6,696 nt of DNA from a virus. Its lineage: Duplodnaviria > Heunggongvirae > Uroviricota > Caudoviricetes. The notes under the pieces are model-generated. The model saw nothing but the letters and a program-made list of their open reading frames with translations, did not search any database and was not told the origin of the DNA. This document shows, one piece after another, positions 1 to 6,696 of this stretch. How positions within the stretch are numbered: the first letter of the stretch is position 1; every line of letters starts with the position of its first letter. The stretch is from IMG/VR virus record IMGVR_UViG_2606217117_000014; one strand, 5' to 3'. The translations under genes and the position numbers were made by a program.

Positions 1-1
1 C

Positions 2-352
2 CCGCCACAGGAAGAGACGGTGGTCAGCATTGCCGTTGATCCTGAGTCTCCGGAATCTTTCATGAAACGACCTAAACGTCGCCGCTGGGTTAACGAGAAA
101 TACACACGCTGGGTGAAGACACAGCCGTGTGCGTGTTGTGGTAAGCCAGCCGACGATCCCCATCACCTGATTGGTCATGGTCAGGGCGGAATGGGGACAA
201 AATCTCACGATATTTTCACGCTACCGCTGTGTCGGGAGCATCACAACGAGCTTCATGCGGATCCTCTGGCGTTCGAAGAAAAGCATGGTTCTCAGGTTGA
301 TTTAATTTTTCGTTTTCTTGATCACGCCTTTGCAACTGGCGTGCTTGGGTAA
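2..352 (+). CDS. NinG/DUF968-like prophage protein with Cys/His-rich HNH-type motif; C-terminal fragment, 5' end lies outside the window
   Basis: Frame is open from window start to TAA at 350-352. Translation carries CACCGK...HHLIGH...HD...CREHHNELH, a zinc-binding HNH-like pattern. Sits immediately upstream of rusA as in lambdoid nin regions. Family assignment is from memory, not a search. Confidence 0.55.
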   Translation, partial: PPQEETVVSIAVDPESPESFMKRPKRRRWVNEKYTRWVKTQPCACCGKPADDPHHLIGHGQGGMGTKSHDIFTLPLCREHHNELHADPLAFEEKHGSQVDLIFRFLDHAFATGVLG

Positions 353-364
353 AAGAGGTGACTG

Positions 365-739
365 ATGCTCATAGATTTGGTTTTACCTTACCCGCCGACG
401 GTGAACACTTACTGGCGACGCCGTGGCAGCACATATTTTATCTCGGAGGAGGGAAAGCGTTATCGCCGGGCTGTGGCGCTTATTGTTCGCCAGCAGCGGC
501 TGAAATTAAGCCTGTCCGGAAGGCTGGCGATAAAGGTGATTGCAGAGCCACCGGATAAGCGTCGTCGCGACCTGGACAATATCCTGAAAGCACCGCTGGA
601 TGCGCTGACGCATGCGGGAGTGTTAATGGACGATGAGCAGTTTGATGAAATCAATATCGTTCGTGGTCAGCCAGTATCTGGTGGACGTCTGGGGGTGAAG
701 ATTTACCCCATAATGCATGAAGAGCAGGTCAAAAAATGA
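365..739 (+). CDS. rusA: RusA-family Holliday junction resolvase (lambdoid prophage endodeoxyribonuclease)
   Basis: 124 aa. Contains PPDKRRRDLDNILKAPLDALTHAG, matching the recalled RusA catalytic block (DRRRRDLDN...FDALT). N-terminal LPYPPTVNTYW parallels RusA LPWPPSNNRYY. SD-like AGAGGTGA lies 5-6 nt before the ATG. Confidence 0.85.
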   Translation: MLIDLVLPYPPTVNTYWRRRGSTYFISEEGKRYRRAVALIVRQQRLKLSLSGRLAIKVIAEPPDKRRRDLDNILKAPLDALTHAGVLMDDEQFDEINIVRGQPVSGGRLGVKIYPIMHEEQVKK

Positions 740-1557
740 AACTGGAAGATTTACCGAAATACTACTCCCCAAAATCCCCTGGCCTGACCGATGCATCGGC
801 CTCAACGTCAAAAGATGCGCTGAGTATCACTGATGTGATGGCCGCGCAGGGCATGACACAGAATCGGGCTGAGATGGGTTTTTCTGCGTTCCTGGGGAAA
901 ATGGGCATCAGTATGAATGACAGGGTGCGGGCAACAGAATTACTGGCAGATTATGCACTCAGTCGGTGCGATCGTGTGGCGGCGTTGAGAAAACTTCCGG
1001 CAGAAATAAAACCGGTAGTGATGCGCATTATGGCTTCGTACGCTTTTGAGGATTATGCCCGCAGCGCAGCGAGTAAAAAGCAGTGCCCTTGTTGCTATGG
1101 GGAAAAATTTATTGAAAGCATAGTTTTTACAAACAAGGTCCAGTATCCGGATGGTAAGCCGCCGGTATGGGCAAAGTGTACGAAAGGTGTGTATCCGTCT
1201 TACTGGGAAGAATGGAAAAAAGTCAGGGAGGTGGTAAAAGTTGCCTGTCCGGAGTGTGGCGGAAAGGGTGAGGTTTCCACCGCCTGTAAGGATTGCCGTG
1301 GGCGTGGTGTCGCCATTCACCGTGAAGAGTCGGTAAAACGTGGTATGCCTGTTATCAGAGACTGCCAGCGTTGTGGTGGTCGTGGCTATGAAAGACTACC
1401 ATCAACGGAGGCATTTAATGCTATATGCGAGGTGACAAACCAGATAACACGCGCGTCATGGGAAAAAACAGTTAAGAAATTCTATGATGCGCTGGTGACC
1501 CGGTTTGATATTGAAGAAGCATGGGCTGAGCGGCAGTTAAAAAAGGTAACTAGGTAA
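736..1557 (+). CDS. Late-gene antitermination protein Q (QuuQ/Q-like) with DnaJ-type CxxCxGxG zinc-finger repeats
   Basis: 273 aa. Start ATG overlaps the rusA stop (ATGA at 736-739). Lies directly upstream of a lambda-like pR'/tR' pair. N-terminus MKLEDLPKYYSPKSP resembles recalled Qin QuuQ. Three repeats CPECGGKG, CKDCRGRG, CQRCGGRG. Confidence 0.75.
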   Translation: MKLEDLPKYYSPKSPGLTDASASTSKDALSITDVMAAQGMTQNRAEMGFSAFLGKMGISMNDRVRATELLADYALSRCDRVAALRKLPAEIKPVVMRIMASYAFEDYARSAASKKQCPCCYGEKFIESIVFTNKVQYPDGKPPVWAKCTKGVYPSYWEEWKKVREVVKVACPECGGKGEVSTACKDCRGRGVAIHREESVKRGMPVIRDCQRCGGRGYERLPSTEAFNAICEVTNQITRASWEKTVKKFYDALVTRFDIEEAWAERQLKKVTR

Positions 1558-1562
1558 CAAGG

Positions 1563-1604
1563 TTGATTTTTCCGGAATCTGTGGTAAATTCGTCATAACG
1601 ATGG
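1563..1604 (+). promoter_or_regulatory. pR'-like late promoter with Q-dependent pause element
   Basis: -35 TTGATT (1563-1568), 16-nt spacer, -10 TAAATT (1585-1590). Six nt later AACGATGGG (1596-1604), the same arrangement as recalled lambda pR' (TAAATT-TGACTC-AACGATGGG). Confidence 0.6.
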
Positions 1605-1638
1605 GCCTTTTATGCCTGACGTTAGAAGAGTTTCTACA

Positions 1639-1664
1639 ACCCGCCGCCGAGCGGGTTTTTTATT
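1639..1664 (+). terminator. tR'-like intrinsic terminator
   Basis: Stem ACCCGC (1639-1644) pairs with GCGGGT (1651-1656), 6-nt loop, then TTTTTTATT. About 65 nt downstream of the predicted pR' start. Confidence 0.65.
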
Positions 1665-1691
1665 GCGGAATTAATTACGGACCGTTATTAT
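1663..1691 (+). promoter_or_regulatory. Candidate sigma70 promoter for the tRNA genes
   Basis: TTGCGG (1663-1668), 17-nt spacer, TATTAT (1686-1691). Predicted start falls about 7-9 nt before the tRNA 5' end. Motif match only. Confidence 0.3.
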
Positions 1692-1700
1692 TCTGCTCCC

Positions 1701-1776
1701 GGCCCTTTAGCTCAGTGGTGAGAGCGAGCGACTCATAATCGCCAGGTCGCTGGTTCAAATCCAGCAAGGGCCACCA
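1701..1776 (+). tRNA. tRNA-Ile2 (anticodon CAU, lysidine-type; tRNA-Met not excluded), ileZ-like as in Stx phages
   Basis: Hand-folded cloverleaf: acceptor GGCCCTT/AAGGGCC, D stem GCTC/GAGC, anticodon loop CTCATAA, T arm GCTGG-TTCAAAT-CCAGC, discriminator A, encoded CCA. Close to recalled E. coli ileX. Confidence 0.85.
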
Positions 1777-1876
1777 TCACAAACCGCCATTAGCTTATCA
1801 GGAAGAGCAGACGACGCGATAACAGGGTTGTTGGTGCGGGGGCGGGTCCCCGATGGCGGTCCATTATCGGTATTCA

Positions 1877-1950
1877 GCGTTGTTAGCTCAGCCGGACAGA
1901 GCAATTGCCTTCTAAGCAATCGGTCACTGGTTCGAATCCAGTACAGCGCG
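1877..1950 (+). tRNA. tRNA-Arg (anticodon UCU, reads AGA/AGG), argN/argO-like
   Basis: Acceptor GCGTTGT/ACAGCGC (one G-U pair), D stem GCTC/GAGC, anticodon stem ATTGC/GCAAT with loop CTTCTAA, T arm ACTGG-TTCGAAT-CCAGT, discriminator G. No encoded CCA. Confidence 0.8.
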
Positions 1951-2090
1951 CTATATTCATTCTTCCAGATTCCTTCCGGCAGAGCCTTATACTGAAATAT
2001 ACCTGGCTCAGGATATTGTTGAAAATATTATATGTTTGTCAAAAATAAAAGTTCTGTTAAGTATTGATTGAGTGTTTGTTATACGGTCTA

Positions 2091-2417
2091 ATGGTTTTTT
2101 CAGCATTAAATATTTATCATTCATATGGTGTGGGTAGAGTGAATATTGATGAGGCGTCGGGGTGTTTCATCCTTAGGCAGCGTATTGATATAGTCAATGC
2201 AGCACGAGCAAAGGCCTTCAGCCGTTTGACAGTTTTGTTCTGTACTCCTGATCGTCTTTCGGGAAGAGACGTTATTATTCTGAATAGTGATGCTATTCAG
2301 AGGGTTTGCGATGAGTTCATGGTTGCTAATTCAGAATTATTTGCTCTTGTTCAGGAGTACAACAGAATAGCCAGGACCTGTGGTATGGATGAACTTCGGA
2401 TTACTCATCTGGGGTAG
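2091..2417 (+). CDS. Hypothetical protein, ~108 aa from ATG 2091 (117 aa if TTG 2064 is used), unknown function
   Basis: Open frame to TAG 2415-2417. Candidate promoter TTGTCA (2036-2041), 16-17 nt spacer, TAAGTA/AAGTAT (2058-2064) just upstream. No convincing SD. Occupies the position of stx genes in Stx phages. No recognisable motif. Confidence 0.4.
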   Translation: MVFSALNIYHSYGVGRVNIDEASGCFILRQRIDIVNAARAKAFSRLTVLFCTPDRLSGRDVIILNSDAIQRVCDEFMVANSELFALVQEYNRIARTCGMDELRITHLG

Positions 2418-2497
2418 ATACATATCTGGATTATCACTTGTTACGGTAAAAAGTGATTGCTTACTGTTTTTGTGAGTGGCATTGCAGCAGCCGGATA

Positions 2498-2584
2498 ATG
2501 TCAGTGCTGGCTGACGGTGTGCTGGTGGCGGGTGTGGTGGTTGTTGCTTTCCCGTTGCTGAAAAAGAAAACGCCAGACTGTTAG
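2498..2584 (+). CDS. Candidate small hydrophobic peptide, 28 aa (MSVLADGVLVAGVVVVAFPLLKKKTPDC)
   Basis: ATG 2498 to TAG 2582-2584. One predicted transmembrane-like segment followed by KKK. Weak SD (GGA about 5 nt upstream). Could be a chance ORF in GT-rich DNA. Confidence 0.2.
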   Translation: MSVLADGVLVAGVVVVAFPLLKKKTPDC

Positions 2585-2808
2585 CCGGGTATCAGTTAGC
2601 GGGAGAAATTTTTAAATACTTCACAATTCAGGCGGTTGACTGTTGTCTGGTTTGCGGGGAGTTTGTTAAAAGAAACTGGCATGGTGAATCCCCCTGTGCG
2701 GAGGGGCAATCAGCGAGTAGGTATATGGGATAATCGCGGATTCAGGTGCTGGTACTGAATTCACCGGGAGGCACCCGGCACCATGCAATGGCACATAGCG
2801 CCACTCTC

Positions 2809-2838
2809 CAGCCCCTCTCCGGAGGGGCTGTTTATATT
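2809..2838 (+). terminator. Rho-independent terminator, plus-strand orientation
   Basis: 9-bp GC-rich stem CAGCCCCTC (2809-2817) / GAGGGGCTG (2822-2830), 4-nt loop, followed by TTTATATTGATTTT. The reverse-strand flank is not U-rich. Confidence 0.6.
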
Positions 2839-2861
2839 GATTTTGTCAGATGTGAGTAAAC

Positions 2862-2895
2862 TCCTTATGGACTTTGTTGTTTTAGTCCATAAGGA
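2862..2895. repeat. Perfect 12-bp inverted repeat with 10-bp spacer (TCCTTATGGACT-N10-AGTCCATAAGGA)
   Basis: Read directly from the sequence. Overlaps the last about 10 codons and the stop of the minus-strand gene 2865-3200. Confidence 0.75.
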
Positions 2896-3200
2896 CATAT
2901 TTGCAGAGTGCAACGGTTATTAAAGCATTCATTCAATACGTTATCTGTATTTGTAGGACATTCCTGGCTGTTTTTGATTAAATTCCAGAATGTTTTATTG
3001 AATGGTGCTACGTTGTAAATGGTTACAGGTAGCACTTTGTTATTGAGCATGATACCTGTGTGAGTCAGTGTAAATATACTTTCAGGAGGTAAGAAAGCAT
3101 CCGATTGATACCAGATTATTAATTTTATTTTACTCCATATGACTGAAAAAGATATTCCGCATGATGGCTGGATAACTGTATCAATCACAATCCACTTCAT
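2865..3200 (-). CDS. Hypothetical Cys-containing protein, 111 aa, AT-rich moron gene convergent to the late operon
   Basis: Strong SD AAGGAA 6 nt upstream of ATG (plus 3198-3200). A 111-codon open frame in DNA that looks very AT-rich by eye is unlikely by chance. Translation: [18 protein letters not shown]...[10 protein letters not shown]. No recognisable family. Confidence 0.55.
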
Positions 3201-3240
3201 TTAGTTTCCTTGTTTATGTCTTGCTGGTGATGTTCTGAAA

Positions 3241-3267
3241 AGTATAAATGATATTTTTGAATGTAAA
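3241..3267 (-). promoter_or_regulatory. Candidate sigma70 promoter for the minus-strand 111-aa gene
   Basis: Minus strand reads TTTACA (plus 3262-3267), 15-nt spacer, TATACT (plus 3241-3246), about 35 nt upstream of the RBS. Spacer is shorter than optimal. Confidence 0.3.
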
Positions 3268-3460
3268 CCATAGAGCAGAATTATTTTTCTGATGTTGTTT
3301 ATTGTTTATTTAAATGCAGGGTGGTTTATATCTCGTCTTGTAGTTTATCCATGCATATCTGCTTGATGATGAGGTTTTTATTTAAGGTATGGTTTTGTGT
3401 TTTTTCTGTATTACATGTCAGGTATTTTAAAGAATTATTTTTCAGATGGTGGAAAGAACC

Positions 3461-5422
3461 ATGGCATTTAAACACTATGATGTTGTCAGGGCGGCATCGC
3501 CGTCAGACCTTGCGAAACGACTGACACAAAAACTGAAGGAGGGGTGGCAGCCATTTGGCAGTCCGGTGGCCATCACGCCTTATACCCTGATGCAGGCCAT
3601 TGCGGCGGAAGGTGATGTCACCACACCTGTGGTGGTGAAGCCGTCGGATGGAGAAGGCGCAGTTATCAGCACCACCAGCAACCCGGAGTATTACTTTGTT
3701 GTTGCCCTGGCCGGGCAGTCAAACGGTATGGCGTATGGTGAAGGGCTTCCGCTGCCGGAGACATATGACCGTCCGGACCCGCGTATTAAACAGCTGGCGC
3801 GTCGCAGCACTGTCACGCCGGGTGGTGCGTCCTGTAACTACAATGACATTATTCCTGCGGACCACTGCCTGCATGATGTTCAGGATTTGAGTAAGTTTTC
3901 ACACCCGAAAGCCAGCGCAGCTCAGTATGGATGCGTGGGGCAGGGATTACATATCGCGAAGAAATTGTTGCCGTTTATTCCGGCGAATGCCGGTATTCTT
4001 CTGGTTCCGTGCTGCCGTGGTGGTTCTGCATTTTTGGCGGGCGATGAAGGTACCTTCAGCGAATCCACCGGCGCAAGCGAGACCTCGGCACGCTGGGGTG
4101 TTGATAAGCCACTGTACAAGGACCTGCTTACCCGTACTCAGGCCGCACTGAAGGCCAACCCTAAAAATATTCTGCTTGCAGTGGTCTGGATGCAGGGCGA
4201 GTTTGATTTGAAACAGGGTGCATACGCCACTCAGCCGGGGCTGTTTGATTCCATGGTGGAAAAATATCGTTCTGACCTGTCGGAATTCGGAGGTCAGTGT
4301 CTCGGGGGCTCTCCGTCATCGGTTCCCTGGATTTGTGGCGACACGACCTACTACTGGAAGCAGACTTATTCTTCGCAATACGATGCGGTGTATGGTGCAT
4401 ACAAGACGAAATCCGCAAAAAAAATCTTCTTTGTGCCGTTTATGACGGATGAAAACGGGCGAAATGTGGGTACCAACGAGCCGTCAGAAGATCCGGATGT
4501 TGCGGATATTGGGTATTACGGAGGCGGTGGTCGAACGGACGCCAAAACCTGGACGACGGCCGACCGTAAAACGCATTTTGGATCATGGGCACGTCGTGGG
4601 ATTATTTCCGACCGTCTGGCAACGGCGATTCTTGTGCATGCCGGGAGAAACGCTGAATTCATTACCGGAAAACAGCCTGATACGGTGAAGCCCACCGGAC
4701 CTTCCGGTGAAGGTACGGAGAGAGAGCCGGAAGCCCCGGTCAGTAACCGAACCCTGATGAGTCTGCTGGCGTCCGGCGAAGACCTGGCATCACAGGGCTG
4801 GCGCTATTATCACAAACCGGCGAGCGGAGACAATGTTAACAAAAACATTGCTGAAGCGGTGGTCAGTGATGCGGGGGCTACGGGAGGTAAGGCCCTGCAA
4901 CTGAATAAACCGGAAAACCACATCTGGTTTCTGGAGCATGATGCAGCCGGACAGGGAGTGGAGTTACTGAAGAAGGGGGGACGTGTGAGCGTACGGTTTA
5001 AGTTGCCGGGTTCACTGGTGCCGAATCAGTTTGCCCTGGGCATTTACTGGCAGTTGTCGTCCCTGCCGGAGGGAGTGACGCTGGCAGAGGAAGGCAACGA
5101 CATGCTGATGTCCTTCTTTCTGCAGACGGATGCGACGAACCTGAACGCGATGCACCACAAGAAGCCGAATGCGAAGCTGGAAACGTTCGGGGTCTTTGAT
5201 AACGGATGGCACACACTGGCTTTTGAGTTTGCCGGAAACAACAGCATTCAGGTGACGCCGGTACTGGATGAGAAACGGGGGACGCCGTTCACACTGGTGA
5301 AATCTCCGGCATCAGGGGCGGCGGACAAACTGCAACTGACAGGCATATCAAAGGCGGCGACATATACGCTGCTGATTGACAGTGTGAAGGTGGAAGTGAA
5401 CAACGCGGACATCGCGGCATGA
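3461..5422 (+). CDS. nanS: Prophage sialate O-acetylesterase, NanS-p type (N-terminal DUF1737-like region, SASA/SGNH esterase domain, C-terminal extension)
   Basis: 653 aa from ATG 3461, which has SD GGTGGA 7 nt upstream; the ATG at 3446 has no SD. Block VVALAGQSNGMAYGEG carries the GQSN serine motif of the sialate O-acetylesterase family. Size and position match recalled nanS-p genes downstream of stx. Confidence 0.8.
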   Translation: MAFKHYDVVRAASPSDLAKRLTQKLKEGWQPFGSPVAITPYTLMQAIAAEGDVTTPVVVKPSDGEGAVISTTSNPEYYFVVALAGQSNGMAYGEGLPLPETYDRPDPRIKQLARRSTVTPGGASCNYNDIIPADHCLHDVQDLSKFSHPKASAAQYGCVGQGLHIAKKLLPFIPANAGILLVPCCRGGSAFLAGDEGTFSESTGASETSARWGVDKPLYKDLLTRTQAALKANPKNILLAVVWMQGEFDLKQGAYATQPGLFDSMVEKYRSDLSEFGGQCLGGSPSSVPWICGDTTYYWKQTYSSQYDAVYGAYKTKSAKKIFFVPFMTDENGRNVGTNEPSEDPDVADIGYYGGGGRTDAKTWTTADRKTHFGSWARRGIISDRLATAILVHAGRNAEFITGKQPDTVKPTGPSGEGTEREPEAPVSNRTLMSLLASGEDLASQGWRYYHKPASGDNVNKNIAEAVVSDAGATGGKALQLNKPENHIWFLEHDAAGQGVELLKKGGRVSVRFKLPGSLVPNQFALGIYWQLSSLPEGVTLAEEGNDMLMSFFLQTDATNLNAMHHKKPNAKLETFGVFDNGWHTLAFEFAGNNSIQVTPVLDEKRGTPFTLVKSPASGAADKLQLTGISKAATYTLLIDSVKVEVNNADIAA

Positions 5423-5423
5423 T

Positions 5424-5460
5424 AAAAAAAGCCGCCAGCGGCAGGAATGGAAGCTGGCGG
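5424..5460 (-). terminator. Hairpin with A-tract on its plus-strand 5' side; oriented as an intrinsic terminator for leftward transcription
   Basis: AAAAAAA (5424-5430), stem CCGCCAGC (5432-5439) / GCTGGCGG (5453-5460), 13-nt loop. No T-tract follows on the plus strand. Loop is large, so moderate-low confidence. Confidence 0.35.
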
Positions 5461-5558
5461 AGGTAATCCCAATGGAGAATGTAAAGAAAAGATGCTTTCG
5501 ACATCAATCATTTCTAAATGAAAACAGTTCTCATTGTCAACCATAACGGTAAGAAATT

Positions 5559-5741
5559 ATGACATTTATTCATCAGGTAATGCTGTACTTCTGTATGGCA
5601 GTCTGTGTTATGTATCTTCTTTCGGGTGGGTACAGGGCAGTGCGCGATTTCTGGCGCAGGCAGATTGATAAAAGGGCCGCTGAGAGAATCAGCGCCAGTC
5701 AGTCAGCCGGAAGCAAACCCGAAGATCCGCTCATTCCGTAG
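5559..5741 (+). CDS. Hypothetical small membrane protein, 60 aa
   Basis: ATG 5559. One hydrophobic segment (IHQVMLYFCMAVCVMYLLSGGY) followed by a basic/charged tail. Weak SD. An overlapping alternative frame from 5605 is also open, so the call is uncertain. Confidence 0.3.
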   Translation: MTFIHQVMLYFCMAVCVMYLLSGGYRAVRDFWRRQIDKRAAERISASQSAGSKPEDPLIP

Positions 5742-5778
5742 TCACTTTCTTGACAACACCTTTCAACGAGAAAATCCC

Positions 5779-5827
5779 ATGTCAGAAATCACATCCCTGG
5801 TCACTGCTGAGGCAGTGAAGGAAGTCC
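5779..5827 (+). pseudogene. 5' fragment (16 codons, MSEITSLVTAEAVKEV) of a gene interrupted by the IS insertion
   Basis: ATG 5779 in an open frame that runs straight into the IS terminus at 5828. The ORF-track continuation past 5828 is IS sequence read in the wrong context. Confidence 0.25.
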
Positions 5828-6696
5828 TGAACCGCCCCGGGTTTCCTGGAGAGTATTTTATCTGTGAACTCAGGCTGCCAGATCATCGTTTCCGATGGAA
5901 GCATAATAAGCTTTTTCTGCTTCTGCCGGAGGAGTATGGCCCAGCCTTTCCAGCAATCGTCGATTGTTATACCAGTCCACCCACGTGAGTGTGGCCAGTT
6001 CCACTTCTGCACGGTTTTTCCAGCTCTTACGGTGTATTACCTCCGCTTTGTAAAGACCATTGATGCTCTCCGCCATCGCGTTGTCATACGAGTCGCCTGT
6101 ACTTCCTGTTGATGCCAGTAATCCGGCTTCCTTAAGCCGCTGTGTGTAGGCCAGCGATACATACTGAGAACCTTTATCACTGTGATGGACCGTGCCGGAC
6201 GGTCGACGGGCCCATAACGCCTGCTCCAGTGCATCCAGCACGAATGTCGTCTCCATGGACGATGAGACCCGCCACCCCACAATGTATCCGGCAAACACAT
6301 CAATGATGAACGCCACATAGACGAAGCCCTGCCATGTGCTGACGTAAGTAAAATCAGCCACCCACAGCTGGTCAGGTCGTTCTGCCACGAACTGACGGTT
6401 TACGCGGTCGCCTGCGGCAACGGCTTTCCGGCTGATGGTCGTACGGACCTTTTTACCCCGGAGAACACCGGCAAGTCCCATAACCGCCATGAGACGTGCC
6501 ACAGTGCATCTGGCCACTCTGATACCTTCCCGTAACAACTGACGCCAGACTTTACGCACACCGTATACCTTGTGATTTTCATCGTATACGCGCTGTATCT
6601 CTTTCTTCAGCCAGTCATCGCGCTGCGCACGGGCACTGCGTTTATCCGGATGATGTCGCTGTTGCTGACAGTGGTAATACGTTGACGGGGCAATAT
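5828..6696 (-). mobile_element. IS3-family insertion sequence (IS629-like), partial; runs off the right edge of the window
   Basis: Terminus TGAACCGCCCCGGGTTTCCTGGAGAG at 5828 matches the recalled IS629/IS3-family terminal inverted repeat. Encloses a DDE transposase OrfB on the minus strand ending 42 bp inside the end. Confidence 0.8.
5870..6696 (-). CDS. IS3-family transposase OrfB (DDE integrase core), N-terminal part outside the window
   Basis: Frame is open from the window edge (hand translation 6560-6696 has no stop) to TGA at plus 5870-5872. Motifs WVADFTYV, HHSDKGSQY, DSYDNAMAES, YKAE are typical DDE transposase blocks. Confidence 0.85.
   Translation of the reverse strand, partial: IAPSTYYHCQQQRHHPDKRSARAQRDDWLKKEIQRVYDENHKVYGVRKVWRQLLREGIRVARCTVARLMAVMGLAGVLRGKKVRTTISRKAVAAGDRVNRQFVAERPDQLWVADFTYVSTWQGFVYVAFIIDVFAGYIVGWRVSSSMETTFVLDALEQALWARRPSGTVHHSDKGSQYVSLAYTQRLKEAGLLASTGSTGDSYDNAMAESINGLYKAEVIHRKSWKNRAEVELATLTWVDWYNNRRLLERLGHTPPAEAEKAYYASIGNDDLAA

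Follow-up and report, generated by a model that had tools for sequence, protein, structure and literature searches.

An iraL-carrying accessory block at the Shiga toxin position of a lambdoid prophage late region

Introduction

The gene iraL (c1429) of E. coli CFT073 encodes a protein that binds RssB and stabilises RpoS (Hryckowian et al., 2014; PMC4045071). Sigma-S had a half-life of about 5 min in CFT073, compared with about 2.5 min in an iraL deletion, and binding of IraL to RssB's N-terminal domain was found by two-hybrid analysis and copurification (PMC4045071). RssB binding and sigma-S stabilisation were shown for the iraL genes of both CFT073 and S. sonnei (PMC4045071). The gene sits on the potB island of CFT073, growing lysogens transcribe it from a sigma-70-like promoter of its own, and it has been documented as a regulator associated with fitness and virulence (PMC4045071). 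IraL belongs to the same family (NCBIfam NF007393) as IraM of E. coli K-12 and RssC of Salmonella, and all three are RssB anti-adaptors; however, genomic context and regulation differ between IraL and the other two. IraL contacts only RssB's N-terminal domain, whereas IraM contacts both RssB domains (PMC4045071). IraM is induced by Mg2+ starvation, whereas IraL acts in logarithmic phase.

A second group of well-described loci is found in Shiga toxin (Stx) phages. The stx2 locus of phage 933W and the stx1 locus of Shigella phage 75/02 share a common frame, in which Q, pR', tR' and the ileZ and arg tRNAs are followed by the toxin cargo and, after it, by a small RNA of the STnc100 family (RF02076) just downstream of stxB, a minus-strand cargo, a NanS-p-type esterase and a holin. 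EcOnc27/sRNA103 and PasD lie at the corresponding place, downstream of the stx slot and directly upstream of the esterase, and both EcOnc27 and PasD were reported as discrete Hfq-associated RNAs. The minus-strand cargo of these prophages is an anti-sRNA, AsxR (RF02703) or AgvB (RF02702), each an RNA of 50-60 nt. AsxR and AgvB of enterohaemorrhagic E. coli (EHEC) prophages reportedly antagonise host global regulators (FnrS and GcvB).

Here we analysed a 6,696-nucleotide stretch of a Caudoviricetes record (IMGVR_UViG_2606217117_000014), referred to as the window. An original prediction, made from the letters alone, had described positions 1951-3445 (the segment) as a Stx-phage-type late module with unfamiliar cargo in the toxin slot.

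Late-region frame and junctions with Stx phages

The following frame elements were identified:

736-1557, plus strand: Q late-gene antiterminator (PF03589, E 2.2e-54, Pfam)
1563-1590, plus strand: pR'-like late promoter, TTGATT-16-TAAATT, read directly from the sequence
1638-1665 (hairpin 1638-1657), plus strand: tR' intrinsic terminator, a 7-bp GC-rich stem followed by TTTTATT
1701-1776, plus strand: tRNA-Ile2, anticodon CAT, ileZ type (ARAGORN; Rfam, 72.5 bits)
1777-1876, plus strand: degenerate remnant of the middle tRNA-Arg, at the argN position (alignment with CFT073 and 933W)
1877-1951, plus strand: tRNA-Arg, anticodon TCT, argO type (ARAGORN, Rfam, alignment)
3461-5422 (or from 3446), plus strand: NanS-p-type SASA carbohydrate esterase with DUF1737, SASA and DUF6645 (Pfam)

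Q, pR'/tR', the ileZ and arg tRNAs and the NanS-p-type esterase of a Stx-converting phage late module are present, stxA and stxB are absent, and the framing that had been predicted is confirmed. The Q protein, labelled 'antitermination protein' by PGAP in identical records, is of a different type from that of 933W and 75/02: it has 273 aa, belongs to PF03589 and contains a zinc-ribbon region. Downstream of the promoter, AACGAT at 1597-1602 extends the directly read element to 1563-1602; TTGATT-16-TAAATT resembles lambda pR', and AACGAT resembles a lambda-type start/pause (qut) element. The promoter scan did not list the pR'-like element, which has 8/12 consensus matches. The tRNA with anticodon CAT is identical to ileZ of 933W and carries the PGAP label tRNA-Ile. 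The middle tRNA-Arg has kept its ends, but its anticodon region is rewritten relative to CFT073 and 933W, and neither ARAGORN nor Rfam called a tRNA at 1777-1876. Weak Rfam hits (Trp_leader at 1558-1664, E 0.08; Plastid-ycf2, snoZ30, Yar_3) were set aside as chance or as echoes of terminators and tRNAs. The esterase probably starts at 3461 rather than at 3446, because PGAP places the start there and homology to 933W is back from 3460.

Two cassettes interrupt the homology to Stx phages:

1962-2620, no strand: cassette A, allelic to stx2AB of 933W (blastn junctions)
2788-3459, no strand: cassette B, comprising the variable 3' end of the small RNA, iraL and the iraL promoter (alignments)

In blastn, homology to 933W stops at window position 1961 (position 1380 of the aligned 933W locus), 10 bp past tRNA-Arg, and restarts at 2621 (locus position 2749), 46 bp past the stop codon of stxB2; stxA2/B2 occupy positions 1463-2703 of that locus. 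Judged by these junctions, 1962-2620 stands exactly in place of stx2AB. The expected lack of toxin A/B genes was borne out: blastn found no window counterpart of stx2AB or of locus positions 1381-2748 that contain it, and Pfam gave no toxin-domain match among the slot ORFs scanned (117, 43, 111 and 42 aa). At the stxAB position of 933W and 75/02 the window carries ORF92 and a DUF3927 gene.

Could the segment be the decayed remnant of a former Stx phage that has lost stx? The tRNAs, the body of the small RNA and the esterase are homologous to those of Stx phages, and a preprint on Pas sRNAs argues for repeated stx loss from such prophages. However, no stx-derived sequence is left in 1962-2620, which instead holds two intact conserved genes between junctions that are clean cassette boundaries, and cassette A is also found beside other Q types and in Citrobacter. 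We consider this origin extremely improbable.

Cassette A encodes two small proteins

2064-2417, plus strand: longest open frame around ORF92, TTG start, 117 aa (ORF list)
2139-2417, plus strand: ORF92, conserved small protein, GTG start, 92 aa (phrog_2873, E 3.8e-70)
2453-2584, plus strand: DUF3927 small membrane protein, GTG start, 43 aa (PF13064)

The 117-aa ORF originally reported is indeed the longest open frame; it is over-extended, and the conserved coding part comprises 92 aa. Starts at TTG-2064 and ATG-2091 were dropped in favour of GTG 2139 on the basis of the homologue starts and of the sequence upstream of two homologues: the 91-95 aa homologues start at the position of GTG 2139, in one of them (L008) the N-terminal extension falls in another frame, and in another (L009), which is annotated, a stop lies 10 codons upstream of the start. 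The Shine-Dalgarno (SD) sequence in the window is weak (GGGTAGA ahead of the GTG, versus AGGAG in L009).

It might be argued that this frame is open by chance in a non-coding spacer: neither PGAP nor RAST annotated it in SCU-172, CFT073 or mEp460_ev081, its start codon would be TTG or GTG behind a weak SD, and it matches no Pfam or NCBIfam family. Nevertheless, this explanation is largely refuted by the substitution pattern. In frame the dN/dS ratio is 0.26-0.29, against about 1 (~0.8-1.2) in shifted frames, substitutions are in excess at third positions, and homologues of only 32-63% identity have equal length and no frameshift. The phrog_2873 match, the annotated L009 homologue with its AGGAG and a confident AF2 model (pLDDT 91.6 from only 13 sequences) also argue against a chance frame, which we regard as highly improbable. 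By these measures ORF92 is a coding gene under purifying selection.

The AF2 model shows a helix, a beta-hairpin and a helix; the predicted fold is a helical hairpin. A PDB profile search gave no match, Foldseek against BFVD gave none at E <=0.001, and HMMER, run exhaustively against 1.84 billion representatives, returned only 20 matches, namely hypothetical proteins of Enterobacteriaceae and one spurious repeat protein. A literature search with the CFT073 locus tags c1426-c1428 yielded nothing relevant.

The second gene had been described as a 28-aa hydrophobic peptide starting at ATG 2498. Its reading frame is real, although the peptide is only the C-terminal part of the 43-aa protein, residues 2-43 of which match PF13064 (E 1.7e-27, 95.6 bits, gathering threshold 25). 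The protein belongs to phrog_1470 ('TciB-like') and is recorded by PGAP as WP_000562553.1 in SCU-172 and CFT073. In the literature, 'DUF3927' returned a single passing mention and 'TciA/TciB' only Trypanosoma genotype papers.

The small RNA and iraL

2650-2839, plus strand: STnc100/PasD-family small RNA (Rfam RF02076, 132.4 bits)
2809-2830, plus strand: intrinsic terminator of the small RNA, 9-bp stem with T-rich tail
2865-3200, minus strand: iraL, RssB anti-adaptor of the IraM family, 111 aa (identity to CFT073 iraL; NF007393)
3201-3333, minus strand: iraL 5' UTR and promoter, transcription start site (TSS) at 3233, -10 TATACT at 3240-3245

The ORF-free stretch of normal GC content that ends in a terminator (2585-2839, GC ~0.50) was correctly noticed, and it proved to contain an STnc100/PasD-family small RNA, the match spanning the full-length model (1-206) well above the gathering score of 47. 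Its position is that of STnc100, EcOnc27/sRNA103 and PasD. Compared with the EcOnc27/PasD relatives, about 25 nt ahead of the terminator are specific to the window variant, and the next gene is iraL instead of an anti-sRNA. By homology to these relatives the window RNA would be Hfq-dependent. No convincing sigma-70 promoter turned up in a consensus scan of the sequence immediately before 2650.

Each of the alignments to four loci ends at window position 2787, within the small RNA. On this comparison, cassette B replaces the 3' end of the Stx-phage small RNA together with AsxR/AgvB, and no AsxR/AgvB-related sequence was found in the window by Rfam (E up to 1). The iraL gene shares slot and strand with these anti-sRNAs, lying on the minus strand after the STnc100 terminator and before the start of the esterase, but it encodes a protein whereas AsxR and AgvB are RNAs.

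The product of the 111-aa gene differs from CFT073 IraL at a single residue (110/111 aa identical; A in the window and V in CFT073 at residue 65), and 333/336 nucleotides are identical. Since iraL was defined by at least 95% nucleotide identity to the CFT073 gene across the whole coding region (PMC4045071), and K-12 IraM shares only 52 of the first 78 residues, the gene is iraL and not iraM. Residues 1-110 are covered by NF007393 (162.4 bits, cutoff 121), and IraM in PDB 8twd is matched with E 2e-32. As predicted, the gene is convergent, AT-rich (GC 0.34) and equipped with its own SD (AAGGAAAC) and promoter. The 5'-RACE end published for iraL (PMC4045071) was found exactly in CFT073 and aligns to window position 3233. 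The region from -100 to +33 is identical to CFT073 at 130/133 positions; with at least 96% identity and the mapped TSS as the measure, the promoter is conserved. Among the three promoter/UTR differences, one lies at -1 and one beside the SD. Because the gene is 99% identical to that of CFT073, we infer that the window copy acts in the same way. Expression on prophage induction, as had been proposed for the slot, does not apply to iraL, the promoter of which is active in growing lysogens (PMC4045071).

Comparison with CFT073 and a proposed model

Window positions 1659-3618, which include the whole block, are 96.9% identical to CFT073. The iraL locus of the CFT073 potB prophage has the same gene order: Q, tRNAs, ORF92, DUF3927, STnc100, iraL on the minus strand and a DUF1737 gene. 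Only in CFT073 is an IS200C inserted between tR' and the tRNAs; there the middle tRNA-Arg is intact and the esterase is truncated to a DUF1737 fragment, whereas in the window the esterase is complete, the middle tRNA is degenerate and an IS3-family element has inserted further downstream. We are therefore highly confident that the segment is accessory ('moron') material in the late region of a lambdoid prophage and essentially the CFT073 potB-prophage block. Contrary to the original view that its parts resemble nothing recognisable, the cargo is already known from iraL, Rfam STnc100 and Pfam DUF3927, plus one small conserved protein that RefSeq leaves unannotated.

In the model that we propose, two cassettes flank a small RNA whose body is conserved. 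Cassette A takes the place of stxAB, and its plus-strand genes, ORF92 and the DUF3927 membrane mini-protein gene, would by their position be read with the late operon upon Q antitermination at tR', and perhaps also from a local AT-rich promoter at about 2019-2046. The putatively Hfq-dependent STnc100/PasD-family RNA comes next. In cassette B, iraL would be read on the opposite strand from its own sigma-70-type promoter, and IraL would therefore be made in the lysogen during growth. By binding RssB's N-terminal domain, IraL would block delivery of sigma-S to ClpXP and would thereby raise RpoS in logarithmic phase.

Antagonism of RssB by IraL parallels the reported action of AsxR and AgvB on FnrS and GcvB. 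It is tempting to speculate that ORF92 is a lysogenic-conversion factor and that the minus-strand interval between STnc100 and the esterase is a dedicated slot for regulator-sequestering cargo, although we consider this doubtful. ORF92 could, perhaps with the DUF3927 protein, bind a host protein and inhibit it, to name one possibility. The slot cargoes could be directed against FnrS (AsxR), GcvB (AgvB) and RssB (IraL), and the hypervariable 3' segment of the small RNA could swap together with them. Should ORF92 or the DUF3927 protein affect the physiology of the host, the site from which Shiga toxin is expressed would have occupants other than a toxin.

As a discovery the block carries little weight, being common and having iraL, its main gene, characterised in 2014. 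The present analysis locates iraL precisely among the modules of Stx-type late regions, at the position of AsxR/AgvB, points to a small coding gene that evolves under purifying selection but is missing from the standard annotation of hundreds of genomes, and corrects two ORF boundaries.

Distribution of the block

Of 5426 complete E. coli genomes, 863 carry 80% or more of the segment, CFT073 among them, and the carriers include isolates from healthy hosts and from water. The segment is a common conserved region with annotated functions, which goes against the novelty first attributed to it. This bears on the idea that the toxin position carries a novel virulence or anti-phage defence cargo, so far unrecognised, that prophage induction would switch on. 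In its favour are the position, which is that of stx, and the two genes without known function, ORF92 and DUF3927, which lie on the late-operon strand downstream of Q and tR'. However, described families account for three of the four parts, iraL being experimentally characterised (PMC4045071) and lying antisense to the late operon with a promoter of its own. The segment proteins gave no significant match to PADLOC defence-system models, the predicted ORF92 structure is a generic helical hairpin that bears no signature of an enzyme or a toxin, and the block is very common, also in the isolates from healthy hosts and water. A new cargo of this kind is very unlikely; the description as moron cargo holds insofar as the known block is accessory and iraL is virulence-associated (PMC4045071), whereas its defence aspect is not supported by the PADLOC search.

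The full four-part combination was found in none of the phage-collection records, the best of which covers 64%. Block material is carried by isolated temperate phages, including vB_EcoS-640R1 and others and mEp460_ev081. ORF92 also occurs in a Citrobacter prophage, where a DUF3927 gene follows two genes downstream.

Late-region frame of the segment

The original prediction, that window 1951-3445 carries a toxin-free cargo in the slot of the Stx toxin genes, is confirmed as an observation with three boundary corrections. Its interpretation held in part: the slot was correctly recognised and the cargo is accessory, but it is not the unrecognisable, possibly novel material that had been proposed. 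The cargo of this segment is already known. An ORF listing, a tRNA search and family scans of the window gave the following map.

20-352, DUF968 protein, C-terminal part
365-739, RusA
736-1557, Q antiterminator (PF03589, E 2e-54)
1563-1590, promoter-like TTGATT-16-TAAATT, intergenic, after Q
1597-1602, AACGAT, six bases past the promoter-like sequence
1638-1657, intrinsic terminator (tR'), followed by a T run
1701-1776, tRNA(CAT)
1877-1951, tRNA-Arg(TCT)
directly after 1951-3445, esterase (DUF1737 + SASA + DUF6645)
beyond the esterase, DUF1378 gene
5830-6696, IS3-family element, transposase on the minus strand

On the basis of these scans, and of the CAT tRNA, which is identical to ileZ of the Stx2 phage 933W and labelled tRNA-Ile by PGAP, the proposed framing of the segment is real. 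Positions 1563-1602 presumably correspond to lambda pR'/qut, that is, the late promoter with its start and sigma-70 pause element, in lambda-like spacing. A short pR'-to-tR' transcript of about 60-70 nt is predicted, equivalent to the 6S RNA of lambda and to StxS of the Stx phages. The middle tRNA-Arg (1777-1876, the argN position of the Stx-phage tRNA trio) is degenerate in the window: the acceptor and the D- and T-arm ends are kept, but the anticodon region has a different sequence, and the two tRNA tools called no tRNA there. Phage mEp460_ev081 has the same degenerate version, and the tRNA is intact in 933W and in uropathogenic E. coli CFT073. The IS3-family element is inserted at 5830 and interrupts a DUF826 gene. 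Up to 5829 the window matches the SCU-172 sequence, the match ending at this insertion, and 4192 of 5426 E. coli genomes contain copies of the element.

Two replaced cassettes around a shared small RNA

The late region of 933W was retrieved and aligned to the window, and its junctions bear out that the segment lies at the stx position. Homology covers the tRNA block, ends at 1961 (10 bp past tRNA-Arg) and restarts at 2621, equivalent to 46 bp beyond the stxB2 stop; therefore, window 1962-2620 (cassette A) is allelic to stx2AB. It ends again at 2787 and restarts at 3460, the esterase start, which makes 2788-3459 the second interval to be replaced (cassette B). The longest esterase ORF begins at ATG 3446 and PGAP places the start at ATG 3461; together with the homology from 3460, this means that the cassette boundary coincides with the esterase start codon.

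What the window shares with 933W between the cassettes is a small-RNA body. Rfam RF02076 (STnc100) matches 2650-2839 over the full model with 132 bits (gathering score 47), and the terminator at 2809-2830 is the 3' end of this RNA. Thus, the supposed ORF-free stretch does end in a terminator, as predicted, but is recognisable as an STnc100-family sRNA. In 933W such an RNA follows stxB2 at a distance of 75 nt, which agrees with the published placement of STnc100 at 75 nt past the stx2 operon, and in the Shigella stx1 phage 75/02 it lies downstream of stx1B. The experimentally detected Hfq-binding sRNA EcOnc27/sRNA103 in part overlaps STnc100. A partial "hypothetical protein" pseudogene annotated by PGAP in identical genomes (converted coordinates 2669-2794, minus strand) is probably an artefact and falls entirely within the RNA, on the other strand.

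In blastn comparisons with four unrelated loci, every alignment breaks off at window 2787. When window 2760-2839 was compared with copies in L002, L003 (phage vB_EcoS-640R1), L006 and L007, the six STnc100 copies shared the body up to CACCGGGAGGCACCCGGCACCATGCA, followed by a wholly different stretch of about 25 nt up to the terminator. It is tempting to speculate that the body may act as a mosaic recombination joint between cassettes, and the hypervariable stretch may carry the seed, and with it target specificity. More than one STnc100-like copy is present in the late region of some prophages. E. coli 94-3024 (L008 3630-6561) has five window-like copies by blastn, one upstream of an HTH gene and four in a tandem array that separates the ORF92 homologue (see below) from the esterase, and vB_EcoS-640R1 (L003 4165-4822) has two by Rfam.

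The minus-strand gene as iraL

The 111-aa minus-strand gene (2865-3200) encodes a protein that NCBIfam NF007393 "anti-adapter protein IraM" recognises with 162 bits (cutoff 121) and that matches crystallised IraM (8twd, E 2e-32); the identical gene is labelled IraM by PGAP in many genomes. An IraM homologue with 58.9% identity, IraL, is encoded on the CFT073 potB island (Hryckowian et al., 2014; PMC4045071). It binds RssB's N-terminal domain and stabilises sigma-S in log phase, with a sigma-S half-life of ~5 min in the wild type versus ~2.5 min in the iraL deletion, and the iraL 5' end was mapped by RACE (PMC4045071). Later work found iraL (c1429) raised in a fur mutant and upon shift to 37 degrees C. 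We retrieved the CFT073 potB prophage, and its iraL is identical to the window gene in 110/111 aa and 333/336 nt. Judged by sequence, the 111-aa gene is iraL, which is known and characterised. The published RACE sequence was found exactly in CFT073 and, aligned to the window, places the transcription start at minus-strand position 3233; over -100 to +33, 130/133 positions are identical. In CFT073, iraL has its own promoter, convergent to the late operon, and is expressed in growing lysogens, and the same would apply to the window copy. In the CFT073 prophage, an IS200C (L005 11701-12159) separates Q from the tRNA genes and the esterase is cut down to a DUF1737 fragment; thus, the reference iraL prophage is more decayed than that of the window.

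The interval from the STnc100 terminator to the esterase, which holds iraL in the window, holds AsxR in 933W and AgvB in phage 75/02, likewise on the minus strand. AsxR and AgvB reportedly antagonise host regulators. All three slot cargoes would then antagonise host regulators, a resemblance and no tested rule. The equivalence of the iraL and AsxR/AgvB slots, the break at 2787 and the variable 3' stretch of the sRNA are modestly new.

DUF3927 and ORF92

The supposedly unrecognised 28-aa peptide belongs to a 43-aa ORF from GTG 2453, a DUF3927 protein (PF13064 over residues 2-43, E 1.7e-27; WP_000562553.1 in the PGAP annotation) that also matches phrog_1470, "TciB-like".

Besides the slot equivalence noted above, what stays of interest is the ORF92 family, which is unannotated. 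The 117-aa ORF of the original prediction is absent from the PGAP and RAST annotations and has no family in Pfam or NCBIfam; it matches phrog_2873 (E 3.8e-70). Homologues from E. coli, Shigella, Citrobacter and Salmonella reach down to 32% identity; their length is 91-95 aa, and they start at the position equivalent to GTG 2139. The E. coli SOI121 homologue is preceded by an AGGAG SD and, 10 codons upstream, by a stop, and in strain 94-3024 the N-terminal extension lies in a different frame. The core shows a dN/dS of 0.26-0.29 (Nei-Gojobori; 92 codons; against three diverged copies) versus ~0.8-1.2 in shifted frames, with a third-position excess of substitutions and no indels or stops. From start positions, SD, stop and frame evidence and dN/dS, it follows that the ORF is indeed coding, but the real gene is 2139-2417, 92 aa.

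Its AlphaFold2 model (pLDDT 91.6; 13-sequence alignment) consists of helix 3-34, beta-hairpin 39-46 and helix 50-81. Structure searches with this model returned nothing but generic helical hairpins, and PADLOC was negative. With low confidence, ORF92 might be a small protein-binding or oligomerising factor. In a Citrobacter prophage its homologue lies between Q and holin, with a TerB-like gene and DUF3927 after it. A 241-aa HTH gene, of AraC type (HTH_18) by Pfam matches on Logan contig L004, stands immediately upstream of the homologue in the late region of a different prophage lineage, in 94-3024 (L008 4257-4982) and in L004 (164-889). Plasmid-like contigs L013-L015, with a Rep3 replication gene, carry a 34%-identical homologue beside a PapB/K88-like fimbrial operon. 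AGA/AGG make up 5/10 Arg codons of ORF92 and rare ATA 6/13 Ile codons of iraL; the fit of tRNA-Arg(UCU) and tRNA-Ile2(CAU) to the codon use of these neighbours is suggestive only.

Proposed mechanism

In the lysogen, pR' transcripts would end at tR', and iraL would be transcribed from its own promoter. IraL would titrate RssB and thereby raise RpoS during growth, a step demonstrated for the CFT073 gene and presumed for the window copy. By analogy with its relatives, the sRNA would be made as an Hfq-dependent regulator. Upon induction, the layout suggests that Q-modified polymerase would pass tR', the tRNAs, ORF92, DUF3927 and the sRNA to reach the esterase and lysis genes, and this late read-through would run against iraL transcription.

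Distribution

The segment is a common conserved region with annotated functions, which speaks against an unrecognised cargo: of 5426 complete E. coli genomes, 863 contain at least 80% of 1951-3445, many of them at 100% identity, and window 1659-3618 is 96.9% identical to CFT073. Genomes with this block come from humans, rivers and wastewater, and the ORF92/DUF3927 part is found in 1185 genomes. Isolated temperate phages have parts of the block: mEp460_ev081 is 99.3% identical to window 1-2787, and the sRNA and iraL are both present in vB_EcoS-640R1 and its relatives.

Follow-up and report, generated by a model that had tools for sequence, protein, structure and literature searches.

The open frame that follows the tRNA genes in this prophage is a genuine small accessory gene of an unremarkable kind, and it can be said with high confidence that positions 2139–2417 encode a protein of 92 residues translated from a GTG start at 2139. 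The stretch of DNA analysed (6,696 nt; hereafter the window) comes from a lambdoid prophage, of which it is the late-regulatory region, and its features are collected in Table 1. A first-pass annotation made from the sequence had described an open frame of 108–117 codons ending at the TAG at 2417, preceded by a promoter-like element and located where stx2A normally begins in Stx2 phages. The frame is open and it codes, but the coding sequence is shorter than was proposed; the position relative to stx2A is upheld by comparison with Stx2a phages, and the promoter is not.

Table 1. Features of the window, with positions counted from its first nucleotide
Feature	Position	Strand	Basis or remark
DUF968 gene	20–352		
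RusA	365–739		
Q antiterminator	736–1557	+	PF03589, E 2e-54
pR' (probable late promoter)	1562–1589	+	TTGATT, 16 nt, TAAATT; directly 3' of the Q gene
tR' terminator	1638–1657	+	Terminator scan
tRNA cassette (Ile-CAT, degenerate middle copy, Arg-TCT)	1701–1951	+	
TTGTCA / TAAGTAT element	2036–2041 / 2058–2064	+	Spacer 16–17 nt; not supported as a promoter
In-frame extension (TTG 2064, ATG 2091)	2064–2138	+	Most likely untranslated leader
Conserved leader, ~40 nt	2098–2138	+	Homology with L005 starts at ~2098
92-aa CDS	2139–2417	+	GTG start; TAG stop at 2415–2417
DUF3927 / TciB-like membrane-protein gene, 43 aa	2453–2584	+	PGAP; phrog_1470, E 8e-13
STnc100 sRNA	2650–2839	+	RF02076, 132 bits (gathering score 47)
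IraM-like anti-adaptor gene	2865–3200	-	NF007393, E 4e-48; phrog_4407
NanS-p-type SASA esterase	3446–5422		
DUF1378 gene	5559–5741		
IS3-family element	from 5829		rve-domain transposase on the minus strand, 5870–6559 and beyond

Coding status, start codon and transcription

That the frame codes for protein, and that it does so from a start near GTG 2139, can be read directly from its diverged copies. Among the window and two relatives (L003, 56% identical, and L005, 63% identical), dN/dS is 0.23–0.31 in frame as against 0.78–1.39 in the two shifted frames, which accumulate 4–16 stops in the diverged copies; these share 68–70% nucleotide identity and differ mostly at third codon positions. The AT-rich composition of the region, its weak start and the lack of a Pfam or NCBIfam family might suggest non-coding DNA in which the frame is open by chance, or a region that acts as RNA, but such dN/dS values at such divergence, a protein length held constant in six genera and a confident AlphaFold2 (AF2) model make this extremely improbable. 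The idea of an RNA element within the leader was discarded, since Rfam returned no match over 1952–2620 and the leader folds no better than shuffled sequences (z -0.32).

Relatives of the protein are mostly 91–99 residues long (a few reach 106–110 from an upstream ATG), and all of them align to residues 26–117 of the 117-residue translation, in a core alignment of 21 sequences that is free of gaps. In the window, in L003 and in L005 alike, the copy opens with a conserved GTG, ends at the same stop position and measures exactly 279 nt. In L005 the motif AGGAG lies four bases 5' of the conserved GTG, and the Citrobacter (L007), Serratia (L014) and Morganella (L017) members have AAGGG or AAAGGA preceding an ATG; the ribosome-binding region before the GTG of the window, GGTGTGGGTAGA, is weaker than those of the relatives and presents GGTGTGGG where L005, which also starts with GTG, has AGGAG. 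Stops occur in frame 2–29 codons upstream of the aligned start in L005, in L007 and in the plasmid-borne relative L010. The start is therefore placed at GTG 2139 on the strength of the family, the NCBI gene calls that begin MNIDE..., these upstream stops, and polymorphism that includes a deletion at 2095. The doubt that had been expressed about the start codon was thus justified, as was the remark that no good Shine–Dalgarno sequence is present, which holds for both TTG 2064 and ATG 2091.

Polymorphism was surveyed in 82 near-identical copies drawn from IMG/VR and from E. coli. Within 2139–2417 there are 10 variable sites with 11 changes, six of them synonymous (binomial p 0.022), and not one of the 82 copies carries an indel or a stop in this interval; diversity is 3.6 per 100 nt in the coding sequence vs 8–11.5 in the flanks (Fisher p 0.012). 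In 2064–2138, by contrast, five of six variable sites would change the encoded residue, diversity reaches 8.0 per 100 nt, and in one copy (L031) a deletion of 1 nt at 2095 breaks the 108- or 117-codon frame while leaving the 92-codon frame intact. The first-pass annotation had proposed aligning the locus across prophages for codon-level conservation, and had named frameshifts or stops in homologous regions as evidence against coding; the alignment divides the frame in two, with 2139–2417 conserved and undisrupted and 2064–2138 disrupted and resembling non-coding DNA.

The same data bear on a further possibility, in which the family is real but the allele in E. coli is in decay or scarcely translated and travels with its cassette as a remnant. 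Decay would accord with a Shine–Dalgarno sequence that is degenerate relative to that of L005, with the omission of the gene from complete genomes by PGAP, and with a degenerate middle tRNA and a nearby IS element that suggest a decaying prophage. It appears unlikely given the intact frame in all 82 copies, the synonymous excess, the reduction of diversity below that of the flanks, and the identity of at least 98.5% seen in almost every one of the 1186 complete E. coli genomes with the region.

As read from the sequence, the frame runs from TTG 2064 (117 codons) or ATG 2091 (108 codons) to the TAG, and a protein of 108–117 residues, expressed from a sigma-70 promoter of its own at 2036–2064 by analogy with the stx promoter, has to be weighed. 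Public gene callers have often chosen ATG 2091 or TTG 2064, so that forms of 92, 108 and 117 residues are all deposited, the 108-residue form on more than 1000 contigs; the phrog_2873 profile is likewise 108 positions long, and the extension in L003 is also open in frame and begins with the same TTGATTGA. However, ATG 2091 is AAT in L003 and has no Shine–Dalgarno sequence, alignment of the extension with L003 DNA requires frame-breaking indels of 2 and 1 nt within 2064–2138, and L005 has no sequence alignable with the window upstream of ~2098. Together with the upstream stops, the mostly non-synonymous polymorphism, the deletion in one copy, and an extension that AF2 leaves disordered (residues 1–23 of the 117-residue form at pLDDT below 50), this makes the longer protein quite improbable, and 2064–2138 is most likely an untranslated leader. 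The profile owes its length of 108 to the inclusion of an N-terminal extension (positions 1–16) that we consider untranslated. Since three start codons have been deposited, assigning the start to GTG 2139 usefully corrects the annotation.

The promoter-like element itself, TTGTCA and TAAGTAT at 2036–2064, can be found as described, but as a promoter it is weak, does no better than chance and lacks conservation. A sigma-70 promoter was defined here by four or more matching positions out of six in both hexamers, a spacer of 16–18 nt and conservation in relatives; the -10 of this element matches TATAAT at 2–3 of 6 positions, and the element is missing from the output of a consensus scan that returned six promoter-like sites in 1500–3500 as against 5.4 ± 2.3 in shuffled sequence. 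An insertion of 17 nt between the hexamers destroys their spacing in L003, and the element is absent from L005. A -10 at 2058–2064 would moreover start transcription near 2071, and would therefore exclude TTG 2064 as a start codon.

The source of the gene's transcription is most likely the Q-dependent pR' upstream of the tRNA genes, from which the gene would be transcribed mainly by read-through, and its expression on the late transcript is probable. Between tR', which ends at 1657, and the start at 2139, the scan found no other terminator on the plus strand. A terminator-like hairpin inside the coding sequence (2253–2271) is weak, with three GC pairs, overlaps the codons of a conserved loop, and is regarded as a chance occurrence. 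As a separate observation, pR' and tR' (1558–1664, plus strand) would yield a leader RNA of ~70 nt, like lambda 6S or the StxS-type transcript; the one Rfam match in this interval, Trp_leader (25 bits, E 0.08), is at chance level.

The stx slot and its cassette

The proposed coincidence with the place of stx2A, immediately downstream of the tRNA genes, is borne out in that homology with Stx2a phages stops at 1966 and resumes at 2621. The tRNA cassette corresponds to ileZ-argN-argO of Stx2 phages (87% identity over window positions 1661–1966), and TTG 2064 lies 113 nt downstream of its last tRNA. In the phage Stx2a_1447 (AP012536), argO is followed after 92 nt by stx2A and then by stx2B, a homologue of the NanS-p gene, DUF1378, DUF826 and the holin; in Stx2a phage L020, the point at which homology resumes lies 46 nt after stx2B. 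The gap in homology at 1967–2620 therefore identifies the 92-aa gene and the DUF3927 gene as a cassette that stands in for stx2AB, of which the tRNA cassette is the upstream border, and the comparison gives precise bounds to the replacement. The DUF3927 gene accompanies the 92-aa gene in 81 of 83 related loci, and phage vB_EcoS-640R1, which has both flanks in common, lacks the 92-aa gene and has other small ORFs in the slot.

The stx2A-stx2B cassette of Stx2a phages thus occupies the same slot, with the same flanks and the same late-transcript context, and its downstream flank likewise consists of an STnc100-like region, a NanS-p esterase, DUF1378, DUF826 and the holin. The likeness is one of position: the 92-aa product has no sequence or fold relation to Shiga toxin, lacks a signal peptide and is no AB5 toxin. 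Shiga toxin A is recognized by a ribosome-inactivating (RIP) domain, a length of ~300 residues with a signal peptide, and an adjacent B-subunit gene; here there is no Pfam RIP match, the protein has 92 residues, and the gene downstream is DUF3927. These findings have no bearing on toxin production itself.

Lambdoid moron genes such as lambda bor and lom are non-essential accessory genes of the late operon, and a classic moron comes equipped with a promoter and a terminator. The 92-aa gene resembles bor and lom in being accessory, in lying in a late transcription unit and in its variable presence among phages, and differs from classic morons in that neither a promoter nor a terminator of its own is supported. 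We propose that it is an accessory (moron) gene on the late strand of a lambdoid prophage, placed between Q, the late promoter and the tRNA cassette on one side and the lysis genes on the other, and that with the adjacent DUF3927 gene it forms the cassette replacing stx2AB in this phage lineage. As a whole, with late read-through and the protein described below, this explanation is favoured with moderate confidence.

Several features of the surrounding region may be recorded in their own right. The STnc100 match terminates in an intrinsic terminator (2809–2830); a homologous region comes after stx2B in Stx2a phages, and STnc100 has been linked with the PasD sRNAs of Stx-type prophages in a 2026 preprint (10.64898/2026.05.13.724894). 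The IraM-like gene, carried on the prophage, runs against the late operon. The middle tRNA of the Ile/Arg/Arg cassette (1784–1863, plus strand) is degenerate in the window and is called by neither ARAGORN nor the Rfam tRNA model, whereas a 99%-identical genome (L001) has an intact tRNA-Arg at this position, with differences from the window throughout the anticodon and T arms. Similarity to this reference prophage stops at 5829, the onset of the IS3-family element, whose end sequence is TGAACCGCCCCGGG...; the insertion cuts off a DUF826 gene that starts at 5779 and is itself upstream of the holin.

Protein family, distribution and gene context

A first homology search with the 117-residue ORF returned 56%-identical relatives of the same length, and was extended in two steps, with a profile run against 1.8 billion representative proteins and with a word-indexed search that covered 5.8 billion. 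The homology and profile searches that had been suggested thus did find a protein family, though one whose members match residues 26–117 and not the full 117. The family is found in six genera (E. coli, Citrobacter, Salmonella, Serratia, Morganella and Xenorhabdus), and homologues with as little as 20% identity retain the same length. By profile comparison the protein belongs to the uncharacterised phage families phrog_2873 and phrog_4827: the 92-residue form matches the former at E 5.6e-58 (residues 1–92 against profile positions 17–108) and the latter at E 2.2e-5, the 117-residue translation matches them at E 4e-70 and E 4e-5, and among the 21 aligned relatives the family HMMs match 21 and 18, respectively. 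Members of these families share the size and late-operon location of the 92-aa gene, an example being Sb55 of Salmonella phage ST64B, which was found by tblastn with the Serratia member. Pfam and NCBIfam assign the ORF to no family; a RHIM domain was rejected at E 0.093, below the cut-off, and Pfam searches of nine family members gave scattered matches only (E >0.01).

The gene is already known, in that the exact 92-residue sequence is held at NCBI as 'MULTISPECIES: hypothetical protein [Enterobacteriaceae]'. The 90%-identity cluster to which this sequence is assigned has a representative of 149 residues and includes members named '50S ribosomal protein L9', which looks like a clustering artefact of the collection and not biology. 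Of 5426 complete E. coli genomes, 1186 carry the region, almost all of them with 98.5–100% identity, and none of the ~70 RefSeq records listed has the 92-aa gene annotated by PGAP, the DUF3927 gene alone being annotated under the match; the gene is of modest importance. A locus search with the single protein recovered one E. coli genome alone among species representatives, and mEp460_ev081 is the only sequenced phage that carries the region. In its deposit the plus-strand gene was missed, and a 38-aa antisense ORF is given at window positions 2008–2124 (minus strand; 4549–4665 of that record, L002). Literature searches on TciB, DUF3927 and prophage IraM turned up no mention of the 92-aa gene.

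The synteny of the gene is retained across much of its family. Q and the holin gene flank it in E. coli (L005), Citrobacter (L007), Serratia (L014) and Morganella (L017), where it is always encoded on the late strand, and in ST64B Sb55 stands immediately after the lysis cassette and is preceded by a KilA-N protein; a conserved family of small proteins, helical in prediction, thus occupies a late-operon slot across several genera of Enterobacterales. The window, Serratia, one Morganella locus and the plasmid relatives all have tRNA genes 170–600 nt upstream of the family gene. A TerB-like gene and DUF3927 come after the family gene in L005 and L007, a YdeO/GadX-like AraC regulator comes before it in L003 and L005, and no partner gene was found to be universal across all contexts.

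Predicted structure and possible function

With the 21-sequence alignment, AF2 models the protein at a pLDDT of 88.6 and a pTM of 0.75, with helices at residues 3–34 and 50–81, a conserved loop between them, which reads TPDR in the E. coli group, and a short tail at the C terminus. The model is that of a soluble antiparallel two-helix hairpin, in which, from the helix register, the invariant or near-invariant residues C9 and N75, and R23, N64 and E66, would lie opposite one another across the hairpin. Neither a transmembrane segment nor a signal peptide is predicted, and most members have a pI of 4.8–7, such that the protein would be neutral to mildly acidic, with two long antiparallel helices and a conserved joining loop.

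Searches of the model with Foldseek against the PDB and viral structures (BFVD) found nothing at E <=0.001, the best values being 0.08 and 0.12, respectively, and the top matches (EmrA hairpins, prefoldin beta, the TraM anti-activator) are generic helical hairpins. TraM (PDB 2q0o) and the prefoldin beta subunits are similar in size and two-helix topology, with query-normalised TM-scores of 0.67–0.74, at non-significant Foldseek E-values of 0.1–0.6 and 10–17% identity. Helical hairpins recur in unrelated proteins, so this likeness is one of analogy and not of membership; and given a generic fold with E-values of at least 0.08, the structure yields no functional assignment. GapR/UPF0335 (E 0.11) and Rop (E 0.75) were rejected in a sequence-profile search of the PDB, and a relation to the neighbouring IraM was rejected on an hhalign probability of 0.07% and the lack of any NCBIfam match for the ORF.

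There is some reason to consider a role in defence against phages or superinfection exclusion, or in a tellurite/colicin module of the TciA/TciB/TciC type, in that defence genes are frequent in prophage accessory slots and that TerB-like (TciA-like) and DUF3927 (TciB-like) genes often lie downstream. Such a role is nevertheless improbable. PADLOC gave no match for the window protein, and the matches of family members, which are confined to a few members, partial and at E 8e-4 or worse against HEC-06 and HEC-07 profiles of more than 550 residues, were rejected as marginal alignments of helical stretches. Size, gene order and the missing match to P1 led to the rejection of identity with TciC: TciC of P1 has only 35 residues, tciC comes after tciB and not before tciA, and P1 was never matched when three family members were compared by tblastn with 50,697 phage records. 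The TerB-like gene is moreover missing from the window, Serratia, Morganella and ST64B contexts.

With neither enzymatic nor membrane features apparent, the protein may, with low certainty, act by binding another protein, as a small modulator whose target would be a regulator of the host or of the phage. This role, which is proposed from the absence of other features, is tentative, and less probable than the alternatives to it combined; were the target a host regulator, the gene would add to the prophage cargo that rewires host stress responses. The presence of the IraM-like gene and, in L003 and L005, of the YdeO/GadX-like neighbours indicates that the slot collects host stress-response regulators. 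A still more specific and rather doubtful proposal builds on the fact that the gene shares its exchangeable slot with this AraC regulator, with the IraM-like anti-adaptor and with STnc100, and holds that the protein is a conserved small connector, of the anti-activator or anti-adaptor type, expressed by lambdoid prophages to re-tune a host stress regulator. If so, the stx slot of non-toxigenic prophages would be a dedicated bay for host-regulation cargo, and the 92-aa protein an undescribed member of that cargo.

Whatever its target, the role of the protein need not be specific to phages, since relatives at ~35% identity reside on E. coli plasmids beside K88-like fimbrial operons. In these plasmid contigs (L010–L013), which are of pig and cattle origin, the gene lies at 6001–6276, 1.2 kb from a PapB-regulated K88-like fimbrial operon and divergent from it, and a tRNA-Thr-like sequence is found 580 nt upstream of the relative.

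What the first reader, a model, noticed from the sequence alone, without database searches (positions are those of the whole stretch)
2498..2584. 28-aa hydrophobic peptide ORF (single TM-like segment plus KKK tail)
MSVLADGVLVAGVVVVAFPLLKKKTPDC has the architecture of small membrane peptides and type I toxin-like proteins: a short N-terminus, a hydrophobic stretch of about 15 residues, and a basic C-terminus. It sits inside an otherwise ORF-poor stretch. It could instead be a chance ORF created by GT-rich sequence (GGTG repeats).
Basis: inference. Interest (0 to 1): 0.4.

Follow-up and report, generated by a model that had tools for sequence, protein, structure and literature searches.

The report
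Broken remnant of phage tciB gene
The 28-codon reading frame is real, but it is the left-over back half of a known small phage membrane-protein gene (tciB, Pfam DUF3927) that has lost its front half, its start signals and its partner gene, so it is most likely an ordinary gene relic in an E. coli prophage and not a new toxin.

Summary
The ORF at 2498-2584 exists as described. Its length alone is not beyond chance, but its sequence matches Pfam DUF3927 (E=7e-16; 1.7e-27 for the 43-aa GTG-started version at 2453-2584 that NCBI annotates). DUF3927 is TciB of phage P1. Intact members are 50-62 aa with two hydrophobic segments joined by a conserved VDF[TS]S..S...D motif. They evolve under purifying selection (dN/dS 0.15-0.42). 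They sit directly after, and overlap, a TerB-family gene (tciA), downstream of the prophage tRNA genes and 66 nt upstream of the STnc100 sRNA.

In this window tciA is gone, replaced by an unrelated phrog_2873 gene. The tciB start codon is GTG->GTT and its Shine-Dalgarno is GGAG->GGAT. The part coding for the first hydrophobic segment carries frame-breaking deletions (20-29 nt). The 28-aa ORF therefore starts at an internal Met and encodes only the half-loop, the second hydrophobic segment and the KKK tail.

This same decayed allele is in 1184 of 5426 complete E. coli genomes, and other independent truncations and frameshifted copies exist. There is no antisense promoter, terminator, antitoxin RNA or unusual RNA structure.

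Verdict: a gene relic of a known, functionally uncharacterised family. Residual translation is not excluded. Low interest.

The parts
2498..2584 (+). The 28-codon ORF of the finding. It corresponds to the C-terminal half of TciB/DUF3927: half of the inter-segment loop, the second hydrophobic segment and the KKK tail. It starts at an internal Met.
   Evidence: Pfam PF13064 E=7e-16, profile positions 26-53 of 53. Alignment with intact genes.
2453..2584 (+). The 43-codon GTG-started ORF that NCBI PGAP annotates as 'DUF3927 family protein' (WP_000562553.1). Its first 11 residues (MIAYCFCEWHC) come from frame-shifted remains of the first-segment coding region.
   Evidence: Pfam E=1.7e-27. The GTG is mutated to GTT in the common allele L029, which leaves only the 28-aa ORF.
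2425..2452 (+). Relic of the tciA 3' end and the tciB translation start. The Shine-Dalgarno is GGAG->GGAT (2428-2431) and the start codon is GTG->GTT (2440-2442). A TAA at 2447-2449 closes the frame of the 43-aa ORF upstream. The ancestral frame reads VTVKSDCLLFL and stops at TGA 2473-2475.
   Evidence: Alignments A1. Anti-SD pairing is -6.4 kcal/mol at an intact tciB start, against -3.0 and -3.3 at the two possible starts here. ORF 2380-2475.
2453..2483 (+). Decayed coding region of the first hydrophobic segment. It has deletions of 11, 4 and 5 nt relative to 54-aa alleles (11, 4 and 14 relative to 57-aa alleles), both totals frame-breaking. The conserved VDF motif is lost.
2091..2417 (+). 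phrog_2873 gene of unknown function (conserved core from about 2139). It occupies the place where intact loci have the TerB-family gene tciA, and it is not related to TerB.
   Evidence: PHROG E=3.8e-70. No BLASTP similarity to TciA. Homologs at 54-60% identity. The model is a helical hairpin without a significant PDB match.
2650..2839 (+). STnc100 sRNA gene with its terminator (2809-2830). It starts exactly 66 nt after the tciB stop, as in intact loci.
   Evidence: Rfam RF02076, 132.4 bits. Terminator scan. Same spacing in L003, L006, L026 and L015.
1701..1951 (+). Prophage tRNA genes (CAT anticodon, annotated tRNA-Ile; and tRNA-Arg TCT). In intact loci these lie directly upstream of tciA-tciB.
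   Evidence: Intact arrangement tRNA-Ile/Arg/Arg - TerB - DUF3927 in strain 83972.

Best explanation
The ORF is the 3' remnant of a tciB gene (Pfam DUF3927, PHROG 1470) in the late-operon cargo slot of a lambdoid prophage of E. coli.

In the intact module a roughly 143-aa TerB-family gene (tciA) is followed by tciB, with overlapping stop and start (GTGA). tciB encodes a 50-62-aa protein with two hydrophobic segments. The module lies between the phage tRNA genes and the STnc100 sRNA.

In the lineage of this window a recombination replaced tciA with an unrelated gene (phrog_2873). The tciB start codon, its ribosome-binding site and the first hydrophobic segment then decayed. What stays open is a 43-codon (GTG) or 28-codon (ATG) frame covering the second hydrophobic segment and the basic tail.

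Shown here: the homology, the lesions, the loss of the partner gene, and the spread of this one decayed allele. Inferred: the relic is no longer a working gene, and it persists because it is physically tied to the conserved tciB-3'/STnc100 block and travels with a very common prophage module. Any peptide made from it would come from the Q-antiterminated late transcript through a weak ribosome-binding site.
For: - **Family membership.** Pfam DUF3927 hits have E=7e-16 (28 aa) and 1.7e-27 (43 aa). P1 TciB matches the same model over its full length, E=7e-31. PHROG 1470 is 'TciB-like'.
- **Intact homologs.** They are 54-57 aa with an extra N-terminal hydrophobic segment. Of 108 representative clusters, most are 50-62 aa and share the same pattern.
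- **Selection.** Intact genes have dN/dS 0.15-0.42.
- **Partner gene.** A TerB gene lies immediately upstream in L002-L009, L012, L013, L015, L026 and P1. It is absent in the window.
- **Lesions in the window.** GTG->GTT, GGAG->GGAT, 20-29 nt of frame-breaking deletions, and an upstream in-frame TAA.
- **Ribosome binding.** Pairing is weak, -3.3 and -3.0 against -6.4 kcal/mol at an intact start.
- **Conserved positions.** Only 3 of the 8 most conserved family positions lie in the 28-aa ORF.
- **Spread of the allele.** The same decayed allele is found in varied flanks and in 1184 of 5426 complete genomes.
- **Other decay events.** Independent truncations are L010, L014 and L027. Frameshifted or shortened variants also exist.
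- **Common alleles.** They change the ORF non-synonymously: V->A and V->I in sampled loci, and L->P and G->C at family-conserved positions in protein variants P0050 and P0060. One common allele loses the GTG start.
Against: - The frame is still open in most copies. The exact 43-aa product is on record in 10,579 index blocks, and NCBI annotates it as a CDS and not a pseudogene.
- My sample of polymorphism in the relic is too small to tell neutrality from weak constraint: 3 changes in 87 nt of ORF against 5 in 89 nt of flank.
- No expression data were available, so translation of a 28- or 43-aa peptide from the late transcript cannot be excluded.
- The two-helix hairpin topology of intact TciB is inferred from hydropathy. 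AlphaFold2 on a shallow alignment gave one long helix.
Confidence: 0.78

Rival explanations
1. The truncated allele is a working gene. It would be translated into a single-pass 28- or 43-aa membrane peptide with a retained or new activity, for example modulating a membrane partner or interfering with TciA/TciB of other prophages.
For: The ORF is open and identical in thousands of assemblies and in several different flanking contexts. The peptide keeps a hydrophobic run of about 18 residues plus KKK, and keeps conserved S, D and P positions. It lies on the Q-dependent late transcript downstream of PR'.
Against: The ancestral start, Shine-Dalgarno, first segment, VDF motif and TerB partner are all lost. 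Ribosome-binding sites are weak. The GTG start is not kept in a common allele. High-frequency variants hit family-invariant residues: SVLADG becomes SVPADG or SVLADC. In-frame deletions shorten the hydrophobic run and frameshifts occur. Wide distribution is explained by the prevalence of the prophage module.
Confidence: 0.12
2. The stretch is kept not for a peptide but because it carries cis-acting sequence for the adjacent STnc100 sRNA, such as a promoter, a processing site or 5' precursor sequence. On this reading the ORF is incidental.
For: The tciB 3' end and STnc100 keep a constant 66-nt spacing and near-identical DNA in intact and truncated loci. All truncations seen remove the 5' side and keep the 3' end. 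A promoter-like match (TTGTGA-18-GATAAT, 2470-2499) faces STnc100.
Against: Promoter-like matches are at chance level in this region: 6 found, 5.4 expected. In Stx2 phages the similarity to this window starts only at about 2621, so STnc100 exists there without the tciB 3' end. The region shows no RNA structure beyond shuffles.
Confidence: 0.15
3. It is a type I toxin-antitoxin locus: a small hydrophobic toxin held in check by an antisense RNA.
For: Only the composition of the peptide supports this: short, hydrophobic, with a basic C-terminus.
Against: There is no minus-strand promoter-like or terminator-like site near the ORF. No Rfam antitoxin or toxin-leader family is found; the only nearby family is STnc100, on the same strand. 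Neither strand has structure beyond shuffles (z 0.2 and 0.4). The only protein family hit is DUF3927. The peptide is demonstrably half of a larger protein.
Confidence: 0.02
4. It is a chance ORF created by GT-rich repetitive sequence.
For: ORFs of this length are common in the window. The GGTG-rich DNA shows slippage-type indels.
Against: There are highly significant matches to a curated protein family and to P1 TciB. Nucleotide-level homology to intact genes under purifying selection is clear.
Confidence: 0.02

Closest known systems
TciB of bacteriophage P1 / Pfam PF13064 (DUF3927) / PHROG 1470
   Same: There is significant sequence homology over the second hydrophobic segment, part of the loop and the basic tail. 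The genomic neighbourhood is the same as in lambdoid tciB genes: after the phage tRNA genes, 66 nt before STnc100.
   Different: It lacks the N-terminal K/R-rich start, the first hydrophobic segment and the VDF motif. It lacks the ancestral start codon and Shine-Dalgarno. It lacks the overlapping upstream TerB-family gene tciA. [quoted passage not shown] The genes are non-essential for P1 (PMC10695390), and I found no experimental study.
Type I toxins of enterobacteria (Hok, TisB, Ldr, Ibs, ShoB, ZorO, DinQ; from general knowledge)
   Same: It is a short peptide with one hydrophobic stretch and charged residues at one end.
   Different: There is no antisense or adjacent antitoxin RNA, no structured leader, no homology, and no sign of an own promoter. 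The peptide derives from truncation of a larger protein.
Other cargo in the same prophage slot between the tRNA genes and nanS-p (stx operon of Stx phages; tciA-tciB; phrog_2873)
   Same: The position is the same: downstream of Q, PR'/tR' and the tRNA genes, and upstream of STnc100 and the nanS-p esterase (PMC12370729 places STnc100 75 nt after stx2B).
   Different: Here the slot holds a replaced gene plus a leftover fragment of the previous occupant, not an intact cargo operon.

Membership tests
TciB / DUF3927 (PF13064) | Match to the family HMM above the curated threshold | tested here: met
   58.3 bits (28 aa) and 95.6 bits (43 aa) against a gathering score of 25. PHROG 1470 E=7.8e-13.
TciB / DUF3927 (PF13064) | Full-length architecture: 50-62 aa, with two hydrophobic segments flanking the conserved VDF[TS]S..S...D motif | tested here: not met
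   The 28-aa ORF covers profile positions 26-53 only. The first segment and VDF are absent, and only 3 of 8 top-conserved positions are kept.
TciB / DUF3927 (PF13064) | Intact ancestral start codon and ribosome-binding site, overlapping the stop of the upstream gene | tested here: not met
   GTG->GTT at 2440-2442, GGAG->GGAT at 2428-2431, and frame-breaking deletions of 20-29 nt.
TciB / DUF3927 (PF13064) | Immediately preceded by a TerB-family gene (tciA) | tested here: not met
   This is present in P1, L002-L009, L012, L013, L015 and L026. In the window the upstream gene is phrog_2873, which has no similarity to TciA.
TciB / DUF3927 (PF13064) | Purifying selection on the coding frame | tested here: inconclusive
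   This is met for intact genes (dN/dS 0.15-0.42). For the truncated allele the sample is too small: 2 non-synonymous and 1 synonymous change in the ORF, and 5 changes in flanks of equal length. Variants at invariant residues and indel or frameshift variants suggest relaxation.
Type I toxin-antitoxin system | Small hydrophobic membrane-active peptide | tested here: inconclusive
   The composition fits. Membrane activity cannot be tested with these tools.
Type I toxin-antitoxin system | Antisense or overlapping small RNA antitoxin with its own promoter and terminator | tested here: not met
   There are no minus-strand promoter-like or terminator-like sites at 2400-2700. No Rfam antitoxin family is found. 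The minus-strand fold has z=0.4.
Type I toxin-antitoxin system | Homology to a known type I toxin family | tested here: not met
   Pfam returns only DUF3927.
Type I toxin-antitoxin system | Growth arrest or membrane depolarisation on expression | not testable with these tools
   Requires experiment.

The most novel reading that the evidence does not exclude
The decayed allele is carried by about one in five complete E. coli genomes. It might be translated from the late prophage transcript into a single-pass 28/43-aa peptide that has a function of its own. One example would be a dominant-negative partner that disturbs TciA-TciB complexes of co-resident or incoming phages. Another would be a membrane modulator during lysis.
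Probability: 0.07. Interest if true: 0.45.

Novelty: already known. Interest (0 to 1): 0.12.

Why it matters
In itself it matters little. It corrects an attractive but wrong reading (a new type I toxin-like peptide) and shows that a CDS annotated in thousands of E. coli genomes as 'DUF3927 family protein' is in fact a headless fragment.

It does point to something worth studying that is not new. The intact tciA-tciB pair (a TerB-family protein plus a two-segment mini membrane protein) is conserved from P1 to lambdoid prophages. It occupies the same late-operon slot as Shiga toxin genes and is tightly linked to the STnc100 sRNA. It still has no tested function.

Tried and rejected
- **Chance ORF:** rejected by the HMM and nucleotide homology.
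- **Type I toxin:** no antisense signals, no Rfam antitoxin, no RNA structure.
- **phrog_2873 as a divergent TerB analogue.** I checked whether the upstream phrog_2873 gene keeps a working pair with the ORF, because the last residues of the two proteins look alike. BLASTP found nothing. The AlphaFold2 model is a generic helical hairpin with no PDB match below E=0.05. Rejected.
- **Defence-system libraries:** neither TciA nor TciB matches PADLOC models convincingly.
- **AlphaFold2 of intact TciB:** with 8 sequences it gave one continuous helix (pLDDT 87.5, pTM 0.46). This does not settle hairpin versus long helix, so I do not use it as evidence.
- **tblastn of TciB against the phage collection:** mostly blocked by the low-complexity filter, with only 2 hits.
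- **Literature:** searches for DUF3927, TciA/TciB and TerB plus prophage gave no functional study. The P1 genome paper was not available.
- **Look-up of 28-aa variants by exact sequence:** not possible, because the minimum is 30 residues.

Full report
**Setting.** The window is the late regulatory region of a lambdoid prophage of E. coli. It is 100% identical over 2400-2900 to many genomes, including ST131 strain EC958. The order of features is:

- DUF968 (20-352)
- rusA (365-739)
- antiterminator Q (736-1557)
- a terminator at 1638-1657
- tRNA(CAT) at 1701-1776 and tRNA-Arg(TCT) at 1877-1951
- an ORF at 2064-2417
- the ORF of the finding
- the STnc100 sRNA (2650-2839, Rfam 132 bits)
- an iraM-like gene on the minus strand (2865-3200)
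- the nanS-p type esterase (3446-5422)
- DUF1378 (5559-5741)
- a DUF826 gene cut by an IS3-family insertion

**The observation.** ATG2498-TAG2584 encodes MSVLADGVLVAGVVVVAFPLLKKKTPDC exactly as stated. ORFs of this length are frequent here. There are 49 ATG-ORFs of >=28 aa in the window. In 1952-2864 there are 6, against 4.3+-1.8 in shuffles. Length alone therefore means nothing. The sequence does: it hits Pfam PF13064 (DUF3927) with E=7e-16. The longer frame from GTG2453 (43 aa) hits with E=1.7e-27. NCBI annotates that 43-aa frame as 'DUF3927 family protein', WP_000562553.1.

**What DUF3927 is.**
- Homologs retrieved with the 43-aa query fall into two groups. One is the 28-43-aa forms like the window. 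The other is 54-57-aa forms such as MTVKMRLAVVALLLFLVVMVDFSSRIMSVLADGVLVAGVVVVAFPLLKKKASGD.
- Phage annotations call the gene TciB. The P1 tciB product (54 aa) matches PF13064 over the whole profile with E=7e-31. PHROG 1470 carries the same name.
- A profile search of 1.8 billion representatives gives 108 clusters, most of them 50-62 aa. An alignment of 38 diverse members shows a basic N-terminus, a hydrophobic segment, the motif VDF[TS]S..S...D, a second hydrophobic segment, then WP.LK and a basic or polar tail.
- Six intact genes from E. coli prophages, P1, Pantoea and two other Enterobacterales give pairwise dN/dS of 0.15-0.42 wherever dS is not saturated. The full-length gene is therefore a real, constrained protein gene.
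- In every intact locus examined the gene directly follows, and overlaps by GTGA or ATGA, a ~143-aa TerB-family gene. This gene is tciA in P1.
- In E. coli strain 83972 the order is tRNA-Ile, tRNA-Arg, tRNA-Arg, TerB, DUF3927. STnc100 begins 66 nt after the tciB stop in all E. coli-type loci, including the window.
- I found no experimental work on TciB. [quoted passage not shown] The three tci genes are non-essential for P1 in a CRISPRi screen (PMC10695390; searches).

**What the window copy is.** Nucleotide alignment with intact loci shows near-identity from about 2484 to beyond 2650. It also shows clear but damaged homology back to 2425. The lesions are:

- The Shine-Dalgarno GGAG is GGAT (2428-2431).
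- The start codon GTG is GTT (2440-2442).
- The first-segment coding region has deletions of 11, 4 and 5 nt relative to 54-aa alleles (11, 4 and 14 relative to 57-aa alleles). Both totals break the frame.
- The ancestral frame now reads VTVKSDCLLFL and stops at 2473-2475.
- The frame of the surviving ORF is closed upstream by TAA at 2447-2449.
- Upstream of 2425 there is no tciA. A different gene (phrog_2873, E=3.8e-70) ends at 2417. It has no similarity to TciA by sequence or predicted fold.

The 28-aa ORF thus begins at an internal Met, which is Leu in P1 and in roughly half of the family. It encodes only half of the loop, the second hydrophobic segment and the tail. Predicted anti-Shine-Dalgarno pairing is -3.3 kcal/mol (ATG2498) and -3.0 (GTG2453), against -6.4 for an intact tciB start.

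**Distribution and decay.**
- The very same decayed allele, with the same deletions and the same junction to phrog_2873, occurs in different left and right contexts.
- It is in 1184 of 5426 complete E. coli genomes. The exact 43-aa product is on record in 10,579 index blocks.
- This breadth reflects one ancestral event spread with a common prophage module. It does not show independent conservation.
- Among four alleles sampled across the identity range, the 87-nt ORF has 3 changes (V->A and V->I at one codon, and one synonymous). The 89 nt of flank have 5. One common allele has lost the GTG2453 start.
- Catalogued protein variants of the truncated form include changes at family-invariant residues. 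SVLADG becomes SVPADG in Shigella and SVLADC in E. coli, each on hundreds to over a thousand contigs. There are also many slippage-type in-frame deletions that shorten the hydrophobic run, and frameshifts P0021, P0023 and P0103.
- Independent truncations exist. Phage vB_EcoS-813R8 fuses half of tRNA-Arg to tciB codon ~9 and adds a 1-nt frameshift. L027 keeps only the last ~75 nt. L014 lacks tciA and a start.
- All this fits relaxed constraint, though my sample cannot prove neutrality.

**Toxin-antitoxin test.** No promoter-like or terminator-like site lies on the minus strand around the ORF. Rfam finds no antitoxin or leader family, only STnc100 downstream on the same strand. Neither strand of 2440-2650 folds better than shuffles, with z 0.2 and 0.4. 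No minus-strand ORF overlaps it.

**Mechanism, as far as it can be stated.**
- *Intact module (inference).* TciB is a two-segment inner-membrane mini-protein, translationally coupled to the soluble TerB-family TciA. Its basic residues at both ends suggest both ends face the cytoplasm. It plausibly acts as a membrane partner or anchor for TciA. The hairpin topology is not demonstrated: AlphaFold2 gave a single long helix from a shallow alignment.
- *Window copy.* It is a relic on the Q-dependent late transcript. It is most probably untranslated or poorly translated, and it is retained by linkage to STnc100. A minor, non-exclusive alternative is that this DNA carries cis-elements for STnc100. 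However, Stx2 phages have STnc100 without it.

**Verdict.** The finding is a truncated member of a known, annotated family. The type I toxin idea is not supported, and the pure-chance idea is refuted. Novelty: already known. Interest is low.

Noticed in passing
window 2650-2839 (+); L003 4240-4447, L006 4231-4438, L026 1666-1871, L015 2780-2918: The STnc100 sRNA gene (Rfam RF02076) starts exactly 66 nt after the tciB stop in every E. coli-type locus, whether intact or truncated. tRNAs - tciA - tciB - STnc100 therefore behaves as one block, and STnc100 might be a 3'UTR-type product of the tciAB transcript. Some loci (L026, L010) have two STnc100 copies in tandem.
   Followed up: partly
window 2064-2417 (+), conserved core about 2139-2417: An ORF not annotated by PGAP in EC958 matches PHROG 2873 (E=3.8e-70) and has homologs at 54-60% identity. 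The predicted structure is a two-helix hairpin (pLDDT 74) without a significant PDB match. It always precedes the truncated tciB allele. Its function is unknown.
   Followed up: partly
window 2669-2794 (-): RefSeq genomes carry a 'hypothetical protein' pseudogene call on the minus strand that lies entirely inside the STnc100 sRNA gene. It is probably a spurious annotation.
   Followed up: no
intact tciB alleles P0062 / P0056 / P0094 (L003 4001-4174 etc.); truncated variants P0005, P0044, P0098, P0006-P0011: A 9-nt unit (GTGGTGATG, VVM) in the first hydrophobic segment varies in copy number, giving 54-, 57- and 60-aa proteins. The GGTG-rich second segment shows similar in-frame slippage variants. 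The length of these hydrophobic segments is polymorphic.
   Followed up: partly
window 1777-1876: Canonical loci (L026, L028) have tRNA-Ile, tRNA-Arg and tRNA-Arg close together. The window, like L029 and L030, has only tRNA(CAT) and one tRNA-Arg, separated by 100 nt in which no tRNA is detected. One tRNA-Arg seems to have been lost or to have degenerated.
   Followed up: no
window 5779-5870 (+) and 5870-6696 (-): A DUF826 gene is cut after about 18-30 codons by an IS3-family element (rve integrase domains, minus strand) that runs to the end of the window. The holin and lysis genes expected next are therefore displaced.
   Followed up: partly
window 2865-3200 (-): An iraM-like gene (RefSeq annotation: anti-adapter protein IraM; the gene at this position in related loci carries a precomputed PmrD, PF11183, hit; PHROG 4407; no Pfam hit in my scan of the window protein) sits antisense to the late operon, between STnc100 and nanS-p. 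In other copies of the module it is replaced by TolA-like genes (L016, L017).
   Followed up: no
phage collection hits H36-H65 (e.g. AP000422.1 22789-22966): Stx2 phages match the window only from about 2621 onward (about 71% identity), just downstream of stx2B. The stx operon thus occupies the same slot, between the tRNA genes and STnc100, that tciA-tciB occupies in non-Stx prophages.
   Followed up: partly

Follow-up and report, generated by a model that had tools for sequence, protein, structure and literature searches.

STnc100 (Rfam RF02076), a gammaproteobacterial small RNA (sRNA) first reported in Salmonella, is among the most frequently annotated bacterial sRNA families, and no function has been assigned to it (PMC9029176). 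In E. coli O157 Sakai, at least eight prophages carry pairs of sRNAs at the same prophage position. EcOnc05, from Sakai prophage Sp4 (Tree et al. 2014), was identified through UV crosslinking to Hfq (CRAC) and gives a discrete Northern band of ~222 nt (PMC4104026, supplementary table). EcOnc06 migrates at ~177 nt and EcOnc27 at ~235/247 nt, the 247-nt form being destabilised without Hfq (PMC4104026). Overexpression of EcOnc27, also called sRNA103, raises the transcript levels of fimZ and espA. EDL933 contains 11 STnc100 copies, with RNA-seq reads for 10 and a positive Northern blot for 1. The sRNAs PasD1 and PasD2 of EPEC E2348/69 (Pearl Mizrahi et al. 2021; Zhu, Shabalina & Storz 2026 preprint) have been confirmed on Northern blots; they need Hfq to be stable, and targets are known for them from RIL-seq. 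Their seed sits in a linker before the terminator, and their RIL-seq chimeras map to the 3' ~50 nt. No published targets of EcOnc05 or EcOnc06 were found. One family member is predicted immediately downstream of stx2, and polymorphisms overlapping it are among the strongest predictors of haemolytic uraemic syndrome (HUS) in a 2025 machine-learning study (PMC12711010).

Here, we analysed a 6,696-nt stretch of phage DNA (the window), in which positions 2585-2838 had been singled out from the sequence as an ORF-free structured segment, and a candidate late-region regulatory sRNA ending at a strong intrinsic terminator.

Results

The segment matches STnc100 and EcOnc05

The Rfam scan proposed with the original prediction puts a name to the segment. 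Covariance-model searching (cmscan) returned RF02076 (STnc100) at 2650-2839 (+) with 132.4 bits and E = 7.3e-30, against a gathering score of 47 bits, and the match spans model positions 1-206 of 206. Positions 2621-2829 are 100% identical to the EcOnc05 locus of Sp4. The Northern probe used for EcOnc05 is perfectly complementary to 2708-2742, and the EcOnc06 probe matches the window with 1 mismatch. Judged by these matches, ~2679-2838 (+) is the known sRNA gene in its EcOnc05 allele, a member of STnc100 and no new sRNA; EcOnc06 and EcOnc27/sRNA103 are relatives, and PasD1/PasD2 more distant ones. The RNA is the longer member of the sRNA pairs described for this prophage position. The mature sRNA is predicted at 2679-2838 (+), ~160 nt, from the RF02076 match, the probe match and the fold. 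Its 5' end is probably G2679, by homology to PasD2, and its 3' end would lie at ~2838, as placed by the terminator.

Much of the original prediction holds. The segment contains no ORF of 60 aa or more, the longest being 50, 46, 42, 40, 37 and 37 aa, and it is not AT-rich, GC being ~0.50 over 2500-2899 compared with 0.34-0.47 just upstream and 0.30-0.38 just downstream. A prophage late-region sRNA ending at the terminator is supported by the full-length STnc100 match and the identity to EcOnc05, and the discrete transcript that it had named as a check is documented for that identical allele (Northern band, PMC4104026). The structured part is shorter than proposed: the RNA is predicted at 2679-2838, and the ~94 nt at 2585-2678 are promoter and intergenic DNA rather than structured RNA. 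The fold of 2679-2842 reaches -69.5 kcal/mol (z = -2.87), with 0 of 200 shuffles folding as well, and adding 2585-2678 to the folded segment weakens the signal to z = -1.66.

Nor does the RNA belong with the anti-sRNA sponges of the AsxR/AgvB type. Neither RF02702 (AgvB) nor RF02703 (AsxR) matches either strand of the whole window at E <= 1, or 2780-3500 at E <= 10, and we rejected this candidate.

A covarying, pseudoknotted 5' domain

The 5' domain of ~108 nt comprises helices P1, P2, P4 and P5 and an H-type pseudoknot. Its helices covary across 105 distinct homologues, an analysis that had also been suggested with the original prediction. Over the whole structure, 80.1% of cells are paired compared with 42-47% in slid controls, and the covariation score was reached by 0 of 500 shuffles. 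The consensus helices of RF02076 are all present in the window, with P1, P2 and P4 being 88-95% paired and showing changes on both sides.

P1 closes the domain through pairing of its 5' strand GCAUGGUG (2679-2686) with CACCAUGC (2779-2786). It is paired in 90.5% of cells among the 105 sequences; the three outer pairs covary (GC/UA/CG/AU) and the inner five are invariant. P2 (2689-2706) is the first hairpin noticed in the original prediction, there written CCCCT/AGGGG near 2689-2705, and it is real, as CCCCC pairing with GGGG. It is formed by 2689-2692:2703-2706 and 2693-2694:2700-2701, with A2702 bulged and a pentaloop UGUGC (consensus UnnGC). P2 is 94.9% paired, and whole-helix compensatory variants occur (CCCCC/GG-GGGG, GCGGC/GC-CGCG, CCUUUC/GAAAGG). 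The following P3 region (2716-2737) lies inside the EcOnc05 probe target and differs in length and sequence by subfamily. It ends in a conserved GCG (2736-2738), whose last base, G2738, makes the first pair of P4. P4 (2738-2762) consists of GGAUUCAG, a 9-nt loop and CUGAAUUC; pairing is kept in 87.8% of cells for its outer four pairs, with numerous changes on either side, and a stem of at least 4 bp abuts CACCGGG in 102 of 105 copies, although the arm sequences are very diverse. P5 (2764-2778, CCGGG-AGGCA-CCCGG), the second predicted hairpin borne out here, adjoins the P1 3' strand without a linker. Among 102 copies sampled by an anchor in the 5' half only, 66 have the exact 22-mer at 2762-2783, and the others carry 1-3 differences, mostly wobble-compatible. 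No compensatory changes in P5 were seen among the homologues, and this helix is predicted on thermodynamic grounds only.

The pseudoknot is formed by AUCAGCG (2709-2715) and the P4 loop (UGCUGGU, 2747-2753). In an alignment-free permutation test on 77 non-redundant copies, the mean complementary run was 6.33 compared with 4.60 +/- 0.12 with loops permuted, and 0 of 5000 permutations reached the observed value. About 70 different helix sequences fill the same pseudoknot position. A count from the MAFFT alignment looked weak (~50% paired), because 1-3 nt of variation in the post-P2 linker puts the subfamilies out of register. The consensus structure line of RF02076 in cmscan carries no pseudoknot, and no description of one was found within the searchable papers.

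The covariation also bears on whether the RNA has an independent function at all. The locus lies inside the late transcription unit that depends on Q, ribosome footprints were seen on some of the EDL933 STnc100 copies (ribosome-coverage value up to 3.2), and RefSeq places a pseudo-CDS on the strand opposite the sRNA; these would fit a mere 3' UTR or terminator of the DUF3927 ORF or of the late transcript, or a small peptide from the 25-codon ORF at 2681-2758. However, what covariation preserves is RNA pairing and not codons, the length of P3 ignores the reading frame, most copies have GUG in place of the AUG at 2681 or lack it, and discrete Hfq-bound transcripts are documented. The upstream neighbour of the block also varies by locus, being stx2B, stx1B, tRNA-Arg with a terminator-like hairpin, or the DUF3927 ORF. 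Since the identical block follows tRNA-Arg and the hairpin, rather than DUF3927, in Sp4, and the block follows stx genes in Stx phages, a 3' UTR of the DUF3927 ORF is ruled out; the structure is conserved and covaries, unlike the unstructured 3' UTR that the original prediction had set as its refutation. We regard a lack of independent function as extremely improbable, and judge the antisense pseudo-CDS to be a probable artefact. Coding potential was rejected as well, with short ORFs only, a start codon that is not conserved and a P3 of varying length.

A hypervariable linker before the terminator

The 5' domain is followed by a linker, AAUGGCACAUAGCGCCACUCUC (2787-2808, +), which is predicted to fold into a small hairpin (2789-2803) and a single-stranded CUCUC (2804-2808). 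Across 212 copies, linker identity is 0.28, the level of random sequence, whereas the core blocks reach 0.77 and 0.98; the 22 copies that share the core blocks of the window carry 10 different linkers between them. The PasD seed UGUGAG occupies the equivalent position. By this analogy, the hypervariable linker is the likely seed region, and in this allele the seed would lie around CCACUCUCC (2800-2808). Pairing of the exposed linker with six translation-initiation regions in the window was no better than that of shuffled sequence (RNAduplex).

The intrinsic terminator occupies 2809-2845 (+), with the stem 2809-2817:2822-2830, the loop UCCG and the tail GUUUAUAUUGAUUUUG. The terminator scan reports a 4-nt loop on a stem of 9 pairs, 7 of them G-C, with TTTATATTGA after the stem. 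The strong hairpin claimed in the original prediction is thus present at 2809-2830; calling the terminator clean was slightly generous, as the U-tract is interrupted (UUUAUAUU) and falls short of the usual Hfq-binding tail. Sakai EcOnc05 has the identical stem but another tail, and it is exactly there that the window departs from Sakai. This tail is presumably the Hfq 3' binding site. Among homologues, a stringent intrinsic terminator lies within ~95 nt after P1 in 54 of 110 copies, and terminator sequences are unrelated between subfamilies. Two antitermination schemes were considered and rejected. In this allele, pairing between the 3' arm of P2 and the 5' arm of the terminator is possible, as in a riboswitch antiterminator, but this pairing is not conserved in other subfamilies. 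A put-like antitermination RNA, considered for early- and late-operon positions, was rejected since termination of the RNAs at the neighbouring terminator is efficient.

A predicted promoter next to P1

Upstream of P1, a conserved block with a predicted promoter spans 2609-2678 (+); homology to diverged phage copies begins only at ~2609-2621. The predicted proximal promoter has a -35 element TTGTCT (2643-2648), an 18-nt spacer, an extended -10 TG (2664-2665) and a -10 element TAAAAG (2667-2672). Both hexamers are weak, with 4 of 6 positions each, and fail a stringent promoter scan. In PasD2 the aligned promoter reads TTGACT-18-TAAAAA, and RNA-seq coverage gives an estimated 5' end for this RNA at the first base of P1. 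In 182 distinct upstream regions, promoter-like sites are 3.5-fold enriched relative to shuffles, and the -10 element ends exactly 7 nt before TGGTG in 25 of 45. The PasD2 5' end and this positional enrichment in homologues suggest that the window allele uses the proximal promoter. The RF02076 model starts ~30 nt upstream of P1 (window 2650), and these extra nucleotides may belong to the promoter DNA and not to the RNA.

A start at 2679 predicts an RNA of ~160 nt, shorter than the ~222-nt Northern band of the identical allele. The gap may reflect a 5' end further upstream (a start near 2620 is also possible), read-through of a weak terminator, or a sizing error; for comparison, EcOnc13 is ~187 nt on Northern blots and its homologue PasD 172 nt by RNA-seq. 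If transcription started near 2620, GGGGAGU (2656-2662) could mask the proposed seed.

One core in several settings

The window carries, in order, a Q antiterminator (PF03589-type, 736-1557), two tRNAs (1701-1776 and 1877-1951, ARAGORN), a small DUF3927 ORF, the sRNA and a NanS-p esterase (3446-5422), a context shared by Stx1, Stx2, Sp4 and EPEC prophages. As expected of STnc100, the locus sits in a prophage between the late antiterminator and the lysis-gene region. ARAGORN reports these two bona fide tRNAs only, and a tRNA- or tmRNA-like gene was rejected. Between the sRNA and nanS-p, the window contains a 336-nt opposite-strand gene (iraM-like); in many prophages holin and lysozyme come next, and PasD1 precedes holin. 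A 501-nt query around the element finds matches in about half of complete E. coli genomes, at up to 12 places per genome. The 22-mer is exact in 110 stretches of species-representative genomes from many Enterobacteriaceae genera. In ~19 species the core lies upstream of KdgM-family porin genes with no strong terminator between, and it is also found in prophage early-operon leaders.

These positions invite the reading of the RNA as a cis-acting leader or riboswitch-like attenuator of the downstream gene (nanS-p, or kdgM porins elsewhere), the sRNA being a prematurely terminated leader. A structured pseudoknotted domain followed by a terminator would suit such a device, and so would its position directly upstream of a same-strand SASA-type esterase in Stx phages, Sakai Sp4 and the EPEC PasD2 locus, or of KdgM-family porins. 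NanC is a KdgM-family porin and NanS belongs to the same sialic-acid pathway as the phage esterases, which gives a loose functional theme. Against this, the 336-nt opposite-strand gene separates the window RNA from nanS-p, and the genes that follow the RNA differ widely (holins, lysozyme, esterase, KdgM porin, early phage genes, an opposite-strand gene). Moreover, an alternative (antiterminator) pairing conserved among copies was not seen, the terminators of different subfamilies are unrelated, many copies have their own promoter and a strong terminator, and in the literature the relatives bind Hfq and have trans targets. We consider a cis-acting leader very unlikely.

The same distribution bears on a reading that assigns the main function to the pseudoknotted 5' domain and not to the seed, the domain being a specific binding module, for example a decoy or adaptor site for a protein, or a mimic of a tRNA; the linker and terminator would then mainly finish or stabilise the transcript, and the module would be reused in mRNA leaders. 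P1, P2 and P5 are conserved in sequence, with the 22-mer recurring exactly in those 110 stretches and being 98% identical even in the sample anchored only on the 5' half, whereas P3, P4 and the pseudoknot keep pairing only. The junction resembles a cloverleaf, having two unpaired bases from the P1 5' strand to P2 and a P5 that abuts the P1 3' strand, and the core recurs upstream of kdgM-family porins and in early-operon leaders. However, no partner is known, ARAGORN calls no tRNA-like element in the region, and the invariant loops yield no covariation evidence of tertiary contacts. PasD, with a degenerate P5 and P1 3' strand (41 bits), is still an abundant Hfq sRNA with RIL-seq targets. On balance, we find a main function in this domain unlikely.

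A related proposal is that the ~108-nt 5' domain is an autonomous module binding a specific cellular factor or small molecule, which we put forward tentatively, with the odds against it. Such a module would appear in three settings, namely stand-alone prophage sRNA genes with interchangeable seeds, prophage early-operon leaders, and a leader of a kdgM-porin/pectate-lyase operon.

Discussion

We favour, with a probability of about 0.72, an Hfq-dependent, trans-acting base-pairing sRNA with a conserved scaffold and a swappable seed, encoded by a free-standing gene in the 'moron' slot of the lambdoid late region; for the window allele itself, we infer the trans-acting mechanism. In this model, a sigma-70 promoter directly upstream would start the RNA at the base of P1 independently of Q, so the RNA would be made in lysogens. 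The first ~108 nt would fold into a compact domain closed by P1, containing P2, P4, P5 and the pseudoknot between the post-P2 segment and the P4 loop, and this domain would serve as the conserved scaffold. The short hypervariable linker would carry the seed, and the intrinsic terminator with its U-tail would recruit Hfq. The sRNA would then pair in trans with mRNAs of the host or the prophage, or with further sRNAs, its specificity being set by the linker of each copy.

Several observations weigh against this model: the weak hexamers, the interrupted U-tail, a Northern band longer than predicted, and a linker that pairs no better than shuffled sequence with start regions in the window. Across many genera, P1, P2 and P5 hardly vary, which is more conservation than a passive scaffold seems to need. 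With the core found inside mRNA leaders, the 5' domain may have a function beyond the scaffold-seed model; the pseudoknot and the leader copies together hint that it has a function of its own.

Among described systems, EcOnc05 is the closest. The promoter region, 5' domain, linker and terminator stem are identical, and EcOnc05 occupies the same slot, after Q and tRNAs and before a nanS-p-type esterase. The two loci differ 3' of the terminator stem, where Sakai continues with UUCUUAUGG and a convergent partner sRNA (EcOnc08/21/42), whereas the window continues with its own tail and the opposite-strand iraM-like gene; a convergent partner sRNA of the EHEC dyad type is absent from the window. They also differ upstream, with the DUF3927 ORF in the window and tRNA-argO plus a terminator-like hairpin in Sp4.

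EcOnc27/sRNA103, 75 nt downstream of stx2B in the Stx2 phage Sp5/933W, shares the family, slot, strand and the P1, P2 and P5 sequences; it is Hfq-bound and Northern-verified, and the family scores 208 bits in phage Stx2 II. In contrast, its P3, P4, pseudoknot, linker and terminator sequences differ from the window, and its targets are therefore presumably different. EcOnc27 is paired with the opposite-strand anti-sRNA AsxR, a partner that the window lacks.

The PasD1/PasD2 loci have the same order of DUF3927 ORF, sRNA, and esterase or holin, and are homologous to the window in the P1 5' strand, P2, the promoter layout and the placement of the seed. They are degenerate, scoring 41 and 38 bits, which is below the Rfam threshold, with P5 and the P1 3' strand decayed, and their linker is different and their terminator has a U8 tail. 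AsxR and AgvB resemble the window RNA in binding Hfq and in belonging to the same prophage moron region. Unlike it, they are sponges of 51-60 nt from an unrelated family, lie on the opposite strand and are conserved in their 3' ~42 nt.

The sRNA itself is thus already known, being catalogued in Rfam as STnc100 and experimentally detected as EcOnc05. Possibly new are the pseudoknot and the finding that many Enterobacteriaceae carry the core in kdgM porin leaders and in early operons of prophages; the 2026 preprint on Pas sRNAs makes no mention of a pseudoknot, of an invariant core with a hypervariable linker, or of the core in kdgM and early-operon leaders. If the 5' domain were an autonomous module, STnc100, EcOnc05, EcOnc27 and related RNAs would be bifunctional, and the HUS-associated EcOnc27 polymorphisms might act through it. 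The pseudoknotted architecture, the invariant core with its hypervariable linker, and the recurrence of the core in kdgM and early-operon leaders provide handles for mutational analysis.

Identity of the RNA in the ORF-free segment

The original prediction described positions 2585-2838 as a structured, ORF-free segment ending in an intrinsic terminator and proposed a candidate sRNA. An Rfam scan of the whole window, suggested at the time as a check, returned one strong non-tRNA match, RF02076 (STnc100), at 2650-2839 (+), which covers the full model, scores 132.4 bits where the gathering cutoff is 47, and is above chance (E = 7.3e-30). The fold energy of RNA 2679-2842 is -69.5 kcal/mol (z = -2.87), a stability that none of 200 shuffles matched; the fold of the full predicted interval is less distinctive (z = -1.66). 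The structured RNA occupies the later part of that interval, and the first ~94 nt lie outside it. At 2809-2830 the terminator scan recovered a 9-bp stem (7 of its pairs G-C) that closes a 4-nt loop and is followed by the tail TTTATATTGA. The longest ORF overlapping 2585-2838 has 50 aa, so none reaches 60 aa; the GC content, described as not AT-rich, is ~0.50 over 2500-2899, compared with 0.34-0.47 in the adjoining upstream sequence and 0.30-0.38 in that downstream.

Tree et al. 2014 (PMC4104026) tabulate, in their supplement, the Northern probes used for sRNAs that crosslink to Hfq in E. coli O157:H7 Sakai. Reverse-complemented, the EcOnc05 probe equals window 2708-2742 exactly, and that for EcOnc06 fits 2721-2755 but for one mismatch. 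Sakai prophage Sp4 aligns to the window with 100% identity from 2621 through 2829. This stretch takes in the promoter region, the entire 5' domain, the linker, and the terminator stem, and divergence sets in only 3' of this stem. On the probe match and the Sp4 identity, we assign the element as an allele of EcOnc05, which was recovered by Hfq-CRAC and gives a band of ~222 nt (PMC4104026). For the identical allele, Hfq binding and discrete transcripts are documented in published work. The features described in the original prediction are confirmed, and the RF02076 match and the EcOnc05 identity support the sRNA interpretation. A small peptide, or an RNA devoid of independent function, is very improbable.

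Conserved structure and a pseudoknot

A search with the 22-mer at 2762-2783, taking one genome per species, yielded 110 stretches from many Enterobacteriaceae genera; most of a sample of these are STnc100 according to Rfam. For the nested helices, covariation across homologues, also suggested originally, was assessed by aligning 105 distinct cores with MAFFT. The proposed structure was 80.1% paired versus 42-47% with slid partners, and its covariation score was reached by 0 of 500 column shuffles. In P1 (2679-2686 with 2779-2786), the three outer pairs covary. P2 (2689-2706) comprises six pairs with a bulged A2702 and a UnnGC pentaloop, and its compensatory changes extend over the whole helix. 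Covariation is strong in P4 (2738-2745 with 2755-2762), and P5 (2764-2778) is invariant in this alignment. Both hairpins named in the original prediction, near 2689-2705 and at 2764-2778, were found.

The segment AUCAGCG (2709-2715) following P2 is complementary to the P4 loop UGCUGGU (2747-2753). This pseudoknot was tested alignment-free, because MAFFT registers differ between subfamilies there, by measuring, in each of 77 non-redundant copies, the longest uninterrupted complementarity between its own P4 loop and the 14 nt that follow P2. This length averaged 6.33, versus 4.60 +/- 0.12 (maximum 5.03) when loops were permuted among copies, and 0 of 5000 permutations reached the observed value; about 70 different helix sequences occupy the position. 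The pseudoknot is absent from the Rfam structure line for STnc100 and is not mentioned in a 2026 preprint from the Storz laboratory. As an independent sample, IMG/VR copies were anchored on the 5' half only: the 3' 22-mer was exact in 66 of 102, and the remainder carried 1-3 changed positions, mostly wobble-compatible. The structure of the sRNA, like its identity, is shown by these analyses.

Predicted promoter and transcript length

Homology to diverged phage copies starts at 2609-2621 and stops at the core or the terminator. The 5' end of PasD2, estimated from RNA-seq coverage at NC_011601: 741157 (PMC8550237), is the G opening helix P1 (GCAUGGUG) and is preceded by TTGACT-18-TAAAAA. Aligned to PasD2, the window carries on the plus strand a putative -35 element TTGTCT (2643-2648), an 18-nt spacer with TG at 2664-2665, and a putative -10 element TAAAAG (2667-2672), after which G2679 comes. 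Near-consensus promoters (TTGACA, 17 nt, TAnnnT) occupy the equivalent place in other genera. Promoter-like sites occur in 25% of 182 distinct upstream regions versus 7% of shuffles, and in 25 of 45 such sites the -10 ends exactly 7 nt 5' of TGGTG. The PasD2 5' end and this positioning place the putative start at about 2679.

The ~222-nt band of EcOnc05 is compatible with a start farther upstream, near 2620, or with read-through of the weak U tract. Northern sizes in the Tree et al. study appear ~8% too high, since EcOnc13 was given as ~187 nt and its homologue PasD measures 172 nt by RNA-seq. In phage Stx2 II, the STnc100 match (L003:3030-3235, +) ends 2 nt before the AsxR match (L003:3237-3289, -), the convergent sRNAs abutting at their 3' ends. 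Read-through into a partner's terminator hairpin could produce the longer EcOnc27 and EcOnc05 species on Northern blots.

A variable linker beside a conserved core

The 30 nt after P1 are identical at the random level (0.28), with 163 distinct sequences among 212 copies. Identity in the same copies is 0.98 for the 3' core block and 0.77 for the 5' block, values partly inflated because each sample was chosen on one of the two. Among 22 copies with both core blocks equal to those of the window, 10 different linkers occur. The PasD seed UGUGAG sits in the linker, and the RIL-seq chimeras of PasD fall within its 3' ~50 nt. The window linker (2787-2808) reads AAUGGCACAUAGCGCCACUCUC, and its CUCUC (2804-2808) is single-stranded in the minimum-free-energy fold. 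Pairing of the linker with start regions inside the window was no better than random, and the literature on EcOnc05 reports no targets.

We infer that a Q-independent promoter would yield an RNA of ~160 nt, possibly up to ~215 nt, in lysogens. The pseudoknotted 5' domain would act as a conserved scaffold and the linker would supply a copy-specific seed; Hfq would bind the terminator and U-tail, and the RNA would pair in trans with mRNAs or other sRNAs. For this allele, the seed and trans action are predicted. The rival reading, in which the 5' domain has a binding function of its own, is rather unlikely.

Genomic context

The sRNA (~2679-2838, +) lies in the "moron" slot downstream of pR'. RefSeq names RusA (+) for an identical locus. 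On the plus strand of the window lie a Q-type antiterminator (736-1557), a tR'-like terminator right after it from the terminator scan (1638-1657), a tRNA with CAU anticodon (1701-1776; Ile in RefSeq, Met by ARAGORN), a tRNA-Arg (UCU) found by ARAGORN (1877-1951), a 117-aa ORF with a TTG start, unannotated in RefSeq and lacking a Pfam match (2064-2417), and a DUF3927 ORF from RefSeq (2453-2584). Stx2 II and Sp4 carry three tRNAs after Q, whereas the window carries two. Downstream of the sRNA are an iraM-like ORF (2865-3200, -) and a NanS-p-type esterase (DUF1737 + SASA + DUF6645; 3446-5422, +). The former encodes 111 aa, is named anti-adapter protein IraM in RefSeq, has no Pfam match at 1e-3, and lies in an island of 30-38% GC. 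Its stop codon lies within a perfect 12-bp inverted repeat (2861-2872 / 2883-2894).

At an identical locus, the RefSeq annotation shows no ncRNA and has a pseudo-CDS, "incomplete hypothetical protein", on the strand opposite the sRNA (2669-2794, -). A hypothetical CDS of 133 aa is similarly annotated opposite PasD1 in E2348/69. These antisense CDS annotations are probably artefacts of an unannotated RNA gene.

Depending on the prophage, the upstream neighbour of the RNA block is stx2B, stx1B, the DUF3927 ORF, or tRNA-argO with a terminator-like hairpin. The block is therefore an independent module, and these varied neighbours rule out a 3' UTR of the upstream gene.

The same core in other settings

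In ~19-20 species, a KdgM-family porin gene (PF06178) begins 100-230 nt downstream of the core on the same strand and is followed by a periplasmic pectate lyase gene (PF06917), with a LuxR-type gene divergent upstream (core at L037:1842-1978; also L099, L009, L023, and ~16 other loci). The arrangement was seen in Kosakonia, the Klebsiella oxytoca group, Raoultella, Enterobacter, and Citrobacter. A conserved block upstream of the core presumably resembles the KdgR operator. No strong terminator was found between this core and the porin ATG. Such an arrangement would suit a cis-acting leader or attenuator, but this reading is improbable.

A subfamily with fully compensated P2 (GCGGC...GC-CGCG) belongs to the early regions of prophages, where cI/LexA-like repressor genes precede it and small ORFs and YfdQ/YfdR-like genes follow directly (L011:2309-2444, -; L012, L017, L036, L053, L054, L034, L094, L086, L006). 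P1 is extended to ~22 bp in the L011 variant. In some phage contigs and genomes, two or three STnc100-type genes occur at spacings of 220-700 nt (L121 at 2433, 3096, 3328; L169 at 4383, 4644, 5357; L126; L025:3442-3792). In L025, the one tandem case inspected, each of two copies has its own linker and terminator; tandem copies could present several seeds on one scaffold. Because of the core's other settings and the sequence invariance of P1, P2, and P5, we retain, as a minority possibility, a specific and separate function for the 5' domain.

Comparison with known sRNAs

The object is already known as Rfam STnc100 and EcOnc05; what is possibly new is confined to the structural and distributional points, which bear on the family and not on this locus in particular. 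In at least 8 Sakai prophages, Tree et al. found Hfq-bound sRNAs paired convergently in this slot. The related EcOnc06 (~177 nt) is convergent with the anti-sRNA AgvB. The window gave no AsxR or AgvB match and has no antisense partner; the iraM-like gene takes the place of the Sp4 partner sRNA. Another member, EcOnc27/sRNA103, lies 75 nt downstream of stx2B and binds Hfq, and fimZ and espA transcripts increase when it is overexpressed. In EPEC, PasD1/PasD2 have been confirmed by Northern blotting, need Hfq for stability, and have RIL-seq targets. The preprint already linked PasD and STnc100 as descendants of one ancestor. The PasD scores in Rfam (41 and 38 bits) fall under the threshold; P5 and the P1 3' strand have decayed in PasD, whereas the window's copy is canonical.

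Follow-up and report, generated by a model that had tools for sequence, protein, structure and literature searches.

The window, by which we mean the whole stretch of 6,696 nucleotides analysed, corresponds to the late-regulatory region of an E. coli lambdoid prophage. Its plus strand carries the 3' part of a DUF968 gene (20-352), rusA (365-739), the gene of the antiterminator Q (736..1557; Pfam Antiterm PF03589, E=2e-54), a tR'-like intrinsic terminator recovered by the terminator scan (1638..1657), with analogous annotated features in 933W, and two tRNAs (1701-1776 and 1877-1951) lying between this terminator and two small phage ORFs (2091-2417 and 2453-2584). Further right are a nanS-p-type sialate O-acetylesterase gene with DUF1737, SASA and DUF6645 domains (3461..5422), a DUF1378 gene and the first codons of a DUF826 gene (start at about 5778), which an IS3-family element cuts off after 5829. 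As the sequence-only reading had proposed, one real gene of 111 codons is present on the minus strand at 2865..3200, the sole leftward gene of this rightward array. It lies antisense between Q, the tR'-like terminator and the two tRNAs on one side and nanS-p, its divergent neighbour, and the lysis region on the other. Since the tR'-like terminator is found downstream of Q, the gene sits inside the Q-dependent unit.

This antisense ORF is almost certainly iraL, the known prophage-borne RssB anti-adaptor gene. Three RssB anti-adaptors of E. coli had been described before IraL, whose gene is a paralog of K-12 iraM. The coding sequence starts with ATG, ends with a stop codon at 2865-2867 and includes the C-terminal Cys4/CPYG tail. 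The encoded protein is identical to CFT073 IraL (c1429; WP_000871291.1) at 110 of 111 residues, the single difference being A65 in place of V65; alanine is also the K-12 IraM residue at this position and is present in 12 of 80 IMG/VR loci. The published definition of iraL (PMC4045071) requires the CFT073 coding region to be matched over 100% of its length with no less than 95% nucleotide identity, and the nucleotide comparison gives 3 differences in 336 nt over the full length. Identity to K-12 iraM is 70% at the nucleotide and 63% at the amino acid level. The earlier reading was mistaken in seeing no recognisable motif in the protein, which belongs to the IraM family of anti-adaptors: NCBIfam NF007393 (anti-adapter protein IraM) matches at full length with 162.4 bits against a cutoff of 121, residues 1-110 aligning with profile positions 1-113 of 114, and the crystallised IraM chain 8twd_A (PDB 8TWD) is matched with E=2e-32. 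Homologs in a set of 5.8 billion proteins carry the same name. The NCBIfam and PDB matches and the near identity to the CFT073 protein, together with the genomic context and the fold described below, therefore identify the gene as iraL. The several cysteines already remarked upon number five (Cys 14, 81, 92, 97 and 102).

Other resources describe the gene less well. PHROGs places it at full length in phrog_4407 (244 bits), which is listed as unknown function, RefSeq labels it IraM, and phage vB_EcoS-640R1 annotates it as Anti-adapter protein IraM. Pfam-A scans with E values up to 10 matched neither the window protein nor K-12 IraM; we treated this as a gap of library or version, since precomputed PF11183 is attached to most homologs. 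Because of these gaps, automated or eye-based scans keep flagging iraL as a mystery ORF, and the present assignment is of use for annotation. A 2014 publication already described the gene together with the target of its product, its promoter and the strains that carry it, so that the finding is real but ordinary.

The base composition of the locus deviates strongly from its surroundings. GC content is 34% in the coding sequence and 32% in 2836-3445, against 49.5% for the whole window, 50.6% for positions 1-2000 and 54.7% for nanS-p. Homology to 933W and to phi296, a Traversvirus without iraL, breaks at about 2830, straight after a GC-rich hairpin at 2809-2830, and resumes at about 3458, at the start of nanS-p. 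It follows that iraL, its promoter and the AT-rich upstream DNA form a discrete insertion of about 630 bp. The separate acquisition suspected from AT-richness alone is thus borne out by 32% GC against flanks of about 50-55% and by the boundaries of the insertion in both phages. Discrete insertion and deviant base composition, which are among the marks by which a moron is recognised, are both present, and iraL is a bounded AT-rich moron cassette that spans window positions of about 2830-3457 within the late region of the prophage. The upstream part of the cassette (3268..3457), which reaches the nanS-p start, is present in all 80 iraL-carrying IMG/VR loci with 98% mean identity. We also considered whether iraL occupies the exact stx slot. 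This was rejected: the 933W segment downstream of stxB is homologous to window positions of about 2620-2800, which puts iraL in the next slot downstream of stx.

The same arrangement is found in the strain from which iraL was described. According to its RefSeq annotation, the 'potB genomic island' of CFT073 is an entire lambdoid prophage; its iraL is antisense to the neighbouring genes, with Q and the tRNA genes on one side and a DUF1737 fragment followed by the holin on the other. The window is 99.5% identical to this prophage at the DNA level over 1-1665 and 96.9% identical over 1659-3618. The order Q, tRNAs, iraL on the minus strand, DUF1737/nanS-p and holin is common to the CFT073 potB prophage, E. 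coli MCJCHV-1 and phage vB_EcoS-640R1, and the potB-island-type context that goes with iraL is thereby found here as well. The MCJCHV-1 chromosome is 100% identical over 2780-3445.

Some neighbouring features deserve a short description. The tRNA at 1701-1776 (+) is called tRNA-Met (CAT) by ARAGORN and tRNA-Ile by RefSeq in MCJCHV-1; it is an ileZ-type phage tRNA, as in 933W, and lysidine modification presumably makes it read as Ile. The 108-amino-acid ORF at 2091-2417 (+), flanked by the tRNAs and the post-stx segment, takes the place that corresponds to stx and matches phrog_2873 (unknown function) at full length with 234 bits. It has a GC content of 34-43%, has no match in Pfam, NCBIfam or PADLOC and is without PGAP annotation in the near-identical MCJCHV-1 locus. 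Given its AT-richness and the absence of matches in these three libraries, it is probably another moron. The 43-amino-acid ORF at 2453-2584 (+) is a DUF3927 family protein in RefSeq relatives and matches phrog_1470, 'TciB-like inhibition of cell division or resistance to colicin'.

On the other side of iraL, the nanS-p ORF (3446-5422) is intact in the window, frameshifted in the MCJCHV-1 annotation and reduced to a DUF1737 fragment in CFT073. Most IMG/VR iraL loci have a truncated nanS-p, the first 300 nt being kept in 17 of 80. As homology to the 933W and phi296 genes begins at the ATG at 3461 (MAFKHYD...), position 3446 is probably not the true start. The IS3-family element (5830-6696, minus strand; transposase ORF with rve domain at 5870-6559) is inserted after 5829 and cuts the DUF826 gene after about 17 codons, just upstream of the position of the holin and lysis genes in relatives. 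The late operon of this copy of the prophage may be disrupted by it.

The iraL coding sequence is under purifying selection. Compared with iraM, dN/dS is 0.18 overall, with values of 0.17 for the core and 0.18 for the tail. Among 80 IMG/VR phage contigs there are 13 iraL alleles with 8 synonymous and 2 non-synonymous variants, and no allele carries a stop or a frameshift. The synonymous-biased conservation, whose absence from related prophages would have spoken against a gene, is thus present at both levels of comparison. A chance ORF in AT-rich spacer DNA could be imagined from the PHROGs label of unknown function and the missing match in the Pfam copy used, but we give this reading no weight in view of the full-length match to a curated family, the solved homolog, the published genetics, the synonymous bias and the absence of disrupted alleles in 80 loci. 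As to distribution, about a quarter of the complete E. coli genomes (1428 of 5426) match at least 80% of the length of the locus 2780-3445, with up to 5 matching places per genome. The IraM/IraL family as a whole is small, with 57 clusters at 90% identity. The named source organisms of its members are Escherichia, Cronobacter and Pseudescherichia; further copies, in Shigella and Citrobacter, were found in the genome scan.

The gene has its own promoter, as had been suspected. The published 5'-RACE sequence of CFT073 iraL (PMC4045071) matches the window from 3233 to 3202 on the minus strand at 30 of 32 positions, with 2 mismatches, and none of 200 shuffles gave any match. Transcription therefore starts at 3233 and the candidate promoter (3241..3267, minus strand) was called correctly. 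The 5' UTR is 33 nt long (3201..3233), and within it lies the near-consensus Shine-Dalgarno sequence noted earlier, AAGGAA, which reads directly from 3211 to 3206 and precedes the ATG by 5 nt. The mapped start places the -10 hexamer TATACT (3246 to 3241) at -13 to -8 and the -35 hexamer TTTACA (3267 to 3262) a further 15 nt upstream. Because this spacer is only 15 nt long, the promoter was missed by a sigma-70 consensus scan, which allowed for spacers of 16-18 nt. Both hexamers and the spacer are identical to those of CFT073, from which the promoter area differs at 3 positions, one at -1 relative to the transcription start and two in the 5' UTR (+15 and +30). For the promoter and upstream region the published definition (PMC4045071) sets at least 96% identity and intact -35 and -10 elements; we found 98% identity over 681 nt, a stretch made up of the upstream region, the gene and its 3' hairpins, together with the identical hexamers.

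The intergenic region 3201-3445 has a GC content of 28.6%. A PhoP box, PhoP being the regulator of iraM, was searched for here and rejected, as the one match with 1 mismatch (3296-3312) compares with 1.7 matches expected by chance. The upstream regions of iraL and K-12 iraM do not align.

The promoter varies in natural populations. Among IMG/VR loci L007-L086 the -35 hexamer is changed from TTTACA to TTTATA in 7 loci, a T-to-A change immediately 3' of it (around window 3262-3270) is seen in 34 loci, and an apparent indel near the hexamer shifts the upstream region in 7 loci. One of these variants may be the -35 mutation of iraL2 in JJ1886 (PMC4045071). Since natural copies with -35 changes exist, expression of any given copy is not guaranteed, and the window could hold a silent or redundant iraL, with an intact coding sequence that stays unexpressed or makes no contribution in its host. 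Silencing of the AT-rich promoter by an H-NS-type mechanism, promoter variants or another copy of iraL or iraM in the genome could each bring this about. The point mutation in the -35 element of the second JJ1886 copy (PMC4045071), the -35 variants of the IMG/VR loci, the genomes with up to 5 matching places, the upstream region of 28.6% GC and the suboptimal 15-nt spacer are all in keeping with such a state. We nevertheless consider it improbable for the present copy, as its -35, -10 and spacer are those of the CFT073 promoter, which works in CFT073 and, as a fragment from -100 to the end of the coding sequence, in K-12, and as the coding sequence is under purifying selection. Expression of this particular iraL copy is what we infer.

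At the 3' end two strong hairpins are found, and the terminator and repeat scans show no U-tract after either of them on the iraL strand. The region folds on that strand at -46.5 kcal/mol (z = -6.7). The perfect 12-bp hairpin that the sequence-only reading placed at the 3' end does exist as a 12-bp repeat (2862-2873/2884-2895, minus strand, 10-nt loop); the stem at 2862..2895 covers the last codons and the stop codon of iraL and does not lie downstream of them. With only GUUUAC as its tail the stem is not a canonical terminator, and none was found on the iraL strand. Variants of the stem in the population consist of one A-U to G-U change and two mismatches, without compensatory pairs. The hairpin is possibly a 3' stabiliser of the mRNA or a weak terminator. 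K-12 iraM lacks this hairpin; a canonical terminator is found there as a separate element. The second structure (2809..2830) is a GC-rich hairpin with a stem of 9 bp and, on the plus strand only, a T-rich tail. The terminator scan listed it as a rightward intrinsic terminator convergent with iraL; it marks the left boundary of the cassette and is retained in 79 of 80 IMG/VR loci.

The family structure was solved in 2023, when the crystal structure of IraM with RssB showed three clusters of contacts (PMC10844676). The AlphaFold2 model of the window protein, built from an alignment of 28 family members, has a pLDDT of about 90 over residues 1-78 and shows strands and a helix (69-77), arranged as a PmrD-like antiparallel beta-barrel with a beta-hairpin and a C-terminal helix. 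In Foldseek its best match is 8twd_A (TM 0.90, rmsd 1.3 A), PmrD coming next; the predicted fold of the supposed motif-less protein therefore superposes on crystallised IraM. All five residues of IraM cluster I contacting the N-terminal domain (NTD) of RssB (I4, I6, W22, K26 and I42) are identical here, while the clusters contacting the CTD and the linker carry the substitutions T13S, L75I, H63N and I64V. Conserved NTD contacts beside substituted CTD and linker contacts fit the NTD-only interaction of IraL reported from two-hybrid assays (PMC4045071).

The fold is also common to PmrD, which binds PmrA, and the gene is phage-borne with a Cys4 tail to which no role has been assigned. A connector with the IraM fold might on these grounds have taken on a new target in place of RssB, either a different response regulator or some phage process, for instance toxin activity, superinfection exclusion or anti-defence. 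We regard this as very improbable, since RssB binding and sigma-S stabilisation have been demonstrated for a protein 99% identical to that of the window, the contact residues for the RssB NTD are conserved, identity to PmrD is only 14-20% and no PADLOC model is matched. The toxicity or phage-exclusion role put forward from the sequence alone likewise finds no support: no PADLOC defence model was matched at E<=0.01 and no toxin-like family was matched in Pfam or NCBIfam, and a defence or toxin role was rejected on this basis. An anti-adaptor directed at RssB is thus the reading we retain.

The C-terminal tail (residues 81-111; window 2868-2960, minus strand) has the motif C-P-x(9-10)-C-x(4-5)-C-x4-C-P-Y-G, which was also located at L092 5001-5330 and L093 5001-5366. 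In 28 family members, down to 31% identity, C97, C102, P103 and Y104 show no variation, and conservation is at least 90% for C81, P82 and C92; Cys14 of the core is not conserved across the family. The tail was removed for IraM crystallography and was described as less conserved and flexible, and no mention of cysteines or zinc in the IraL/IraM tail was found in the key papers searched. AlphaFold2 gives it a pLDDT below 50, which is uninformative about metal binding. As a hypothesis only, the Cys4 tail could be a zinc-binding or redox-sensitive module acting on the stability or activity of the anti-adaptor.

Function and expression of iraL are documented in the literature. In CFT073, IraL co-purifies with RssB and interacts with the NTD only in two-hybrid assays (Hryckowian et al., mBio 2014, PMC4045071). 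[quoted passage not shown] The iraL copy in the resident prophage of CFT073 is active in ordinary growth, as seen by 5'-RACE, sigma-S immunoblots and complementation from the native promoter (PMC4045071). By RNA-seq, iraL (c1429) mRNA in CFT073 increases by 1.6 log2 upon a shift from 23 to 37 C (PMC12890032), and its levels are higher in CFT073 lacking Fur. The earlier idea of expression in the lysogen is therefore broadly right, a near-identical copy being expressed from a resident prophage (PMC4045071, PMC12890032).

From these elements a mode of action can be proposed. While the prophage is repressed, iraL would be transcribed leftward from its own sigma-70-type promoter (start at 3233). 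The PmrD-like beta-barrel core (residues 1-78) would bind the receiver (N-terminal) domain of the adaptor RssB, and RssB bound in this way would be unable to hand sigma-S (RpoS) to ClpXP. With RssB blocked, RpoS would be stabilised even in exponential growth. For the allele of the window, RssB binding and sigma-S stabilisation are predicted from its sequence. In this scheme iraL would act as a lysogenic-conversion ('moron') gene which pre-arms the general stress response of the host. The rightward terminator at 2809-2830 probably stops non-antiterminated transcription in the lysogen and shields iraL there from convergent transcription. After induction, Q-antiterminated late transcription may read through this terminator, collide with iraL and override it; a collision of Q-dependent late transcription with iraL expression is a plausible inference.

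Two more far-reaching readings, which we put forward as speculative and rather doubtful, are a Cys4 tail working as a zinc or redox module that controls the anti-adaptor and a constant antisense placement that couples RpoS stabilisation to the state of the prophage. In the second, the gene would be on in the lysogen, where the 2809-2830 terminator shields it, and would be switched off by antiterminated transcription after induction. If such coupling holds true, raised RpoS might damp induction, so that the cassette would serve both phage and host. The wider relevance of the locus lies in the rewiring of the RpoS stress response by prophages in extraintestinal pathogens.

The closest known system is IraL of CFT073, which shares with the window the promoter hexamers, the sequence at the mapped transcription start, the 3' hairpins, the position and the orientation. 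Besides residue 65 and the three substitutions at -1 and in the 5' UTR, two differences are seen: the neighbouring nanS-p is truncated in CFT073 and of full length in the window, and an IS200 is present between Q and the tRNAs in CFT073, whereas the window has the IS3-family element further to the right.

K-12 IraM (b1160; PDB 8TWD with RssB) shares the fold of beta-barrel plus helix, the contacts with the RssB NTD, the Cys4/CPYG tail and the class of activity, being an RssB anti-adaptor that stabilises sigma-S. It differs in its unrelated upstream region and in having a canonical terminator of its own. Expression of iraM is induced by PhoPQ under low Mg2+, and the different flanks are consistent with a different regulation of the two paralogs. 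At the protein level, IraM contacts both RssB domains and IraL the NTD only in two-hybrid assays (PMC4045071), and IraL has a C-terminal extension of 4 residues (QQSP) relative to K-12 IraM. With regard to location, the MG1655 iraM region (L002 15414-16004; K-12 1211413-1212003) adjoins ycgX (DUF1398, the family of the prophage gene ydfO), and iraM itself is found beyond the icdC pseudogene, about 270 bp past the right end annotated for the cryptic prophage e14, so that the statement that iraM is on e14 is only approximately true.

PmrD (PDB 4HN7, 2JSO and 2RQX) is also a small protein with this unusual beta-barrel that binds the receiver domain of a response regulator. Its target is PmrA and not RssB, identity is 14-20%, and the solved chains of 81-88 residues are too short for a Cys4 C-terminal tail; IraL and PmrD share a fold class and not a family. 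With respect to genetic organisation the comparison is with bor of lambda and 933W, likewise a small gene on the opposite strand of the late region which has its own promoter, is expressed from the repressed prophage (the 933W annotation reads 'expressed in lysogenic state') and alters the phenotype of the host. The bor gene follows Rz, while iraL is placed between the post-stx terminator segment and nanS-p, and the bor product is an outer-membrane lipoprotein, whereas IraL is a cytoplasmic regulator of proteolysis.

Follow-up and report, generated by a model that had tools for sequence, protein, structure and literature searches.

The window, the whole stretch of 6,696 nt that was analyzed, is the Q-to-lysis region of a lambdoid prophage. 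It contains a C-terminal fragment of a DUF968 gene, RusA, the antiterminator Q, two tRNAs, a DUF3927 gene, an sRNA gene, a minus-strand gene, a nanS-p-type esterase gene and then an IS3-family element. The three features that frame the present analysis are as follows.

2650-2839, plus strand: STnc100 sRNA gene (Rfam RF02076, full length), convergent with iraL
2865-3200, minus strand: iraL, a 111-aa RssB anti-adaptor of the IraM family (NCBIfam NF007393), carried as prophage cargo (a moron)
3201-3233, minus strand: iraL 5' untranslated region, position 3233 being the start mapped by 5' RACE in CFT073 (PMC4045071)

The minus-strand protein matched NF007393 over residues 1-110 with 162.4 bits (cut-off 121), and its gene is annotated in RefSeq as "anti-adapter protein IraM." A prophage-borne paralogue, iraL, was described in uropathogenic E. 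coli (UPEC) CFT073, where its product binds RssB and stabilizes RpoS in log phase (PMC4045071). The potB-island prophage of CFT073 has the gene order of the window and an identical palindrome, and the minus-strand gene of the window is at the same locus as CFT073 c1429 (PMC4045071, PMC12890032). The published 5' RACE sequence (PMC4045071) matches the minus strand of the window at 3204-3233, with an R at the single position at which the window differs from CFT073. The window gene annotated as IraM is iraL. It is homologous to iraM of K-12, which lies next to e14; the window protein is about 64% identical to K-12 IraM and shares the C-terminal CPYG motif. It also resembles an iraM-like gene of Stx2c phages, which has about 78% DNA identity and occupies the same slot between STnc100 and a nanS-p-type esterase gene. 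Unlike the window gene, K-12 iraM is followed by the GC-rich terminator hairpin on the icd side.

The STnc100 gene was found with 132.4 bits (gathering score 47, E = 7e-30), and a 2026 preprint links the STnc100 family to the PasD sRNAs. The terminator scan called its intrinsic terminator as a stem at 2809-2830 followed by a U-rich tail. On the strand opposite to STnc100, RefSeq annotates a pseudo CDS ("hypothetical protein," about 2669-2794), which lies wholly inside the sRNA gene and is probably spurious.

An iraL-type allele was present in 1431 of the 5426 complete E. coli genomes (at least 80% cover of an 801-nt query). The GTDB genome scan also found it in E. albertii; the scan returned Escherichia and Shigella relatives only and no more distant alleles with a usable 3' flank. 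The slot between STnc100 and the esterase gene is a site of cargo exchange, which may hold iraL, the iraM-like gene, a second STnc100-like copy (locus L095) or about 230 nt of other sequence (locus L094). In E. coli O157 strain 180-PT54 (locus L003, 2437-3326), a 107-aa iraM-like gene lies immediately downstream of the stx2c B gene and a copy of STnc100. A direct repeat of 21 nt, with 90% identity between its copies (3277-3297 and 3431-3451 of the window), was found where the cassette that contains iraL has its right edge. The second copy holds the ATG of the esterase gene at 3446, and the repeat may represent a duplicated translation-start region of the nanS-p-type esterase gene.

Other features of the window were also recorded. 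The region just downstream of the Q gene (1558-1664, plus strand) contains a strong, terminator-like hairpin, CCCGCCGCCGAGCGGGTTTTTTAT (1640-1663). This region gave a weak Rfam match to the Trp leader (25 bits, below threshold), and the hairpin is probably the tR' terminator on which Q acts. The tRNA at 1701-1776 was called tRNA-Met (anticodon CAT) by ARAGORN and tRNA-Ile by RefSeq, the latter presumably being lysidine modified and of the ileX/ileZ type; with the tRNA-Arg (TCT) at 1877-1951, it makes up the usual rare-codon tRNA set downstream of Q. A 117-aa ORF between the tRNAs and the DUF3927 gene (2064-2417, plus strand) had no NCBIfam match and no RefSeq annotation in L001, a locus 100% identical to the window. 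The IS3-family element (about 5865-6696, minus strand) contains a 229-aa transposase ORF at 5870-6559, and its part at 6364-6696 is 96.7% identical to IS1203 in L094. It apparently interrupts a DUF826 gene downstream of DUF1378, and L001 has no IS at that place.

A first-pass annotation of the window had reported a palindrome, TCCTTATGGACT-N10-AGTCCATAAGGA, at the end of the minus-strand gene. Its coordinates (2862-2895) were exact, and all 12 of 12 positions pair. The palindrome is composed of three parts.

2862-2873, minus strand: left arm TCCTTATGGACT, the 3' arm on the gene strand, read as AGT CCA TAA GGA (Ser-Pro-stop)
2874-2883, minus strand: 10-nt spacer TTGTTGTTTT, the loop of the hairpin, which on the gene strand is AAAACAACAA (the end of Leu, then Lys-Gln-Gln)
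2884-2895, minus strand: right arm AGTCCATAAGGA, the 5' arm on the gene strand (third base of Cys, Pro-Tyr-Gly and the first two bases of Leu)

The overlap with the stop codon was confirmed, as the iraL stop (TTA on the plus strand, 2865-2867) is inside the left arm. So was the placement of the palindrome between the gene and a plus-strand terminator, which is that of STnc100; the terminator stem is 31 nt to the left. The centers of the two half-sites are 22 bp apart, or about two helical turns, and extension of the palindrome is blocked by a C opposite a C at 2861/2896.

We then asked how often such a palindrome would occur by chance. It is the sole perfect inverted repeat of at least 10 bp with a loop of up to 20 nt in the 6,696-nt window. 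A 12-bp perfect inverted repeat was found in 0.6% of 1500 random windows generated with a Markov-1 model, and the analytic expectation was 0.008. Since the same arithmetic gives about six such 12-bp palindromes per 5-Mb genome, the palindrome is unexceptional by statistics alone in a whole-genome scan.

On either strand, the RNA of the palindrome was predicted to fold into a 12-bp stem with a 10-nt loop, with a free energy of -17.8 kcal/mol for the plus strand and -17.5 kcal/mol for the minus strand. The z score was about -5.5, and none of 200 shuffled sequences was equally stable. The corresponding DNA folds had -10.3 and -10.8 kcal/mol for the two strands. Among alleles of the clade to which the window belongs (the main clade), the predicted gene-strand hairpin had -17.5 kcal/mol (z = -5.4) in the perfect form, -16.9 kcal/mol in a G-U variant and -11.6 kcal/mol in a double variant. 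In the fold model, the main-clade iraL mRNA is thus able to end, at its 3' extremity, in a stable stem-loop. Farther along the gene strand, the next hairpin is formed by the STnc100 terminator read in antisense, and it has no U-tract.

The first-pass annotation had offered three roles for the palindrome: an RNA stem-loop that stabilizes the message, an operator, or a recombination site. The predicted fold is compatible with the first of these, which is the best supported and the only one to survive, and the observations below speak against the other two. The stem-loop does not have the properties of a canonical intrinsic terminator. The terminator scan did not call it, its stem has 5 G-C pairs of 12 and its loop is 10 nt, compared with a G+C-rich stem of about 5-14 bp and a loop of 3-8 nt in such terminators. 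The tails that follow the stem, GUUUACUC on the gene strand and CAUAUUUG on the plus strand, each contain 4 U in 8 positions, compared with at least 5 of 8 required. The stop codon lies within the 3' arm and not upstream of the hairpin. The palindrome stands directly after a cargo gene, where the terminator of a phage moron would be expected; however, it differs from the intrinsic terminator of a moron by its AT-rich stem, its 10-nt loop, its poor U-tract and the stop codon in the stem.

Could the palindrome instead act at the DNA level, as an operator for a dimeric regulator or as a site of recombination or module exchange at the left edge of the iraL cassette? The symmetry itself would suit a dimeric protein, since the 12-bp dyad is perfect in the window and the half-site centers have the helical spacing given above. 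Nevertheless, the palindrome lies where iraL ends, some 340 nt beyond the transcription start, which is not a promoter location. A search for the half-site with up to two mismatches returned only the two arms in the window, and with up to one mismatch only these arms in 219 related prophage loci (1.3 Mb). Among 5426 E. coli genomes searched by blastn, the 46-nt region containing the palindrome was found at 1579 places in 1432 genomes, at most two per genome and always under an iraM-like gene; the region was identical in 1000 of these genomes, had one or two mismatches in 419 and was 80-90% identical in 13. A repeated element of the REP or BIME kind was rejected on this distribution.

As for recombination, the homology with prophages that carry no iraL breaks at 2829-2835, about 27 nt from the palindrome. 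This closeness might suggest a junction, but the break coincides with the end of the STnc100 terminator and is outside the palindrome. No integrase, invertase or other site-specific recombinase was found in the window, in which RusA is a junction resolvase, and the 10-nt spacer is atypical when compared with the 6-8 bp crossover spacer of recombination core sites. In O157-type prophages without iraL, a 9-mer, CTTATGGAC, follows the STnc100 terminator and could be the remnant of an arm at an old junction; the match is marginal given the search space (about 0.02, post hoc), and part of the 9-mer is the U-tail of the terminator. The first-pass annotation had itself named lack of conservation of the palindrome in homologous loci, or a half-site that occurs nowhere else and has no effect on expression, as grounds for dropping a role. 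In the homologous loci, intact sister-clade alleles keep only 6-8 of the 12 pairs and 107-aa alleles have no left arm, about half of the alleles have asymmetric arms, and the half-site was found nowhere else; the operator and recombination readings thus fail on those grounds. We consider a DNA-level site very improbable.

The iraL-less prophages showed a further arrangement in this place. In at least 120 IMG/VR loci (L096 onward) and in L094 (3185-3235), all of the O157 type, the sequence directly after the STnc100 terminator is GGGGCT-TT-CTTATGGAC-A7-GCCCGCGC(A/T)GGGAGACGCGGGC. The 9-mer in it equals the core of the palindrome arm and is followed by a G+C-rich hairpin whose minus strand carries a T7 tail, although the annotation shows no minus-strand gene upstream of it. 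The arrangement may have been left behind by a minus-strand cargo gene that has since been lost, or may be due to chance.

The palindrome turned out to be the core of an imperfect inverted repeat of about 77 nt (2837-2913), whose outer arms are listed here.

2837-2854, no strand assigned: outer left arm, in the iraL 3' untranslated region, overlapping the U-rich tail of the STnc100 terminator
2896-2913, no strand assigned: outer right arm, iraL codons (..C T L Q I C)

A 7-nt bulge (2855-2861) separates the outer left arm from the inner left arm. When aligned, the arms of the extended repeat share 25 of 29 positions; the alignment needs three indels, and each of its four mismatches is a transition. 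The 5' half of the gene strand reads TTGCACTCTGCAAATATGTCCTTATGGACT, and the 3' half, with which the reverse complement of the 5' half was aligned, reads AGTCCATAAGGA-GTTTACT-CACATCTG-A-CAAAAT-CAA. In plus-strand RNA the outer arms add 17 pairs, 4 of which are G-U. The outer duplex (-13.8 kcal/mol on the plus strand) was reached by 45 of 5000 shuffled sequences and by 11 of 932 other 25-mers of the window.

The two halves of the extended repeat have different histories. The right half is coding sequence (..LQICPYGL), and the CPYG(L/R)K ending is common to K-12 IraM and the Stx2c-phage allele. Since this half is conserved as coding sequence across the whole family, the left half would be the derived copy. 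The left arm then repeats, in inverted orientation, the codons with which the gene itself ends, and this accounts directly for a perfect palindrome that straddles the stop. The reading frame is consistent with this origin. The 107-aa alleles stop at AAA-TAA, where the window reads AAA-CAA (CAA at 2877-2879); from there the iraL ORF crosses the turn of the repeat (QQ) and enters the inverted copy (SP), where it is closed by TAA, the reverse complement of the TTA in the CCT-TAT of the other arm. Relative to the allele of the Stx2c phage, alleles of 111 aa are longer by about 28 nt, a stretch that holds the 3' arm; the K-12 3' flank is unrelated and gives no root for calling this indel an insertion or a deletion. 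The residues of the tail differ between alleles (QQSP, QQCP and RHRP), as would be expected of a fortuitous extension.

Inverted repeats are known to be created or perfected by template switching in E. coli and its phages, and quasi-palindrome mutations of this kind are known from Ripley-type mutagenesis in E. coli and phage T4. The iraL repeat shares several features with them: the extra segment is the reverse complement of the adjacent sequence, the resulting hairpin is near perfect with a short loop, and a short prior inverted repeat is present at the outer boundary in an allele without the insertion. The last of these is a perfect 6-bp ATTCTG...CAGAAT repeat in the Stx2c-phage allele, the kind of quasi-palindrome that a fold-back event would need. 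The iraL repeat is unlike observed template-switch mutations in that the event has to be reconstructed from alleles and that the arms differ by four transitions and three indels. Moreover, relative to the sister clade, both arms must have changed to give the perfect core, and a single switch is therefore insufficient to explain everything.

We infer the following course of events from the alleles. Fold-back or template-switch synthesis, acting at a short quasi-palindrome that was already present, would have placed an inverted copy of the last 16 or so codons of iraL immediately downstream of them. The family stop codon would then have been lost (TAA to CAA), and the ORF would have read through the turn into the inverted copy. 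In this way the duplication may have given IraL its 4-aa tail and its stop codon, as well as the 3' untranslated region up to the convergent STnc100 terminator. On the sequences compared, the palindrome is most likely the scar of a small fold-back duplication, and it is specific to this lineage.

A similar tendency was seen elsewhere in the family. In K-12 iraM, the CPYG codons (locus L002, 2190-2201) are themselves a 12-nt palindrome without mismatch, GCCCATATGGGC, and a second ATGGGCT immediately follows the stop. The complementarity of Pro and Gly codons in the CPYG motif may make this gene end prone to quasi-palindromes.

A census of the arms was made in 82 IMG/VR and GTDB loci of the same allele class as the window. 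The arms were perfect in 44 loci and asymmetric in 38 (about 46%). The commonest change, GGA to GGG, occurred by itself in 31 loci and together with a C-C mismatch at pair 2 in 5 more (36 with GGG in total); it gives a G-U pair in gene-strand RNA and an A-C mismatch on the plus strand. A change of TGT to TGC was present in the remaining 2. None of the arm changes in the 82 loci was compensated, and a covariation analysis on alignments of distinct alleles found no compensatory change on either strand. The hairpin had 3 segregating sites in 34 nt, compared with 7 in the remaining 305 nt of the coding sequence. Purifying selection on the palindrome was rejected, since segregating sites are more densely spaced in the hairpin than in the remaining coding sequence.

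Alleles outside the main clade do not have the hairpin. The intact 111-aa alleles of a sister clade, which have 95% identity beyond the hairpin, retain 6, 7 (as in strain 2013C-3181) or 8 of the 12 pairs and carry QQCP, QQSP or RHRP as their tail; their 3' ends (-4.1 to -5.5 kcal/mol) fold no better than shuffled sequence. The 107-aa alleles, namely K-12 iraM (about 71% nucleotide identity to the window gene) and the iraM-like gene that comes directly after stx2c (about 78%), end four codons sooner and have neither the left arm nor such a hairpin. On this comparison of alleles, the hairpin is not needed for an intact iraL, and any function that it has is dispensable. Since intact alleles exist without it, any effect of the hairpin would be modulation and not a requirement.

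These results raised the question of whether the inverted repeat is neutral, that is, whether it arose by a template-switch mutation or by chance and its 12-bp core has no measurable effect on iraL or its neighbors. The frequency of such palindromes expected in a genome fits this explanation, and so do the raised polymorphism of the hairpin, the uncompensated arm changes and the intact alleles without it. In addition, the ribosome would open the stem at every termination event. On the other hand, a stem of -17.5 kcal/mol at the 3' end of a message is physically expected to slow exonucleases, whether or not it has been selected. The arms also differ between the two 111-aa clades three to five times more than the remaining gene (4-6 of 24 nt versus about 5%), and at least one arm change (TGC to TGT) polarizes to the main-clade branch, although the choice of a perfect palindrome for study biases this comparison. 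That change is in the coding arm, the only arm that can be polarized; the ancestral state there is TGC, and the TGT of the main clade is derived. Each of the 4-6 positions at which the arms differ from those of the sister clade falls on a Watson-Crick pair of the window, but because a perfect palindrome had been picked, this pattern is largely automatic and is not counted as evidence of selection; "directional perfecting" as a proof of selection was set aside. We regard a neutral by-product as possible, though somewhat unlikely.

Stem-loops at the 3' ends of mRNAs impede PNPase and RNase II. The 12-bp stem at the end of iraL would most likely act as such a barrier against 3'-to-5' exonucleases. 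Transcripts of iraL that end farther downstream, by Rho or otherwise, would be trimmed back to the stem, which would slow PNPase and RNase II. The hairpin could perhaps also serve as a weak, non-canonical definer of the 3' end ahead of the antisense STnc100 gene, and it may weakly limit read-through into STnc100 antisense. Since the stop codon is inside the stem, each terminating ribosome would open the hairpin, which argues against efficient co-transcriptional termination. Judging by the predicted fold, the stem-loop is probably a modest stabilizer or 3'-end definer of the iraL mRNA. It resembles REP-type hairpins and hairpins left by trimming after Rho termination in that a stable hairpin with a poor U-tract ends a short monocistronic message between convergent genes. 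It is unlike them in that the palindrome is single copy, the stem holds the last codons and the stop, and the structure is not conserved across alleles.

The extended repeat also allows a structure on the other strand. Plus-strand RNA that reads through the STnc100 terminator could fold 2837-2913 into an imperfect hairpin of 29 bp, which by analogy might be an RNase III processing site or might block the antisense transcription of iraL. The predicted structure has 29 pairs and -29.4 kcal/mol, compared with the inner 12 bp only and -20.4 kcal/mol on the minus strand. All four outer-arm mismatches become G-U pairs on the plus strand, and in 8 distinct alleles, those of the sister clade among them, 91% of cells pair and seven one-sided wobble changes are seen. 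However, the left arm is rich in G and U, which makes wobble pairing likely without selection, and all four mismatches would favor one strand by chance in 1 of 8 cases. A strand preference based on wobble pairs (7 to 1 for the plus strand) was rejected as not significant and is explained by the same composition. No compensatory change was found, no U-tract follows the stem, and the common GGG variant breaks a pair of the plus-strand stem (-12.7 kcal/mol). In keeping with a read-through structure, the left outer arm includes the U-tail of the STnc100 terminator, so that the long stem would be open only to RNA that has passed this terminator, by read-through of the sRNA or in the Q-antiterminated late transcript. 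We consider a function of this plus-strand structure improbable.

The long stem has a parallel in retroregulation at sib/tI of phage lambda, where a longer stem likewise forms only in transcripts that read through an upstream terminator. Unlike in lambda sib, the structure at iraL is separate from the terminator hairpin, and the likeness is one of analogy only. If the analogy is extended, the inverted repeat could be imagined as a translation-sensitive, strand-asymmetric switch between two convergent regulators, a sib-like retroregulation that links a prophage sRNA to the stabilization of RpoS. When iraL is not translated, the 3' hairpin would form and would stop or limit transcription before it becomes antisense to STnc100. 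When ribosomes reach the embedded stop, they would melt the hairpin, and the resulting read-through would silence STnc100. In read-through or Q-antiterminated plus-strand RNA, the 29-bp stem would be cut by RNase III and the antisense RNA over iraL would be destroyed. We consider such a switch extremely improbable.

Taken together, the reading that we prefer is an inverted duplication by template switching which has left the iraL message with a stable 3'-terminal stem-loop, and not a protein-binding or recombination site. In our judgment the chances that this whole reading is correct are about even. The analysis shows the anatomy of the repeat, which gene it ends, how the alleles differ and how the RNA is predicted to fold; the duplication mechanism and any effect on mRNA stability are what we infer from the alleles and the predicted fold. 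The IraL paper (PMC4045071) and two transcriptome papers on CFT073 make no mention of the palindrome, the hairpin or the 3' end. The genes iraL and STnc100 were already known, and a 3' stem-loop derived from a quasi-palindromic inverted duplication is an ordinary kind of feature; none of these results alters how any system is understood. The locus offers a clean example from nature in which a fold-back duplication would have supplied a characterized, virulence-associated regulator with a C-terminal tail, a stop codon and a 3' untranslated region in one step.

IraL raises RpoS in growing uropathogenic E. coli and Shigella. If the hairpin stabilizes the iraL message, it would help to explain the expression of iraL in log phase, where iraM is not expressed. 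In that case, differences in expression would be predicted between the alleles with the perfect palindrome, which make up about 70% of carriers, and the minor alleles.

Follow-up and report, generated by a model that had tools for sequence, protein, structure and literature searches.

The closest described relatives of the gene considered here are the nanS-p genes of phages 933W (L0105/z1466) and Φ24B (vb_24B_21, which is gp84), and the three-domain architecture of NanS-p proteins, which is as set out in PMC10462455, was already described in 2020. All NanS-p alleles assayed, namely those of EDL933, where seven have been characterised, and five of O104:H4 strain C227-11, are active esterases, and these proteins remove O-acetyl groups from mucin glycans and allow growth on Neu5,9Ac2 (PMC8065619). 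In Stx phages nanS-p is under Q and late-gene control and is induced together with the late genes and stx (PMC10462455; PMC8065619). [quoted passage not shown] The N-terminal DUF1737 domain of Φ24B gp84 has been described as forming hexamers plugged into the capsid hexons, gp84 being among the most intense bands of the virion, with the DUF1737 hexamer resolved on the hexons and with post-release processing of the protein reported as well; this account of capsid decoration comes from one preprint and one T=9 podovirus (10.64898/2026.04.10.717836). For the chromosomal esterase NanS, roles of Ser19, Gln18 and His301 have been described, in a Ser-His mechanism that operates without an Asp (PMC9063846). 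NanS-p enables E. coli lysogens, and perhaps the phages themselves, to make use of the O-acetylated sialic acids of gut mucus, and it has mostly been studied in Shiga-toxin phages.

The window, by which we mean the whole analysed stretch of 6,696 nucleotides of viral DNA, holds a nanS-p coding sequence at positions 3461-5422 of the plus strand, on which all domains and motifs given below for its product are likewise encoded. It consists of 653 codons and a stop, and its product is RefSeq WP_001538589.1, a 'SASA family carbohydrate esterase'. Counted from the first ATG, as in the ORF listing, the frame spans 3446-5422 and 658 residues, but the start at 3461 (MAFKHYD...) is that given by PGAP to the identical protein, and the similarity to L0105 of 933W sets in some 10 nt ahead of this ATG, so that the correct start is 3461, as picked in the initial annotation. 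The protein matches phrog_143 over its full length and contains three Pfam domains, DUF1737 at residues 3-50, SASA at residues 83-274 and DUF6645 at residues 503-616. It is thereby confirmed that 3461-5422 is a real gene for a 653-residue NanS-p-type esterase, and the identification made in the initial annotation is borne out by the PGAP start, by a SASA score above threshold and by homology to a crystallised NanS; its two-part architecture was nevertheless one domain short, since DUF1737 and the 22-residue linker behind it had been overlooked. As an intact member of a well-known prophage gene family, with structures solved and enzymology tested, the gene is nothing new in kind, and the only fresh points concern the allele itself, i.e. 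its subtype, the deletion of an aromatic residue, its λ-like carrier and a sialic-acid-binding fold neighbour.

The catalytic core, a NanS-like SGNH (type II) domain at positions 3677-4633 (residues 73-391), is delimited by homology to crystallised E. coli NanS/YjhS (PDB 3pt5), which extends over residues 73-391 with an E-value of 1.9e-118 and 57.6% identity over 314 aligned residues, while identity to the core of 933W NanS-p is 72%. The Pfam SASA profile (PF03629) scores 36.2 bits against a gathering cut-off of 24.8, which places the domain within the SASA/SGNH group, and the match is a partial one that covers profile positions 7-157 of 226. The GQSN motif that had been noticed in the SASA domain is indeed present as block I at 3713-3724 (residues 85-88), aligns with GQSN of NanS and holds the nucleophile Ser87 (3719-3721) and the oxyanion-hole residue Gln86. 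A QGE motif (4193-4201, residues 245-247) lies inside a WMQGEFD stretch conserved in both NanS and 933W NanS-p, and an RKTH motif (4565-4576, residues 369-372) provides the catalytic base His372 (4574-4576). In the alignment Gln86, Ser87 and His372 pair with Gln18, Ser19 and His301 of NanS, and both the esterase domain and the serine and histidine residues on which the initial identification depended are thus in place. The NanS-homologous core, a GQSN with its serine and an RxxH with its histidine together place the protein in the NanS-p family, where the RxxH block is otherwise known in the variants RSSH, RASH and RPTH (PMC10462455).

The N-terminal DUF1737 domain (3467-3610, residues 3-50; PF08410) is detected with an E-value of 9.4e-16, or 3.8e-17 for the domain alone, and is 70% identical to that of 933W; no solved DUF1737 structure was found in the copy of the PDB searched. 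In the alignment the anchor loop is 3 residues shorter here, and Y41 may be the counterpart of the Φ24B anchor residue Tyr42. The first linker (3611-3676, residues 51-72), with the 22-residue sequence GDVTTPVVVKPSDGEGAVISTT, has just 10.5% identity to 933W and is without the SISSP motif that is the proposed autoprocessing site of Φ24B. The second linker (4634-4750, residues 392-430) comprises 39 residues rich in Pro, Gly, Glu and Thr, and the region of residues 392-463 that includes it is about 40% identical to 933W. The PSSPSG sequence of Φ24B reads PTGPSG in this linker, and the proposed SSP autoprocessing motifs are accordingly not conserved in this allele.

Behind the second linker follows a lectin-like β-sandwich of the jelly-roll type (4751-5419, residues 431-653, 223 residues), with the DUF6645 core (PF20350) at 4967-5308 (residues 503-616, E-value 2.4e-43). 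Residues 464-648 match 6yp6, the C-terminal domain of Φ24B NanS-p, with an E-value of 1.9e-60, and identity to 933W over the domain is 59%. An AlphaFold2 model of the domain built with a 19-sequence alignment is all-β and of moderate confidence (pLDDT 71.4, pTM 0.75); a full-length single-sequence model was unusable, with a mean pLDDT of 32.8, and was discarded. Foldseek returns 6yp6 first (TM 0.82), followed by 2w68, the sialic-acid-binding domain of the Vibrio cholerae sialidase (TM 0.61/0.69, E-value 4e-8), and among further matches are the lectin domains of Akkermansia sialidases, the Hc of ganglioside-binding clostridial toxin, and L-type lectins and the like such as the lectin domains of VIP36, Emp46/47 and calreticulin. 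The model and its matches thus put the domain among the β-sandwich lectin folds. The extra C-terminal region reported initially does exist, but together with its linker it comprises 262 residues (392-653) and not about 300, and instead of being about as long as the catalytic part it is some 0.8 times the length of the 319-residue core, or 0.7 times if the folded domain alone is counted. Nor is it a region of unknown role, since a homologue has been crystallised and a Pfam family exists, and the guess that it may bind carbohydrate, which is still a prediction, agrees with the Φ24B literature and with the fold match to 2w68.

The domain is of a 'subtype A' characterised by an 11-residue insertion and an altered aromatic patch. 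According to the alignment, the site proposed in Φ24B vb_24B_21, consisting of Y510, Y515, Y540 and F611, corresponds to F524, Y529, F553 and a deletion, so that one of the four positions is lost, two have changed from Tyr to Phe and three stay aromatic, and this holds for all of subtype A. The domain is shuffled among catalytic-core subtypes. DUF6645 is nearly confined to NanS-p-type proteins of Enterobacteriaceae, with 36 representatives among 1.84 billion in a HMMER scan. A word-indexed protein search with the domain found only E. coli NanS-p fragments, and variant architectures were seen only by the full HMMER scan. In one esterase-less E. coli protein (P0048), inspection by eye shows DUF6645 preceded by two copies of DUF1737; the protein forms a singleton cluster, and in sequenced phage records its DUF6645 part alone was matched, at 30-34% identity.

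The gene order of the window is DUF968, RusA, Q and tRNAs, followed further on by nanS-p, DUF1378 and a truncated DUF826, which puts nanS-p in the canonical order of Q, nanS-p, DUF1378, DUF826 and holin and hence in the late region of a lambdoid phage or prophage, between Q and the lysis cassette. The antiterminator Q gene (736-1557, plus strand; Pfam Antiterm PF03589, E-value 2.2e-54) has a terminator-like hairpin just 3' of it, at 1638-1657, and presumably drives late transcription that reads through into nanS-p. The initial annotation correctly had stx as absent, for homology to 933W ends some 50 nt past an argO-like tRNA, at the point expected for the beginning of stx, and picks up again at the start of nanS-p. 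It also placed nanS-p between a convergent moron and an IS, and of these neighbours the former, an iraM-like gene on the minus strand (2865-3200), is in fact head-to-head with and thus divergent from nanS-p, and it converges only with the transcript that Q drives from upstream. No promoter-like consensus site was found on the plus strand in the AT-rich 260-bp spacer upstream of nanS-p, which is weak evidence on a nanS-p promoter because the promoter scan as a whole performed at chance level (7 found against 6.4 expected). The IS, of the IS3 family, does lie downstream, but its start, at about 5829, is separated from the nanS-p stop by 406 bp and falls inside the DUF826 gene; between the two lie DUF1378, which is intact, and the initial 17 codons of DUF826. 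It probably separates nanS-p from the lysis cassette, and release by lysis may therefore fail in this prophage. The junction between DUF826 and the IS was present in no complete E. coli genome searched, the best matches being 92-93% identical and in two pieces.

Of 5426 complete genomes, 2349 carry sequences related to nanS-p, at up to 8 places per genome, so that nanS-p without stx is unremarkable and its retention here, on which the initial annotation had remarked, is the common situation. The exact allele is found at 100% DNA identity in many complete non-STEC E. coli genomes, which argues for an intact and maintained gene, and it is 60-65% identical, and 65% at most, to the alleles of sequenced phage records; by this comparison it is a distinct NanS-p subtype. 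In the one carrier genome examined, that of strain SCU-176 (NZ_CP054345.1), the identical allele resides in a λ-like and not a Φ24B-like prophage, where the segment is followed by genes for holin, lysozyme and terminase and by head and tail genes of λ-like type. The capsid protein of this prophage belongs to the λ gpE family (PF03864) and is accompanied by a gpD homologue (PF02924), and BLASTP of its λ-like head proteins against 933W L0115 and L0116 detected no similarity. In SCU-176 the allele is hence not linked to a capsid of the Φ24B/933W type (PF13252), and the window does not reach as far as the head module of the prophage to which it belongs. The same region of SCU-176 also has an IS1 insertion and several pseudogenes.

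Judged from what is directly seen, namely how the domains are arranged, which catalytic residues are present, where the gene lies and that its product is homologous to two solved structures, the gene probably encodes a functional prophage NanS-p sialate O-acetylesterase with three domains. Esterase activity, glycan binding, capsid binding and expression timing are what we infer for this allele, and they would combine as follows. The SGNH type II core would act as does chromosomal NanS, with Ser87 attacking the acetyl ester, His372 serving as base with no classical Asp involved, and the oxyanion hole formed by Gln86 and a Gly. O-acetyl groups would be taken off Neu5,9Ac2 and off the O-acetylated sialic acids of mucin glycans, and the deacetylated sugars would then become usable by sialidases and the Nan catabolic pathway. 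The C-terminal concanavalin-like jelly-roll lectin module would, on its flexible linker, most likely hold the enzyme on sialoglycans or mucin, and the N-terminal DUF1737, a capsid-hexon binder in Φ24B, may tether it to virions until proteolytic release. No hydrophobic signal-like stretch was seen in the first 50 residues, and given this together with the place between Q and the lysis genes, the protein is presumably produced along with the late gene products when the prophage is induced, and set free by lysis.

The chemistry of this scheme overlaps with that of another explanation, according to which NanS-p serves mainly the phage and not the lysogen, as a virion-displayed enzyme plus lectin with DUF1737 in the capsid hexons and as a functional analogue of viral haemagglutinin-esterases; the beneficiary is what differs. 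Particles might thereby adhere to O-acetylated sialomucin or pass through it, or receptors might be exposed by stripping O-acetyl groups from bacterial surface polysaccharides. The intense gp84 band and the DUF1737 hexamer resolved on Φ24B hexons speak for such a role, a part in the phage cycle and O-acetyl removal from LPS have been raised in a review (PMC8065619), and the lack of a signal peptide, the place in the late operon and the sialic-acid-binding fold neighbours of the C-terminal domain are in line with it. The capsid evidence however stems from a single preprint on a single podovirus, and the present allele travels with a λ-like head module of another capsid-protein family that is already decorated by a gpD homologue, and has an anchor loop shorter by 3 residues. 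The esterase-less P0048 suggests that a capsid binder and lectin can exist as a pair by themselves, but it stands alone in its cluster and does not occur in sequenced phage records. As the growth gain of lysogens on Neu5,9Ac2 has furthermore been documented experimentally for other alleles, we consider a mainly phage-serving function possible but doubtful.

That the C-terminal domain is no carbohydrate-binding module at all, but has a structural, oligomerisation or activity-modulating function, for instance in regulating autoproteolysis or contributing to catalysis, would agree with the fact that glycan binding has never been demonstrated (PMC8065619), with its near-confinement to NanS-p-type proteins of Enterobacteriaceae, unlike promiscuous CBM families, and with the lack of strict conservation of the proposed aromatic site in subtype A. 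Its fold neighbours are however overwhelmingly lectins or CBM-like, the closest being a sialic-acid-binding module, three of the four aromatic positions are still aromatic, and the flexible linker and the shuffling between core subtypes are as for an autonomous module, which moreover is also found without the esterase; such a function therefore seems unlikely. Finally, the disruption of DUF826 by an IS3-family element just downstream, which probably uncouples the lysis genes, and the IS1 insertion and pseudogenes in the region of the comparison strain SCU-176 could be taken to mean that nanS-p is a functionless leftover of a decaying prophage, intact by mere coincidence. This is very improbable in view of the uninterrupted frame of 653 codons with every catalytic motif retained, the 100% identity across many independent genomes and the maintenance of the family in 2349 of 5426 complete genomes at up to 8 places each.

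Returning to the three-domain esterase, the locus is of value as an example of the spread of NanS-p outside STEC and of how three domains are shuffled into subtypes, and the subtype-A C-terminal domain is a reasonable candidate for comparing glycan specificity and, together with DUF1737, for studying the decoration of λ-type capsids. One may speculate that virions with λ-like T=7 capsids display the subtype as a receptor-destroying enzyme joined to a lectin, with a short-loop DUF1737 adapted to gpE-type hexons and a C-terminal domain that, with its changed aromatic patch and its 11-residue insertion, recognises a sialoglycan other than that of Φ24B, and although we think this improbable, it would mean that domain shuffling in NanS-p tunes which mucus glycans temperate phages bind and de-acetylate, making the protein a phage counterpart of the viral haemagglutinin-esterases.

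Compared with NanS-p of 933W and Φ24B, the order of DUF1737, NanS-like SGNH core, linker and jelly roll is the same, as are the catalytic motifs and the place of the gene downstream of Q and tRNAs and upstream of DUF1378, DUF826 and holin, and the lengths are similar, with 653 residues here and 645 there. Overall identity to 933W is however only 63%, the C-terminal subtype differs by the 11-residue insertion, the equivalents of Y510F and Y540F and the deletion of F611, the SSP linker motifs are missing and no stx lies upstream, and whereas 933W and Φ24B are podoviruses, the SCU-176 carrier of this allele is a λ-like prophage of siphovirus type. With chromosomal NanS (YjhS), a 9-O-acetyl-N-acetylneuraminate esterase, the core is homologous end to end, including the Gln-Ser of GQSN and the catalytic His, and by inference it shares the Ser-His mechanism without Asp, but NanS is a core alone (337 residues in the PDB chain), without DUF1737 or a lectin-like domain, and belongs to the chromosomal nan regulon and not to a prophage late region. 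The V. cholerae sialidase module 2w68, which we take to be a CBM40, and the lectin-like domains of Akkermansia sialidases are likewise β-sandwich lectin modules on enzymes that act on sialoglycans, but at 13-15% sequence identity the likeness is one of fold and does not set ligand specificity. The viral haemagglutinin-esterases of influenza C, betacoronaviruses and toroviruses are a functional analogy, in that an SGNH sialate-O-acetylesterase and a lectin domain are combined on a virus particle; they are however membrane glycoproteins, and their haemagglutinin domain is inserted within the esterase fold (PMC9063846), whereas the lectin-like domain of NanS-p is appended after a linker.

The window holds one long open reading frame on the plus strand (3446..5422), within which nanS-p begins at ATG 3461 as initially annotated, this being the start assigned by PGAP to the identical RefSeq protein WP_001538589.1 ("SASA family carbohydrate esterase"), and the nucleotide homology to nanS-p of the Stx phage 933W (L0105) sets in about 10 nt 5' of the same ATG. 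The gene family is known and the protein already catalogued, and the product of 653 aa matches phrog_143 from end to end. With domain boundaries drawn by combining Pfam, matches to solved structures and an alignment to 933W NanS-p, the sequence describes three domains rather than the two parts seen at first: a DUF1737 (aa 3-50, 3467-3610; Pfam E 9e-16), a NanS-like SGNH core bounded by its match to 3pt5 (aa 73-391, 3677-4633) and a C-terminal domain bounded by the match to 6yp6 and the 933W alignment (aa 431-653, 4751-5419), which includes Pfam DUF6645 (aa 503-616, E 2e-43). They are joined by linkers at aa 51-72 (3611-3676) and aa 392-430 (4634-4750), both placed by the structure matches and the 933W alignment, and all these segments lie on the plus strand. 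The claim that the C-terminal extension is about as long as the catalytic part is roughly right, since 262 aa, of which 223 are folded, follow a core of 319 aa, but the N-terminal DUF1737 had been overlooked.

The core aligns with E. coli NanS/YjhS (3pt5) at E 1.9e-118 and 57.6% identity over 314 residues, with GQSN (aa 85-88) falling on GQSN of NanS and RKTH (aa 369-372) on its RSSH. NanS acts through Ser19 and His301 without a catalytic Asp, with a Gly and Gln18 making up its oxyanion hole (PMC9063846); the counterparts of Ser19, His301 and Gln18 are Ser87, His372 and Gln86. RSSH, RASH and RPTH are all accepted variants of the His block in this family (PMC10462455). Since Pfam moreover finds the SASA domain (aa 83-274) at 36.2 bits, above the cut-off of 24.8, and the catalytic Ser and His are both kept in the alignment, the esterase assignment is not refuted; the observation behind it is confirmed, and its interpretation, once corrected as described here, is supported.

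The extension can no longer be called a region without a characterized relative, as the initial annotation of an unknown role implied, for aa 464-648 align at E 1.9e-60 with a domain whose crystal structure is already solved, the C-terminal one of "NanS-p" (6yp6), for which carbohydrate binding has been proposed only (PMC10462455; PMC8065619). A model of the domain built from an alignment of 19 sequences is all-β (pLDDT 71.4, pTM 0.75), and searching the PDB with it returned 6yp6 at the top (TM 0.82), followed by the Vibrio cholerae sialidase domain that binds sialic acid (2w68, E 4e-8, TM 0.61/0.69), lectin domains of Akkermansia sialidases and the ganglioside-binding Hc of tetanus and botulinum toxins, with the L-type lectins VIP36, Emp46/47 and calreticulin also among the neighbours. 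At 13-15% identity this fold-level similarity of the model independently supports a lectin-type role, and at the same level it hints at sialoglycans as the putative ligand. The sugar site proposed for NanS-p of the Stx phage Φ24B consists of the aromatics Y510, Y515, Y540 and F611 (PMC10462455); our protein has F524, Y529 and F553 at these positions, the fourth being lost through a one-residue deletion. In the homologue alignment the C-terminal domains split into two clear subtypes, of which the one found here, subtype A, bears an 11-residue insertion. Other E. coli proteins (P0009 and P0011, partial) combine a subtype-A domain with a catalytic core resembling that of 933W, and domains are therefore shuffled within the NanS-p family, the sequences indicating recombination at the linker between domains.

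In a full HMMER scan that covered 1.84 billion representative proteins, the C-terminal region had only 36 matches, and every named source was E. coli, Shigella or Salmonella. The majority are NanS-p-like, with a few built differently: a 706-aa form of NanS-p from Shigella/E. coli (P0038, Shigella sonnei) has an additional C-terminal domain, and rare DUF6645 proteins of this set lack SASA, among them the esterase-less E. coli protein P0048 (WP_201478540.1), in which we discern by eye two DUF1737 followed by DUF6645 and a further domain of some 110 aa, the same as that of the 706-aa form. This esterase-less form was not found in sequenced phage records. Occurring in several architectures and in only 36 matches, the module is thus autonomous, yet narrow in distribution. 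The variant DUF6645 architectures in Enterobacteriaceae are those of P0038, P0046, P0048 and P0049.

The 2.3-kb nanS-p segment itself occurs at 100% identity in many complete E. coli genomes from human commensal, clinical and wastewater isolates. Retention of the gene in the absence of stx had been considered noteworthy, but related sequence is present in 2349 of 5426 complete genomes, at up to 8 places per genome, and nanS-p in non-Stx prophages is already on record (PMC10462455), so that such retention is the norm. Among 50,697 sequenced phage records no allele exceeds about 65% protein identity, the limit for the C-terminal domain being about 54%; the subtype has so far been seen only in chromosomal prophages, and our literature search found no assay of it.

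Upstream of nanS-p lie DUF968, RusA and antiterminator Q, a terminator-like hairpin after Q (1638-1657) and a plus-strand tRNA block (1701-1951) homologous to 933W ileZ-argN-argO. Its first tRNA (anticodon CAT), which ARAGORN types as Met and PGAP as Ile, is identical to 933W ileZ, argN is decayed to an unrecognisable remnant, and an argO-like tRNA-Arg(TCT) is retained. The 933W homology breaks off at the expected stx start, and the stx slot is occupied by a plus-strand phrog_2873 ORF of 117 aa (2064-2417) without a Pfam match. This ORF is intact in the window and interrupted by IS1 in E. coli SCU-176 (NZ_CP054345.1), a strain whose prophage holds the identical nanS-p allele. There follow, on the plus strand, a 43-aa ORF (2453-2584), matching in position a DUF3927 gene annotated in SCU-176, and an STnc100-family sRNA (2650-2839; Rfam RF02076, 132 bits against a gathering score of 47). 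The 3' end of the latter match falls on a terminator-like hairpin (2809-2830). According to a 2026 preprint, STnc100 is related to the PasD sRNA, and PasA and PasD are associated with esterase genes. Positions 1-2787, from DUF968 to beyond the phrog_2873 ORF, are 99.3% identical to phage mEp460_ev081, in which the 4 kb past the homologous part hold unrelated genes and no annotated nanS-p, and a mosaic junction is therefore placed near 2787. Beyond it an iraM-like anti-adaptor gene (2865-3200; NCBIfam NF007393, 162 bits against a cut-off of 121) runs on the minus strand. It sits in a low-GC island (33-38% GC) at the stx site of Stx phages. The gene had been taken for a convergent moron; it is in fact divergent from nanS-p, across an AT-rich spacer of 260 bp, and convergent only with a Q-driven transcript.

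Directly past the nanS-p stop, the minus strand has a GC-rich hairpin with a T-run behind it (5432-5444), resembling a terminator of leftward transcription; read on the plus strand, an A-run comes before the hairpin and no T tail after it. An intact DUF1378 (5559-5741) comes next, then DUF826 (from 5780), of which 17 codons remain before it runs into the inverted repeat of an IS3-family element (IS1203/IS629-like, from about 5829; OrfB 5870-6559, minus strand). Since these two precede it, the IS is not the immediate neighbour of nanS-p it had been taken for, and it probably leaves nanS-p and DUF1378 uncoupled from the holin/lysis genes. The DUF826::IS junction occurs in none of 5426 complete E. 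coli genomes searched, and so the insertion looks strain-specific.

Most likely the protein is a sialate O-acetylesterase that would be expressed late, presumably in dependence on Q, and set free by lysis, the latter being proposed because it has no signal peptide. Catalysis would proceed via Ser87-His372, and the lectin-like C-terminal domain may target the enzyme to sialoglycans. In EDL933 and O104:H4, every NanS-p allele tested was active, de-O-acetylated mucin glycans and supported growth on Neu5,9Ac2 (PMC8065619). The enzyme might furthermore be tethered initially to capsids through DUF1737. In Φ24B, according to a 2026 preprint (10.64898/2026.04.10.717836), NanS-p (gp84) is abundant in virions, its DUF1737 forms Tyr42-anchored hexamers in the central hexons of the T=9 capsid, and the remainder is cut off by slow proteolysis at "SSP" linkers. 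The SCU-176 prophage is λ-like, with a gpD homologue, a gpE-family capsid protein, a tape measure and gpJ; BLASTP found no similarity between its capsid protein and that of 933W, the former belonging to PF03864 and the latter to PF13252. The DUF1737 of our protein shares 70% identity with its counterpart in 933W NanS-p; in our protein the Tyr-bearing loop is 3 residues shorter, and the "SSP" linker motifs are replaced by DVTTP and PTGPSG.

Follow-up and report, generated by a model that had tools for sequence, protein, structure and literature searches.

An IS629-group insertion sequence within a DUF826 gene in the late region of a lambdoid prophage

Introduction

When an insertion sequence (IS) settles in a prophage a short way ahead of the genes for holin and endolysin, does it sever lysis from its regulator, or is the damage confined to the gene that it breaks? 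The question is raised by the window analysed here, that is, the whole 6,696-nt stretch of DNA. It corresponds to one entire contig of the draft assembly GCA_000704145.1, JNQN01000104.1 (6696 bp; our locus L041 is identical to it), and in its last part a short reading frame runs into an IS that fills the sequence to its end. An answer requires that we know which gene was broken, by what element, what follows in related prophages, and how transcription reaches the lysis genes.

The prophage region and its relatives

The window covers the part of a lambdoid prophage that holds its late regulation and its accessory genes, in the order Q, tRNAs, DUF3927, STnc100 sRNA, iraM, nanS-p, DUF1378 and DUF826, continued in relatives by holin, lysozyme and Rz. 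It opens on the 3' end of a DUF968 gene (1-352; PF06147) and on rusA (365-739; PF05866), followed on the plus strand by the gene of the late-gene antiterminator Q (736-1557; PF03589, 182 bits). A putative late promoter, TTGATT-17 nt-TAAATT, can be read behind Q at 1563-1597 and makes up, with a plus-strand terminator hairpin located by a terminator scan (1638-1657), the segment 1563-1657. Two tRNA genes come next, the first on the plus strand with anticodon CAT (1701-1776; ARAGORN), the second, found by the tRNA scan, a tRNA-Arg (TCT) at 1877-1951. The former is a tRNA-Met according to ARAGORN, but in complete genomes PGAP annotates the identical gene as a tRNA-Ile, the ileZ type that Stx-like phages typically carry.

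The place that stx would occupy (1952-3445) holds other genes. A DUF3927 reading frame (2453-2584; PF13064, and so named by PGAP) precedes a full-length match to the STnc100 sRNA on the plus strand (2650-2839; Rfam RF02076, 132 bits for a gathering score of 47), which ends in a strong plus-strand terminator with a 9-bp stem (2809-2830; terminator scan). This match thus sits between the DUF3927 frame and an iraM homologue, in the very slot of stx in Stx phages. The iraM homologue (2865-3200, minus strand; 111 aa, anti-adapter IraM by NCBIfam NF007393, 162 bits) is prophage cargo that runs against the direction of the late operon; the Pfam scan returned nothing for it at E<=0.01, and a public collection gives PmrD (PF11183) for the identical protein. 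As stx is annotated in none of the identical regions, the prophage does not belong with the Stx-converting phages. The Stx-type frame in which a first-pass annotation had placed the locus holds for the layout, which is Stx-like, but not for the cargo, since stx is missing and the iraM homologue and the sRNA stand in its slot.

Further along the plus strand, nanS-p (3461-5422, with an alternative start at 3446) is intact and codes for a SASA-family esterase with DUF1737 and DUF6645, as seen from Pfam and from the PGAP names of identical genes. DUF1378 (5559-5741, plus strand; PF07125, 121 bits), intact as well, lies immediately upstream of DUF826.

This organization has close counterparts. A prophage of Escherichia coli strain 3059 (NZ_CP103559.1) matches positions 1-5038 at 99.98% identity and positions 5036-5829 at 100%. 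The segment 2000-5827 is 100% identical to prophages in 12 complete genomes, and at least 80% of this segment is present in 172 of 5426 complete E. coli genomes; the IS-free prophages of SCU-484 and LC-1302-2020 are 100% identical over it. In the IS-free prophages that are near-identical to the window (99.98-100% over 1-5827), DUF826 is an intact gene of 81 codons; a class II holin gene begins 76 nt past its end, with DUF1327/YdfR, lysozyme, Rz, terminase and portal behind it. The arrangement recurs, with DUF826 intact and holin in place, in all ten public contigs shown for the 653-aa NanS-p allele of the window; looking up the 658-aa reading of NanS-p returned one Logan contig, again with intact DUF826. 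The lysis cassette that had been anticipated downstream is thus where it was expected, and from the IS-free relatives the holin ATG should lie 273 nt past the insertion point. Together, Q and its terminator at 1638-1657 in the window, and holin, lysozyme, Rz and terminase outside it, as given by the relatives, make up a Q-dependent late operon.

The relatives display some variation of their own. Between holin and lysozyme, DUF1327/YdfR is a truncated pseudogene in strains 3059 and LC-1302-2020 (L001 10596-10931; L014 13322-13657), and a full 296-aa reading frame in other sister prophages, such as L015 and L016. The lysis region of this prophage lineage is itself polymorphic.

The junction and the element

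The interrupted frame begins with the ATG at 5779-5781 and proceeds through 16 codons, MSEITSLVTAEAVKEV, over 5779-5826. Its DNA is 100% identical to that of the intact DUF826 gene of the sister prophage (L001 10054-10299) up to 5829, and the first base of the IS is 5828, with the terminus TGAACCGCCCCGGG and IS-derived sequence from there through to 6696. The overlap comes from the first bases of the element, TG (5828-5829), which coincide with the native ones, so that codon 17 (CTG, Leu) is regenerated at the very place where the native gene reads on as ...GTC CTG CGC TCT GAA.... With the sister gene as reference, the breakpoint falls between 5827 and 5828, within codon 17, and what remains of the gene on the plus strand is its 5' end, 16 codons and the first base of the next (5779-5827). 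The intact gene carries a 9-bp direct repeat, GAAGTCCTG, present twice within 27 bp (L001 10095-10103 and 10113-10121), and the IS of the window sits inside the first copy (window-equivalent 5820-5828).

Past the break, the list of reading frames and their translation reveal a chimeric plus-strand frame of 69 codons (5779-5988, stop codon 5986-5988), composed of residues 1-17 of DUF826 and 52 residues from the antisense strand of the IS. Its product, presumed to be non-functional, has no record in the public collection under exact look-up.

The element itself can be identified with precision. Positions 5828-6696, on the minus strand, correspond to nucleotides 1-869 of a 1310-bp IS of the IS3 family, IS629/IS1203 group, counted from the right inverted-repeat end, and are identical at 869 of 869 positions to many full 1310-bp copies in E. 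coli chromosomes and plasmids (for instance L004 1501-2810). Over the same 869 nt, identity is 99.3% to the copy of strain 3059 and 95.7% to the IS629/IS1203 of prophage Sp5 of O157 Sakai. ISfinder practice places elements in one isoform when they share at least about 95% of their nucleotides; membership in the IS629/IS1203 group is borderline at 95.7%, the reference being the copy annotated in Sakai.

The end visible in the window opens with TGAACCGCC at 5828, the extended start of the element being TGAACCGCCCCGGGTTTCCTGGAGAG, and the terminal inverted repeat, downstream of orfB, covers 5828-5854 (5'-TGAACCGCCCCGGG). In full copies that are identical over the 869 nt, the two ends agree at 24 of the first 27 positions and share all of the first 14. 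The far end of these copies reads ...GGGGCGGTTCA; they finish ...CCCGGGGCGGTTCA, with GGTTCA as terminal bases.

Beyond the repeat lies orfB, on the minus strand (5870-6696), of which the window holds the C-terminal 274 codons, translated without an in-frame stop, and the stop codon. The product is a DDE transposase: Pfam recognizes rve (98 bits), HTH_21 and rve_3, and the IS3-specific NCBIfam model NF033516 scores 296 bits for a cut-off of 160. The N-terminus of orfB, orfA and the frameshift site fall beyond the contig end, the window stopping at IS nucleotide 869, barely within the pseudoknot annotated for the frameshift (IS nucleotides 859-975). In the identical full copies PGAP annotates a programmed frameshift, with the product named 'IS3 family transposase'. 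The transposase gene of the window runs antisense to the phage late operon.

The interruption of this reading frame by an IS3-family element is real, and far beyond what chance would produce. The anatomy put forward by the first-pass annotation is therefore sound: identity with the sister gene and the IS edge at 5828 bear out a frame that is cut after 16 codons by an IS terminus, the broken gene, now identified as DUF826, does lie downstream of nanS-p, past DUF1378, and NF033516, the rve, HTH_21 and rve_3 matches and the identical 1310-bp copies all support the assignment of the element to the IS3 family.

The end of the contig and the form of the event

The window stops within the element. 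At least nine further contigs of GCA_000704145.1, and one (L031) of GCA_000615145.1, also end at IS nucleotide 869 (loci L025-L034), and the source genome carries at least ten copies of the IS. Because many contigs of the same assembly stop at this one IS coordinate, the end at 6696 is an assembler break in a multi-copy IS. It follows that another contig must carry the far end of the element, together with the target duplication and the rest of DUF826. The 869 nt are the same in all contigs of the assembly and may represent a repeat consensus rather than a copy-specific sequence, so that the intactness read here may not be that of this particular copy.

What kind of event, then, created the junction? 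Full copies of the IS offer a guide. Twelve of them, sampled from different genomes and loci, all measure 1310 bp, and 11 are flanked by 3-4 bp direct duplications, while one has no target duplication. Since 11 of 12 are simple insertions, a simple insertion is the most likely event in the window as well, probably with duplication of TCC (or GTCC); by analogy with these 11 copies, the predicted left copy of the duplication is the TCC at 5825-5827 (GTCC if 4 bp). The 1310-bp element would have transposed into codon 17 of DUF826 within the Q-dependent late operon of a lambdoid prophage without stx, and the other 441 nt of the IS, the 3-bp TCC duplication, the remainder of DUF826 and the lysis cassette would be found on another contig of the same assembly. 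That contig should show the left end of the IS, ...GGGGCGGTTCA, then TCC or GTCC, then TGCGCTCTGAAGAAG and the holin gene; after TCC, DUF826 would continue as TGCGCTCTGAAG..., its 3' part being recognizable by the string TGCGCTCTGAAGAAGTCCTG, and the holin gene would begin ATGTACCAGATGGAAAAAATC.... None of the 111 DUF826 homologues on record is the expected downstream fragment.

A different reading makes the junction one edge of an IS-mediated rearrangement, be it an adjacent deletion, an inversion or a recombination between copies. The rest of DUF826 and the genes for lysis and morphogenesis would then be missing or located elsewhere, and the prophage would be a remnant. The ten or more contig ends that lie in the IS within the source assembly are compatible with this reading, ten or more copies in one genome favour recombination between them, and one sampled copy in twelve has no target duplication. 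Moreover, gapped searches for the right, partner junction in GTDB species representatives, JGI metagenomes and IMG/VR gave no match; those collections, however, exclude the other contigs of GCA_000704145.1, and their silence has no weight. Shuffling around DUF826 does happen: one public hybrid protein (P0084) joins the DUF826 C-terminus to a minus-strand reading frame from the spacer between nanS-p and DUF1378, another (P0088) joins it to the N-terminus of holin, so that small rearrangements of this sort do occur in other genomes. Against all this stand the predominance of simple insertions among the sampled copies and the fact that the whole upstream region is collinear with intact prophages at 99.98-100% identity. 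We regard a rearrangement as unlikely.

Finally, one might suspect a chimeric join made by the assembler, with no real insertion at this place. The assembly is a draft of the 2014 era in which the IS was treated in a stereotyped way, contigs being all cut at IS nucleotide 869, and in the public data searched the junction occurs nowhere else: an exact search for the left junction between DUF826 and the IS found no match in the same three collections, and no alignment of a 181-nt left-junction probe spans it in a megablast comparison with 5426 complete E. coli genomes. Yet the terminal repeat of the IS begins precisely at the join, with a microhomology of just 2 nt, which is the signature of transposition and not of a k-mer mis-join. 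Furthermore, independent insertions of the same IS group exist in other DUF826 alleles. L046 (GCA_036605105.1) and the metagenome scaffold L045 both have the element in the 5' half of the gene and in the same orientation as in the window; they differ from it by their DUF826 alleles and by the site, 8 nt deeper into the gene in L046, where the gene resumes at nucleotide 58 (codon 20; L046 1-252), and 67 nt deeper in L045, where the IS follows nucleotide 116 (L045 2003-2171), compared with nucleotide 49 in the window. An artefact is hardly credible in the face of this. The exact insertion site, absent from the collections searched, is a private polymorphism and not a new kind of event.

The broken gene

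Intact DUF826 of the sister prophage is a member of its Pfam family (PF05696, 149 bits for a cut-off of 25). The remnant of the window fused to IS sequence aligns with just positions 1-18 of that profile at 21 bits, below the cut-off, as a truncated gene should. Comparison of DUF826 homologues reveals 32 invariant positions, all within residues 1-51, ahead of a variable, acidic and proline-rich tail, and AlphaFold predicts a single helix over residues 3-50 (pLDDT 85-95) followed by a disordered acidic tail. The insertion removes residues 18-81, almost all of the conserved helix, and since nearly all of the conserved part is lost, the allele is null.

The 111 homologues of DUF826 come from Escherichia or Shigella wherever the source names an organism; PHROGs has only families 311 and 8301, both of 'unknown function', and sequence searches of NCBIfam and of the PDB returned no match. 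DUF826 is mentioned in one paper only, which lists it among the phage genes as an unknown reading frame located between nanS-p and S (PMC10462455). Some phage records label it 'head completion protein', a name that we discarded as it finds no backing in PHROGs or in Pfam. A role of DUF826 in lysis is conceivable.

Transcription toward the lysis genes

We can now return to the initial question. Had the IS acted as a polar block, it would have split holin and endolysin from Q-dependent transcription, leaving a lysis-defective, domesticated prophage that still expresses iraM and nanS-p. Several features of the locus are in line with this reading. The IS lies 273 nt upstream of the expected holin ATG, it lengthens the transcript, past the chimeric stop at 5988, by about 1.1 kb of untranslated antisense sequence, it has one weak terminator-like hairpin on the plus strand (5837-5849), and a promoter scan found neither in the IS nor downstream of DUF826 any promoter-like site able to drive holin independently. 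For the same reason, an outward IS promoter directed toward the holin gene was rejected as a candidate. IS3-family elements carry an outward -35 in their right inverted repeat, which would point here away from the lysis genes.

The operon itself, however, already confronts the polymerase with stronger obstacles. Two strong native plus-strand terminators, at 1638-1657 and 2809-2830, stand between Q and the holin gene, upstream of nanS-p; expression of the lysis genes therefore already needs a Q-modified, terminator-resistant polymerase. The resistance conferred by the Q proteins of lambda, 82 and 21 extends over many kilobases and holds at intrinsic and at Rho-dependent terminators alike. By comparison, the plus strand of the full IS has a single hairpin with a weak 5-bp stem, the one at 5837-5849 inside the inverted repeat, and its terminator-like sites are no commoner than in shuffled sequence.

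Natural cases argue in the same direction. In Sp5 of Sakai, an IS629 in the same orientation lies in nanS-p, upstream of S, R and Rz (L002 6001-7310), an insertion ahead of the lysis region that was noted by Asadulghani et al. (PMC2669165). This prophage is nevertheless fully inducible and transferable: mitomycin C raises its circular DNA about 300-fold, particles form in abundance, and the phage passes efficiently to K-12, where it establishes lysogens (PMC2669165). The sister prophage of strain 3059 is a second case, with the same IS (99.3% identity) in the same orientation. It differs from the window in that the IS is in nanS-p, 790 bp upstream, at window-equivalent 5036-5038, flanked by a CTG duplication and leaving DUF826 intact (L001 8001-9310). 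This was an independent insertion event.

A polar block is thus an improbable account of the window. The first-pass annotation had suggested that the IS uncouples lysis from Q, a view that receives no support from the operon's own terminators, from the weak IS hairpin or from the activity of Sp5 with its IS629 in the same orientation; its suggestion of a defective or domesticated prophage is not supported either, the insertion having broken DUF826 and no gene for lysis. Upon induction, the Q-modified RNA polymerase would pass the IS as it passes the terminators of the operon, holin and endolysin would stay expressed, perhaps somewhat less, and the chief effect would be the loss of the accessory DUF826. 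Some drop in downstream expression is conceivable, and it seems unlikely, from this analysis of the operon, that the insertion alone disables lysis. Taken as a whole, a simple IS insertion in DUF826, with read-through that keeps the lysis genes expressed, is probably the right explanation.

Recurrence and comparison with known systems

IS629-group elements have entered the stretch from nanS-p to DUF826 independently at least in the five instances that we came across: the window, L045, L046, strain 3059 and Sp5 of Sakai. The transposase gene is antisense to late transcription in all five, a bias that is suggestive but not significant (n=5, two-sided p ~0.06), and elsewhere in such phages the orientation of IS629 is reported to vary (PMC4587872). 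It is tempting to imagine that such recurrent antisense insertions are selected and not merely tolerated, either because loss of DUF826, as a lysis-timing or late-gene factor, benefits the lysogen, or because the IS dampens read-through into lysis, a form of partial domestication. We hold this to be a long shot. The window is one more private IS629-group site in the late region of a lambdoid prophage, in line with the description of IS629 as a main driver of diversity in such phages, and an IS at the DUF826 position should not, short of induction data, be taken as the sign of a defective prophage.

The element and the event can both be set beside well-described references. When compared with the IS629/IS1203 of Sakai, of which the window allows one end and just 869 nt to be matched, the IS has a terminus that agrees over 13 nt, TGAACCGCCCCGG, with Sakai deviating at IS nucleotide 14, and an orfB that is about 97% identical. 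The full copies of the window variant are 1310 bp long; they contain orfA and orfB with a programmed frameshift, and their target duplications measure 3-4 bp. They are set apart from the Sakai element by 37 substitutions in the 869 nt, and by their wide distribution in chromosomes and plasmids of non-O157 E. coli.

As for the event, Stx2a phages commonly differ from one another by IS629/IS1203 insertions between Q and S (PMC4587872; PMC10462455). Sp5 (VT2-Sakai) and the PST1-1 phages share with the window an IS of the same group, with its transposase gene antisense to the late operon (PMC4587872; PMC10462455), in the same operon segment, between Q or the cargo and holin. In Sp5 the IS lies about 650 bp upstream of the site of the window, inside nanS-p, and the prophage carries stx2; Sp5 is also experimentally active, whereas the prophage of the window is known here from its sequence alone. 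With these differences kept in mind, the event described here is an ordinary one, of an already known kind, the same as the insertion of Sp5 and as the cases found in the stx2a phage sequence types, or PSTs (PMC4587872).
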